Shown here piece after piece: positions 1 through 64,000 of a DNA stretch of 64,000 nt. The stretch is from NCBI RefSeq assembly GCF_006345805.1, contig NC_042997.1:98456001-98520000 (forward strand), given 5' to 3'. Below the pieces are notes generated by a model. That model saw nothing but the letters and a program-made list of their open reading frames with translations, was not told the origin of the DNA and did no database searches. The position numbers were made by a program, and so were the translations under genes. This stretch comes from Octopus sinensis. Lineage: Eukaryota. Position 1 is the first letter of the stretch; each line of letters starts with the position of its first letter.

Positions 1-224
1 TAGGATTAGCTCCTGGATCTTAAGAACCTTCCGGTCCAGAGAAAAGGTGAAAAAACGGTATGGACGATTTGTTTTGGAGTCTAATAATACCATGGAGGCC
101 TATGAAGATTTACAAACATACTTTCCCAATGATACTCGGTTTACCTACCATTATAAACAATACCAAATGTTTTTTTCTCAAACCTTTTATAATGTGATAC
201 AAGACTTTGGTGTAGCAATTGCAC

Positions 225-317
225 GCGGCTGAAGAAGGCTTTTGATCTATCTGTTATATCGATTATGCATTGATGTAAGAATAAGTTGTTCTATAAAGCC
301 CGAAACATATGTACCGC
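225..317 (+). ncRNA. Type I hammerhead ribozyme motif (PLE/retrozyme type, long stem II)
   Basis: GCGG-CTGAAGA-aGGCTTT...AAAGCCc-GAAA-CATATG-TA-CCGC: stem I GCGG/CCGC, core CUGAAGA and GAAA, palindromic stem III ACATATGT, cleavage triplet GUA. Confidence 0.7.
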
Positions 318-454
318 AACATCTTTTACGTCCTGTTTTTCATGTATTTCATTTGATACATATATCCTATCACCTATGCTACTAGCTGGCATATACAGGT
401 GCTTACATTTATCAAGTATTCGCCCTGAATTTATTGTACCTAACTTACATACAT

Positions 455-517
<63 letters not shown>

Positions 518-519
518 CA

Positions 520-1020
520 TGCATATATGCGTACAGGACGACAAGGAATGTGCAACAAACGAGAAACGCCAACATAAAAACAAAAACATGGAAAACTTTT
601 GTCGAACATTGAAAGAAACAAATAGAGAAACGAGACAGGCAAAATAAAGAAGAGCCCCTCCATCAGTTTTCCCCTGTTTTATCAACATATATATATATAC
701 ATATATATATACACACACATATATATACATATATATATACATATATATATACATATATACACATATATTTATCCTTCGAAACGTTTAGTAGATGAAATCT
801 TAGCGACTGAAGAAGGGGATTTTTCGTTGTGCTTATTGTCCTGTATCTCTCCCTTTTTTTTGCTTGTCTTGTTCCTTGGTTTGTGTCTATGTGTTTCGTC
901 TCTCTATGTGTTCGACGTCTTTTTGGTGTCCTGTACACATATATGCGTGTATATGTACATGTAGAGGTAGGTACGTACATATATGTTTATATATATGCAT
1001 ATATTCTATTTTATTAACAT
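520..1020. repeat. Inverted pair of a dispersed non-coding repeat around a (TA)n tract; further copy at ~16920-17170
   Basis: 520-680 is a diverged reverse complement of ~805-960; the GTCCTGTACACATATGC and CTGAAGAAGGGG motifs recur at 16960-17110. Confidence 0.55.
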
Positions 1021-1104
1021 ATATATACATATATATATATATAGATATTTATACATATATATATATATGTATATACATACATATATACATATGTGCATGT
1101 ATAT

Positions 1105-1139
<35 letters not shown>

Positions 1140-1172
1140 TTATCTATTTATTTATTTATATTCATATATATG

Positions 1173-1602
1173 TATGCAGTAATATACATCTGGAAAATCC
1201 TGGAGGGTCTTGTCCCGAAATTTGGCATTGAAAGTTACCCCAACAACAGAACGGGGCGCCACTGCATGGTGCCAAAGATCCCAACTTCACCATCAAAATA
1301 CAGGACCAGATACTGCAACAGCTTGGGTTTCAGGGGATCACAGCTCTTCAATATCCTTCCTAAATGCCTGAGAGACCTGCATCGTGTGGATATGGGTTTC
1401 TCTCAAACTAAACTGGATCTCTTCTTGCCAGGGTGTTCCAAATAAACCTAACTCTCGGCAGGAAACATAGATGCGGGCAGCGGCGTTGAACCCCCTTGTT
1501 GACCAAGTGCCACGTATCAGAGGTAGTTTCACATACTAGTGTAGCTCATACAGCGGTGGTGCTCCAGCATGGCCGCAGCTTTCGAGCTGAAACATTTTTA
1601 GG

Positions 1603-1608
<6 letters not shown>
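1173..1608 (+). mobile_element. 3' end of a CR1/L2-group LINE (5'-truncated)
   Basis: Translation [12 protein letters not shown]...[20 protein letters not shown]...KLDLFL resembles the post-RT C-terminus of CR1/L2-group ORF2; the 3' UTR ends GGTGGTGCTCCAGCATGGCCGCAG...CTGAAACA. Confidence 0.7.
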
Positions 1609-1644
<36 letters not shown>

Positions 1645-1731
1645 CAAGGAAAAATTGTAAAAATGCAGAATGCTAGATTGAAAGAAAATTTTAATGAAAT
1701 GAGAAATTGAAAAAATATATAAATATATATT

Positions 1732-1773
1732 TATTCAAACCGGTTTTCGTCATAGTGTGACTTATCAAGAATA
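1732..1773 (-). ncRNA. Minimal type I hammerhead with U3-A8 core variant
   Basis: Minus strand: TATTC-TTGATAA-GTCA-cacta-TGAC-GAAA-ACCGGT-TT-GAATA. Confidence 0.6.
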
Positions 1774-3964
1774 GTTATGTAACAAAATTTTTTTTTTTAA
1801 ATGAGAAAGGGGAAAAAAAGTTGCATTGTTTTTTGCAAAAGAATAATAATAAATATGTACAAAAATTTAAAAATAAGTACTCCGATACATTGTGAGTTCG
1901 TTGTGTATCTTGAGTTTAATGATTGTTCACGAAAAAGTTACCTTGAGGTATTAGGATCCGATGGGATTAAGACCATGTGTTGTTTGGTTTAATTAAGGAC
2001 GTTGGCAAAAACAGGAAGTAGTAGTAATTGTGGTTCTTCAGTTCCTGTGTTGTGAATAAGGGGAGACAACTCTTTTGAGTTTTTCAATTTTTGTTTCACA
2101 AAATCCCCTGTAATCAAGGCTGCTAATAAACCCCAAATTATAAAATTATCATTTTAGCTTCATTTGTATTATCTTTTTTTATATAATTGTTTGTTAACTT
2201 AACTTTCAGATTTTAACACTTTATTTATATTATTTTCTAATTATATAAATTTGCATAGACCAATTTATAATTACATTTCAGATTGTTATATCATATATAA
2301 TAAAAATGATGGTAATAACAACAATAGTAAAAATGATATTTAAAGAATATAAGTTTTAGCTTGAAGTGATGAATCTATGGTATCCTTATATATTTGTGTG
2401 AGTCCATCCTTGAAGAATGAGGTAGAAAAGGGAAGTTTGATCAACGAGGAGTTTGTATATTAAGTTGTGTTTGGAATTTTTCAATAAAGAGATTCTCCTT
2501 GTTAATTCTCTCCTGTGTGGTGATCCCGTCTTTACATTGGTAGAAGGGGAATATATAGAATTTGGGGTTTAAGTCTTTAGCGCATGAGTCTATGTGGTCA
2601 CTCAGTGGAATTTGTCGGTATTCCGGGAGATTTATTTTGTTCTTTATGCACCGCTACTCGTTTACGTAATGGTGCATACCCTTTATGCACCGCTACTCGT
2701 TTACACATACATAGAAAATGTTTTTTGAAATGCCAATCTGTGAATGAAAATGTTCAGGCGTTTACATGGTAGGTAGATCCGAGAGAAATAGCAGCCAAAT
2801 CTTTAACAGTTAGAAAATGTTTGGCATTTCAATCATCACCAAAAAATGAAACTGTAAGAATTTAAAGGGAAATTGTATGTAAGAAGTAAAGCAGAAATGA
2901 TTTTTAACTGTACTGCCAAAGTTCAGCAACTTAATAGCATATGTATCCAGTTTAAGAAAAGTGAAGATAAAAGGTAAAGTGGAGAAGTATGGAAGAAGTC
3001 ATTGTTATATGCTTAAAAGAAACGTACCTTTTAGAGAAGAAAATAAAGGTGAGAGCTATTGTATTGGACATCCGTATAATGTGAGAGCAGAAATTGAAAG
3101 AAGAATTATGAAATGGACGTGTGTATGTGTCTTTTTCTAGGTCATTTGGAGTGATTTTTGCAATCAGCACGAGCTTATTTGTATTTACCTCTGGAGGGGT
3201 GGAAAGAGGAACTTTTGAAGTTGTCGTGAATGCGAAAGAGACATAGTATGAGTGAAGTTGGCGTGAACCGGAAGAATTGATGTGCGTGTGTGTGTGTGAG
3301 AGAGGGTGTGTGTGTTTGAGAAGGAGTGTATGTGTGTGAGAGAGAGAGAGAGTGTGTATGTGTGTGTTTGAGAGAGAGAGAGAGAGAGAGAGAGAGTGTG
3401 TGTATGTGTGTCTATGATGGGGTGTGCGATATGGACGAGAGATTTAACTGAAATTTTGTTATTAACTTGTCGTGAGAGAATGTGTGAGTGAGTAACAGAG
3501 AATAATACCCACCACTCCAGAGATAAATACAAACTATATACTCATATATGCTTATCCACTTCTACATACATATGTACTATTACACACATACACACACTCA
3601 CACACACACGCACACACACATACATACATATGTATAAACATACATACGCACACACACATACATACATAAATATGACACAGTATTCAAGGGCAACGGTTAA
3701 AAATCGAACATGCATTATATTAACCTATCTGCTCTTTATTTTTTTAAATTTTATATATGCATAAACGCATACATATACAATACATACATACATCCATACA
3801 TATTCATATGTGCATGCATATGCATTTTTTTTATAGCACCACACACGCACATACGTATCAAACAACCTACGCTCATACGGTTATATATAACTGCACATAT
3901 GTGGTTTAGCACCAGGCATTTCAACATGTATGTAAGGGTTACATGTAAACAAGAGAGAGGGGTG

Positions 3965-5542
3965 GTTATAGAATGGTCCTCCTGAATGGGATCTGGATGT
4001 TACTTCATTCGGATTTTCGGTTGAGAGTAGGTTTGTATTCTTGTATACAAACAGCTTCTGTGACCTGTCTCAACATTGCATCGGTGGGATGTGTTGATAG
4101 GATGTTTAACTTAAGTTTCCCTAAGGATCCCTTGTGGCAGTCTACAGCATGCTGATAGAAGATGGAGTTTGGTTTCCTTTCAATGTAGTTGTCTAGGTGT
4201 TCTTTGAACCTATCATTGATATTCCTAGAAGTCTCACCTATGTATGACTCTGGGTTAGTTGCGCAACCTCCTTCTTGGCACTCAATTTGGTATACCGTGC
4301 CCTTGGTTTTGCAGTTCACATGTGGGTTTGTCGAACATACTGCACAATTACTTTGACACGTGATTCTATCAAATGGATATGATCTACATAATGCAGATTT
4401 GATAGTCCTAACTGTCTTTTCTACAACCTTGATTTTAAGGCCAGTAGTGCGCAGGATTTTCTTGAATGCCTCACTTAGCTCGTTCTTAGGTGTGGCGTCA
4501 ACGAACATTACCCCGTGAAATTTCCTGTTATCATACCAAGTATCGTTTCTCTTCCTTTTGTTGGTGACTCTCTCCAACCTATTCCAAACTTGTTGCAGTA
4601 TAGGGGGCATATACCGTTTTCGTCGTCCCTTAGAATGCGTTCGAATCTTGCTTTCGCTCTTTTGTACACTCTGACTCTATCGTCTTGTGTGTATCCGGAG
4701 CGTTGCATTCGGAATATGTAGTGCTGGATGTGTTGTTGTCGTTCTTGTGGTTGGCATAGTGGGGATACATTCCTCATTACTCTAACTAAGTCTGCCACTA
4801 GGATGTTGAGTTTGGTAGTACTCGACATAGCTGAGTCACTACGGATTACTAGTGGATTAGCCATCGGCTTCTGATAGTGTGAGTGGAGTATACAGGGTTT
4901 AATGGTTCCATTAACCATAGTATCTTCTATCCATAGCTCAGTATCTAGGACGGGTAATCGTTTACTGGGGTGTTTAGAGGGGTAGTCTATGGTAACTTTT
5001 ATACTGCTGTGGATAGAGTCAGCTATGTGTTGTATAGATGTCATCACCTGTTCTTCACTTAGTAGAGAGTCCATAACTGTGTCTGTATTATAACATTTCA
5101 CGACAAGGTTAATGTCGTCGACGTAACGAGAGTACATAGCTAAGTGGATGTTACGGGTTGCTAGGCACTGTTTAAAATGTCTGTCCCACCATACCATGAA
5201 GAGGTTTGCAACGTCACCGGCGATCTCTACTCCAAAAGCACCGCCTTTTGTCTGCTTATACAGTTTGTTGTCAAACCTAAAAATATGGGTTTTAAGTGTA
5301 ATTCTCAGGCTGTCACCGATAGCATGTGTGATAGTAGTTCTGATGTCGTGTGCATCTGAAGGTGGGTAATCTGGCTTCGTCCAGCCCTGCCAGCGCTCAC
5401 AGTGAGTCTTTCTGTATGCTGAGTTAATGGTAGGTGGTCTACCTCGTTTGTTACGGGTGGGACAAGCATACAGAAGGTTATCGTGTGACAGGTATTCATT
5501 GGTACACGTCAGGCCAGGAAGAGCCCTAGTTCATATACATAG

Positions 5543-5545
<3 letters not shown>
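3965..5545 (-). mobile_element. Penelope-like retroelement (RT + GIY-YIG), 5'-truncated and frameshifted
   Basis: ORF 4508-5197 has the RT motif YSRYVDDINLV, with upstream KQTKGGAFG; ORF 4005-4610 has a Cys cluster and GIY-YIG GTVYQIEC...YIGETSRNINDRFKEH...EAVCI...LNRKSE; abuts (TA)n at ~5545. Confidence 0.9.
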
Positions 5546-5613
<68 letters not shown>

Positions 5614-5689
5614 TATATATAATATATATATATATTATATATACATCATATATTGTATTATATATATATACATATTGTAATTTTTTTTT

Positions 5690-5923
5690 ATGGAAAACTA
5701 GCTGTCATTCATCCATAACAGCGTCCCTTCTCCAAGCGAACAATGCTGTCCATGGGAAAGGCAAAGGCGGATACATCTTTGCACCAGTGACGTCGCAACC
5801 CATTTCTACACCTGAGTGAAATAAAGTGTCTGGTGAGGAACACAACACTCAGCGCTCTCCGAGAATCGAACTCACAACCTCACGATCGTAAACTCGATGT
5901 TCTAAGCACTGAGGCATGCGCCT

Positions 5924-5927
<4 letters not shown>
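5690..5927 (-). mobile_element. tRNA-derived SINE (family C); related copies at ~6650-6985(-), 18170-18390(+), 37205-37405(-), 39200-39540(+)
   Basis: Minus-strand head with B-box GAGTTCGATTC; shared CCAGTGACGTC...TTTCTACA(G/C)CTGAGTGAA body with 6830-6870. Confidence 0.6.
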
Positions 5928-5982
<55 letters not shown>

Positions 5983-6449
5983 CAAGGAAACAAGCTCTTA
6001 TAGGAATGGAAACATCCAGCTGGTTAACTTGTTTAATGCCCAGTGTAGTTTCTAAAATACAAATGGGTATATATACAATATACAATAATAAAAGTAAATT
6101 CGAGAGTTAAACTGATGAATTAAATCCATTCATTGAAGCCAGTACCGTATTCTAATTCAATATCGGTGGAATGAACCAAGTAATAGAATTAAGGAAAAAT
6201 AATAAATAAATAAACTATTTATTGTGCTGACTCTTTTGTTTTTGTGGAGGTTTCCTACGCACTTACTCAATAATTGCATTTTTTGTATATTATCTTTTTG
6301 TGGAACTTGGCTTGTTTATTATTATATTAACTTTCGCTTACATTTCTATTGACAAAAACATTTTAACAACACAATAAATTTCACATGATGAAATCGAAAC
6401 AAAGCCCATTGATATTAGAAACTGCTTATAATAATAATTATAATAATAA

Positions 6450-6640
6450 TCCTTTCTGCTATAGGTACAAGGCCTGAAATTTTGGGGAGGGGACTAGCAG
6501 GTTACATCGACCCAAGTTCTCATCTCGAAAGGATAAAAAGTAAAGTCGACCTCGGCGGAATTTGAACTCACAACGTAGCGATGGGCAAAAAACCGCTACG
6601 CATTTCGTCCAGCGTGCTCACAATTCTGACATCTCTTAAA
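6450..6640 (-). mobile_element. SINE (family B); related copies at ~36060-36250(-), 37405-37500(-), 38490-38712(-), 54480-54565(-)
   Basis: GAAAGGAT(A/G)AAA...AAAGTCGACCTCGGCGGAATTTGAACTCA motif shared with the 44380-45100 copies; next to (AAT)n. Confidence 0.65.
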
Positions 6641-7049
6641 TATAATATAAAGACCCCCTTTGATCATGAATGTCCATGGGATTACACATAGAAATTTCCC
6701 CTCCGAGGCACAAGTCCGAGCAAGACTGTTTGTTTGTGGAAGATCAGCAGTCACACATGCATATCAGTCTCCCCACTCCATGCTACCGATGTTGTCCAAA
6801 GGAAAGGCAAAAGCCGATATAGCTTGTCGCCAGTGACGTCACAACTGATTTCTACAGCTGAGTGAACTTAGGCAACGTGAAATAAAGTGTTTTGCTCCAG
6901 AAACCAACACGGAGCCCGGTCCAGGAATCGAGCTAACTACTTCGTCATTGTGAGCCCGACGCTCAAACCACTGAACCATATACATTCACAATAACAACAA
7001 CAACAACAACAACAACAATAATAATAATAATATAATAATAATAATAATA

Positions 7050-7300
7050 ATATATTCACAGATATGACAGTTGGGACATGCAACTACAGACAAATACATA
7101 ACAAAAGCCCCAGGACTAACAAATATATATAACATACAGAAAATAGGACTACTAAATACTACACACATCCTACGTAAAACACTTTCAATACAATAACTAT
7201 AAAAGCATCACAACAGCACATACCCAAGGCACACAGGACTGTGCTCGGTAGTACAGTGAAAGGACGTTATAAAAATAAGACTACTGAATAATGATAATAA
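7050..7300 (+). mobile_element. 3' end of an R4/Dong-like non-LTR element
   Basis: Encodes NIQKIGLLNTTHILRKTLSIQ*; near-identical to 56050-56255; flanked by AAT repeats. Confidence 0.75.
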
Positions 7301-7309
7301 AAAAAGATA

Positions 7310-8990
7310 GTTCAGGCAAAACAAATTGTTTAAAGCAAATCAGAAGAAACTGTTTCAAGAACTAGATGGGCAAATACACGTGACAATGATACTAGATGCA
7401 GAGAAAGCAAGGCATTCTGGAGATTTATCTGGAGCCAATCTGTAGAGCATAATGATGAAGCGGAGTGGTTGCATGAAATCCAAGATACGTTAAAAACTAG
7501 AGAAGTCCAAGAAGACATAAATGTAACCACAAATTTGATAAAATAGCAGTTAAGAAAATTTCCAAATTGGAAGAACCCTGGATCGGATGGAGTCCAAAGT
7601 TATCGGATGAAGAAGCTGAGAGGGCTCCATGAAAGGATAGCACAAAAGCTAGAGGAGTGCTTGCAGGAAGATGCAGTACCAAGCTGCATGACAAAGGCAA
7701 AGACATTCTTATGTGCCGAGGATCCTGAAAAGGGAAATGTTGCATCCAAATTTATATCAGGTGCTTTGGCTGGTGAACTGTATAAATACTTGGAAAAAGT
7801 GGGTTACTGCCCATTGAACAGAAAATATGCCGAAAAAGGAGCCGGGGGACGAAGGATCTAATTATCAGGAACTGCAAGGAAAGACATACAAACCTGAGCA
7901 TGGCATGGGTTCACTATCGCAAAGCATACAATATGATACCATACTCCTGGATAATAAGAACAATGGAAATGTATGGAATAGCAGAGAATATGAGAAGCTT
8001 TATATGGAATAGCGTGAAATACTGGAGAACGAAATTTACAGCAGAGAAGCAAGTACTAGAAGAGGTGAAAATCAAAAGAGGAATCTTCCAGGGAGACAGT
8101 GTGTACCCATTGATATTCATGCTGGGAATGATCCCCTTGAGTGAAATTCTACAGAAAAGGTAAGAGAACACTAAACCATTTGTTATTCTTGGATTACCTG
8201 GAGCGATTAAAAAAAACTGAGGCAGAACTGGAAAGTTTAGCCCAATCTAAGAATTTTCTCCAATGATATTAAGATGGAGTTCGGATTCTCAAAATGTGCT
8301 ACGGTGGGGATGAGACGAAGAAAGCTTGCCAGGACAGAAGGCATATGGTTGCCAGGTGGTGAAATGATGAAGGCAATTCAACCTCAGTCCAGCTATAAAT
8401 ACCTGGGAATACTTGAGGCAGTTAGAATCAAAGAACACGACATAAAGGATAAGACAACAAGAGAGTACCTCCAGCGAGTGAGAAAAATATTGGCTTCAAA
8501 GCTGAATGCCAGAAACATAATCTCGGCAATGAACTCGTGCGCAGTCGCAGTAGTTCATTATGGCACTGGAATCTTGAATTGGACCGAGGAGAGGCTAAAG
8601 GAAATGGACAGGAAGTCAAGAAAGCTCCTAACGATGTATGGAGCCCATCATCCACGTGCAGACACTGATTGCCTATACATGTAGAGAGAAAATGGCGGAA
8701 AGGGACTAACAAGTGTGGAAGAATGCGTGCGTATCGAACTCGAGAGATTAATGAGATACCTAGCTCAAAATAAAGAAACCTTGTTAGCGACAGATAGGAA
8801 CGAGGGAGTAATTGAGAGCAGAGAAAAATGGAAAACAAAGGAAGAAGTACAAAATGGACCTGAAGATGAATTACGCAAGAAGGGACTACACTATCAATTC
8901 CAAGTAACCTCAACAGATGTTGCTTGAAATAATAGTGGGATTGGCTGATAAAAGGACTATACTTGCAGCGCAGGATCAGAAAATTAAGGA
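7310..8990 (+). pseudogene. Degraded R4/Dong-like non-LTR retrotransposon RT fragment
   Basis: Broken ORFs with [48 protein letters not shown] and MDRKSRKLLTMYGAHHPRAD; colinear with the 58879-59787 RT. Confidence 0.85.
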
Positions 8991-9461
8991 GCAGGAGCAG
9001 AAAATTAATGTGACTTTTCCATTTATAAGAAATATCTATTCTAAGATGTGTAATTAAACAGTTGTGTAATATATTTGTTAAACAATAAAAAGTACTATTT
9101 GGTTTGTATTAGTTTCTTATTTCAGTATTGCATTTAATGACAAAATTGATATTTTTGGTAAACAAAAAAATGTTTAACAAAAAAACTTGACGTAATAGAA
9201 ACTTTATAAGGGCATTTCTGAACCCAGCCCCATCAATTTAGGTATGATTAATTGTAAGAAGCAGGACAACAATTTTATTTTCAAAAATGTTACCCAGTGT
9301 TATAAATCTACGTCAACGAGAACATATATAATTGTATAATTATTTGTACTTTACACATACGCACACACACACACATACACACGCGCACATGCAGATTCAT
9401 ATGTGTGTATACATGTATGTGTGTATTTCATATATATATATAATATATATATGTATGTATA

Positions 9462-9555
<94 letters not shown>

Positions 9556-9786
9556 TCTTATAATAAGGGGCTAAAGAAGATATTTCTGAAGCCAATATAC
9601 TGGTTATCCACTTATAATCCACTTGCTACAGGAAGAGTTAAACTGAAAATCGGGCAACTAACCTTTAGAAAATTTAAATTTCTACGAGAGATTTAGAAAT
9701 TCAATATTTCTTATTTTGATAATCAGTGAATAAACTTCACTGAATATAAATATATACAATTACGAAGTCGAGGCAAATATCACCAG

Positions 9787-11486
9787 CCGACCTATTTTTT
9801 TTTGGGGAGTCGTTATTCTGGTGTGTTGGTTTCGAGTGCGTCATTGTGAAGAGGTTGTGAGTTCGAGTTCGTTGCTGGAGGACGTGGTGAATTTTTTATT
9901 TACAGATTTTTGAAAATGCAAGACCAGACTTATGCGAGAGCAGCAGGCAGAGGCCTGGTTGCCAGTGAACTAGAAATGGAAGAAGTGGTAGTCGAGAAGA
10001 AGACTTTAGAAAAATATTTCGACAGTTTGAAGAGGGAGGGTGACTGCGTGAGAGTCACACCGTCCGAAGAAGAAGAAAACAACGCGGAGAAACGTATGAT
10101 AACATACAGGACATGGTGTGTGGCGACAAGAAAAATAGAAGTAGCAGAAACGGAAGAAATAGAGAAATGTCTGAAAGGAATTGAGGGAGAACCCACCTTT
10201 TTCAACAGAGGAAGGAAATATACCGCAATGGTGGTACGTTTTAAAAATGAAAATGAAGCAAGAATGAATGCAACAAGAATTTTGAAAACGGAAAGTTGGA
10301 CTTTATTACCGAGTTACTGTGGAAAGAGGGCAGTCAGAATAAGAATTAGTAGAATTTCGCCCGAACTTAACATGGAGAGGATATTAGCGGCAGTAGTTTT
10401 CAACTGCAAGGAAAGTGTGGAGGTGTTGAAGGTGGAGAAGTCAACAGAAGTTAAATGGTGGGATATGCGGTACAGGTTCTGGCACATATAACCGTGCCAG
10501 ACCTATACAACATCCCGGAGGAGTTGGTCTTCCCTGATGAGACACGGCTTAGAGTCGTGGTAGAGGGAAGACCCCCAGTCTGCTATAATTGTAAATTAAG
10601 AGGCCACAGGAAGGATGTGTGCCCGCTGGAGAAAACGATAGCACCGGAGGCTGTAACGAAGGAGTGTAAAGATACGTGTGTGGAGGAGGGAGAAGTGCAG
10701 GAGGAAACGAAAGCAGTGGAGGCGCAAACGGAGGAGCAGCTAATTGAGGATGTGGAAGAAGAACGTGCAAGTGCAGAGGATGAAAGAACAGAAGATAGGA
10801 AGAGAACAAGGGTGGAATCACCACCGAAAGTTCTAAAAAAGAAAAAAATCAAAAGCAAGATAACAGAAGAAAAAGAAGAGAGAACGTGCAAAGAAACGGA
10901 AGTAAAAGAGAAGGCGAGAGAGCAGACAATGACAGAAGCTGACCAAGAATGGGAGACAAAAGTGAAAGAGCAGTTGGAAGCTTGTAAAAAGGGAAGAAGA
11001 CCTGCAGGAAAAAACCTGAAAGCATTCGTGATGTATATCAAAGACACAGAAGTAGAAAAAAGACTTGCAGGTAAGAAAGAATTGATCAGGGTAAAGTTGC
11101 ACCCAAAACTGTATGGTGACACTGTGAAAGGGGTAGTTATAGAAAAAGAGACATTCACAAAATTGAAGAAGATATTTAATGCTGTTTATGTAGCGCAATA
11201 TGTACGATATGACAATTTGCCAAATGTAATAGACCAGATGGAATTGATAAAGTATATGACGGACGAACGTCCAATATAAAAGAACTGGAATATATGTAAT
11301 GTTAAAATGTAAAATTGTAAATTGTAAAATTGTAAAATGTAAAATTGTATTTTAAACGGAACTGCGAGTTGGGGGTTCTAACTCATTACACATAATTCAT
11401 CTTTATTTCATATTTTATTTTTACTTTATGTCCCGTCTTGTAATGTCCCGTCTGCATTCGGGCCATCGTGCCCATAATAAAGATAT
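9787..11486 (+). mobile_element. ORF1-only Tx1/L1-like non-autonomous retrotransposon, copy A
   Basis: 1.7-kb unit: 5' CCGACCTA(T)n(G)nAGTCG, single ORF1, 3' UTR with GTAAAAT repeats and AATAAA; bounded by AATATCACCA at 9776 and 11487; no RT or endonuclease. Confidence 0.8.
9916..11279 (+). CDS. Tx1/L1-type ORF1-like nucleic-acid-binding protein with CCHC zinc knuckle (~454 aa once a one-base frameshift at ~10460 is repaired)
   Basis: N-terminal TYA motif, RRM-like middle, RLRVVVEGRPPV-CYNCKLRGHRKDVC (CX2CX4HX4C), acidic/basic tail; the frameshift is a missing G (TGGTGGGAT versus TGGTGGGGAT in copy B, which reads KWWGYAVQV). Confidence 0.7.
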
Positions 11487-11496
11487 AATATCACCA

Positions 11497-13189
11497 ACCG
11501 ACCTATTTTTTGGGGGGAGTCGTTATTCTGGTGTGTTTGTTTTGAGTGCGTCATTGTGAAGAGGTTGTGAGTTCGAGTTCGTTGCTGGAGGACGTGGTGA
11601 ATTTTATTTGGAGATTTTGAAAATGCAAGACTAGACGTATGCGAGAGCAGCAGGCAAAGGCCTGGTTGCCAGTGAACTAGAAATGGAAGAAGTGGTAGTC
11701 GAGAAGAAGACTTTAGAAAAATATTTCGACAGTTTGAAGAGGGAGGGTGACTGAGTGAGAGTCACACCGTCCGAAGAAGAAGAAAACAACGCGGAGAAAC
11801 GTATGATAACATACAGGACATGGTGTGTGGCGTCAAGAAAAATAGAAGTAGCAGAGACGGAAGAAATAGAGAAATGTCTGCAAGGAATTGAGGGTGAACC
11901 TACGTTTTTCAACAGAGGAAGGAATATACCGCAATGGTGGTACGTTTTAAAAATGAAAATGAAGCAAGAATGAATGCAACAAGAATTTTGAAAACGGAAA
12001 GTTGGACTTTATTACCGAGTTACTGTGGAAAGAGGGCAGTCAGAATAAGAATTAGTAGAATTTCGCCCGAACTTAACATGGAGAGGATATTAGCGGCAGT
12101 AGTTTTCAACTGCAAGGAAAGTGTGGAGGTGTTGAAGGTGGAGAAGTCAACAGAAGTTAAATGGTGGGATATGCGGTACAGGTTCTGGCACATATAACCG
12201 TGCCAGACCTATACAACATCCCGGAGGAGTTGGTCTTCCCTGATGAGACACGGCTTAGAGTCGTGGTAGAGGGAAGACCCCCAGTCTGCTATAATTGTAA
12301 ATTAAGAGGCCACAGGAAGGATGTGTGCCCGCTGGAGAAAACGATAGCACCGGAGGCTGTAACGAAGGAGTGTAAAGATACGTGTGTGGAGGAGGGAGAA
12401 GTGCAGGAGGAAACGAAAGCAGTGGAGGCGCAAACGGAGGAGCAGCTAATTGAGGATGTGGAAGAAGAACGTGCAAGTGCAGAGGATGAAAGAACAGAAG
12501 ATAGGAAGAGAACAAGGTGGAATCACCACCGAAAGTTCTAAAAAAGAAAAAAATCAAAAGCAAGATAACAGAAGAAAAAGAAGAGAGAACGTGCAAAGAA
12601 ACGGAAGTAAAAGAGAAGGCGAGAGAGCAGACAATGACAGAAGCTGACCAAGAATGGGAGACAAAAGTGAAAGAGCAGTTGGAAGCTTGTAAAAAGGGAA
12701 GAAGACCTGCAGGAAAAAACCTGAAAGCATTCGTGATGTATATCAAAGACACAGAAGTAGAAAAAAGACTTGCAGGTAAGAAAGAATTGATCAGGGTAAA
12801 GTTGCACCCAAAACTGTATGGTGACACTGTGAAAGGGGTAGTTATAGAAAAAGAGACATTCACAAAATTGAAGAAGATATTTAATGCTGTTTATGTAGCG
12901 CAATATGTACGATATGACAATTTGCCAAATGTAATAGACCAGATGGAATTGATAAAGTATATGACGGACGAACGTCCAATATAAAAGAACTGGAATATAT
13001 GTAATGTTAAAATGTAAAATTGTAATTGTAAAATTGTAAAATGTAAAATTGTATTTTAAACGGACTGCGAGTTGGGGGTTCTAACTCATTACACATAATT
13101 CATCTTTATTTCATATTTTATTTTTACTTTATGTCCCGTCTTGTAATGTCCCGTCTGCATTCGGGCCATCGTGCCCATAATAAAGATAT
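11497..13189 (+). pseudogene. ORF1-only element, middle copy (chimera of B 5' part and A 3' part)
   Basis: Shares the stops GACTAG/GACTGA and other 5' variants with copy B up to ~11920, then matches copy A including its frameshift. Confidence 0.8.
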
Positions 13190-13199
13190 AATATCACCA

Positions 13200-14917
13200 A
13201 CCGACCTATTTTTTGGGGGAGTCGTTATTCTGGTGTGTTTGTTTTGAGTGCGTCATTGTGAAGAGGTTGTGAGTTCGAGTTCGTTGCTGGAGGACGTGGT
13301 GAATTTTATTTGGAGATTTTGAAAATGCAAGACTAGACGTATGCGAGAGCAGCAGGCAAGGCCTGGTTGCCAGTGAACTAGAAATGGAAGAAGTGGTAGT
13401 CGAGAAGAAGACTTTAGAAAAATATTCGACAGTTTGAAGAGGGAGGGTGACTGAGTGAGAGTCACACCGTCCGAAGAAGAAGAAAACAACGCGGAGAAAC
13501 GTATGATAACATACAGGACATGGTGTGTGGCGTCAAGAAAAATAGAAGTAGCAGAGACGGAAGAAATAGAGAAATGTCTGCAAGGAATTGAGGGTGAACC
13601 TACGTTTTTCAACAGAGGAAGGAAATATGCCACAGTGGTGGTACACTTTAAAAATGAAAATGAAGCAAGAAAGAATGCGACAAAAATTCTAAAATCTGAA
13701 AGTTGGACTTTATTACCGAGTTACTGCGGAAAGAGGGCAGTCAGAATAAGAATTAGTAGGATTTCGCCCGAACTTAACATGGAGAGGATATTAGCGGCAG
13801 TAGTTTTCAACTGCAAGGAAAGTGTGGAGGTGGTGAAGGTGGAAAAGTCAACAGAAGTTAAGTGGTGGGGATATGCGGTACAGGTTCTGGCACATATAAC
13901 CGTGCCAGACCTATACAACATCCCGGAGGAGTTGGTCTTCCCTGATGAGACACGGCTTAGAGTCGTGGTAGAGGGAAGACCCCCAGTCTGTTATAATTGT
14001 AAATTAAGAGGCCACATGAAGGATGTGTGCCCGCTGGAGAAAACGATAGCACCGGAGGCTGTAACGAAGGAGTGTAAAGATACGTGTGTGGAGGAGGGAG
14101 AAGTGCAGGAGGAAACGAAAGCAGTGGAGGAGCAAACGGAGGAGCAGCTAATTGAGGATGTGGAAGAAGAACGTGCAAGTGCAGAGGATGAAAGAACAGA
14201 AGATAGGAAGAGAACAAGGGTGGAATCACCACCGAAAGTTCTAAAAAAGAAAAAAATCAAAAGCAAGATAACAGAAGAAAAAGAAGAGAGAACGTGCAAA
14301 GAAAAGGACGAACAGACAAAGACAGAGGTAAACCTAGAATGGAGAAAAAACGTGAGAGAACAGTTGGATGCTTGTAAAAAGGGAAAAAGACCGGTAGGAA
14401 AATACCTGAAAGTATTCGTGTTGTACGTCAAAAACACAGATGTGGAAAAAAGACTTGCAGGTAGGAAAGGATTAATTAGGGTTAAATTACACCCAAAACT
14501 GCATGATGACGATGTGAAAGGGGTAGTTGTAGATAAGAGGAACATTTACTAAATTGAAAAGTATGTTTGATGAGGTTTATTTAACGTATTATGTATGTTA
14601 TGACAATTTGCCAAATGTGATAGACCAGATGGAATTAACAAAGTACATTACGGACGAACATCCAATAGAACTGGAATATATGTAATTGTAAAATTGTAAA
14701 ATGTAAAATTGTATTTTCAACTGGAATATATGTAATTGTAAAATGTAAAATTGTATTTTAAACGGAACTGCGAGTTGGGGGCTCGTAAGCCGTTCCATCT
14801 AACTCATTACACAGAATTCATCTTTATTTCATATTTTATTTTTTACTTTATGTACCCCATGTCCCGTCTTGTAATGTCCCCTCTGCATTCGGGCCATCGT
14901 GCCCATAATAAAGATAT
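13200..14917 (+). pseudogene. ORF1-only element, copy B (diverged C-terminus, early stops)
   Basis: ORF 13455-14552 with CYNCKLRGHMKDVC; TAG at codon 4; the 3' third differs from copy A; followed by AATATCACCAGCTGACC. Confidence 0.8.
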
Positions 14918-14927
14918 AATATCACCA

Positions 14928-15007
14928 GCTGACCGGTTTCTGCTACTCTAGGCCGATGAAGGACAACGATCCTGAAACACGGTGTCCCTAGATGCAGTTC
15001 CGGCAGC
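14928..15007 (+). ncRNA. Type I hammerhead ribozyme with extended stem I, core CCGAUGA (U4C)
   Basis: GCTGaCCGGtttCTGCtacTCTAGG-CCGATGA-AGGA-caacga-TCCT-GAAA-CAcggTG-TC-CCTAGAtGCAGttCCGGCAGC; predicted cut after C14986 (GUC). Confidence 0.8.
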
Positions 15008-15290
15008 CGGGGGTGTTTGTCTCCCCTTCGTATATGTATATAAGGACACAGGAAAAAATGTGTCAAAGCTATCAGGAGGCGTCGATGCCTCCTAGGGCTA
15101 TACAGCGGTGGTGTACCCCCTACTGTCACGTTCTTGTTAGATTGACAGTATACAACCATTCTATCGCCCCACCACCGTACATGTCTCTACGAGAGATTTA
15201 GAAATTCAATATTTCTTATTTTGATAATTAGTGAATAAACTTCACTGAATATAAATATATACAATTACGAAGTCGAGGCAAATATCACCA

Positions 15291-15370
15291 GCTGACCGGT
15301 GTCTGCTACTCTAGGCCGATGAAGGACAACGATCCTGAAACACGGTGTCCCTAGATGCAGTTCCGGCAGC
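15291..15370 (+). ncRNA. Second copy of the same hammerhead
   Basis: Identical core at 15310-15355, one 363-bp unit downstream. Confidence 0.8.
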
Positions 15371-15539
15371 CGGGGGTGTTTGTCTCCCCTTCGTATATGT
15401 ATATAAGGACACAGGGAAAAAATGTGTCAAAGCTATCAGGAGGCGTTCGATGCCTCCTAGGGCTATACAGCGGTGGTGTACCCCCTACTGTCACGTTCTT
15501 GTTAGATTGACAGTATACAACCAATTTTAATTTCGTTAT

Positions 15540-15599
15540 CTCTATATTGAATCAATTTCGGAATTAATCCTATAAAGGATACATTCTTCGTCAGTAGAG
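15540..15599 (-). ncRNA. Type I hammerhead of the 491-bp unit (intact core, inverted copy)
   Basis: Minus strand: CTCTA-CTGACGA-aGAAT...ATTCc-GAAA-TTGAtTCAA-TA-TAGAG. Confidence 0.7.
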
Positions 15600-16056
15600 C
15601 TTACGAGGGAATATAAATAAAATACTTACATGCGTTTATGGAAAAAGCAGAAGCTAAAAACATAACTACATTTAAGTACATCATTTATATCTAAAAATAA
15701 AAATTCCTTGGTCAGTCTCAGAAACAACCTGTTGACTTTAGCCCTTTATTATAAGATGTTCATATTTCAACCGTAAAGTTTGTTTTAATATACTGCCACA
15801 CTTCCTGATGGAATTCTTTTCTGTAGAGAAAGGGGCTTCATCCTATATTTGTTAGTAGTAAATCCATTACTGCTTGCTTACAGGGGAGTGGTAACCATTA
15901 AAATATGTAGCGGCGAAAAGTCAACAGGTTGTTCTCAGACTGACCAAGGAATTTTTTATTTTTAGATATAAATGATGTACTGAAATGTAGTTATGTTTTT
16001 AGCTTCTGCTTTTTCCATAAACGCATGTGAGTATTTTATTTATATTTCCTCGTAAG

Positions 16057-16116
16057 CTCTACTGACGAAGAATGTATCCTTTATAGGATTAATTCCAAAA
16101 TTGATTCAATATAGAG
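16057..16116 (+). ncRNA. Same hammerhead on the plus strand with G12 mutated to A (probably inactive)
   Basis: CTCTA-CTGACGA...ATTCC-AAAA-TTGATTCAATA-TAGAG. Confidence 0.6.
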
Positions 16117-16345
16117 ATAACGAAATTTAAATTTTCTAAAGGTTAGTTGCCCGATTTTCAGTTCAATTTTCCCTGTAACAGTGGATTATAAGTGGATAAC
16201 CAGTATATTGGCTTCTGAAATAGCTTCTCTAGCCCTTTATTATAAGATGTTCATATTTCAACCGTAAAGGTTTTTTTAATATACTGCCACGCTTCCTGAT
16301 GGAATTCTTTTCTGTAGAGAAAGGGGCTTCATCCTATATTTGTTA

Positions 16346-16418
<73 letters not shown>

Positions 16419-16504
16419 GTAAATGTATGTAATATATATATGTATCTATATATAAATATATATATAATATAAATATGTATATGTGTATACACACACACAC
16501 ACAC

Positions 16505-16563
<59 letters not shown>

Positions 16564-17614
16564 CCTTCACACTGCAAAATGGAATGTTAAAAAAAGCAAT
16601 ACACAGTGCTGCCACAATTATATTTCCAAATACAACTACTTCTTACTGGCTATTTTGTTTTGAGTTAATCTTAAATCTCCAACCTCTTCAACCGTTCAGA
16701 ATACTTTTTCCATCATCTTGGCTTAACAACCCTCATCGTTTGTTTCTACTGTGTTATTCTCTTTGTCCTGTCTGTTACTGTTTTTACTTTTATTGTTTTT
16801 ACTGTCTTGCTTTGTTCTTACTGTCCTCTTCTTGTTACCACTTTTACTCCTCCGCAAAAAATCGCAAATTTTATTTAATTTGCTTTGCAGGAAGGACTAT
16901 TTCAACGAAGTTGCGTCTTGTCCTTACCTTCGAAACACGGAGTAGACGAACCAGGGACAACTGAAGAAGGGGAATATTCCTCGTGTTGTATGTCTTTTAC
17001 TCTGTTTTTTCGTTGTTTGAAAAAAAATTCGTTTCCATGTTTTTGCTTTTATGTTTTCGTTTCTCATTGAGTTCAACGTTTTTTTTTATGTCCTGTACAC
17101 ATATGCATGTATATATACATATAGATGTAGGTATGTACATATATGTATGTATATGCATATATTTATATATTATTTATATTATCATATGATCGAACGCCAC
17201 GCATCCTTTTCCAAGTAAGTTTATATATAAATATACATAACTGTGTAAATATTACAGCAGTAATGGTATTATAACCTAAGCTAAAATAGTATCTATTGGC
17301 ATTATAACACAATGGCTATTGTCTATCGACATTGTTACTCCCCTCCAGGGGATTCATTTGAACGACGTGATATACAATTGAATATGACGAGGTGGCCCAC
17401 ATTACTAAAGATGATGATGATGACGAGAGGGGGAGGCAGAAGCGGAAGGGGAGGTTAACGAAGACTATTACAAGTGCAACATTTCTAATCATTACAAATG
17501 ATGATGGATGTTTGTGCATGTGAATGCCTGTGTGTGCTATTGTGTACGTATGCATGTGGGTATATATGTGTGTGTGTGTGTTTATATATGTGTATATATA
17601 AGTATATATGAAAC

Positions 17615-17659
<45 letters not shown>

Positions 17660-18529
17660 AAAGAGAGACGTGGAGAGAGAGAAAGAGACATATTGCATTA
17701 TGAAATGTTTCTATATACGATCGGGAAGGTATTGCTGGAGGCACACCAGTAAAGCAGCGGATGCTTAACTGAGAGATCCGTAGATCAAAACTAAGTTCTG
17801 CGTGATATTTTCCTTCCACCAGCATAGCTCAGTCTGTCGAGCGGTGTTTGTTAACCCTTGCGTAATCCTTCAAAAGAAAATACATGTTTCAAGGAATCCC
17901 TGCACAAAAGAAATTATATACCATATCTTTCTCATATTTTTTCATCGTAGCTCACGTGGGTTCACAACATAATAGGTTAGATAGGATGATGTCTATATTA
18001 TAATATTACAATATTACAAGATGCTGTGCATAAATAATAATGTTGTGATCAGGAAATTAGCATTAGATTATCGCACTCATTCTCACGGAACACCTAGGAA
18101 TCTTTTGCAAAACTCTAGGCTTCCGGGGAACACCGGTTGAAAAAAAGCTGAGTTAAAATATTACACACGCGTTCGCGAGATTGTGATTTCAATTCCTTTA
18201 TTGGGTGCTGGTTGTGTTCTTGAGCAAAGCAGTTGATCTCATGTTGCTTCGCAATCACTTCAGCACCTGTTCACATAACGATCGATTTGATGGATTGAAT
18301 GAGCTGATGTACAGCATGAGCACTTCATCACTATAAACAAATCATTTGTGCAGACCGTTGGGCAAAGGTTGAAAGCCCATACGTTGTCTTCAACTAGAGA
18401 GTCCATTATACATACATATATATATATATGTACACACACATAAGTATCTAAAGTTACATGTACATGTATACATAAATATATGTGGGAATAAAACATGTAA
18501 ATATATATACTTATATATATATACATACA

Positions 18530-18607
<78 letters not shown>

Positions 18608-18859
18608 ATAAATATATATATACATAAACAGTTGAAACACTCATGTCACAACCTGGGACCTTGAAGACTAATTTAATGCAAGAAAATATACTAGACCTTT
18701 AATATTTGATATTCAATTTTCTATCTATTCAATAAGACAATCAATACTGCATTTCATTTTACTATATATAATATTTATACTATATATTCTATATTCTACA
18801 TTAATATTATAAAGAATAAAAATAAAACATAAAAACAGAGTTGGAATTCCTTTGAATAA

Positions 18860-20290
18860 AGGGGAATTTCAACCGTGTTTCGTGGTCTGCTACCACAACA
18901 GCTCCTTTATAGGATCCAGTTAGCTCAGGACATCATCAGGAGGAACCACGTCCGGTTTCGGCCCCCACTCCTCTACCGTTTAGACGTGCCCCCCCCCCTT
19001 CGGAGGTGTCTTCAGCTCTGGTGCTGGGTGCATGTCTTCTTTCTTCTTTCTTCTGTTCGCTGGCCTCTTCGATGTAGCTTCAAGGAGTGTCAGCGGGCGA
19101 CTGACTGTCTTGTGAAATTTCCCTGTAAATACCAGCCCAGCAAGTTGTCACGTGACACTGTCTTAACTGTAACTGACCAATGAAGGCGCGTAGTCTTAGC
19201 CCACGCATTCTCTAAGCGAGACCGTCACTTGTCAATCAGATCAGCGAAGTTAATTCTGTGTCAGCTTGTCTCACTTAGTGATGTTATTTTCCTGCCGGCA
19301 TGTTATGACTTTCAAGACATTTTTAGTTTTCCTGCTTCAGCCATATATAGAAGCTGGCTTTTTCGACCGCCTCCTGTACTCTCCTTATTAGTTTTCGCAG
19401 CTCCGAGCTAGAAAAAACAAATCTTTTGAATAGCGTTGTCATTTTTCTTTCAATGAAGCCCCTAGCCCCCACTGCCAGGTGGTAATACTCGACATTCCAT
19501 CCCTGTTCTCTGCACTCTTCGATTAGTTTTTGTACCTCTTCTCCTTTCGTTTCTCTGCATTGTCGATCTTCTTTTCCCATGGCACTGTCAGTTCTAGCAA
19601 AATTCCTATTCTCCGTTGTCTGTCCGATGGGACTAAATCTGGTCTTTTTGTCGTTTTTATGAGTAGAAATATTACTAGTCTTTCCAAATCCGTGGCCAGC
19701 TCCCAGTGTCCCTTACATATTTCGTCTATCTCGTATATTTTACTTGTAGGCCTGGTTTTATATCCTTTTCCCTCCTTCTGGAAGTATACTTTCCTGCGCT
19801 TTTCCACTTTTGGGTACTCTCCCCTATTGTATCTCTCGATCTTCTCCTTGAGTGCTGCGCTTATGACGCCGAGGACTCGATTATGCCGCCATGTATACCT
19901 TTCTAGTGCTAGTCTGCAGTTTAACAGCACATGTCTAACCGTCGCTTTCTCTCCGCATCTACATTCATCGGTTGTTTTTATGTCCCACCGGAATAAGTTC
20001 GCCGGTGAGGGTAGAATGTCGAAGGTAGACCTGATCAGTAAGGATGTTCTTGCTTGTTTCCAAGCCCAAAGTTCCTTCCATGATATTCTGCGGCTGATCA
20101 CATATTCCTCCCATCTCACTCAGGCACTGTCTCTGTTGACTACATGGCATCAAATGTACATTTCGCCTTTCTTCTTGCCCCTTTCTCACTTCGTGTACCA
20201 CTGCCTCTTTCATCTCTCTTCTGCGTCTATTGAGTTAAAAAGCGTTCTGTGCCGTATGAATATGTCCCTCGTTTAAGAAGCTGTGGCAAA
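18860..20290 (-). mobile_element. 3' part of a HERO-like RLE non-LTR retrotransposon (degraded)
   Basis: CRCGEKATVRHVLLNC (CCHC), RYTWRHNRVL, KRPDLV...ELTVPWE and AVGARGF are motifs of the restriction-like endonuclease region. Confidence 0.8.
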
Positions 20291-20732
20291 AACACCCAGA
20301 CTTTGACAAGTGTTTGTTGTTTCTCTCTAATGGTTATCACCCTTTCTTCTTCTATTTCTCTCTTTCCTCCCTTCCCTTCACATTCTTTCAATAACGACGT
20401 TTGAAGCTTCCAATATCTTTCCCCCGCCGCCTTCGCCAGCGCTGTCCCTCTTTCTCCCATATCCTCTCTCTCTCTCTCTGTACGTCTGTCTGCACTTTCT
20501 CTTTATAACCTTCTTTCTATAACGACGTTTCACAGCTTCGCCGTCTCTCTGTCACTCTTTCTCACACCACCTTTCTCACTGTATCTATATAGAGAGAAAC
20601 CGTGGCAGTAGCAACAGTTTAAATATTCCCGTCTTTTAGAACGGTGACATATTATCGCCCACCACCATCGCACAATCATAACAGATATTATTAATCAGAT
20701 ATATTGTGTTAATTTATATATATGTGTGTGTA

Positions 20733-21112
20733 TCTCTTATTATAAAAGGCAGATTTTATCTGCCTCCCTTTGGGAGTTATACAAATCTACAATATAGGAT
20801 TTCTTCAATTACAATTTACCTAGCATTTTTAAGAGTACAATGCATCGCGTCATGCCAGGTCCAGTTTTTAAAATTTAAACTCCAATTAAGCAAAATTTAC
20901 AGAAAACTCACATTCTGGTGTGTGTGTCAAATGCTTTTCTTAGTCTGGTTTACACCACACGCAAACGCACACACACAGTGGGCAACGAATAAAATGAAAG
21001 TAATTCACTTACTGTAGTGAGTGATTCTTTCACTCTGCCTCCCACTTCCTCTTTCCACACATAGACACGCAAATATATAAATAAAATTGTAAGCTAACGT
21101 GCGTGTGTGTGA

Positions 21113-21145
<33 letters not shown>

Positions 21146-21150
21146 TGAGG

Positions 21151-21186
<36 letters not shown>

Positions 21187-21240
21187 GCGTGAGTGTGTGA
21201 CAGGAAAGTTTTTACGACGAATATAAGACCTATATCCAAG
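20733..21240 (+). mobile_element. Possible non-autonomous Helitron-like element
   Basis: 5' A|TCTCTTATTATAAAAG resembles the two clear Helitron 5' ends in this window; the 3' CTAG and hairpin are not canonical. Confidence 0.35.
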
Positions 21241-21249
21241 TAGCAGAAA

Positions 21250-21515
21250 GATAAGACAGTAAGGTGTGATTTGAGGGAGATTTGGCTGCTATTTCTACCA
21301 TGTCTAGCTGCCATGTAGGGGTCTCCCTCATAGGCTCATACATACATATATACATAGATAAGACAGTAAGGTGTGATTTGGGGGAAATTTGGCTGCTATT
21401 TCTACCAGGTCTAGCTACCACGTAGAGGTCCCCCTCATTGGCTCATATATATATACATACATAAGACAGTAAGGTGTGATTTGAGGGAGATTTGGCTGCT
21501 GTTTCTACCAGGTCT
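21250..21515 (+). repeat. Tandem repeat of ~105 bp, about 2.5 copies
   Basis: ATAAGACAGTAAGGTGTGATTTG...TTTGGCTGCT(A/G)TTTCTACCA at ~21251, 21358 and 21461. Confidence 0.85.
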
Positions 21516-21882
21516 GTTAGGCCTTCTCATGTAAACTCAAGCTTTCTCATGCCTTGAACATAAGACCAAAGCAGAGAATGTATTCTTTTATTCTTCTGCT
21601 TTTTCCAGCCATTGGTCTGTGGCCATGCTGGGGCAATGCCTTGAAGAATTGTAGTTTAATGAATCAACTCCAGTTTTATTTTTGTAAGCATTGTACTTAT
21701 TCTATCTGTTTCCTTTGTCAAACCACTAGGTGACAGGGATGTAAACAAACCAGCATTCGTTGTCAAGCAGTGGTGGAGGACAATCACAAGCACAGACACG
21801 CACACACACACACATACATGCATACACATATACACACATACATACATACATACATATATATATATATATGTGTATATATATA

Positions 21883-22199
21883 TTGCAGCGTGGAAGGTGT
21901 TTGTAAGCCATTTAAGAAACACACAAAAACCGTTACATTCACTTCAACATTTAAATTTAATTTGCCAAAATATTTTCGTCGCTTTGAGGCCGTGACCTGT
22001 TCACTGACAAAAATATCGTGCTAACAGGTCGCGGTCTCAAAGCGACGAAAATATTTTGACAATTAAATTTAAATGTTGAAGTGAATCTAACGGTTTTTGT
22101 GTGTTTCTTAAATGGCTTATAAACACCTTCAACGCTGCAACTGTTTTCGTTCCAGCACACGATCTCAGATCAAGTCACTTGCTATGCAAGTACATCTCT

Positions 22200-22200
<1 letters not shown>
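21883..22200. mobile_element. Fold-back mini-element with a hammerhead-like motif (G3-C8 core); second locus at 62130-62471
   Basis: 21883-22000 is inverted at 22023-22140; minus strand 21962-22010 reads TTGTCA-GTGAACA-gGTCAC...GCGAC-GAAA-ATAT-TT-TGGCAA. Confidence 0.7.
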
Positions 22201-22237
<37 letters not shown>

Positions 22238-22300
22238 TGGTAAAAACAGTAAGATAACAAAAGAAAGAAAGAGACCTCAATATTATGTAAATAGAGGAAA

Positions 22301-22695
22301 TCTTTATATATAAAAGTGAGGTTGTGTGTCTGTCTCCTACGATTTAGATTCCTAACTACTCCCACATTTTGCGGTGCAGTTTAACCAAAACCGGGTATCT
22401 TATAGTCGTGATTCATATCGAGACCGTCTGGGTATTAGCGCGCGTCTACGATTAGTCTACGATTTAAAAAAAAAATTACCATCAATTTTTCCCATTTTTA
22501 ATCCATTTTTGACATATATAAGGGAAATAACTCTCTAAAATTTATTATTAAATCTCAGAACGTAAAAAGCTACAGTAACACCCCTCCCCCTTTGTGGTTA
22601 GCCATATTGAGATGGCTATTATACTTTACATCTCTAAAAATGCTTATATAATTATTTCCCTTACAAACCCGAGCAACGCCGGGCGATACTGCTAG
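22301..22695 (+). mobile_element. Non-autonomous Helitron
   Basis: A|TC start, subterminal hairpin CCCGagcaacgcCGGG, ends CTAG|T, no target-site duplication. Confidence 0.85.
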
Positions 22696-24508
22696 TATAA
22701 ATATATATATAATGTGTATACATATATATCTTTACATATGGGGTTGGGGGGGAAATGGGTTCTTTTGATCTTGATCGGAAGATTTGATGTGCGTGCGTGT
22801 GTATGTGTGAGAGAGAAAGAGAGAGAGAGTGTGTGTGTGTGTATTTGATGAGGCGTGCGAGAAACACACACATATACACACACACACACATACACAAACA
22901 CACACAGATACACGCACACACACACACGGAACGCCAACTTCTACATTAGACAAAAAAAATTAAAACAATATCTATGAATCTGATCATAAAATAGCCAACA
23001 CAAAACGCAAAGCACTAACACACACACATACACGCACACACATACATACACATACACACACTATCATGGGATAATATTATATATAGCACACCATATAACA
23101 CAACACATATCATATAATATATGTAATGTAATATAATCCACTATATAACATGATATCTCATAATTTTTATATTTTATACTGGAGGGTAAGTCTATAACGG
23201 ATACGGCGCCAAAATTAAATCCCACCATCAAAGTCCAAGTATGATAACTATAATTGTTAGTTTCGAAAATACTTAACTGTACGGTTGATGCTATGCATGC
23301 ATAATACCCTTAGGTCTAATATATATTCAATCAGATTGTTCTCGTCTCTATACTTAAAATTTTCAGGAATCGGACTCACGATCGCGAGTCAGTTACCCCT
23401 AACCACTAAGCCACGCGCCTTCCCTCATAACAACAATTATGAGATATTTGAAGTCATGGCTGTGCTTCTCGGGGCGACCAATAATTTACGAGTGAATTTG
23501 ATAGACAGAAACTGTGTGGAATAAAAAAACGAACAAGCATAACAAGAAAAAAGCAACAACACGCGGACGTGGTACACGCAAAGAATTTAGCAGACGCTCT
23601 GGGAAGGAAAGACAGGCAGTTTTACTTTTCGCGCAAAGCTCTTCGTCAAAAAGAAGAGAGGGAGGAAAGTCCAAGAGAAAAAGAAGACGGAGGAAAGCAT
23701 TGCCTACGATCCACATGTGGTTACATTTTGAAATATACATACACACATACATACACATATATATATATATACACACACACACGTATGTATGTATATATGC
23801 ATGTATATGTGTAAGAATATATATATATATATATATATACATCTGTGTGTGTGTGTGCGTGTGTGCTTGTGTATTTTTGCATGTCTTTGCCATTATTTCT
23901 GTACTCCAGTGCTTCACAACCGATGTTGATCTATTTGCGCCCTCGAAACTTACAGATTTAGTAAAAAGAGATGATAGAATAAGTAACAGGATTAACAATA
24001 AGTACTAGAGTCCATTCGCCCGACTAAAACATGTTGTTCGAAACGGTGCTCCAATATGGCCGCAGTGTAGTGACAGAAAGAAGTAAAAAGCTAGATGGTA
24101 AAAGATAACCAATGCAATCAAAATGTCAAAGAAGCTACAGGTAAAACTGCAGGCAAAACTACAGTTAAAACATTCTTTGTCCAGGCATGTTATACTTTCT
24201 CCCCATAAGCACACAAATATCGTTACTCCAGAACATAATTTTAGTTTGAATTGTTATTCCATGCACTTTATCTGATCACTCATTCAGCTTGTCTATTCAA
24301 GAAATAATGTTTCTGTTTTCGTTTTTTCCTAATAGGCTACATGGTATATCTTATTACATTTGTTACTTAAAGTTTTAGTGGATCTTATGTTAGGCATGAT
24401 ACAATTGTATGTATGCACGATACAAATGTATGTATGCATATGCTATATTTATTAAATTGTTATTATATGATCGAACGCTACGCGTCCTCTTCCAAGTAAG
24501 TTTTGATT

Positions 24509-24539
<31 letters not shown>

Positions 24540-25773
24540 GTATGTATGTATATATGCATGTATATGTGTAAGAATATATATATATATGTACGTACACTCA
24601 CAAACACACACACACATATTACATAACATACATACACGAATCCCGTAGAATTACAGCGCCTTAGACCTTCAGTACAAGAAATAGATAAATGTAAAAACTA
24701 TCATTAACTGTATTTGAATACAAAATGAAATAATTCTGCTCATAAATACGGTTTATTAGACAGTAAATACTTTCAATATGGTAACTGCTATTTAAATTAT
24801 TTAATGTCAACTTTAAACTGATATGTAACCAACAAAAGTAATAAATAAACATTTTTATTATGATAATGTGAGCATAAATCGAAGTAAATAAATAATTAAT
24901 GAATGTAAAGATGGAATCGATAAACAATAACCAAACATAAACACCAATCAATAATGTAATTGGATACCATCAAGAAATATGGTTTAAAATATTGATAAAT
25001 ACATTTAAAACAACGGAATTATTTAAATAGTTGTATTCTGAATGAAAGTACTTAACTTGGATTGTTTTATAAACTCCCTTAATAAAAGCTTACATTAGTT
25101 ATTTTCTTGAGAATATAGTGCTTACGGTGTCGGTAGCGGCCGTGCTGGAGAGGAAAATGGTATATCCAAGGCTGGAACAACTTCTGTAACTCAAATCAAG
25201 AACGACTTGAGGCTGAACTAAAACAACAATAGCAATAACAGCGAGTGAAAAGATGCCACGATATCTCAGAATGTATAAGGTTAATGGCAGTTTTCGAATT
25301 ATTGGGAAATATGTGTTTGAGTATTGCGTGTGTGTATTTGTACGTGCGTATGTGTCAGTATATGTGCGTAGGTGTACACCTTAGTGAGCGTATTTATGTA
25401 TTTGCGTGTGTGTATGTGTATGCAAATGAATGACAGGCTACAGATATAAACCAGTAAGACATCAAACAAATGAGCCTCTACTGACTGAGTTGGGATTTCA
25501 CTACATATGGACTGCTGCTTAAGTAGGCAACTACATTGTTGCATTGTAAGAGTGACAGACGGTATATCAATGAGTTCATGAATTGTAGGTATTCTTTAAC
25601 AGTTCTTTTTCAATACCATACAAAAATACATGCATACATAATAAAATAGGAACTTTAATAGCATATTCAAGAGGTTCCGATAAACAAATATGTGTGCGTG
25701 TATTTGAATTTTGGATTTGGTTTGCAAGATTCTTTACATGAGTTCGCGTGTTGACTCTTCCCAGACACAACAG

Positions 25774-25810
<37 letters not shown>

Positions 25811-27524
25811 ATGTGTGTGGCAAAAAGAATTGTATTCTCACGCAGGAAAAAATACAGTAAAATTTGTTTAGAAAATGCACTGAAATCTTAGAAAACGTCT
25901 ATTCGTTTTTAAATAGTCATCAGAGTGTATGACAAAAGTTACACGGACAAAAGCTCCACCTGCAGGGGCACCGCATTGAATAATTTTTAGTCGAATGTAA
26001 CGACACTAGAATTTATTAAAATGATTTACAGCTAGAGCATGAAAGTTAAGCCTAGAGGGTCAGTTCACATGCTAGAAATAACAGCTAAATCCCTTGAAAT
26101 TTTTTTATAACCCACCCCTATCGTTTTTTTTTTATTTTCTAAAGATCTTTTTGCTTGTTTCAGTCATTGGACTGTGGCCATGCTGGTGTCGTAGCTTGAA
26201 GAACATTTGGTCGCAGAAAAATCAGTATTTTAAAATATATTTAAAATCGTCTGTTTTCTTCTCTCAGAATGTACACCTGAGAGGGTTATTTAAGTTGACA
26301 CTTTGAACTTTCTCCTGCCGTTGCAGATCTAATCATTCAAACGTAGTTCTCATCGTTTTTATGTTTCTACACATTTCTTGAAATAACTGCTTTTTCTTTT
26401 GTTAGAATTCAGACAATATGTACATTGAGTAGTAAAGAATCTTGTGTTCTGTTATTCTATTATGGATGATTGATTTTCATTTTCAAACTTTAAAGCTATT
26501 CTAAAAACGAGGAAAATAATTAAAACACACGGAACATACCATTGTGAGGGACATAGATGTTTTGACATCGGCTTTCGATTGAATACATACTGTTTACTTA
26601 AAGTTTTTTTTTACAACCGACATTTCCGCTGTTGTTTAAGGGAAATTATAAAAAGAAATTGTTAGATTTGGCTGTTATTTCTAGTATGTGGAGATACCTT
26701 ATTGACTTAACTTTATGCGCTGGTTGAAAATCGCCTAGAAAAGATTCTGGGGTCGATACATTCGACTAAAAATTATTCAAGGCCGTGCCCCAGCATGGCC
26801 GCAGTCCAGTGACTGAAGCAAGTAAAAAGATTTTTAGAAAATAGGAAAAAAAACGAAGAAAAATAAAAAAATATAACCGAGGGTTTTATAAAAAAAAATT
26901 CAAGAGACTTGGCCGTTACTTCTAGCATGCCGAGATACCTTTTAGGTGATTGAAAATCTAAAAAGATTCTGGGAGCGATACAATCGACTAAATCTTCCTA
27001 ACAGTGGTGCCCCAGCATAGCCACAGTCTAATGACTGCAACAAAACTGAATTATATCACGGAAGTGGTTTTGATCAAGCTTTAAAAAAATGTTGGGTTCC
27101 ATACAGCCATTTAATAATTCTTCCAGGTGGTGACCTAGCATGGCCGGATGCATTAAAAAACAAACTGAAGAAACATCTGGGGCCTATACATTCAACTAAA
27201 AATTCTAAAACGAAAAATATAACAATGGGGTTTTTTTTCCTAGGAGACTTTTATCTGGATCCCGATTTATCCACATATCAAACAAGTTTCGACAAATATT
27301 TTTTTCTGTTTGGTATGTGAACAAAAGTATTTGAAAACGACTAAACATGTTTCAAATTTCAGTTGCCTTTTCACACCTGAAAACCAATCCTCTTACATAC
27401 ATATGTGTACGCGTATAAGTATTGGTGTGTATAAATGTATATGTTTGTACGTGTAAAAGTACATGTGTGTAAAAGTACATGTGTGTAAAAGTACATGTGT
27501 GTAAAAGTACATGTGTGTGTATAT

Positions 27525-27899
27525 TCTTTTATTCTTTTATTTGTTTCAGTCATTTGACTGCCGCCATGCTAGAGCACTACGTTTAGTCGAGCAAATCGAC
27601 CTGAGGACTTATCCATTGTAAGTCTAATATTTATTCTATCGGCCTCTTTTTACCGAACCGCTAATTTACGGTTGTCAAGCGATGTTGGAGAGATAAATAC
27701 AGACACATAAACACAAACACATACATATATAGATACATATAAAACGGCTTTCTTTCAGTTTCCGTCTACCAAGTCCACTCACAAGCCTTTGGTCAGCTCG
27801 AAGCTATAGTAAAAGACACTTGCACAAGGTGCCACGTAGTGGGACTGAACCTGTAACCATGTGGTAAGTAAACTACTTACCACATACCCACTCCTGCGC
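27525..27899 (-). mobile_element. tRNA-derived SINE (family A)
   Basis: Diverged reverse complement of the 48947-49362 element. Confidence 0.85.
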
Positions 27900-27924
27900 G
27901 TATATATGTATATATATATATATA

Positions 27925-28136
27925 TATATATGAAAGAAGGTTTGAAAATGCAATTCTAAAGATGTTTATTCACTTGACCGGTTTCACATTTTTAGAAAAA
28001 GATTGTCAAAAGTAAAATGTAAAGCTTATACAAAGTTTTACATTTTACTTTTGACAATCTTTTTCTAAAAAAATTGAAACTGGTCAAGTGAATAAACATC
28101 TGTAGAATTGCATTTTCAAACCTTCTTTCATATATA
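27925..28136. repeat. Fold-back palindrome carrying a hammerhead-like motif (U3-A8 core) on each arm
   Basis: ~100-bp inverted arms; ACTT-TTGACAA-...-GAAA-CCGG-TC-AAGT at 27972-28013(-) and 28047-28089(+); stem II is weak. Confidence 0.6.
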
Positions 28137-28176
28137 TTTCCAGTCGTGCGGTACCTTACAACTTCACTTTGTTGTG

Positions 28177-28207
<31 letters not shown>

Positions 28208-28396
28208 GAGTGTATTTTTACCTTGTTAACAATTAACACGGAAAAAAAAATAAATAGTTACCAGGGCAGCAAAAATCTCACAAGTAAAGGTGTTGTAACT
28301 CCTTGTTTATAAAGGTAGAAACTTCGTGTTTACGTTGAATATTTTGAATAATATGAATAAAAAATGGAGTTAACGCAGGTGTAATCAAATATTTTT

Positions 28397-28482
28397 ACTT
28401 TCGACACATGTTTCGAAAATTCCACTGATACTATTCAAAAGAATAAATGGTATAAAAAATGCAATCTTCTCCACAGGAAAGT
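28397..28482 (-). ncRNA. PLE pseudo-LTR hammerhead, core CUGUGGA (A6U)
   Basis: Reverse complement of the 30611-30696 motif with one core substitution. Confidence 0.6.
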
Positions 28483-28719
28483 GAAAAAAACGAAACTCGT
28501 CAATAAGACATTTTAGCAAAACATGATGGATTTGTATAGCGATAGACAGAACGCTATTAATATTGTTTAAAAAACGTTATATGATATAACGTCATAAGTA
28601 GCTAACAGAAAGAGTACGGATATTAATAGTGAATGTTAAATATAAAGGAAATTAAAGTTTAAATTATATATAATGATAGAGACTACTTATATGCACTAAA
28701 TGTATGTTTTTGCCAATGC

Positions 28720-30255
28720 TTACATGTGTATGCTCGCTCTATAACCGTGTTTACTAGAGTATTTTTTAGAAAAAATAATGAAAAATAGCTCAGAATTGCA
28801 GAGAAGACAGAATTTCTTGCCTTTGTCATATGGTATCGAAATTGAGAGGATCAACCATTCTAAATGAAATTGTTCATTGTGGTCTTTTAAATCCCAAATC
28901 AGTTTGCTGAGACCGGTACTATTCCGTTTATTTCTATCCCTAAATGTTGAGTAATGGATAGAAATTCTTTTAGACAACTCTAACGATGTGCTTCCAATGT
29001 AAAATCGTACTTTATTACGAGTACTGATTATACACTGGTATATAGAATTTTTGATCTTAGAGTTACTTGACATAAACTTAATTCTATTGGAATTGACTTC
29101 AGATACAATAACCTTGTTATTAATATTTCTGGAGGGTTGGATGGTATTAGCTAAATTAATGTTAGTATTAGTAAATGTATTAATATTTAACAGTTTGTTA
29201 TTATGAGAAGATATAATTTGCAAGAGATATTTTGTGTTTGAAAAACCTATCCCAACCTTATGTGAATTGATTATAGAGTAATATCTAGAATTGTTTGGAA
29301 AATTCCTAGCAATAGCTTGACGAAACAGCAGTGGGAGATTAGATTTAATTTGTATCCCGTAAGGAATTATTAACCAAATATTTTTACTAGTATTCATAGC
29401 GTAATTACTTTTGAAGGTGTTACTTTTAGATCGATAATAGGGGATTAAATAAGGGTTATCTGCCTTCATTTGCTTTGTATCGGTGCGTAAGTTATGTTTG
29501 TTATCAATAATTCTTTTGCGACTAGAAATCTTATCTACATTATTGAATTTACAATTAGACTGAGCAGAATCAATGTAGAAAATTTTTTCTGTATAACCTG
29601 CTTTGATTAAGGCAGAGTTATAGAATTCAGCGTTATTATTGAAAATATCAACATTAGCAGGTAATTTAGATAATCTAAATGAAATATTCTTAACTAAGTT
29701 CTTAGTAATTCCTCCAGGATGATTACTAAATTTGCTAATGTACTTAAGATTGGTCAACGGTTTATGATATGGGAAGTAAGAGTCACTGTGTAAATTAAGC
29801 GTAATATCTAAAAAGTTGGCCTTCGTCAGATCGTCATCAAAAACGATTTTTAAGCCCATTCTACTGAAAAAATTAACTAAACTATTCTTAACATTTTGTA
29901 CCTTTTGGTTGGAAACATTTTGGAGGTAAAGTAAACAATCATCACGATATAGACCTCCATAAATGTTAGGGAACTCTTCAGCCATTTCAAAAAGAATATA
30001 TATACAGACCAAATCTGCTATCTGTGCTGAATCAGAACTTCCCATTGGTATATCGAAACTATCTGGTGTGTCTTTACGGACCCACAACTTATCATCAAAT
30101 TTAATAATAGATCTTCTGGCTGCCAACACAACATTAATTTCTTCTCTGGTGAGACCAGCTTTGTTATGAGCAAGCCAACGTGCCCTATTAAGTACTATTG
30201 GATTAATAGATGAATAAAAATTGGAAATATCAAACTGGATAAACTTAGTACTCAC
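28720..30255 (-). CDS. PLE reverse transcriptase + GIY-YIG endonuclease (N-terminus frameshifted and truncated; homology extends to ~30500)
   Basis: QFDISNFYSSI, FDIPMGSSDSAQIADL, GGLYRDD, NFLDITLNL, PYHKP; GIY-YIG SIYQC...FYIGST...RISIH...CLLCNSE; upstream LKDHK and RLICP motifs. Confidence 0.85.
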   Translation of the reverse strand: MSTKFIQFDISNFYSSINPIVLNRARWLAHNKAGLTREEINVVLAARRSIIKFDDKLWVRKDTPDSFDIPMGSSDSAQIADLVCIYILFEMAEEFPNIYGGLYRDDCLLYLQNVSNQKVQNVKNSLVNFFSRMGLKIVFDDDLTKANFLDITLNLHSDSYFPYHKPLTNLKYISKFSNHPGGITKNLVKNISFRLSKLPANVDIFNNNAEFYNSALIKAGYTEKIFYIDSAQSNCKFNNVDKISSRKRIIDNKHNLRTDTKQMKADNPYLIPYYRSKSNTFKSNYAMNTSKNIWLIIPYGIQIKSNLPLLFRQAIARNFPNNSRYYSIINSHKVGIGFSNTKYLLQIISSHNNKLLNINTFTNTNINLANTIQPSRNINNKVIVSEVNSNRIKFMSSNSKIKNSIYQCIISTRNKVRFYIGSTSLELSKRISIHYSTFRDRNKRNSTGLSKLIWDLKDHNEQFHLEWLILSISIPYDKGKKFCLLCNSELFFIIFSKKYSSKHGYRASIHM

Positions 30256-30610
30256 CTTATTGTTAATAGAACTAAACCAGTCAACTACTTCAAGTGAATT
30301 AGCCCATAAACTAAGTTTTAATGTTTTGATTAAATTAGGAATATATATATCTAGTATATTTTTACTAAGGATACCGATGTCAGAGCTAGAAGGGCAGATA
30401 AGCCTTAATGATGGGTTAGTAAAAGAAAATTGGTTTGTGATCCTTCAAAATGAACCGAGGTTGCTTAGGAACAAGTGGTTCTGTCTTCATTTGTAGGTTA
30501 TATTTCTCCATGATTTTCATAGCCTCAATGTTGGCTTTCTTAAGTATTCTTTTATCAGCAATTTTATACTATTTCTTTATTACTATTTATTGACGAGTTT
30601 CGTTTTTTTC

Positions 30611-30696
30611 ACTTTCCTGAGGAGAAGATTGCATTGTTTATACCATTTATTCTTTTGAATAGTATCAGTGGAATTTTCGAAACATGTGTCGAAAGT
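30611..30696 (+). ncRNA. PLE pseudo-LTR hammerhead with canonical core
   Basis: ACTTTC-CTGAGGA-GAAGATT...AATTTTC-GAAA-CAtgTG-TC-GAAAGT. Confidence 0.75.
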
Positions 30697-30783
30697 AAAA
30701 ATATTTATTACACCTGCGTTAACTCCATTTTTTATTCATATTATATATATATATATATAATGTAACAATTATTCGGTAGACAT

Positions 30784-30844
30784 GACAAAACTCCGAGTTT
30801 CGGATGTCGAGGTGGAAATCCATGCCGCCATCTCTTCAGTTATC
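30784..30844 (-). ncRNA. Type I hammerhead motif of another small element
   Basis: Minus strand: GATAA-CTGAAGA-GATG...CATCc-GAAA-CTCgGAG-TT-TTGTC. Confidence 0.6.
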
Positions 30845-32685
30845 CGGTCATCGGAAAAATGCTATGAAAATAACCGTTATACAAAAGGAAATTACTGTGT
30901 GATTGACCGTTATTAAGACAAAAGAGCTATTCGAATGACCGCTAAGTAAGGGGAGGAAGTAAAGTAAGGGGGTAGAAGGTTCATAGTATTCCCGTAAGCG
31001 CGTCTGATCGTATCTACTTATGTGCGCTCGAAAAACCATTTGCGTGCGTTTAAAGGTATACATTCATCAACAATCACTTGAAAACGTACACATCCTCACT
31101 TTCATCCTTCGCCAAATGTATATGCATATACATACAAACACCCACGCACACACACATAAAGGTTCATACACGCGTCTATATACGCACAAGCACAAGAAAA
31201 AAACAGGGTTAGGGGTAACAATACAGAAAAAAGGCATAAGAGAGTATACAAAGAGTAAACCACGCCTATATACGCACATACCCTTATGCACGCACACACA
31301 CGTCTATATACGCACATACCCGCACACGTCTATTTACGCAAACACACACACGCACGCATAAAAAGGATCATACATACGTCTAACACAAGAAAAAACAGGA
31401 CTAAGAGCAAAAAATCTAAGGGCAAATAAGACTGTTTATTGAAGATCACTGCGCACGCAACCGTGTGTTGCTATCTGTTGGCAGACGACAGAACTAGTCC
31501 GGGAACTTTTTGATACCCCCTCTTACAGCTTAACCTAGTTTTATGGTAATAAACTTTTCAACAAGTTTACGAACTAAAATCTCTTATACTAAACACATAG
31601 CAAATAAATCTTTTACCTTTTACTTGTTTCAGTTAATGAACAACGGCCATGCTAGGGGACCGCCTTAACGAGGTTAGTTAAGCAAATCGACCACTGTACA
31701 TTTTGTTAAGTCTGGTGCTTATCATATCCGTCTCTTTTGCCGAAAGGTAAACAAAGCAACACCTTAGTGAAACACAGTTACAAAGATACATACATAGTAA
31801 TACGCACACACATGATACATACATACATACATACATACATACATACATACATACATACATACATACATACATACATACGTACATATCAACACAAAGCGAC
31901 AAGTCGCGTATTTGGTGTGGGAGGCTACTTATCGAAAATACGATGAATACTATCTCCAACCTAGGAGCCACAACTATCAGCCTTTTTAAATAACTGGTTA
32001 ATCTTCAGATGACTTAACTGAAGGAGTCTTGTATTCACGATCGTAGTGATTTTCGACTGAAACTTGAATTTACAATGCAGGGAGTTATTATAAACAACGA
32101 TTATGTGAACATTGTTCGAAAATAAATGTTCGGAAACAATTATTCCAAAAAAATTTATTCGAATGGAAAATTATTCAAAAGGACAATTATAAGAAATGTT
32201 AATCTATATATATAAAACTGAGAATGTGTGTCTGTCTCTCTCTCTCTGTTTATCTGTCTGTCTGTATGTCTGTCTGTGTGAATCCCTAAAACTTCAGAAC
32301 GACACAACCAATTGCATTCAAATTTTACACATGCCTTACACATGCCATGTAGTGTCATGGGCAAAAAATTAACTTCTTGCTTAGGGCGAGCCCACAGCAA
32401 TATCATATCTTCTCCAGTATTTCAGTATTACGTGTTAAAAGTGAATCAAAAACATCTCTGTAAGCTAATATCAAATGCTTCCACTTTAATAGTGAAACTA
32501 TTATGTAAGTGGCATGAACTGAAAGTGAACATCCCTGTTATATGTATGTAATATACTTTTTTCTGAAACTCCAGACTTTTCAATATGCTACACGACTGGT
32601 TTTAAATTGATATTAATCAAATTAATATTCAATTTTCACCCTTATTATTTTAAATTTAAATTTACATGTATATATATATATATAT

Positions 32686-32717
<32 letters not shown>

Positions 32718-32986
32718 TATAGATGTATATATATATATATTATATATATATATATCTATATATATATATATACATGTATACATATTCATGTATATATACA
32801 TGTATATGTATATATGTATTTCTATTCATATAGATGTATTTGTATACATGTATGTGTGTAGATGTGTATATATATAATATATATATATATATAGATGTGC
32901 ATGTAATATGTACACATATATATATACACATATATGCATGCATACATATATACACCCATACACACATACACACACACACATACATA

Positions 32987-33270
32987 GGTGCAGGTGTGGC
33001 TGTGTGGTAACAAACTTCGTTCCAAAACACATAGTCATGGGTTCAGTCCCACGGTGTGGTGACTTGGCATCTGTCTTCTGCTATAGGTAAACAGAAACTG
33101 AAAGAAATCAATCGTACATATATATATATGTATGTATATATGTAAGTCTATGTGTGTGTCTTTGTGTTTCTCCCTCATCACTGCTTCACAACTGCTGTTC
33201 ATTTGTTTAGAGCCCCATAACTTACTGGTTTCACAAGAAGAAACTGATAGAATAAGTACCAAGCTTATCA
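32987..33270 (+). mobile_element. Diverged SINE (family A)
   Basis: GGTGCAGGTGTGGCTGTGTGG...GGTTCAGTCCCA head and GATAGAATAAGTAC body. Confidence 0.75.
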
Positions 33271-33367
33271 AAATAAAAATAAAAACACTACGTAGTATCT
33301 CATATTTTTGTTTGCCCACATAATTTATCTTTGTGTGTGTGTGTGTGTATACATATGTACATATATG

Positions 33368-33770
33368 CTCTTTTACTTGTTTCAGTCATTTGACTGCGGC
33401 CATGCTGGAGCACTGCCTTTAGTCGAGCAAATCGACCCCGGAACTTATTCTTTGTAAGCCCAGTACTTATTCTATCGGTCTCTTTTGCCGAACCGCAAAG
33501 TGACGGGGACGTAAACACACCAGCATCGGTTGTCAGGCAATGCTAGGGGGACAAACACAGACACACAAACACACAGACACATACACATATATATACATAT
33601 ATACATATATACGACAGGCTTCTTTCAGTTTCCGTCTACCAAATCCACTCACAAGGCATTGGTCGGCCCGGGGCTATAGCAGAAGACTCTTGCCCAAGAC
33701 GCCACGCAGTGGGACTGAACCCGGAACCATGTGGTTGGTTAGCAAGCTACTGACCACACAGCCACTCCTG
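33368..33770 (-). mobile_element. Full-length SINE (family A)
   Basis: Close reverse complement of 48947-49345. Confidence 0.9.
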
Positions 33771-33779
33771 TATATAAAT

Positions 33780-33905
<126 letters not shown>

Positions 33906-34007
33906 ATAAGATTAGCTCGTGTGCGAGTGGATATATATTTGTAAAAAATGAAGTTTGAAAATGCTGCTATATTAGACAAATTTTTATTTTTATATATACA
34001 TTATTTA

Positions 34008-34050
34008 TTTAACATGTTTCGGTTCTTGAAATGACGAACCTTATCAAAAA
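34008..34050 (-). ncRNA. Minimal hammerhead with U3-A8 core variant
   Basis: Minus strand: TTT-TTGATAA-GGTTC-gtcatttcaa-GAACC-GAAA-CATG-TT-AAA. Confidence 0.55.
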
Positions 34051-34069
34051 AAATTATATATAAAAAAGA

Positions 34070-34292
34070 GAGTTCATGCTATATGTTTAAAGAGTATGAT
34101 GTAATAGTTCATAATTGTGACATATATTCAATAGAGTCAAATATAAAAAATTCATATATAATATTCAATAGAGTCAAATATAAAAAATTCATATATATTG
34201 AAGCGAGTCCATGCTATATGTTTAAAGAGTATGATGTAGTAGTTCATAATTGTGACATGCATTCAATAGAGTCAAATATAAAAAATTCATGT
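34070..34292 (+). repeat. Local tandem duplication (~135-bp period)
   Basis: CATGCTATATGTTTAAAGAGTATGATGTA...ATTCAATAGAGTCAAATATAAAAAATTCAT repeated. Confidence 0.85.
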
Positions 34293-35238
34293 TCTTGAAT
34301 AAGCGAGGAGTTCATTTTAGGTTTTACCTTGTGTTCCAATGGGAGCAACTGTAATGATTTTTGGTTGGTGTCTGTTCGTATAGTTTTGGTGAATTTTGTG
34401 ATTGTTTAGGTTTATATCAGCTCAGCTTAGCTGTCTCACTTGCACTTTTCACTGCATGGTGAGGAATATTACATTGGGAGTGGTAACGGCTAGAGTACTG
34501 TAGCTGACTGCTTATTTTGATCATTCGTCTTTTGGTTTCCTGTAGCTTTGCTCTCATTTACAAACCCAGTGAACATATATTTCCTATTTCAAAGAAATTC
34601 AAACAATAGATATAAAACCCAAATTAAAAAGATTCTCAACAATTCAACTTCTCTGGTTGACATTAAGATGCCCACCCCAAATAGGGGCCTTAACTCTCAC
34701 ATTTTAGAGCTCCATGACCTCCATTTTTCAGGAGCAAAATCCTTTTAGCAGGTTCTATAAGACTAGAATTTTGGAATATGCGCATAAAAATCAGTAGTAT
34801 GGGATACATATGGCACGATTACAATTTTTTAGGGTGTATAAAGAGGGAAATAAACCGCATCAACAATTTTGATGAAATTCGAAACATAGATTTTCCTGTT
34901 CATTACAGAAAATATAACAGAAAAGTCTAATTCTTCAATTGTATGTAACACGGGCAACGCCGGGTAACTCTGCTAGTTATTCTAAATTTTTTTTTTTTAT
35001 TTAAATAAAAATGATAAAATTAAAAATATAGTACACTAATGATATTAATTTCTAATAACTGTTTTTCAAATAACTGTTTTGAAACAATTGTTTTCGAACA
35101 ATTTTCATGATACATAAACAGCAAGGTTGGACACAACATCAACAACAGCACAACCAAGAAACAGAACGAAAACACTTGCTCAACAGGTAAACAGATTTCT
35201 AGAAAAGATACAGAAAACAAAACATACAAATCTGCACG

Positions 35239-35270
<32 letters not shown>

Positions 35271-35309
35271 CATACATACATACATACATACATACATACA
35301 TTAAAAAGG

Positions 35310-35520
35310 AATAGTGGTGGAATGTACCAGTGAAGACTTCAATAAAATGTAAGCATAACAGACCTGATATAATGATTTGGGATAGATAAGAGAAACTGTG
35401 CACAGTTGTTGGAAATTAGCTGCCCAGCGGATGTTAACATAAAGCTGAAGATTAGTGAAAATGAGAATACCTATGCTGAACTATAGTTACTGCAGTTACT
35501 TTATGCAGATTACAATTTCG
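35310..35520 (+). pseudogene. Fragment of an RLE endonuclease from a non-LTR element
   Basis: Reads KHNRPDIMIWD...ISCPADVNI with stops and frameshifts. Confidence 0.6.
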
Positions 35521-35529
35521 GGTTTATAC

Positions 35530-35945
35530 TTGTACATCGAAAAGTCACTCCCCACCGCCAGACGGTCAATCGAGATTTCTGTTGCAACGTTTTGAAGCAT
35601 TTGTGGAAGGACATTCGGTGAAAGCAACTGGATTTCTGGAATGCGAATTATTGGATTCTTCACAACGGCAATGAATCCTGTCACCCAGCTCTTCTCACTC
35701 CCGAAATTCTCGCCAAAAACAATTTGGTATCGCGTCTGCCCTATTCGCCTTGGTATCTACCCTGTTCGCCAGACTTCCATCTCTCTCGCAAGATGAAAAT
35801 GCAGCCGTTTTAACACCGTTCTCAAGATCAAGAGCAAATCGCAGAAGGTCATTGACTCGCTTACGAAAAACGACTTCCGGGATTCCAAAAGTGATTAGAA
35901 CGTTGGACCCGTGTATTGCTGCATAATGTGACTATTTCGAACGTG
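35530..35945 (+). pseudogene. Mariner transposase relic (C-terminal part)
   Basis: WILHNGNESCH resembles the WxLHHDNAPAH motif; PYSP-like motif; end similar to the 40560-40640 mariner. Confidence 0.55.
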
Positions 35946-36899
35946 ACGTTAGGTATAATCAAGAATCGAAAGTTGGTCTAATAGAGATTATATTTGCCCC
36001 TTTCCGTATGCAAAATTTGTTGATTTTACACATGCAAATAATATTAGTACATGGCCAGCAAATATTGGCACAAGACCAACAATCGATTACCTCGTTTCCA
36101 GTGCTCTGTTGGAACTTATTTTATCGACCCCGAAAGGATGAAAGGTAAGGTCGAGCTCGGTAGAATTTGATCTCAGAATGTAAAGACGGACGAAATGCCG
36201 CTAAATAATTCGCCCGGCGTGCTAACGATTCTACCGCCTCGCTGCCTTAATATTACACTAGATGATAAATATCACTTTAAATCCATGAAAAAAAAAGTAC
36301 AGTAAGTGATGTATCGTCATAGTACGTTCAGTCGAAAGGCAACTGCATGCTTACATTGGATATATCAAACGAAGGAAAACTCATTAACATACAACTGAAA
36401 TCTAGTGATACAGACATAATTATACCATGATCCAAGACAACTTAAATAACGAAAATATAAAAAGTATCCACAATTCAATTAATTCATTTTTCTAGTTAGT
36501 GCTAACGAAAATGGTATCCCCTACCTTAATCATGAGTAGCGCTCAAACAGAGCGTTCAGTAAATTTATTTTCTATTAATTTTTAAAAAATTAATAGCGAC
36601 TGAAGTAATATTAACACCAAAAGGCAATTTTTATGTACAGCTTAACGTGGATATTTTTCTCGAACACCGAATACTGCGTCTTTTACCTTCAGAAGACTCT
36701 TCATATGGGTACATGCGATTTACCTGTCCAGCCACCGCAGTGGCAGATGATGCAGACTACTTAAGGATTAACTTCTTCGCTGTTACAAGAGGTTCAAGGA
36801 CGATAGAGAGGAGGCGAGAGACGAACATAGGTGTGGAAGGGAGAGAGTCATTAGAACATAAAGACTATGGACATACAAATCATTTTGTTGGATGTGGTC

Positions 36900-37200
36900 C
36901 GGCAACTGTAAACAGAAATGTTCATGAAAATCTGAGCAAAATTTGTACTAAATTTGTTCCCATGGTAACCAGCTACATGATGGAGAAGGATGAGCATCAA
37001 AACTGTCCCTTACCTACTCTCCAGACTTTATTCTGTGTGACTTCTGGTTGATCTCTAAGATAAAGAGCTTAGAAGTGGGAAGTGGTTTTGAAGAGGAAGG
37101 AGATTTGACAAGGGTCCTAGAAACTTTCAGTTTTGAAGACTCCCACAGGGTTTCACGAAGTGATTGGAGCATTAGGTAAGAGAAGCTAGAGATACCTTCG
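36900..37200 (+). pseudogene. Mariner relic (internally deleted)
   Basis: LSKICTKFVP and PYSPDF.LCDFWL-like sequence (CCTACTCTCCAGACTTTATTCTGTGTGACTTCTGG). Confidence 0.5.
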
Positions 37201-39544
37201 CGTGTGATGTCCACTCATTTGAACCGGTTTTCCAGTTTCTATGGCGTGTATATTCTCCACTTGGACGGGATGCTGGTGCATCACTGTATTACTCAGTTTT
37301 GCCAGCTGAGTCGACTGGAGCAACGCATCGCCCGGTCCAGGAATCGAAACCACAGTCTTACGATCAAGTGTTCAACACCCTAACCACTAAGTCACGCGCC
37401 TCCACTAAAAGTAAAGTCAACTTTGAGCTCAGGACATGAAGACGAACGAAATTGCTTCCAAGCATTTTGCCGTCTTGTTAATGATTCTGCCATCCTTCTG
37501 TCTGGCTGGAGCACTGCAACGAGTGCATCAGAGGATCCTACTTTGAGAGATGTTAGAGCTTTGTATTTCTCTGATATTAATAAGTGCCTTTTCTGAAAAA
37601 GTCTGAAAACCTCTGGAATGTGTCTTGTATAATCTGAAAAGAGTTGGTGAGAGAAATGTTCCCTGTTGTACTTTATTCATGAAATTATAAGATCTATAGG
37701 TGTTATTAGTGTATTATGGCTTCACTGCCTGAGAGGTAGCTTTCTAACCCACCGATTTTTGTAACTCTTTAAGGTAGAGAGTTTAATAGTTTTTCTATGC
37801 GTGCTTAGCATAGAGTGAAGTCGAAATCTTTACCGATATCGATGCTAGATAGCATAGTTCGGGTAAGAAGATTATATTGTTGAAATTATAGATATTGTCT
37901 CAAGTTTTGAATAGTGTAATGATCAAAATACATATTGTGGTTTGGGGAGGAAGATGTAGGGATTAGTGATGTTTACAATTAGGCTTTGAAAAATATTTGT
38001 ATGAATATGTAGGAAAATGATAGACCTGTATAATATTAGTTCATTTATGTATTTGATGGATTATAGAATTATATTAATTCTGGCCAACTTTCAGATTCTT
38101 GGAAGTACCTGTGTTAGTACGTGAACTTATAAATGTTGATGAGAGTAATGATTCTAAGTGTTTAAGGTGTGATACTATTGTGATATTATGGGAAATGGAT
38201 TTTAAGATTTTAGATTTTTCTATTGCTTATTGCGAGTGGATGTAAACAACAATCAAAATTATGCTTCATATTACTGGGTTCTTTTGTGTTTTGAAACCCT
38301 GTATTTCTAATGTACGTAGTGTCGTTCCCTATTTGTATACGAACTAGAACGATGATGAGTTTATCATTAGAACAATTTTTTATGTACGCCTTAAGACTTT
38401 CCCTTGTCGTAAAAGGATGTGTTTAATCCGATTTAGTTAAAATGTTCAAAGTAGCAAATGTTCAAAGTTTTGGTAGTAAATTACTTCCTGAAATTTGGGC
38501 TTCAAATTTTCACACTAGGCCAGCAATTTCGGGGGAAGGTCTGAGTCATTTACATTGTCCTAATACTCAACTGGTATTTATTTTACCGACCTTGAAAGAT
38601 TGAATGTTAAAGTCGACCTCGGAGGAATTTGAATTCAGAACGTAAAGACAGACGAAATGCCGCTAAGCATTTTGACCGACGTGCTAACGACTCTGCCATC
38701 TAGCCACCTTATGAATTTTCAAGTGATGGTAATATCTACTGTCCTAGTTGCTAATACCGTTCATAAGGTAGTACAGAATGCTTAAATACTTTTGAATCAT
38801 GTTTACAATATTTTTTATTGTGTAGGAAGCATTCATTTTAAAATTATGTATTTTGTATGGATCTGTATTCTTGAGAATGGACAACATAACGTATGGTTTT
38901 AATCGATTTGTTGCTATCAGTGTTATTGTTATTTTCTCTGTAACGTCCTGTATATTTCCCGGATTATTTGAAAATGTTGTGGGCTTTTTGTGGGAAATCT
39001 AAAAATGTCTAAGACAATTTCATAGATATCTTAAAGGCTAATTTGTACAAATTCGAAATCAGTGTCGTTCTTTGATGGCGTTCGCGCATATAAATGTTGT
39101 AAGAAATATTTTTCTCTGTCCAATACAGATAATTCGATTGGATTCCTTCTAGCCGCGAGCATCTTGTCTTAATTGTTGGTATACTACATTTACTGTAAGT
39201 ACAGTATGGCCTAATGGTTAGATTAAGTTGTAGATTTGATTCTAAAGCGTAGCGTCATGGTCATATGCTACTCTCTGTGGCCTCACGCCAACCTTGTGAG
39301 TAAAAGCTGGGTGGGTGAAAACTTCATAGAAACTTATCCGGTGAATTATCCTTGTAACTCAAAAAGTACAGCATAGTGACAATCACGGTTTCACGCTGGT
39401 TCTGCCAGAAAATTATGCGTGACACTTGGCTGTAGAATGTTCAACAACTTAAACGCAAATTCAGGAGCTGAGTTTTAAGTTGATTAGACAACTGAAACCG
39501 CATTGTCGGGCGACAGAGATCCACTAACGCCACTACCCCTGCTT

Positions 39545-40713
39545 TATCCACCACTGGATTACACTCTCAACCAGCATCGCTTATTAAGGTCGTACTACCA
39601 TGCGGTGCGTTTTTCTTTTGTAATGCTTCCCCACCGTTCGTCGATATTTTCGGTGACTGAAACGAAGGGACAGCGTACTTAAGAGAAATTCTGTTTTCCG
39701 CTGGAAAACGGCGGCCGAACTAGTTTTCATACTTCAAAAAGTTTACAAGGGCGCTGCCATAAACAAAACACGAGTTTACGAGTGGTTTATACGCTTTAGG
39801 GATGGTGACTTCTCGTTTGAAGACCGACATCACTCAAGGCTCGCCGACCTCCCGAGCAAATGGAAGCATTATGAAAATTCATGAACTGTTCTTGGATGAC
39901 CGTCGCTGAACAATTGACGAACTTGTTGATATGAGTGACGTAACCTAGAGCTCCTGCCAACGAATTGTGAGCGAGAAATTACGAATGAAAAGAGTTGGAG
40001 CAAAATTTGTACCTCACTTGTTTATGGAAAATCCAAATCATTCAGGGTTGAATGCTTAACGTGAACTGAAAGAACAGTTGGAAGTTTTTTCGAAGGTTAT
40101 CAGTGATGATCAAGGCTGGTGCCACACTACGACCCATAAAAGAAGCAGTAATCAAGTCAATTGAAACCTTTAATGTCACCACGCCCTATAAGAGCATCAA
40201 GTGAAATCTACTGTCAAGACGATGTTGATTTGTTTCATCGATTCAAAAGGAATTGTCCCCACAGAATTTGTTCTTCTTGACTGAGACACAGTGGGACGGA
40301 AATGCGCCGATCTGTGGCAAAGTGGAGAGGGTTGGTTTCATCACGACACTCGCCTGCGCACACAGCCTTGAGTGTAAAGTAATTTTTGAAGAAAATGGCA
40401 AGACTCCGCTTATCCACTCTCCCTATTCGTCCGATCTTGCTCCCTGCGACATTTTTCTGTTCATCCGAATGAAATAAGTCCTTAAAGGCAAACTTTTTGT
40501 AGATGTGGAAGAAGTGAAGAAAAACATGACGGAGCCGTTAAAAGGCATCACTTTGCAAGAGTCCCAGCACTGCATCAAACTGTGGAAAACGCGTCTGGAC
40601 TGATGCATTGCTTCAAATGGAGAATACTTCGAAAGCGATAAAAGTGTAAACATGTAACACTAAGTGAATAGGATAATATTTCAAGAATTCCAGTTTCTTT
40701 TGGGCACTTCCGT
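39545..40713 (+). mobile_element. Mariner (Tc1/mariner) DNA transposon, degraded
   Basis: KFCF, VYEWFIRFRDG, KRVGAKFVPHL and HSPYSSDLAPCDIFLF motifs; 3' TIR ending in TA; same family as 50260-51149. Confidence 0.85.
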
Positions 40714-41402
40714 GTATTAGCCATTTTTCATACATTCTTAGGATAAGCAAACAGGAAATTACAATTGCCACCCAAGGACAAAAATTGTGTTACACAGTGT
40801 TATCTGAATAATGCTGGCGATGGTGATATTGCTATTGTTAGAGACATGTACGGTCAAAATATAGTGGATAGCATTTTATAAAGTTTTATTAGAAGGAGAG
40901 AAGAATGTTAACGGAGGGACATTCATAAATATAATTCAAAAGTTAGTGTGGCTGTTACTAAGGTGATGTTGAAGTAGTTGTGTGAGGATACTTTATTGCT
41001 AATAAAGTAAAATGTAGTACAATTCTTGTTGCTGGGTTTGAAATCAGGTTTGACATCGTTTCTTTATTACCATCAATCAATAAATATAATCTTAATATAC
41101 ATTAGTACACTTAACACTATTTTTCCGCGTACACATTTACAGATTTACATATAGACTGAGCACACACGCGCACACTGAATTCATTTACATACTAACACAT
41201 AAACGCACACACACGCACACACACAAACAGTTTCACATACAAACACACACAAACACACAGCAGTCGCGCACACGCATGCAGACGCGTGCGTGTGCATACG
41301 CAAAAGCAAATGCACACAGCCGCCGTGATTTCTACATGTATAGTGGCATTTGTAACGAAAAACATTGGATTACTCTTAAAAATCCTGCTGTTAACAATGT
41401 GC

Positions 41403-41464
<62 letters not shown>

Positions 41465-41466
41465 AT

Positions 41467-41503
<37 letters not shown>

Positions 41504-41504
41504 C

Positions 41505-41535
<31 letters not shown>

Positions 41536-41549
41536 TATATAGATGTGTG

Positions 41550-41596
<47 letters not shown>

Positions 41597-41675
41597 ATAC
41601 ATATACATAATCATACATATATATATATATATATATATACGTATATAAATAGAGGGAGAGAAAGAGAAATATAGA

Positions 41676-41709
<34 letters not shown>

Positions 41710-41879
41710 TACATATATGCACACATGCATACATGCATAGAAACCTATATACATTTACATATATCGCGCACACCATGTTTTTTTAAAATTCTAACTATTA
41801 TACCGAGGACAACGACCTCTCCAGAAATAACAAACCTACAAACACCCAAAATTAATTAGACTGGTATACCTTCACTAGA

Positions 41880-42212
41880 ACCACTACCAAAAAACTACCA
41901 CCCACACAATTACCATCACCACTGCCAACCCAACACATATACCGACATTGCAACCGCCATCTACACTATCGTAACTATAACACAAGCACCACTATTAATA
42001 GTGCTACCATTACAAGCATTTTACAACCACTATTACAACACTATAAATAACCACTACAAGCACCAGCACCACAACTACCACCACTACCACTACCATCACC
42101 AGCACCACCGTCAGCACCACTACCACTACCATCACCACCACCACTATCAACATTGCCACCACAAGCATCCACACTATCGCTATAGGTGCCACTACCGTCA
42201 TCACCTCACCTC

Positions 42213-42283
<71 letters not shown>

Positions 42284-43400
42284 CATATATATATGTGTAT
42301 ATATATACATATATATATGTGTGTGTGTATGACACCAACAAACATCGGCCTAACTCTGCATCACTACCGCCCAGGCTATAACGACAAGGGTCACCACTCT
42401 GCATCAGAACCCCCTCTACTGCCGCCGTCACCGCCACCCTCCTCCATTATACACTCAACACTAAAGTCGTCATCGACCTATTGATATTGTGTGGATATCA
42501 TCTTCACATCCAGCATCTCCAGCAGCCAACCGTGAGAGAGGTGGAAGCAGGAGTAGGAGTAGGAGTAGGAGTTATAACTGCCTCCACTATATATCCCGTT
42601 CTACCAGAACATAGCGCGCTAATGTTTGTAATATCAGCTACAGCAGCATTGACAGAAGCAGCAGCAGCAGCAGCAGCTATAGCATCATCATCATCATCAT
42701 CATTACCATTACCATTACCATCATCATTACCATTACCACTAGTAACTTCAGAACAGAAGCAACTGCACCAGCAGCATTAATAGAAGAAGAAGAAGAAGAG
42801 AAGAAGAAGAAGAAGAAGAAGAAGAAGAAGAAGAAGAAGAAGAATAAACAATAGAGAGAAGGGTCAAATACAACAGCGTCATCACCATCATCATCATCAT
42901 CGTCAACAACAAGAACGACGACAACAACAGCAATACCATCAACAACAGTAGTAACACCATCATCATCGGCAGCAGCAACAGTACAGCAGCAGCAATAAGA
43001 GAGGCATTAAAAGCAGTAACATCAGCGTCAGTTGTAACAGCATCGATAAAATCCCAATCAAAAACATCAACACAACCATAACCGCCAACACCAGCGCCCC
43101 CACCATCGATATATATTCATCATTATCGTAATCGTCGTCGTCGTCGCTGTCGTCATCATCATCATCATCATCATCACCATCACATTCATCATTGTCATCA
43201 TCATGCATCACTCTCACCCGCAGCTGCCAAACGATCATCCGTAGCAGCAACGAGGAATACGCAACCAGAACAACATAAACAACAGCAGCGGTAGCAGCAG
43301 TAGCAGCGGCAGCAGCAACGCCAACAAGAAAAAATAAAACACCAACACAACAACAACAACAACAACAACAGTGACAACAACAATAACAACACTGGAAGTA
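41880..43400. repeat. Mosaic of trinucleotide and simple repeats (CAC/CAT/CAG/GAA/CAA) upstream of the aquaporin ATG
   Basis: Direct reading; no long stop-free frame continuous with the aquaporin (in-frame TAG at 43441). Confidence 0.8.
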
Positions 43401-43521
43401 TAATAATCAGAAACGAAAAAAAAGAAAAACAGAAAAGAAATAGAAAACAGCTACAATAACGGCAGAGGCAACGTTAACCGCATCATCAGCATCAATTGTT
43501 GATTTCAGTACAGCTTCAGCT

Positions 43522-44115
43522 ATGACCGAAACTCCGTTCCGAAGCAAGCTGATGTCTCTTAAGGAGGACTTAAAGAGTCACAGTTTTTGGAAGGCTGTCC
43601 GCTGTGAATTCCTTACTACTTTGCTTTATACTTTCATCGGATGTGGTTCTTGGACGTTATGGAGACAAGAAGAGAAACGACAGATCATGGATGAGAGACG
43701 GCTCATCGAATACGAATTGAAAATAGCACTCACTTTCGGACTGGCCACCGCCACGTTGGTCCAGTGTGTGGGACATATCAGCGGTGCTCACCTGAATCCG
43801 GCCGTTACTATAGCAATGCTAGTCACGCGAAACGTCAATGTGCTAAGGGCAATTTTTTATATGACAGCACAATGCGCCGGTGCCATTACAGGCGCTGGTA
43901 TTTTATACGGATTAACCCCGTTTGAGGCGCACGGCCTACTAGGGGTTACAACGGTTCATGCCGAAATGACAAAAGGTCAGGCTTTTGGTGTAGAATTTAT
44001 GATAACGTTTATTATGGTATTTACGTTTTTTGCTAACCTTGACCCCAAACGTTCAGATATGGGCTCACGATCACTTTCTATCGGATTATCTGTTACACTT
44101 GGACAATTATTTGCA
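43522..44115 (+). CDS. AQP4: Aquaporin (MIP family, AQP4-like), first coding exon, 198 codons, TM1-TM5; rest of gene lies beyond the window
   Basis: FWKAVRCEFL, IALTFGL, GHISGAHLNPAVT (MIP signature, first NPA), AQCAGAITGAGIL, VEFMITF, SIGLSVTLGQLFA, then a phase-0 donor GCA|GTAAGT at 44116; no second-NPA exon was found downstream. Confidence 0.93.
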
Positions 44116-44304
44116 GTAAGTCTTACTACATTTTATTAATCTTCTTTCCTTCTACTATTTTGTTTGTATTTTTCCCCTTATCTTAATATCAGGCACTTCA
44201 TTTTACTGTTATTATTATTCGTCATTTCATATTGTCCTCAATGCTTTGGCTCTTGGCTCCAATAAGAGAAATCATCATCATCATCATCATCACCATCATC
44301 ATCA

Positions 44305-44368
<64 letters not shown>

Positions 44369-44379
44369 GATTATTATTA

Positions 44380-45100
44380 AGGCAGCGAGTCGACAGAACA
44401 GTTAGCACGCCGGATAAAATGGTTAGCAGCATTTCACCCATCATTATATTCTGAGTTCAAATTTCGCCAGGGTCGATTATGCTTTTCATCATTTCTGTGT
44501 CTATAAAATAAGTGATATTTGATCACCGAAGTCGATGTAATCGACTTAGCCCCTCCCACGAAATTGCTGGCCTTGTGCCAAAATTTCAAATCATTATAAT
44601 TACATTTGGGTTTTATTTTTTTACTGAAATGGCGTGCTGGCAGGATCGTTAAAGCATTGGGATTGGGAAAATTAGAGCGTCGAAAAAAAAATGCTTTTTT
44701 TCAACTAAGTCCTCACGTTCTGAGTTCAAATTTCGCCGAAGTCGACTTTACCTTTCATCCTTTCGGCGTCGATAACTTAAGTACCAGTGAAACACTAGAG
44801 TCGATGTAATTGACTAGTCCCTTTCCACCAAAGTTTCAAGACCTTGTGCCTTTAGTAGAAAATAAAAAAATATTGTTGAAGGCGGCGAGTTGGCAGAATC
44901 GCTAGCATGCCGGAAAAAACGCTTAGAAGCATTTTGTCCGTCACTATATTCTGATTTCAAATTCCGCTGAGGGCGACTTTGCTTTTCATACTTTCAGAGT
45001 CGATAAAATAAGTATCAGTTGAACACTGGGGTTTATGTTATCGACCCATTCTCTTCCCCCAAATTGCTGCCCCTGTGGCAAAATTTGAAACTATTATTAT
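44380..45100 (+). mobile_element. Cluster of three tandem SINEs (family B) after an (ATT)n tract
   Basis: Units at ~44380, 44630 and 44880, each with CTGA(G/T)TTCAAATT, CTTTCATCCTTTC..GTCGATAA..TAAGTACCAG-like and C(T/C)TGTG(C/G)C motifs. Confidence 0.8.
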
Positions 45101-45174
45101 TGTTGTCGTTGTTGTTGTTATAATATTGTTGTTACTGTCTTGTAATTGCTGTTTTCTGCGGGTGCTGCTGCCAT

Positions 45175-45213
<39 letters not shown>

Positions 45214-45241
45214 GTTATATATCTGTGTGCGTATGAGTGTT

Positions 45242-45297
<56 letters not shown>

Positions 45298-45358
45298 AAC
45301 GCACGCGTGCGCGCGGACACACAGACACACACACACACAAGCAAATATAAAACGGTGG

Positions 45359-45391
<33 letters not shown>

Positions 45392-45756
45392 ATTGACAGG
45401 AGATAGAGAGAGATACACTGTCCACTTCTGAAAAATCAACAAACCTATCAGTAGTCCATGTGTATAAGACAGTAGGTAAATCAACAGCGTCCGTCAGCCG
45501 TGCACGAACACATTCTATTGTTTATTTACCTGTATTCAATTAATATTTGCGGAAAAAACACTTATCTAGAACCAATTGTTGTTTCATATCTCTCGACTAT
45601 TTAATTGTTCTGAGTCAGATATTAAATTTGAAAGCGATGTTTTATTCATATTCTCTTTACACAGCCGCAGTAACTATTGTATTATAGTATATATTCTGAT
45701 AGCTCGTTTTATATTTCTTATTCCAACATGATATCTGTGACTACATTTACAAATAA

Positions 45757-45796
<40 letters not shown>

Positions 45797-46678
45797 AGAT
45801 GAAAATAACGACTATTATTTACGATGCTTAGTTCATGTTGGGGTCATGTTTGTCAATGTCTATTTTATACACTTACAATTAAATATTTAACCATTCTAAA
45901 AATATTAGTTAACTTGATTAACGACAGAAGAAACACACGCGCGTGCATATAAACATTTCTTTATATACATATGAATATATGCTTATCTATACGTGTATTC
46001 ATACTCACTAACACAAAACATAGGTAGACACACACAGTCACTCACTTACGCTCACATACACAGATCGACACACACACAGTCGCATAAACATACACACATA
46101 CAACATGTAGGTATGTATAATCGCAACGCAGGATTCATAACAGTCTGGTCACTCTCTCCTTTCTCTACTCCAGGTATTGTAGAGGGAAACAGGTTACCTA
46201 TTTTGCACGATACATACAATGCAACCTAATAAAGCGCATTTATATATTCTGTAGTAAAATATTTGACAAGGTCACGCTATCAAAACGCATATGTGTACAC
46301 AAACCAACGAACATACCTGTTTATGTGTACAGAAGGAAGTGTCTGTGTATATACGTATGTAGATGCATGTGTCATTATTCAGTTTTAGTTCAAATTTTCT
46401 TGTCAATAGAGAAAGAGCCGGTTTCTAACCTAGATCCAAGGCTTCCTCATTGGAATCTCAACATCAACAACAGGGTATTTTTTATGTATGTATGCATGTA
46501 TTTTTGTATGTATGTATGTATGTATGTATGTATGTATGTATGTATGTATGTATGTATAAATATATATTCACTATATAAATATATACATTTATATAAACAT
46601 ACATAAATACATTTAAACGTATAAGTATGAATATATGTATGTATATAGGTATCTATGTGTACATATGGATGTGTGTAT

Positions 46679-46733
<55 letters not shown>

Positions 46734-46866
46734 TGCATACACATATATGCATACACAGAACCATATATATATACATACATATATATATATATATCTTCCC
46801 AGCTGTCTATGTATCAATATATCTAACCATCTAATATATATTATGTGTGTGTTTGTGTGTGCAAGT

Positions 46867-46931
<65 letters not shown>

Positions 46932-47059
46932 TTTGTGTTCTAATTCTTATTTGATGCATGCTCAATCTTAAATTCCTAACGTTATAACTTCATGAATGGT
47001 TTCGTTGTTCTTTAATGATTTCAGTATCTATAATTAGGAATTCAGCATATATATTTATG

Positions 47060-47094
47060 TTTTTGAATTTGTCTCTTCCTATCTGCAGGTAAGC
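47060..47094 (+). promoter_or_regulatory. Juxtaposed splice acceptor and donor (candidate recursive splice site) in the aquaporin intron
   Basis: TTTTTGAATTTGTCTCTTCCTATCTGCAG|GTAAGC, junction 47088/47089, same strand as the gene. Confidence 0.4.
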
Positions 47095-47510
47095 ACAAAT
47101 ACGACCTCAAATATTTGACTACTTGTGAACACGTACACACAAGAATCGCAAACACACTGTTTGTATTCGTACAGTAGTTTTAAAACCAGACAGCTCCGGC
47201 CTTGTTAAGACATGAATATCGTAGTGACAATCATCTCCCGTGCTTATTGTTAGTGTTGTTGTTGAGCGCCAGATTTGATTGGATAGACCAGTGCTGAAAA
47301 TGGGTTCCCGCCATGACCATGCAGTCTATTTATGTATCACGTACAAAATTGTCCAACGTGCTTTTCCATTTTTTTGAAAATAGTGGCGTATAGTTCAAGT
47401 AATTAGGTTGCTATTTTCTACGAACAGATTAACAACGTAATGGATCTTTTTATAATTAGCAGAATAATTTTCTTTTCTTCTTTGTTTGTTTGTTTGTTTG
47501 TTTCTTTCAT

Positions 47511-47609
<99 letters not shown>

Positions 47610-47989
47610 GTCTGTCTATCTATTTACATGTCACGCTGTTTGTCTCTGAGTTTATTTTTCTATCTCTCTCTTCCTCCCTCTCTTTATGTATGTATGTATG
47701 TATGTATGTATGTATGTATGTATGTATGTATGTATGTATGTATCTATGTATGTATGTATTTATGTATGTATGTAAGTTTGTACTTATTAGTATATATGTG
47801 TATATTTATGTGTGCATGCCTGTGTGTGTACACGCGCTTGCGCGCATGCAATTGCGTATGTGCAATTGCGCCCACTAGTTTCAATTTATCTGAGATAGAC
47901 CTAAAAAATTTGAACGTAGTTACGATCATTCGCTAATGTGTACATGACAATGGGTATGACATTTATGAGAAAATCATTTGTTGTCATCT

Positions 47990-50030
47990 CTCAGGCACCA
48001 GGCAATGTGCCGTTCTTTAAAATCTTCTGCAGAATGAATATGCGTTGTTGGGGAGGCATGAAAGCATCGGCTCGGTGCGCATTTCTTCTGCTCATCACGC
48101 CATTGGGTCCAGTTTAGTTGTTTTTCTACTTTTGTAGAGCACCTAAATGTTGGTTCGATTAAAGAGGTTAATTTCATTAAAAAGATGAAATGTATGATGT
48201 TTTGAGAAATGTTACCTCATTAGATAGGGGAAGTAAATTGCAACACTGGATTTTCACTAGTGTTGTATGCTGGGGTAGACAATACGATTAGTACTTTCAA
48301 TGTGCCCCAAGGCGGTTGCTAAATCCTTTTGCCGGGTACTTTAATCTTCAATGGGTATCGACTAGGTTTTAGAGAACACTTTAGTACACTGCAGTTCTGT
48401 TGAAGATGGTTGTGTTGGGCGATTATGTACAATTAGTGCTTATTGGAACATGTATGATGATGTCGGTAGCTGTTTGGATTGTGTGTAAACTGATAATTGA
48501 TACAGATTTGTTCTATCAAACGACCTTGATATTCCAACTTTAGTTTAAGATGACACCTGAGAAGTTTGTCCTTGTTACGTTCTCTTCGGCTGTTACCCTC
48601 AGATTAAATTTATTGAATATTATAGATTTTTCTTCCTCAAGAATATCAGCTGCGCATCCATTACACTGTTTGAAAGTATGAGTCCCTCATCCCTATATAG
48701 GCCCACGCTAATTTCTTTAAAACAGCTCCGAATTTCCTAGACTAGGAACAAGCTTTTCAAATCGCATAATTAGGCTCATGTCTGCTTATGGTAATATAAA
48801 AATAACCTCATTCTGTTTTCACCAAGCATGCATTCTTTATAATAAAGAATAAACATTCTGGGATCTATCTATCTGAATATATCACCCAAGGTAGAAAACT
48901 GGTGATTTTTAAAAGAAAATTTTTGCTGATGGAAGATAAACAAACAGGCGCAGGAGTGGCTGTGTGGTAAGTAGCTTGCTAACTAACCACATGGTTCCGG
49001 GTTCAGTCCCACTGCGTGGCATCTTGGGCAAGTGTCTTCTGCTATAGCCCCGGGCCGACCAATGCCTTGTGAGTGGATTTGGTAGACGGAAACTGAAAGA
49101 AGCCTGTCGTATATATGTTTATATATATATGTATGTGTGTGTTTGTGTGTCTGTGTTTGTCCCCCTAGCATTGCTTGACAACCGATGCTGGTGTGTTTAC
49201 GTCCCCGTCACTTAGCGGTTTGGCAAAAGAGACCGATAGAATAAGTACTGGGCTTACAAAGAATAAGTCCCGGGGTCGATTTGCTCGACTAAAAAGGTGG
49301 TGCTCCAGCATGGCCGCTGTCAAATGACTGAAACAAGTAAAAGAGTAAAAGAGTAAAAGAGTAAACAATTGCATGAAATTGGATAAATGTACATATAGTT
49401 TTATCTTGACGCAGCTGAACCACGTAATGAATGCCGGTTCAAGTATTTAAATTCGTAGACTGCTCTCTGTAAGCGTTCACTCTGTTTTCCTAATCGCTGT
49501 TCAGTTAGCAATTTCAGTATTATATGAGGACTTTTCTATGAGAAGACCTCGTCTCACAGCCTCCTCTATTCTTAGCGAAAAGGAGGCTCTACTTAGGCCT
49601 AAGAATACTTCCCACGGCACAAAATAGTCGGTTAGCGATGGGGGAGAAAAAAGAGAGAGACAGGGAAAGAGAGATACACAGACACGCAAGGAAAAAATAA
49701 AATGATAGAAGATTCGATCCCTGTAATTGATTGCTATTTAGTTTATCGACACATCAAGCAAAGTTGATCTCAGAGTGACTTCATCATAATGAAGAGTCAC
49801 TTTAGTTTATGATGACACCTGAGAAGTTTGTCCTTGTTACGTTCTCTTCGGCTGTTACCTTCAGATTAAATTTATTGAATATTATAGATTTTTCTTCGTC
49901 AAGAATATCAGCTGCGCAAGCGATTTTGCAGATAACGCAAACGATTTTGTCCCACAAACTAACGGCTCTTCCCGTTTTTACTGTAACTAAGCTCGAATGA
50001 ATATATTGCAGACAAATTTATGTAGGTTTA
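47990..50030 (-). pseudogene. Highly degraded PLE remnant(s), interrupted by a SINE; 118-bp duplication
   Basis: 48538-48655 matches 49800-49917; the minus strand reads IFNKFNLRVTAEENVTRTNFSGVILN, resembling the PLE RT NFLD.TLNL region. Confidence 0.5.
48947..49362 (+). mobile_element. Full-length tRNA-derived SINE (family A) with LINE-derived tail
   Basis: A-box TGGCTGTGTGG, B-box GGTTCAGTCCC, CTTGGGCAAGTGTCTT core-like segment, internal (TA/TG)n, (GTAAAAGA)n tail; partial copies at 21583-21800(-), 23860-24090(+), 26740-27150(+), 31610-31770(-). Confidence 0.9.
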
Positions 50031-50101
50031 ATGAGAATTCATATATATATACATGCATAATTCATACATATACATACATATATATTTACATACAAACACA
50101 A

Positions 50102-50209
<108 letters not shown>

Positions 50210-50259
50210 TGTATGTATGTATGTATGTATGTATGTATATATAAATGTGTGTGTGTATA

Positions 50260-51149
50260 CGAAGGAGCAAAAAGTAACCGGAAACGTTCTCCTTGGCACA
50301 TACCCGTTGTAGTTCAGGCTTCCGCTGCTAGAAGCCTCTTGATGCAATTTTCAGGCATCAGTCTGCCGACCGGCATCATCCACTTGCATCGTGCTACCAC
50401 GTGGTGCGTCTTTGTTTTACCATGCTTTTTCCCGTTATTTTCGATGGCTGAAACGAAGGAACAGACAGTGTGTCTTCATGCAATTCTGTTTTCCGCTAGA
50501 GAAAACGGCGTTCAAATCAGGTTGTTATGCTTCAAACAGCTTATAAGGACGCTGCCATGAGCAAAACACAAGTTTAGGAGTGGTTTCCACGCTTTGGGAA
50601 TGGTCACTTCTTGCTTGAAGACCAACCTCGTTCAGGATGACTGTCGACCTCCTGAATGAATGAAAACATCATGAAAATTCATGGACTAATATTGGAGGAC
50701 CGTCATCGAACAAGTGACTAACTTGTTGACATGGCTAGTGTGTCCTGGAGTTCCTCCTAAAGAATTTTGAGCGAGGAATTGCGAATGAAAAGAGTTGGGG
50801 CAAATGTGTACCCCGATTGCTCACGAAAGATCAAAAGCAGTTAGGACTGAATGCGTGTCATGAACTAAAGGAACTGTTGGAAGATGATCCGGGCATTTTT
50901 TCGAAGGTCATCAATGATGACGAAAGCTGGTGCTATGGAATTTGTAGATGTGAAGAAATAAAAAAAAAAAAAACGACGGAGGCTTCACAAGGCATCATTT
51001 CGCAAGTGTTCCAGCACTTCTTGGAATAGTGGAAAACGCGCCTGGATTGATACATTGCTTCAAATGGAGAATGCTTAGAAGGCGATAAAACTGTAAACAG
51101 TGAATAAAATAATATTACAAAATTCCGGTTCATTGGGTATACTCCCTCG
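50260..51149 (+). mobile_element. Internally deleted mariner with imperfect TIRs and TA target duplication
   Basis: TA|CGAAGGAG...AACCGGAA at the 5' end and TTCCGGTT...CTCCCTCG|TA at the 3' end; FSKVINDDESWCYG motif. Confidence 0.85.
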
Positions 51150-51940
51150 TATATTAAAATAGAAAACTTATTTATTTTTGTATTATTTATTCCGTATTAT
51201 ATGTTTCATTACTAAGATTTACATAAGTGTGTATGTAGACAGACGCATAAGACATTTATTATTAATACTTTTGACCGAATATTGAAATATTATACACACA
51301 CACACAAACACACACACGCACATACGGCTAACCACAGCGATCAGTATCAAACTTTTTTGCGATACGTATTTACGTGGTATCTTTGCTGGGCAGTAAATAT
51401 TGTTTGGAGTGCATTGTAATATTGATAATAATAAAGAGTATGGAGACTCGTACATCCACAGAACTTATTCAGCAGTTATATACAGAACATTATAATTACC
51501 TACACGTGTTTCTATTGCAGCGACTACTCACTGTTGCAAATGCAGCCTTGCAATATTGTCAGTGCAGCTCCATCAGAACCCGTCCATTTGATAATCCTCG
51601 AGGATACACCGGTAATATTGCAAGTTTGCATTTGCAACAGTGAGTGGACACTGCAGCGGAATTACGTGTAGGTCATTATAAGTGGGGTATATACGTAAAA
51701 TATGAATTTTGTGGAAGCAAAAGTCTCCATAGTCTTTATTATTATTATCATTAATATTTATGTATGTATTTACATGCATTTACACGCATATGCATGTATG
51801 TATATATGTACGTGTATGTATGTGTGTATTTCTGTGCGCGTGGGTGTGTACATACATAAATATATTTACACACACATATATACATACAGATATCTGTACA
51901 TAAATGTAAATATAGAATCATACACACGTATGTAGACATG

Positions 51941-51994
<54 letters not shown>

Positions 51995-52120
51995 TATATA
52001 TCCATATATATATATATATATAACGGGAAGCTTTATGAAAATAGACAAAAGACGAAGGCAGGTGGAAAACAAACAAACAATTGTATTAGTATGGCGCTCA
52101 GGAAATATAAATAAAACAAG

Positions 52121-52158
52121 TCTTTAACGTTTCGAGCCTACGCTCTTCAACAGAAAGA
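52121..52158 (-). ncRNA. Minimal hammerhead-like motif (A6U core, palindromic mini stem III)
   Basis: Minus strand: TCTTT-CTGTTGA-aGAGC-gtag-GCTC-GAAA-CG-TT-AAAGA. Confidence 0.5.
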
Positions 52159-52323
52159 TACACAGAGAAAAAAAAACACAGAAAGAAGGAGAGAAAAAAA
52201 TATGCGTGCAGTAACTAAGGAATCAACATGGCGATCTGATTTCGGCCAGAAGTCAAAGATCAAACATGAGACGCGAGAGCGAAATTAGGGGAGATAATAG
52301 GGTTGAATGACCTACTCCAACAT

Positions 52324-52364
<41 letters not shown>

Positions 52365-52380
52365 AGAGAGTATTAGTGCG

Positions 52381-52427
<47 letters not shown>

Positions 52428-53640
52428 CCAGATAGATATATAGATAGATAGATAGATAGATTGATAGAAAGGGAGAAAGAGAGGGGGAGAAAAAGAGAGG
52501 GAACCAGAGAAAGCTACTTATATAACTACATACACACACAAACAAGCAGGGACATATTCGCATAGATGTGTCTTTTCGCTTGCTCGGGAAGTTAATTTAG
52601 TAGTGATAATAACAATGCCGCTATAATGTTGTCGAAATAAAAACAAGAGATTCATACGAACACTATATTAAATGTCTGAAATATAAGTAATTCGTCGTTG
52701 TATAATACTGTAGGTTACTAACTTAAATGACGGTTTTAGGAATCTAGGAACTTATAACAGAAGACAATAGAAAAATCGATTTGGAGATATCTAATGCTTA
52801 CCATGTTTGTATTCTATAAATCCCCCTTTTAAACTCACGTCAAGTTACCTGCTTTATATTTTACTAGAATATCTTTTATGTTGCATCGAGTAACACAACA
52901 TAGTTAAGTAATATGCATTAGATGTGCAAGGCAACTATTTCTGATTTAATTCAAGACTGATATATTTATGCCGAAGCGTCTAACGTACAAACAATATATA
53001 TGAGGTGAGTTTTAATGTTCCTTCATTTTGTCTTTCTCAACATCTGTTTCTATTCAATTTTGATAAATGTAGTACAAAGTCATTATTTTCTTTATTTCCT
53101 ACCGGTGAAGTATGCGTCCGTCCCCAGACAGTTCCAGGACGGCGAGAAAAGGTTGCTAGTTCTTCGCTCAACCTTTCTTTATTTCTGCAGAAATGAACAC
53201 CGTGACCATACGTGAAATAGAGAAGGGAGACTGAGATGGGGAGAAGGAGGGAGGTATCAAGTTCAGTTTCTGATTAGTGTTTTAGTGTGTCCTGGATAAG
53301 AGTAACGACTGCATTTTAATTCAATAAATGAGAAACTGTTAACCAGACAAAAGACTAAAACGCAAGTCTATTACCGGTAAAATTCGTTAGATATATTGAA
53401 TCTACGAGAAACAAAGGTATGAATAACATCAGTTGCATACAACAATAAGAAAAAGATAAACGTTCATGTTTCCTATTCTTTCCTTCCTAATATATTCCAT
53501 TGAATCTGGCCTTTCTAGAAAAAAAAACGGGAAAAAAACCTAGGATAAGTATAGAGTATATTTTTTAATTCATGCTTTATGGAAAATATTTGACGTAACG
53601 TCAAATACTTTCCCTCTAAAGCTTCAGGACGTTACGCTTC

Positions 53641-53800
53641 TACGAGAGGTTGCTTAAAAGTTCCTGGCTTTGGATAAAAGAAAATACAGAAGGATAAGTT
53701 AATTTGATGTCATTCAACAGATTCCCCTCTGAGATTCACACACTTATTGCAGCGGTCTTAAATTTTTCTAAGCCCTGGAAAAGATTTTCAGAAACTTTTC
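53641..53800 (+). mobile_element. Probable mariner/MITE terminus
   Basis: TA|CGAGAGGTTGCTTAAAAGTTCCTGGCTTT resembles mariner TIRs; no partner end identified. Confidence 0.4.
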
Positions 53801-54266
53801 AGCCCTCACCCCCCATTGGTACTCTGTTTGACATTCCTTACACTTTCATCAAAGTGATCTGTACTTATATTCCGAACTTTCAGCCAGGTGGAAAAAAATC
53901 TGCTGTCTTCGTTGCCTTATTGTCAGTGGTCACTATGGGGAGTATGTGTTGTATTGAGCTATGCAGAAAGTGCACAAATGTGAATTTTATTATTGAATCG
54001 TATAACAAATCTGTAAAGATTGTACCCGTAATAATTTTTGCATTAGGGACTCTGAGTGGTGAATTAAGGAAATGATAAAGAAGATTAGAATTAAATGCCT
54101 TGTAAGGGTTCTTACGAACAGGGAAGAATATCAGATCGGTTTCGAACACCTGATGACTAAATGAAAACATGTAGATATCTAAGGCTACAGGTGGTCACTA
54201 GCTACCCACATGGATTCTACGAGGAATAAGATCAATTGAGCGATTTAAGCATCTATAATTGGTCAA

Positions 54267-54267
54267 G

Positions 54268-54337
<70 letters not shown>

Positions 54338-54365
54338 CTGCTGCTGCTACTGCTGCTGCTGCTTT

Positions 54366-54403
<38 letters not shown>

Positions 54404-54415
54404 CTGCTGCTGCTG

Positions 54416-54451
<36 letters not shown>

Positions 54452-54476
54452 ATAATAATAATAATAATAATAATAA
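54267..54476. repeat. Compound (ACT)n/(GCT)n/(AAT)n microsatellite
   Basis: Direct reading. Confidence 0.95.
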
Positions 54477-54564
54477 TTCTTTCTACTGGAAGCACAAGGT
54501 CTCAAATTTGGGGGAAGGTATTAAGTCGATTACATTGATCCCAGTGAGTAACTGGTACTTTAAT

Positions 54565-54790
54565 CGACGTTTTGCGTTTGGCTTTAGATGGTGTTTTGGT
54601 GGTGTCACTACAGGTCTAGGTTTACGGTTATCTTGGTTCTTCTTACCTGGTCGTTCGGTTTCTTGAGAGTTTGTTCCAGCAGCAGACATTTGGACCCCAG
54701 TCTCGTCCGCCACTAGTTAACGTGGTCCTTGTCCCGGGCGATGACCGATCCGACATGATTTTTGGTCTGACATTAAAGCATTGACAGTAA
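54565..54790 (-). pseudogene. Possible 5' coding start of an R4/Dong-like element
   Basis: Minus strand MSDRSSPGTRTTLTSGGRDWGPN...AAGT resembles R4-type N-termini (recalled, not aligned). Confidence 0.35.
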
Positions 54791-54939
54791 CAACAGAAGA
54801 CGTTTATTTGTTCTTCGAATGGATATATTTATCATATCGTAGGCTGATGGATCGAAAATCGCCTCTATTTTTTGGTAACTATGTTTCCGGGCATAATTCT
54901 TTAGTGGTGTTTTAAACTGAGTGACTAATTTGCTCTTTT

Positions 54940-55579
54940 TTTTATATTCGATAGGGTAGGACAGTATTTATATCGGAAAATATGTAAACACTACAAAATC
55001 AGCAGTCCTGCTTACTGGTATGAACTTCACCCTGAGCCAATCGTTGAAGGTTAAAATGTCACTATCCTACGAGATTTTCCAGTCGACACCGATAGAATGA
55101 TCCAGGTTAATCGACCAGACATAGTCATTAAAGACAGAGAAGAAAGTAATAGTAGACTAATAGATGTAAGTGTTCCAACTGATAAAAATATATCTGTAAA
55201 GGAATTTAACAAATTAAGTAAATATAAGTATTTGAAAATTGAAATACAAATGATGTGGCATCTTAAAGCGAGAACGGTTCCTGTTATTGCGGGTACCTTT
55301 GGTATGATAAAAAAGGGATGTCAGAAACATTTAGATCATATTCCAGGAGAACCATGTCTGAGAGAAATCCAAAAGAGTGTGCTGACAAGTACTGCCCACA
55401 TCCTAGGAAAAACCCTATCAGTTTACATGTCTGTGTTGTCTTACACTAAGATATTTCGCTACCGCATCTTGCCCTTCCCAAGCTTTCAGTCATACTGTAA
55501 CATCTCTTATATTTCACTCGCCCTAGAACACCGGGTGTGTCTCGGCGAGTGATTGTAACAAAGATGCAGATAAAAAGTA

Positions 55580-55615
<36 letters not shown>
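54940..55615 (+). mobile_element. 3' end of an R4/Dong-like element followed by (AAT)n
   Basis: NRPDIVIKD...LIDVSVP...KLSKYKYLKIEI...VLTSTAHILGKTL (RLE domain). Confidence 0.85.
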
Positions 55616-55618
<3 letters not shown>

Positions 55619-55699
55619 GCATATTGTCTCTGGCTGTCCAGTCCTGGTTAAGAACGAATATATTCACCGACACGACAGAGTTGGGAGCTACATACACTG

Positions 55700-56262
55700 G
55701 AAGCTATGCCAACATTATAGAATAACAACAGAAAAAAGATGGTATAGGCACACACCAGAAAAGGTCACAGAAAACGAGAAAGCAACCATACTCTGGGATA
55801 TGCCAATACACACAGATAGAGAAATTAAGGCCAACAGACCAGATATAGTTGTCAGAGATAACGAAGAAAAAAATGCTTTCTAATTGATGTATCAATACCA
55901 GCACATGACAACATTTCTCTAAAAGAAATGGAGAAACTTTCAAAATACAAAGACCTGGAAATAGAGGGAACTCGAATGTGGAGTCTAAAAATAGAAACAA
56001 TTCCTATCATAGTAGGTGCATTAGGTAAGATAAAAAAATATTCTGGTAAAATACATAACAAAACCACCAGGACTAACAAATATATATAACATACAGAAAA
56101 TAGCACTACTAGGTCCACACACATCCTACGCAAAATACTTTCAATACAGTAACTATAAAAGCATCACAACAGACCACAGCACATACCCAAGGCATACAGA
56201 GCTATGTCCGGCAGTGCAGTGAAAGCATGTGATAAAAATAAGACTGTTGAATGATAATAATA
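55700..56262 (+). mobile_element. 3' end of another R4/Dong-like element followed by AAT repeats
   Basis: TILWDMPIHTDREIKANRPDIVVRD...LIDVSIP...KYKDLEIE...HILRKILSIQ. Confidence 0.85.
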
Positions 56263-56800
56263 AGAGCAACAACAACAACAACAACAATAATAATAATAAT
56301 AATAATAATAATACGTAAGCACAACTTGTATTGCAACAACACAATTGAATTCAGAAATTTAAAAAATCATCGACGTGAATATCAGATAATATGTGTGTGT
56401 GAGTATACATATACATATGTGTGTGGGTATATATATATATATATATATAGTTTTTTTCTCTTTTCCTACCATTAATTACAAATATAAAAAGCTGAATTGC
56501 TTTTCAAGGTAGCGCTGGTACTAGTGAACAGGTTTTACCTCTCTTGACCTAAAATGTCCTTTGTCTCTTTGGATGACCTCTGCTGAATCTTTTTATAGAC
56601 CTATAGAACATGACCTCTTTACCAAATGCTAACCAACTATCCCCTCAAACAATGGTAGTAGTGGTGGCGATGGTTATAATGATAAAAATTTTTAAAATAA
56701 TAATAAGCTACTGCTGTGACTACACATAAAACAATATCATTGATGATGATGATGATGGTGATGGTGATAATAATAGTAATAATAATAATAACAATAATAA

Positions 56801-59800
56801 CTGACAGATCCTTTTTTTACCGTATTTTATTCTGATTTTCTCGAACTAACACAGGCAGAGTGAACCTTTAAAAAAAAAACTATGTTCGGAGATAAGTCTA
56901 TCAACAAAAAAAATACAGACGAATGCAGATCTGCTAGCCTTAAAAAACGGCGCTACTAACAATGTTTACATGCAGAGAATCCTAAACTGACAGATCAGTC
57001 TCTTAATGTAAGACTCGAAGCTCGTCATGCTTCAATGTCAACAAAGCAAATTACAAACCGCAATGGTCATCGAGCGGATTACAAAAGACCACGTACCCGA
57101 AAATTGAACCAAATTCTGATTGAAAAATCAGCTACTGGATCAAATCTTCCCGACACACAGGAGCTGGATGTACCCCACAACCGGAATATTCCAACAGATG
57201 GCCATCCATGCCCGTCACTAAATAATCAAAAGAAAAAGAAGGAAAAATGGTCTAGGGAAGATAATAAAGAAGTTCTTGCGGCCTTCTACCATGCCATATA
57301 TTTCCCCACAGATAAATCTAACACTGTACAAACATACTTAAACTGGAGACAGAAACACCCTGAAGCAAGGCCCTTTATAGACAGTAACAAACTTGCCAAC
57401 GTCAGAAGAAACATTATAAAAAAAAAATTACTGACTGAAGTAGAGATTGATCAAATTAGACAAGCAGTAACAGATAAAATGAACGAAGCTGCAGCTAAAG
57501 AAGATAATACAGAGGAAATAATAATTATAGACCAGTCAGGGCTGATAAAAACGAAGTAAGGATTGAAATAGTTAGTATAAGTGATAGGCAAAGTGAAATA
57601 CTCCCTGAACCAATCATAAACACTAAGACAGATGAACATCAAATAGATGAAGTCACACAAATATTGACCCAACAGAGCTACATAAGCTAAAATATCAAAT
57701 CATGATTGAATGGCTGAGAATTAAAGAAACCAGTATGGATGAACGCGATACACTCCCTAAAATTCGCAAATCTAACCAAAACATGAAAGTAATTGGTAAA
57801 ATCCGGCTTGCACTTAAGGATATAATTTCAGCTAATGATGTTGATATCATAGACCTCAACCACCTGTACTATGCATCCGCGAAAATCTCAACGATCCTAT
57901 GTTGTGAAAAGATTAGAAAACGGCAACATTCCCACAAAAAGCCTTCTTGGCAAGAGCGTATGCAACAACAAATTAAACTATTTAGATCTGACATTGAATA
58001 TTTGAAAAACCTTAAGGTTGACAAGACTACCAAACCTACAAAAACCCCCAAATTAATGAAAAAAATATAATATGAAAACTATACTTGATATTGATGCTAC
58101 CATAGAAACCATCAAGCAAAAGGTATCTGCTAAAGCTGCCCGCATAGCGAGGTATGAAAAGCGTGTTAGATTCTTCAAGGACAACATGTTCAAAAATAAC
58201 CCCAAAACGTTTTACAGGAAGATAGGAAAAACACCAGTTACTGTAAAGTCTGTACCATCTAAAGGAGAAGTGCAGGGATTTTGGAATAAAATTTGGGCAG
58301 AAGAAAAAACACACAACGAAAAGGCCCCCTGGATTGATAGAATATCTACAGAACTGGACTCCTTAGAAGAGCAAAAGTGGGAGGGTGTCAAGGTAGAAGA
58401 TATAAGATCTGCTATCAAGAGGTCAAGCAAATGGAAGTCTCCAGGAAAGGATAAAATTCCTAACTTCTGGTTGAATGCCTTCCCAGATAGCCATGAACTG
58501 CTAACAGAACTTTACAATCATGTTTAGCAACACCCTAATAGGATGCCTCCTTGGCTAGTTAATGGGTTAACATTCCTGCTTCCAAAAAGTGAAGAAACAA
58601 ATGAATAAAAAACTATAGACCCATAACCTGCTTAACAACTATGTATAAAACGCTAACATCTGTCCTGACGGAATACACCTATAGTTTTTTAACAGACAAC
58701 AGCATATTACCTAATGAACAGAAAGGATGTAAACGTGGATCCTGTGGTTGTAAAGATCAACTACTCATCAATAAGATGATCTTAGAAGATTGTCACAAAC
58801 GACACAAAAACTTATCAATAGCTTGATAAAAAGGCTTTTGATAGCCTACCACATAGCTGGATTAAGAAATGCCTGGAAATGTATAAAATAGCACCTACTC
58901 TGCAAAACTTTTTGTCTGTAAGTATGAGATCATGGAGAACCACATTAACTTTGAACAGTGACAATGAATCTCTAAATGCTGGTGAGGTAAAAATTTCATG
59001 TGGCATATTCAAGCGTGACTCACTATCACCACTCCTCTTTTGTTTAGCCTTAATACCTCTCTCAAAATTGCTCAATGACGTGCAGTACGGATATAAAATG
59101 TTTGATAAAATTATAAATCATCTCATTTACATGGATGATTTAAAGCTTTTTGCAAAAAATGACCAACAACTCAAGGGCTTACTAGCGATTGTTAAACAAT
59201 TCAGTGATGACATCAGAATGCAATTTGGCCTCGATAAATGTGCAAAGGCTACCTTTATCAAAGGAAAAATGACAGAGGCATCTAACGTTAACCGTGACCA
59301 GCAGAATGTCATAAAAGAATTAGACCCAGCGGAGAGCTACAAGTATCTAGGGATAATTGAAGGGGCCGGAATAAGGCATTCAGTGATGAAGGAAAGGATC
59401 AGGAGAGAATCTTATCGCAGAGTAAGAGCAATACTCAAGACAGAGCTGAAAGCAAGAAACAGGATCGAAGCGATCAATGCTTTAGCCATACCAATCGTGA
59501 CTTATAGTTTCAATATCGTTAACTGGTCAATTACTGAAATATGTAATCTTGACAGAAAAATACGAAAACTGTTGTCAATGCATAGAATGCACCACCCTAA
59601 AGTAGATACAGAACGACTTTATCTGCCAAGAAAAGAGGGAAGCCGTGGACTTTTACAACTGGCAATAACAATGAAGATTGCTACAATTGGCCTAGACACC
59701 TACCTGCAAAACTCTGAGGACTGGATGTTAAAACTTGTCTCAAAACATGAAAACAGTAACAAAACAAGCAAAGGAATATCTAAGTGAATTCCGAATACAA

Positions 59801-60842
59801 CAAATTTCGGAATTAGAGATAGACATACAAGAAACAGGCACAGAAAAAGCTAAGCGCATGAAAACCCGTGCTAAATCTGCGGCCTTAGATATTCTGAATG
59901 ATAAATGGCAAGAAAAACCTTTCTATGGCAAATACCCAAAGAGAGTGAATAATGCAGATGTTGACAAAGCCCTGACCCATCAATGGCTAATGGCCTCTGG
60001 CTTAAAATCTGAAACAGAAGGGTTTATCATAGCAGCTCAAGATCAATGCCTACCAACATATTAAAGAACGGCAGTAGCCCAACATGTCGTGTATGTCAAC
60101 AACAAAATGAAACACCATTGATCATGTTGTCTCCAAGTGCAGTCTTCTAGCGCCTACAGAGTATCTCAACAGGCATGATAGAGCTGCAGAATATATTCAC
60201 TGGGTAATTTGCAAAAACCCGGATTTGCCCCATGAAAAAAACTGGTGGGAACACAAACCACCTCCAGTGCTTGAAAATGACCACATCTCACTCCTCTGGA
60301 ACTTCACCATTCAAACTGACAGAAAGATAGATGCAAATAGGCCAGACATCATATTGAAAGACTTCAGACAAAAAAGATGCCTCCTCATTGATATGACTGT
60401 CCCAATCGATATAAACGTATCTGTCAAGATCTACCAAAAACTGAGCAAATATAAAGATCTTGAAATAGAAATCAGCAAAATGTGGAAGCTGAACACTAAA
60501 ACAATACCTGTTGTCATAGGGGCCCTGGGAATGATAGCAAAAGGGGCTGATTGCTACCTAACTCAGATACCAGGAAACCCCAAAATGGCAGAAATTCAAA
60601 AGATAGTGCTCATGGGAACTACTCATATCCTACGCAAAATACTTTCTATGTAATCCCAAGGTTAAAAACAAACGTAATTTGCGTTTTTTTTAGACATTCA
60701 CTAGTACAACACCAAAAAAACCCCCAAATATATGGCACACTAGGCATCACAACAACATGAACTTCCAACCTGTTGTCTCTTGAGGTCTCTGGGTGAGACT
60801 TGGAGCCAACTTGTACAAATATAAAGCAAAAGTCAAACATAG
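56801..60842 (+). mobile_element. Near full-length R4/Dong-like non-LTR retrotransposon (RT + CCHC + RLE) with stops and frameshifts, inserted in (AAT)n
   Basis: Colinear ORFs 57035-60653: WKSPGKDKIPNFW, QKGCKRGSCGCKDQL, GIFKRDSLSPLLF, HLIYMDDLKLF, YKYLGI, CRVCQ..H..C, NRPDII..LIDMTVP..KYKDL; (AAT)n on both flanks. Confidence 0.93.
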
Positions 60843-60942
60843 AATAATAATAATAATAATAATGATAATAATAATTTTCACCTCGCAATAACCACGCCTC
60901 GGATAACCCTCACTGGCCATGGCACCGACAAGTCATCCGGAT

Positions 60943-61065
<123 letters not shown>

Positions 61066-62129
61066 TGTTGTTGTTGTTATCATTATCAAGGGTTGAGTGT
61101 CGTCCACGATTAGTTAACATCCAATTATCAAAGCTTTTATTTTCGGAAAGAAACCCTGTTAGACTTCCAATGTGCTCTTCTTAAGACGATATTATGTAAT
61201 AAGACGGAAGTTTGGTAGCTATTTCTATGAACCCAAACAATCGCACGGTGGGTAGCTCTTTGGAACGCTTCACAAATTTGTGGGTCAATTCGTTAAAATA
61301 TTTGCAGCACCTAATTCCCGTAGAAACTTTACATCCTTATCCATGTTATAGAAAACACGTAAGAAATATTGAAATGTGAATAAAAAAGAGCTATCTAAAG
61401 ATGATAGCCAAAGATATTATATAGTAGCAGTTCTTCAGGTATAGAAACAAAATCTACTACCTTATTCCTGTTATGGAGCCTGAATAAGAGAAGAATTGAT
61501 AACATTATTGAGAGAAACCATAACGTTCTACGGGAACTGCTTACTTTCTGCTCGCATAAGGAAAGCGAAAATATCGAAGTGCAGACACTAGAAAAATATT
61601 TTTCAAGAAATTCTTCCAGAAGCAGGTGGCTTACCATCTCAATAATGGTAAGCAACATTTAATTGCCAGCCACTCTCTATCAGAGCTATTATATATTTTA
61701 ATAATCCAAGGTATATTCAAGGAATGACTAACAAATAATAGAACGAGCTATATATACACTGTAACTGAAGAAAAACAAATTTTCATGGACAAGAATATAC
61801 ATCATGTGACCAACAACTAGGCAGTAACAACCAAGCACGAGCAAATGAAAAAGTTCTGTCCGGGCAGAATGTCATTAAAAATGTGTGAGATGTAGGCACT
61901 ACAGAGAGAAACTGGAACACATTGCTGCGCATAAACTACTTAAATATAGTCAGTATACGTTTCATTTGTATATTTTGGTTATATCACACATAGACACATG
62001 CATACAGACTCACATGTGCATATAAACATAAATACCTTCATATACGGATAGGCATATGCGTACATGCATATTTTCATATTTATACAAACATAAATATATC
62101 ATCATTATTATTATCATTATTATTATTAC

Positions 62130-62471
62130 GGAGATGTACTCGCATAGCAAGAGATTTGATCTGAGATCGTGTGCTAGAACGAAAACAATTGCAGCGTGGA
62201 AGGTGTTTGTGAGCCATTTAAGAAACACACAAAAGCCGTTCGATTCATTTCAACATTTAAGTTTAATTTGTCAAAATATTTTCGTCACTAAAATCTGCGA
62301 CCTGTTCACTGACAAAAATCCGTGCAGCACGGATTTTTGTCAGTGAACAGGTCGCGGATTTTAGTGACGAAAATATTTTGACAAATTAAACTTAAATGTT
62401 GAAATGAATCGAACGGCTTTTGGGTGTTTCTTAAATGGCTCACAAACACCTTCCACGCTGCAATTGTTTTC
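62130..62471. mobile_element. Fold-back mini-element with G3-C8 hammerhead-like motif on both arms
   Basis: Near-perfect palindrome 62181-62471; TTGTCA-GTGAACA-gGTCGC...GTGAC-GAAA-ATAT-TT-TGACAA at 62337-62384(+) and 62268-62315(-); flanked by (ATT)n. Confidence 0.75.
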
Positions 62472-62519
62472 ATTATTATTAATATATATATGATAATAAC
62501 ACACTCACATACATACACA

Positions 62520-62565
<46 letters not shown>

Positions 62566-62834
62566 ATAATAAATATTATTATATTATATATAATATATTA
62601 TAAATCCAAATTTACAGGGAAAAATCAGATTTAGGATTGAATCCAATTTTATAGTAAAATATTATATTATATTAATTAGAGACAAAACCACTATTATGCA
62701 AATCGAACAGAGAAAGACTTAAGCCAATACATAAAATTTTTTATATAAATTAAATATAATTAAAATAACCACTACGATCGTTTCGTGTCAGCACTTCTGT
62801 TTGATTTGCATAATAGTGGTTTTGTCTCTAATTA

Positions 62835-63839
<1,005 letters not shown>

Positions 63840-64000
63840 GTATATATATTCATATAAGTGAGAACTTCGCATATGGGCAGCACCCGCAAAATTGAAAAAG
63901 CACTGACATCTCATTTTAGTAGATATATTTAGCAAAATTACATACAGATACCTTGAAATGCTAAAAAGTAAATTAATTCAATAAAATCGCCATTGGCTTC

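Follow-up and report, generated by a model that had tools for sequence, protein, structure and literature searches.

A multicopy ORF1-only element of the L1/Tx1 group at one site of retrozyme-type repeats with a predicted hammerhead in Octopus sinensis

The array and its host repeat

The window analysed here is a 64,000-nucleotide stretch of Octopus sinensis DNA that contains an array of three units, A, B and C, placed head to tail within a repeat, H1, that carries a predicted hammerhead ribozyme (Table 1). The original prediction described the units as ~1.7 kb long, ORF1-only and devoid of reverse transcriptase (RT) and endonuclease, and the frames and tails agree: no RT or endonuclease frame was found inside units A, B and C among the frames of the window, and each unit terminates in AATAAAGATAT. 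ORF1 is broken in all three units of the assembly, by a frameshift in A and by a stop at codon 4 together with frameshifts in B and C. The junction sequence AATATCACCA, predicted to be shared by positions 9776, 11487, 13190 and 14918, is present at all four and also at 15281. The insertion point had been called exact; the empty site in the next H1 unit is indeed visible, but the first nick is resolvable only to ~3 nt around AAT/ATC, and the junction repeat is only partly a target-site duplication, part of it travelling with the element. The junctions tabulated are without poly(A).

Units A and C differ by 118 substitutions in 1681 aligned bases. Over the 428 bases aligned at its 5′ end, however, unit B differs from C by a single substitution, and thereafter it shows none relative to A in 1272 bases; because of this near-identity to C and then to A it is not regarded as an independent insertion. 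Judged from these alignments, unit B is an A/C chimera produced by local duplication or an assembly artefact; as a genuine duplication it would have arisen later than A and C, by unequal crossover between them. The window thus holds two separate insertions and not three, and the diverged pair of independent insertions is A and C rather than A and B.

Table 1. Positions of the array, the host repeat and neighbouring features in the window
Feature	Position	Strand	Remarks
Palindromic element, left-arm piece (context)	9547..9681	.	reverse-complement match to 16122-16256; retrozyme inserted into it
Partial H1 unit, upstream	9682..9775	+	unit positions 269-363; 98% match to 15186-15297
Unit A, ORF1-only element	9776..11486	+	1711 bp; independent insertion
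5′ junction of unit A	9776..9792	+	duplicated target ~AATATCACCA plus target-like bases, likely element-borne
ORF1 of unit A	9916-11279		frameshift near 10459 splits the frame
Unit B	11487..13189	+	1703 bp; chimera, first ~435 nt C-like, rest A-like
Unit C, ORF1-only element	13190..14917	+	1728 bp; 3′-most copy, independent insertion
Broken ORF1 of unit C	13503-14552		longest frame
3′ tail of unit C	14860..14917	+	TGTAATGTCCC motif, short hairpin, AATAAA at 14907
Full 363-bp H1 retrozyme-type unit	14918..15280	+	regenerated 3′ of the insertion
Predicted type I hammerhead	14948..14991	+	core CCGAUGA, U4C variant; predicted cut after 14986
Empty target site, next H1 unit	15277..15299	+	start of long hammerhead-bearing rod; 363 bp downstream
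Second, partial H1 unit	15281..15523	+	stops near unit position 243-247
Second predicted hammerhead	15311-15354	+	predicted cut after 15349
Palindromic host element, remainder, then (TA)n (context)	15524..16348	.	

H1 is a 363-bp non-coding unit with a type I hammerhead motif that occurs in many copies (1937 candidates genome-wide) and in partial tandems, which fits a non-LTR retrozyme (150–450 bp). Its ends are concentrated at unit positions 247 and 302 and its arms are inverted, the insertion layout of the Penelope-like element (PLE) type, and in the window a ~12-bp duplication (9665-9681 and 15523-15535) flanks the retrozyme insertion. The hammerhead, whose core lies at 14953 and again at 15316, is identified from its motif and from covariation: in 13 sequences the covariation score is 0.45 against 0.165±0.03 for shuffled alignments, and both sides change in five of nine pairs. 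The folded rod starts at AAUAUC, position 15281; an unconstrained fold retains stems I and II and loses the catalytic core (z −1.84). A scan of the window at the Rfam gathering threshold did not report the hammerhead. The only hit of the Rfam scan was a U4-like fragment at 60809-60942. In the loci retrieved, no PLE-like RT fragment directly abutted H1 or the related repeat H2, and no autonomous PLE adjoined either repeat. Element and repeat are both covered by contigs from sequencing runs presumed to be of RNA, from which strand, ends and level are not readable.

The genome-wide family, its target and its ORF1 protein

A genome search with the element gave 243 candidates, and the best 40, a choice that favours close relatives, yielded 74 matches in which full copies are ~1.7 kb long and 78–91% identical. 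Among these best 40 of 243, H1 lies at the junction in 29 loci (on the 5′ side in 24, on the 3′ side in 26) and the homologous site of H2 in three, which bears out the prediction of repeated, site-specific insertion at the base of a hammerhead rod, with most tabulated copies adjoining the 363-bp repeat. The remaining eight loci have neither H1 nor H2 and lie outside hammerhead repeats, most of them forming one nested clade with other targets. Two pairs of loci (L242/L245 and L082/L084) look like duplicates, so the counts of independent loci are slightly lower. The host repeats are related, with alignment scores of 156 for H1 and H2 (shuffles 61±12) and 143.5 for H1 and a third repeat, H3 (shuffles 46±10), and a loose register, A-C...C-G following the nick, is common to their sites. 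In a sister clade, which occupies this site in additional diverged subfamilies of the repeat, a hammerhead repeat follows directly 3′ in 21 of 30 loci, a tandem neighbour in five and other sequence in four, as scored with a hammerhead pattern in which one mismatch is allowed and the U3-A8 core is thereby included.

The hallmarks of target-primed reverse transcription (TPRT) are both present in the ORF1-only element: copies truncated at the 5′ end also occur at the target site, and an off-target copy (L070) is flanked by an 18-bp target duplication. Members of one array often come from different clades, which indicates tandem stacking of distinct subfamilies, and distances between elements show no significant correlation with those between flanks (Mantel rho 0.09, p 0.10, 22 loci). 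Near-identical tails occur in differing target sequences at the same structural position, and, scored by eye, eight of 13 loci have CCG on the 5′ side and a non-CCG form at the 3′ end, the reverse being found in none. None of the outcomes named beforehand as contrary to the prediction (random flanks, ORF2-bearing copies, mere local duplication) was found genome-wide; ORF2 follows element sequence only in one chimera, in which the element's 5′ half is joined to the autonomous LINE family B. These observations support the assignment of the units to a multicopy ORF1-only family of non-LTR elements, probably of the L1/Tx1 group, that is specific for one site of a retrozyme repeat.

Elsewhere in the genome ORF1 is intact and 447–454 aa long (L007, L008, L013, L022 and L025). 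The median dN/dS is 0.14 over the N-terminal 240 codons (33 of 36 pairs from nine intact copies) and 0.42 over the C-terminal part; by this substitution pattern ORF1 is under purifying selection. The predicted architecture of the protein is two RRMs followed by a CCHC knuckle, and the structure prediction that had been proposed for it returned a tandem RRM-like fold. Pfam gave only a sub-threshold zf-CCHC match on the units, and a PDB sequence search with the ORF1 profile retrieved zinc knuckles only; L1 ORF1p was absent from these sequence matches and from the fold matches listed. Named relatives of ORF1 are octopod, and fish and lancelet LINE proteins match the profile at the knuckle only (probability 7% and 16%). 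Identity to the ORF1 of family B is ~35% and to that of a second autonomous family, C, 25–29%, so the element is not a simple deletion derivative of family C.

Autonomous LINE families and the proposed mode of mobilisation

Family C encodes an ORF1 with CCHC and an ORF2 with APE, RT and a C-terminal zf-RVT domain (Pfam), whose top match in the PDB is human L1 ORF2p. Its closest relatives are hypothetical or unnamed proteins of lancelet, coral and fish, and cluster look-ups gave no Tx1 label. Scored by eye, 22 of 30 family C 3′ ends run into a hammerhead repeat, six into a tandem neighbour and two into other sequence, which places 28 of 30 at the site of the hammerhead repeat, either immediately or through a tandem neighbour, and indicates specificity for a multicopy target. 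Family C and ORF1-only copies are stacked on one target at L075/L120, L077/L121 and L251, and the two share a tail motif layout, a similarity that side-by-side tails place at motif level only. One family C copy in U2-like sequence bears H2-type target bases at its 5′ end. The search for an autonomous partner thus located an APE-RT family at the homologous site; at the exact H1 target, however, family C 5′ ends occur in one locus only, and that sole copy is truncated within ORF2. Two sets of exact pattern matches revealed no 3′ end of an autonomous element at H1: 28 of 29 in one are tails of the ORF1-only family and the other is a chance match (C21), and all 20 in the second are again such tails. 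Family B was rejected as partner, its 3′ ends lying mostly in a different, non-hammerhead repeat. Several further site-specific families of the L1/Tx1 group occur in the genome.

The best explanation, to which we give a probability of about 0.74, is a non-autonomous ORF1-only element specific for one homologous site in Penelope-type retrozyme repeats and likely copied by TPRT with an endonuclease and RT supplied by an autonomous LINE of the L1/Tx1 group that uses the same site. That this partner is family C or a close subfamily is slightly favoured. ORF1p would bind in cis to the RNA that encodes it, the hairpin and AATAAA of the tail would recruit the partner's ORF2p, and the nick in the bottom strand would fall within ~3 nt of AAT/ATC. 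The RNA would carry a few bases derived from the target at each end, and these may pair with the nicked DNA, so that each lineage favours its own retrozyme subfamily. Since each insertion would rebuild the site, a later one would be placed in tandem with it, and the downstream hammerhead would be preserved.

The same lifestyle might instead depend on an autonomous LINE specific for H1, one that is rare, has died out or lies outside the scored candidates, target choice being purely that of the endonuclease. The lack of an autonomous 3′ end among the 29 and 20 pattern matches, the single locus of family C at H1, the presence of other site-specific families and the chimera with family B are all in keeping with such a source, which is nevertheless rather unlikely: one ORF1-only clade spans H1-like, H2 and H3 sites, and their common loose register is compatible with a single endonuclease lineage of relaxed specificity. 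An origin by local deletion within one LINE, followed by tandem amplification without site specificity, can practically be dismissed. It would account for unit B, itself the result of local duplication or of misassembly, but for the family it is refuted by the dozens of ORF1-only copies scattered through the genome at one and the same site, by their flanks and by the intact, selectively constrained ORF1s elsewhere.

The hammerhead had also been predicted to define the transcript end by cutting read-through RNA ~60 nt past the element; by the predicted cut site the distance is 69 nt, and the resulting extension of the template could pair with the target. Two predicted hammerheads 3′ of the element on the same strand, junctions without poly(A), and a 109-nt contig that spans 14852-14960, from a run presumed to be of RNA, are compatible with this, and R1Bm reportedly requires downstream target sequence (PMC7265360). 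Such a 3′ end is improbable and goes unsupported, however, because off-repeat copies (L070, L088 and L069) stop at the AATAAA tail, AATAAAGATA, with no H1 extension. AATAAA lies 11 nt upstream of the junction, a position that normally directs cleavage within the duplicated target. The H1 core, a prediction itself, has U4C and an A-U closing pair, and the copied DNA at locus L240 continues through the cut site. The insertion at L240 lies between (TA)n tracts and has two arms, which end at unit positions 247 and ~300, and both arms hold the same element copy (99.5% identity over 996 bp; next relative 90%), which suggests that at this one locus the element was copied as a passenger by the retrozyme's Penelope-type machinery. 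As the main mode of spread, with rare insertion followed by copying inside retrozyme RNA by a Penelope-type RT, passenger copying is very improbable: L240 is one of 29 H1 loci and could reflect double insertion with gene conversion, element and flank are not significantly correlated, arrays mix clades, solo copies without H1 exist, and one clade occupies the non-identical repeats H1, H2 and H3. A three-tier parasite with two routes is conceivable but doubtful: a LINE enzyme would deliver the element to the base of the hammerhead rod, RNA-end pairing would choose the subfamily, the site would be tracked through the retrozyme radiation, and the element would then travel as cargo in ribozyme-processed retrozyme RNA via a Penelope-type RT. 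If L240 does represent cargo transport, the suspected but unproven Penelope-driven copying of retrozymes becomes testable through a coding marker inside the retrozyme.

Comparison with known systems

HAL1 (half-L1) of mammals is non-autonomous and encodes ORF1p only, its coding capacity having long been kept and ORF2p presumably being supplied in trans (PMC5753468, PMC3627910). The octopus element likewise encodes ORF1 alone, in many copies and with homology to autonomous L1-group ORF1 (25–35% to families B and C). Unlike HAL1, it combines an RRM-RRM-CCHC ORF1 with sequence-specific, tandem-stacked insertion and junctions without poly(A), and it is not mammalian HAL1 proper, no L1-type ORF1p being among its PDB sequence matches or listed fold matches. 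Crocodilian SINEU and Tx1-Mar both target Mariner-N4_AMi, and Tx1L targets Tx1D in Xenopus (PMC4494074). As in the octopus, a non-autonomous element and a LINE share a target in a non-autonomous transposon, tandems sandwich a duplication, and 5′ extensions derive from the target. The SINEU passenger, however, is a non-coding SINE and its target a DNA transposon, whereas the octopus passenger codes for ORF1p and its target is a ribozyme-bearing retroelement, entered at a homologous site across diverged subfamilies.

The host repeat compares with metazoan non-LTR retrozymes and PLE pseudo-LTRs (PMC7229834, PMC4209133, bioRxiv 2021.04.23.441226, bioRxiv 10.64898/2026.07.22.740005), which H1, with its 363-bp units, resembles in its predicted type I hammerhead, whose helix III is short and palindromic, in its partial tandems and in its inverted, 5′-truncated arms. 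A LINE targeting retrozymes or PLE pseudo-LTRs was not found in the extracts of the literature searched. A retroelement with self-cleaving RNA would join the known safe-haven targets of site-specific LINEs, with a protein-coding hitchhiker using the same haven. R1Bm and SART1Bm, APE LINEs with site-specific insertion, may start reverse transcription through base pairing of their RNA with the nicked target (PMC7265360); unlike the octopus element, they are autonomous, belong to another clade and target host genes or telomeres, and the pairing shown for them is only proposed here. The tails found in varied targets form a natural series in which the shares of endonuclease and of RNA–DNA pairing in target choice can be compared.

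The interrupted hammerhead array

Three head-to-tail copies of an ORF1-only element (units A, B and C) are framed by pieces of H1, a 363-bp hammerhead repeat of the retrozyme type. Since H1 lies on both sides, the units interrupt a single H1 array at a site that is visible in its empty form at 15277-15299. The decamer AATATCACCA recurs beyond the three units, at 14918 and 15281. Frames for a reverse transcriptase (RT) or endonuclease are absent inside units A-C, where Pfam gives a zinc knuckle only, below threshold, and the ORF1 frame is broken in all three units in the present assembly.

Coordinates of the ORF1-only units and the flanking H1 pieces in the window
Feature	Position	Begins	Finishes
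Unit A, ORF1-only	9776-11486	AATATCACCA	AATAAAGATAT
Unit B, ORF1-only	11487-13189	AATATCACCA	AATAAAGATAT
Unit C, ORF1-only	13190-14917	AATATCACCA	AATAAAGATAT
H1 piece, upstream	9682-9775		
H1 piece, downstream	14918-15523		

Units A and C show 118 differences over 1681 positions, whereas unit B has one substitution against C in 428 aligned bases at the 5' end and none against A in the following 1272. On this pattern, A and C represent two separate insertions, each from its own source element, and B is either an A/C crossover product or an assembly artefact. Local duplication, which had been named as a refutation of separate insertions, thus holds for B alone.

The retrozyme, in turn, lies within the left arm of a palindromic element, with a duplication of ~12 bp and with (TA)n flanking the palindrome (9547-16348), so that four layers are nested altogether. 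A degenerate non-LTR fragment with RT (7497-8930, weak RVT_1 match) lies upstream and is unrelated to the array. On the minus strand, a fragment at 30199-30580 resembles the Penelope-like RT of another locus (L119), and a U4 snRNA-like match at 60809-60942, barely over the Rfam threshold with a good 5' half and a poor 3' half, is probably a retrocopy.

One target site in diverged ribozyme repeats

The phenomenon is real, site-specific and layered. A genome search with the ORF1-only element gave 74 matches in the best 40 of 243 candidates, with full copies of ~1.7 kb at 78-91% identity. Among these 40 loci, in which L242/L245 and L082/L084 appear to be duplicated, H1 stands at a junction in 29 (5' side 24, 3' side 26), the related repeat H2 in 3, and neither in 8, so most of these scored copies are flanked by H1 at the same site, as had been expected. 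The target site is empty in 39 of 40 sites within the 30 best H1 loci. A search with a sister clade of the ORF1-only elements yielded 45 matches, 30 of them given as loci and 5 of these already among the loci examined before; the 3' ends run directly into a hammerhead repeat in 21 of the 30, into a tandem neighbour in 5 and into something else in 4. The repeats hit by this clade include H2, an older form resembling H1, and a further subfamily, H3. H2 and H3 align to H1 with scores of 156 (shuffles 61+/-12) and 143.5 (shuffles 46+/-10), respectively, and the junction is predicted to lie at the foot of a long hammerhead-bearing rod in five folded examples.

H3 (L283-L299), whose hammerhead core is of the U3-A8 type (TTGATAA), is targeted at the homologous site too. 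Within the ORF1-only family, a nested clade with a different 5' end (L078-L082, L084) has shifted to non-hammerhead targets, namely LINE arrays, an LTR-like stretch and a further short repeat, which amounts to a target switch inside one family. Among loose ends in runs X1 and X7, a contig passes from H1 (unit position 80; window position 14997) into the tail of a B-type LINE, a hint that the rod may have a second insertion point on its other strand.

ORF1 is intact at loci outside the window (447-454 aa). In pairs drawn from nine intact copies, dN/dS has a median of 0.14 across the N-terminal 240 codons (33 of 36 pairs, those with dS > 0.05); for the C-terminal part the median is 0.42. The protein shares 25-35% identity with ORF1 proteins encoded by autonomous LINEs of this genome. 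The element is thus a long-lived ORF1-only lineage and no one-off deletion. The structure model of its ORF1 protein (overall mean pLDDT 59.8) is confident for residues ~20-235 and comes closest, in a fold search, to proteins with tandem RRMs, among them IMP3 RRM12 (E 5e-5), with low whole-chain TM-scores. Atlas clusters point to CCHC and ZCCHC3-type RNA-binding proteins (0.90-0.93), and the relatives bearing names are from Octopus and Argonauta.

Derivatives of 70-150 bp at L244:5471-5600 and L037:1445-1516 keep the element's ends alone at the same target, as SINE-like by-products. Two chimeras reflect template switching or deletion between neighbours: at L072:3977-6728, the 5' half of a family C ORF1 is joined to the ORF1-only 3' end in two tandem copies, and at L074:2689-7490, the ORF1-only 5' half joins the LINE family B inside ORF1.

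Candidate partner and proposed insertion mechanism

Family C, the likely enzyme partner, is a 5.5-kb LINE with a CCHC ORF1 and an APE-RT-zf-RVT ORF2 (1274 candidates genome-wide). By its domains it is assigned to the L1/Tx1 group, and its site specificity and domain layout suggest Tx1 proper. Among its best 30 3' ends, counted by eye, 22 lead into the homologous site of a hammerhead repeat, 6 into a tandem neighbour and 2 into other sequence; at three loci, family C is stacked with ORF1-only copies on one regenerated target. Both share a tail layout of TGTAATGTCCC, a hairpin and CATAATAAAGATA. At H1, however, no autonomous tail was found, 28 of 29 exact tail-plus-target matches being the ORF1-only family and one chance, and family C 5' ends occur there at one locus, three times, two as chimeras with the ORF1-only 3' end. 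Family B (L089-L118; 3329 candidates) is a second autonomous L1/Tx1-group family, whose 3' ends mostly adjoin one other repeat starting TTGGCATGGTTTGTCCGAT.

Tails of several types meet ATCACC at the junction, which places the first nick within ~3 nt of AAT/ATC, and at L085 a local target variant on both sides shows a real target duplication. In the 5' junction, however, the distal half tracks the element: judged by eye, 8 of 13 loci carry CCG 5' and another triplet 3', none the reverse, and 5 match. Another clade has a C-run in its place. At L254:2000-7600 (G000:C3:19.73 Mb), a family C copy sits in the 5' end of an snRNA-like sequence, which we take to be U2. The copy has a duplication, and at its own 5' end carries an extension of H2-type bases copied from the retrozyme target it normally uses. 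Transcripts would have both of their ends within the target, and the target-derived bases at the RNA ends would pair with the cut DNA, which would explain the preference of related tails for different repeat subfamilies. Such pairing has been proposed for R1Bm and SART1Bm (PMC7265360).

The ribozyme, the retrozyme and known systems

The Rfam scan of the window did not report a hammerhead. The motif is built from stem I (CUAGG/CCUAG), the CCGAUGA core, stem II of 4 bp, GAAA, stem III, which is short and palindromic, and GUC; cleavage is predicted after 14986 and 15349. Across 13 H1 and H2 sequences, from which the structure was itself derived with a single stem I pair in register, 94.8% of cells pair, both sides change in 5 of 9 pairs, and covariation scores 0.45, compared with 0.165+/-0.03 when shuffled. 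A short palindromic helix III is described as typical of hammerheads acting as dimers (PMC4209133, PMC7229834). With a U4C core and an A-U closing pair, the H1 hammerhead may or may not be active.

The ribozyme had been proposed to define the element's 3' end. Since copies outside the repeat (L070, L088, L069) stop at a AATAAAGATA tail without any H1 sequence, it probably does not. A 109-nt contig spanning the junction, from a run guessed to be RNA, shows neither transcription nor an RNA end.

The ORF1-only element appears to operate like HAL1, as described in PMC5753468 and PMC3627910, and like SINEU with Tx1-Mar in Mariner-N4, as described in PMC4494074. H1 fits non-LTR retrozymes, now argued to descend from Penelope-like elements (bioRxiv 10.64898/2026.07.22.740005). 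Among the papers listed in literature searches, titles and abstract openings mention no LINE or half-LINE targeting a retrozyme; Repbase, subscription journals and supplements could hold one. Every part has precedent, yet the combination seems new, as does the tracking of a single site through diverged ribozyme repeats.

The 1937 H1 candidates genome-wide have ends clustered at unit positions 247 and 302 with inverted 5' arms, an arrangement reported for Penelope-like elements (bioRxiv 2021.04.23.441226). The ORF1-only element does not seem to travel with the retrozyme as a rule, because element distances show no significant correlation with H1-flank distances (rho 0.09, p 0.10, 22 loci) and clades are mixed within single arrays. 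The exception is L240 (G000:C10:85658500-85668000, 2749-7894), where an insertion between (TA)n tracts, read as two-armed with arms ending at 247 and ~300, holds the same ORF1-only copy in both arms; the two are 99.5% identical over 996 bp, against 90% for the next relative. A Penelope-type RT may have carried the element as cargo at this locus, or a double insertion with gene conversion may account for it.
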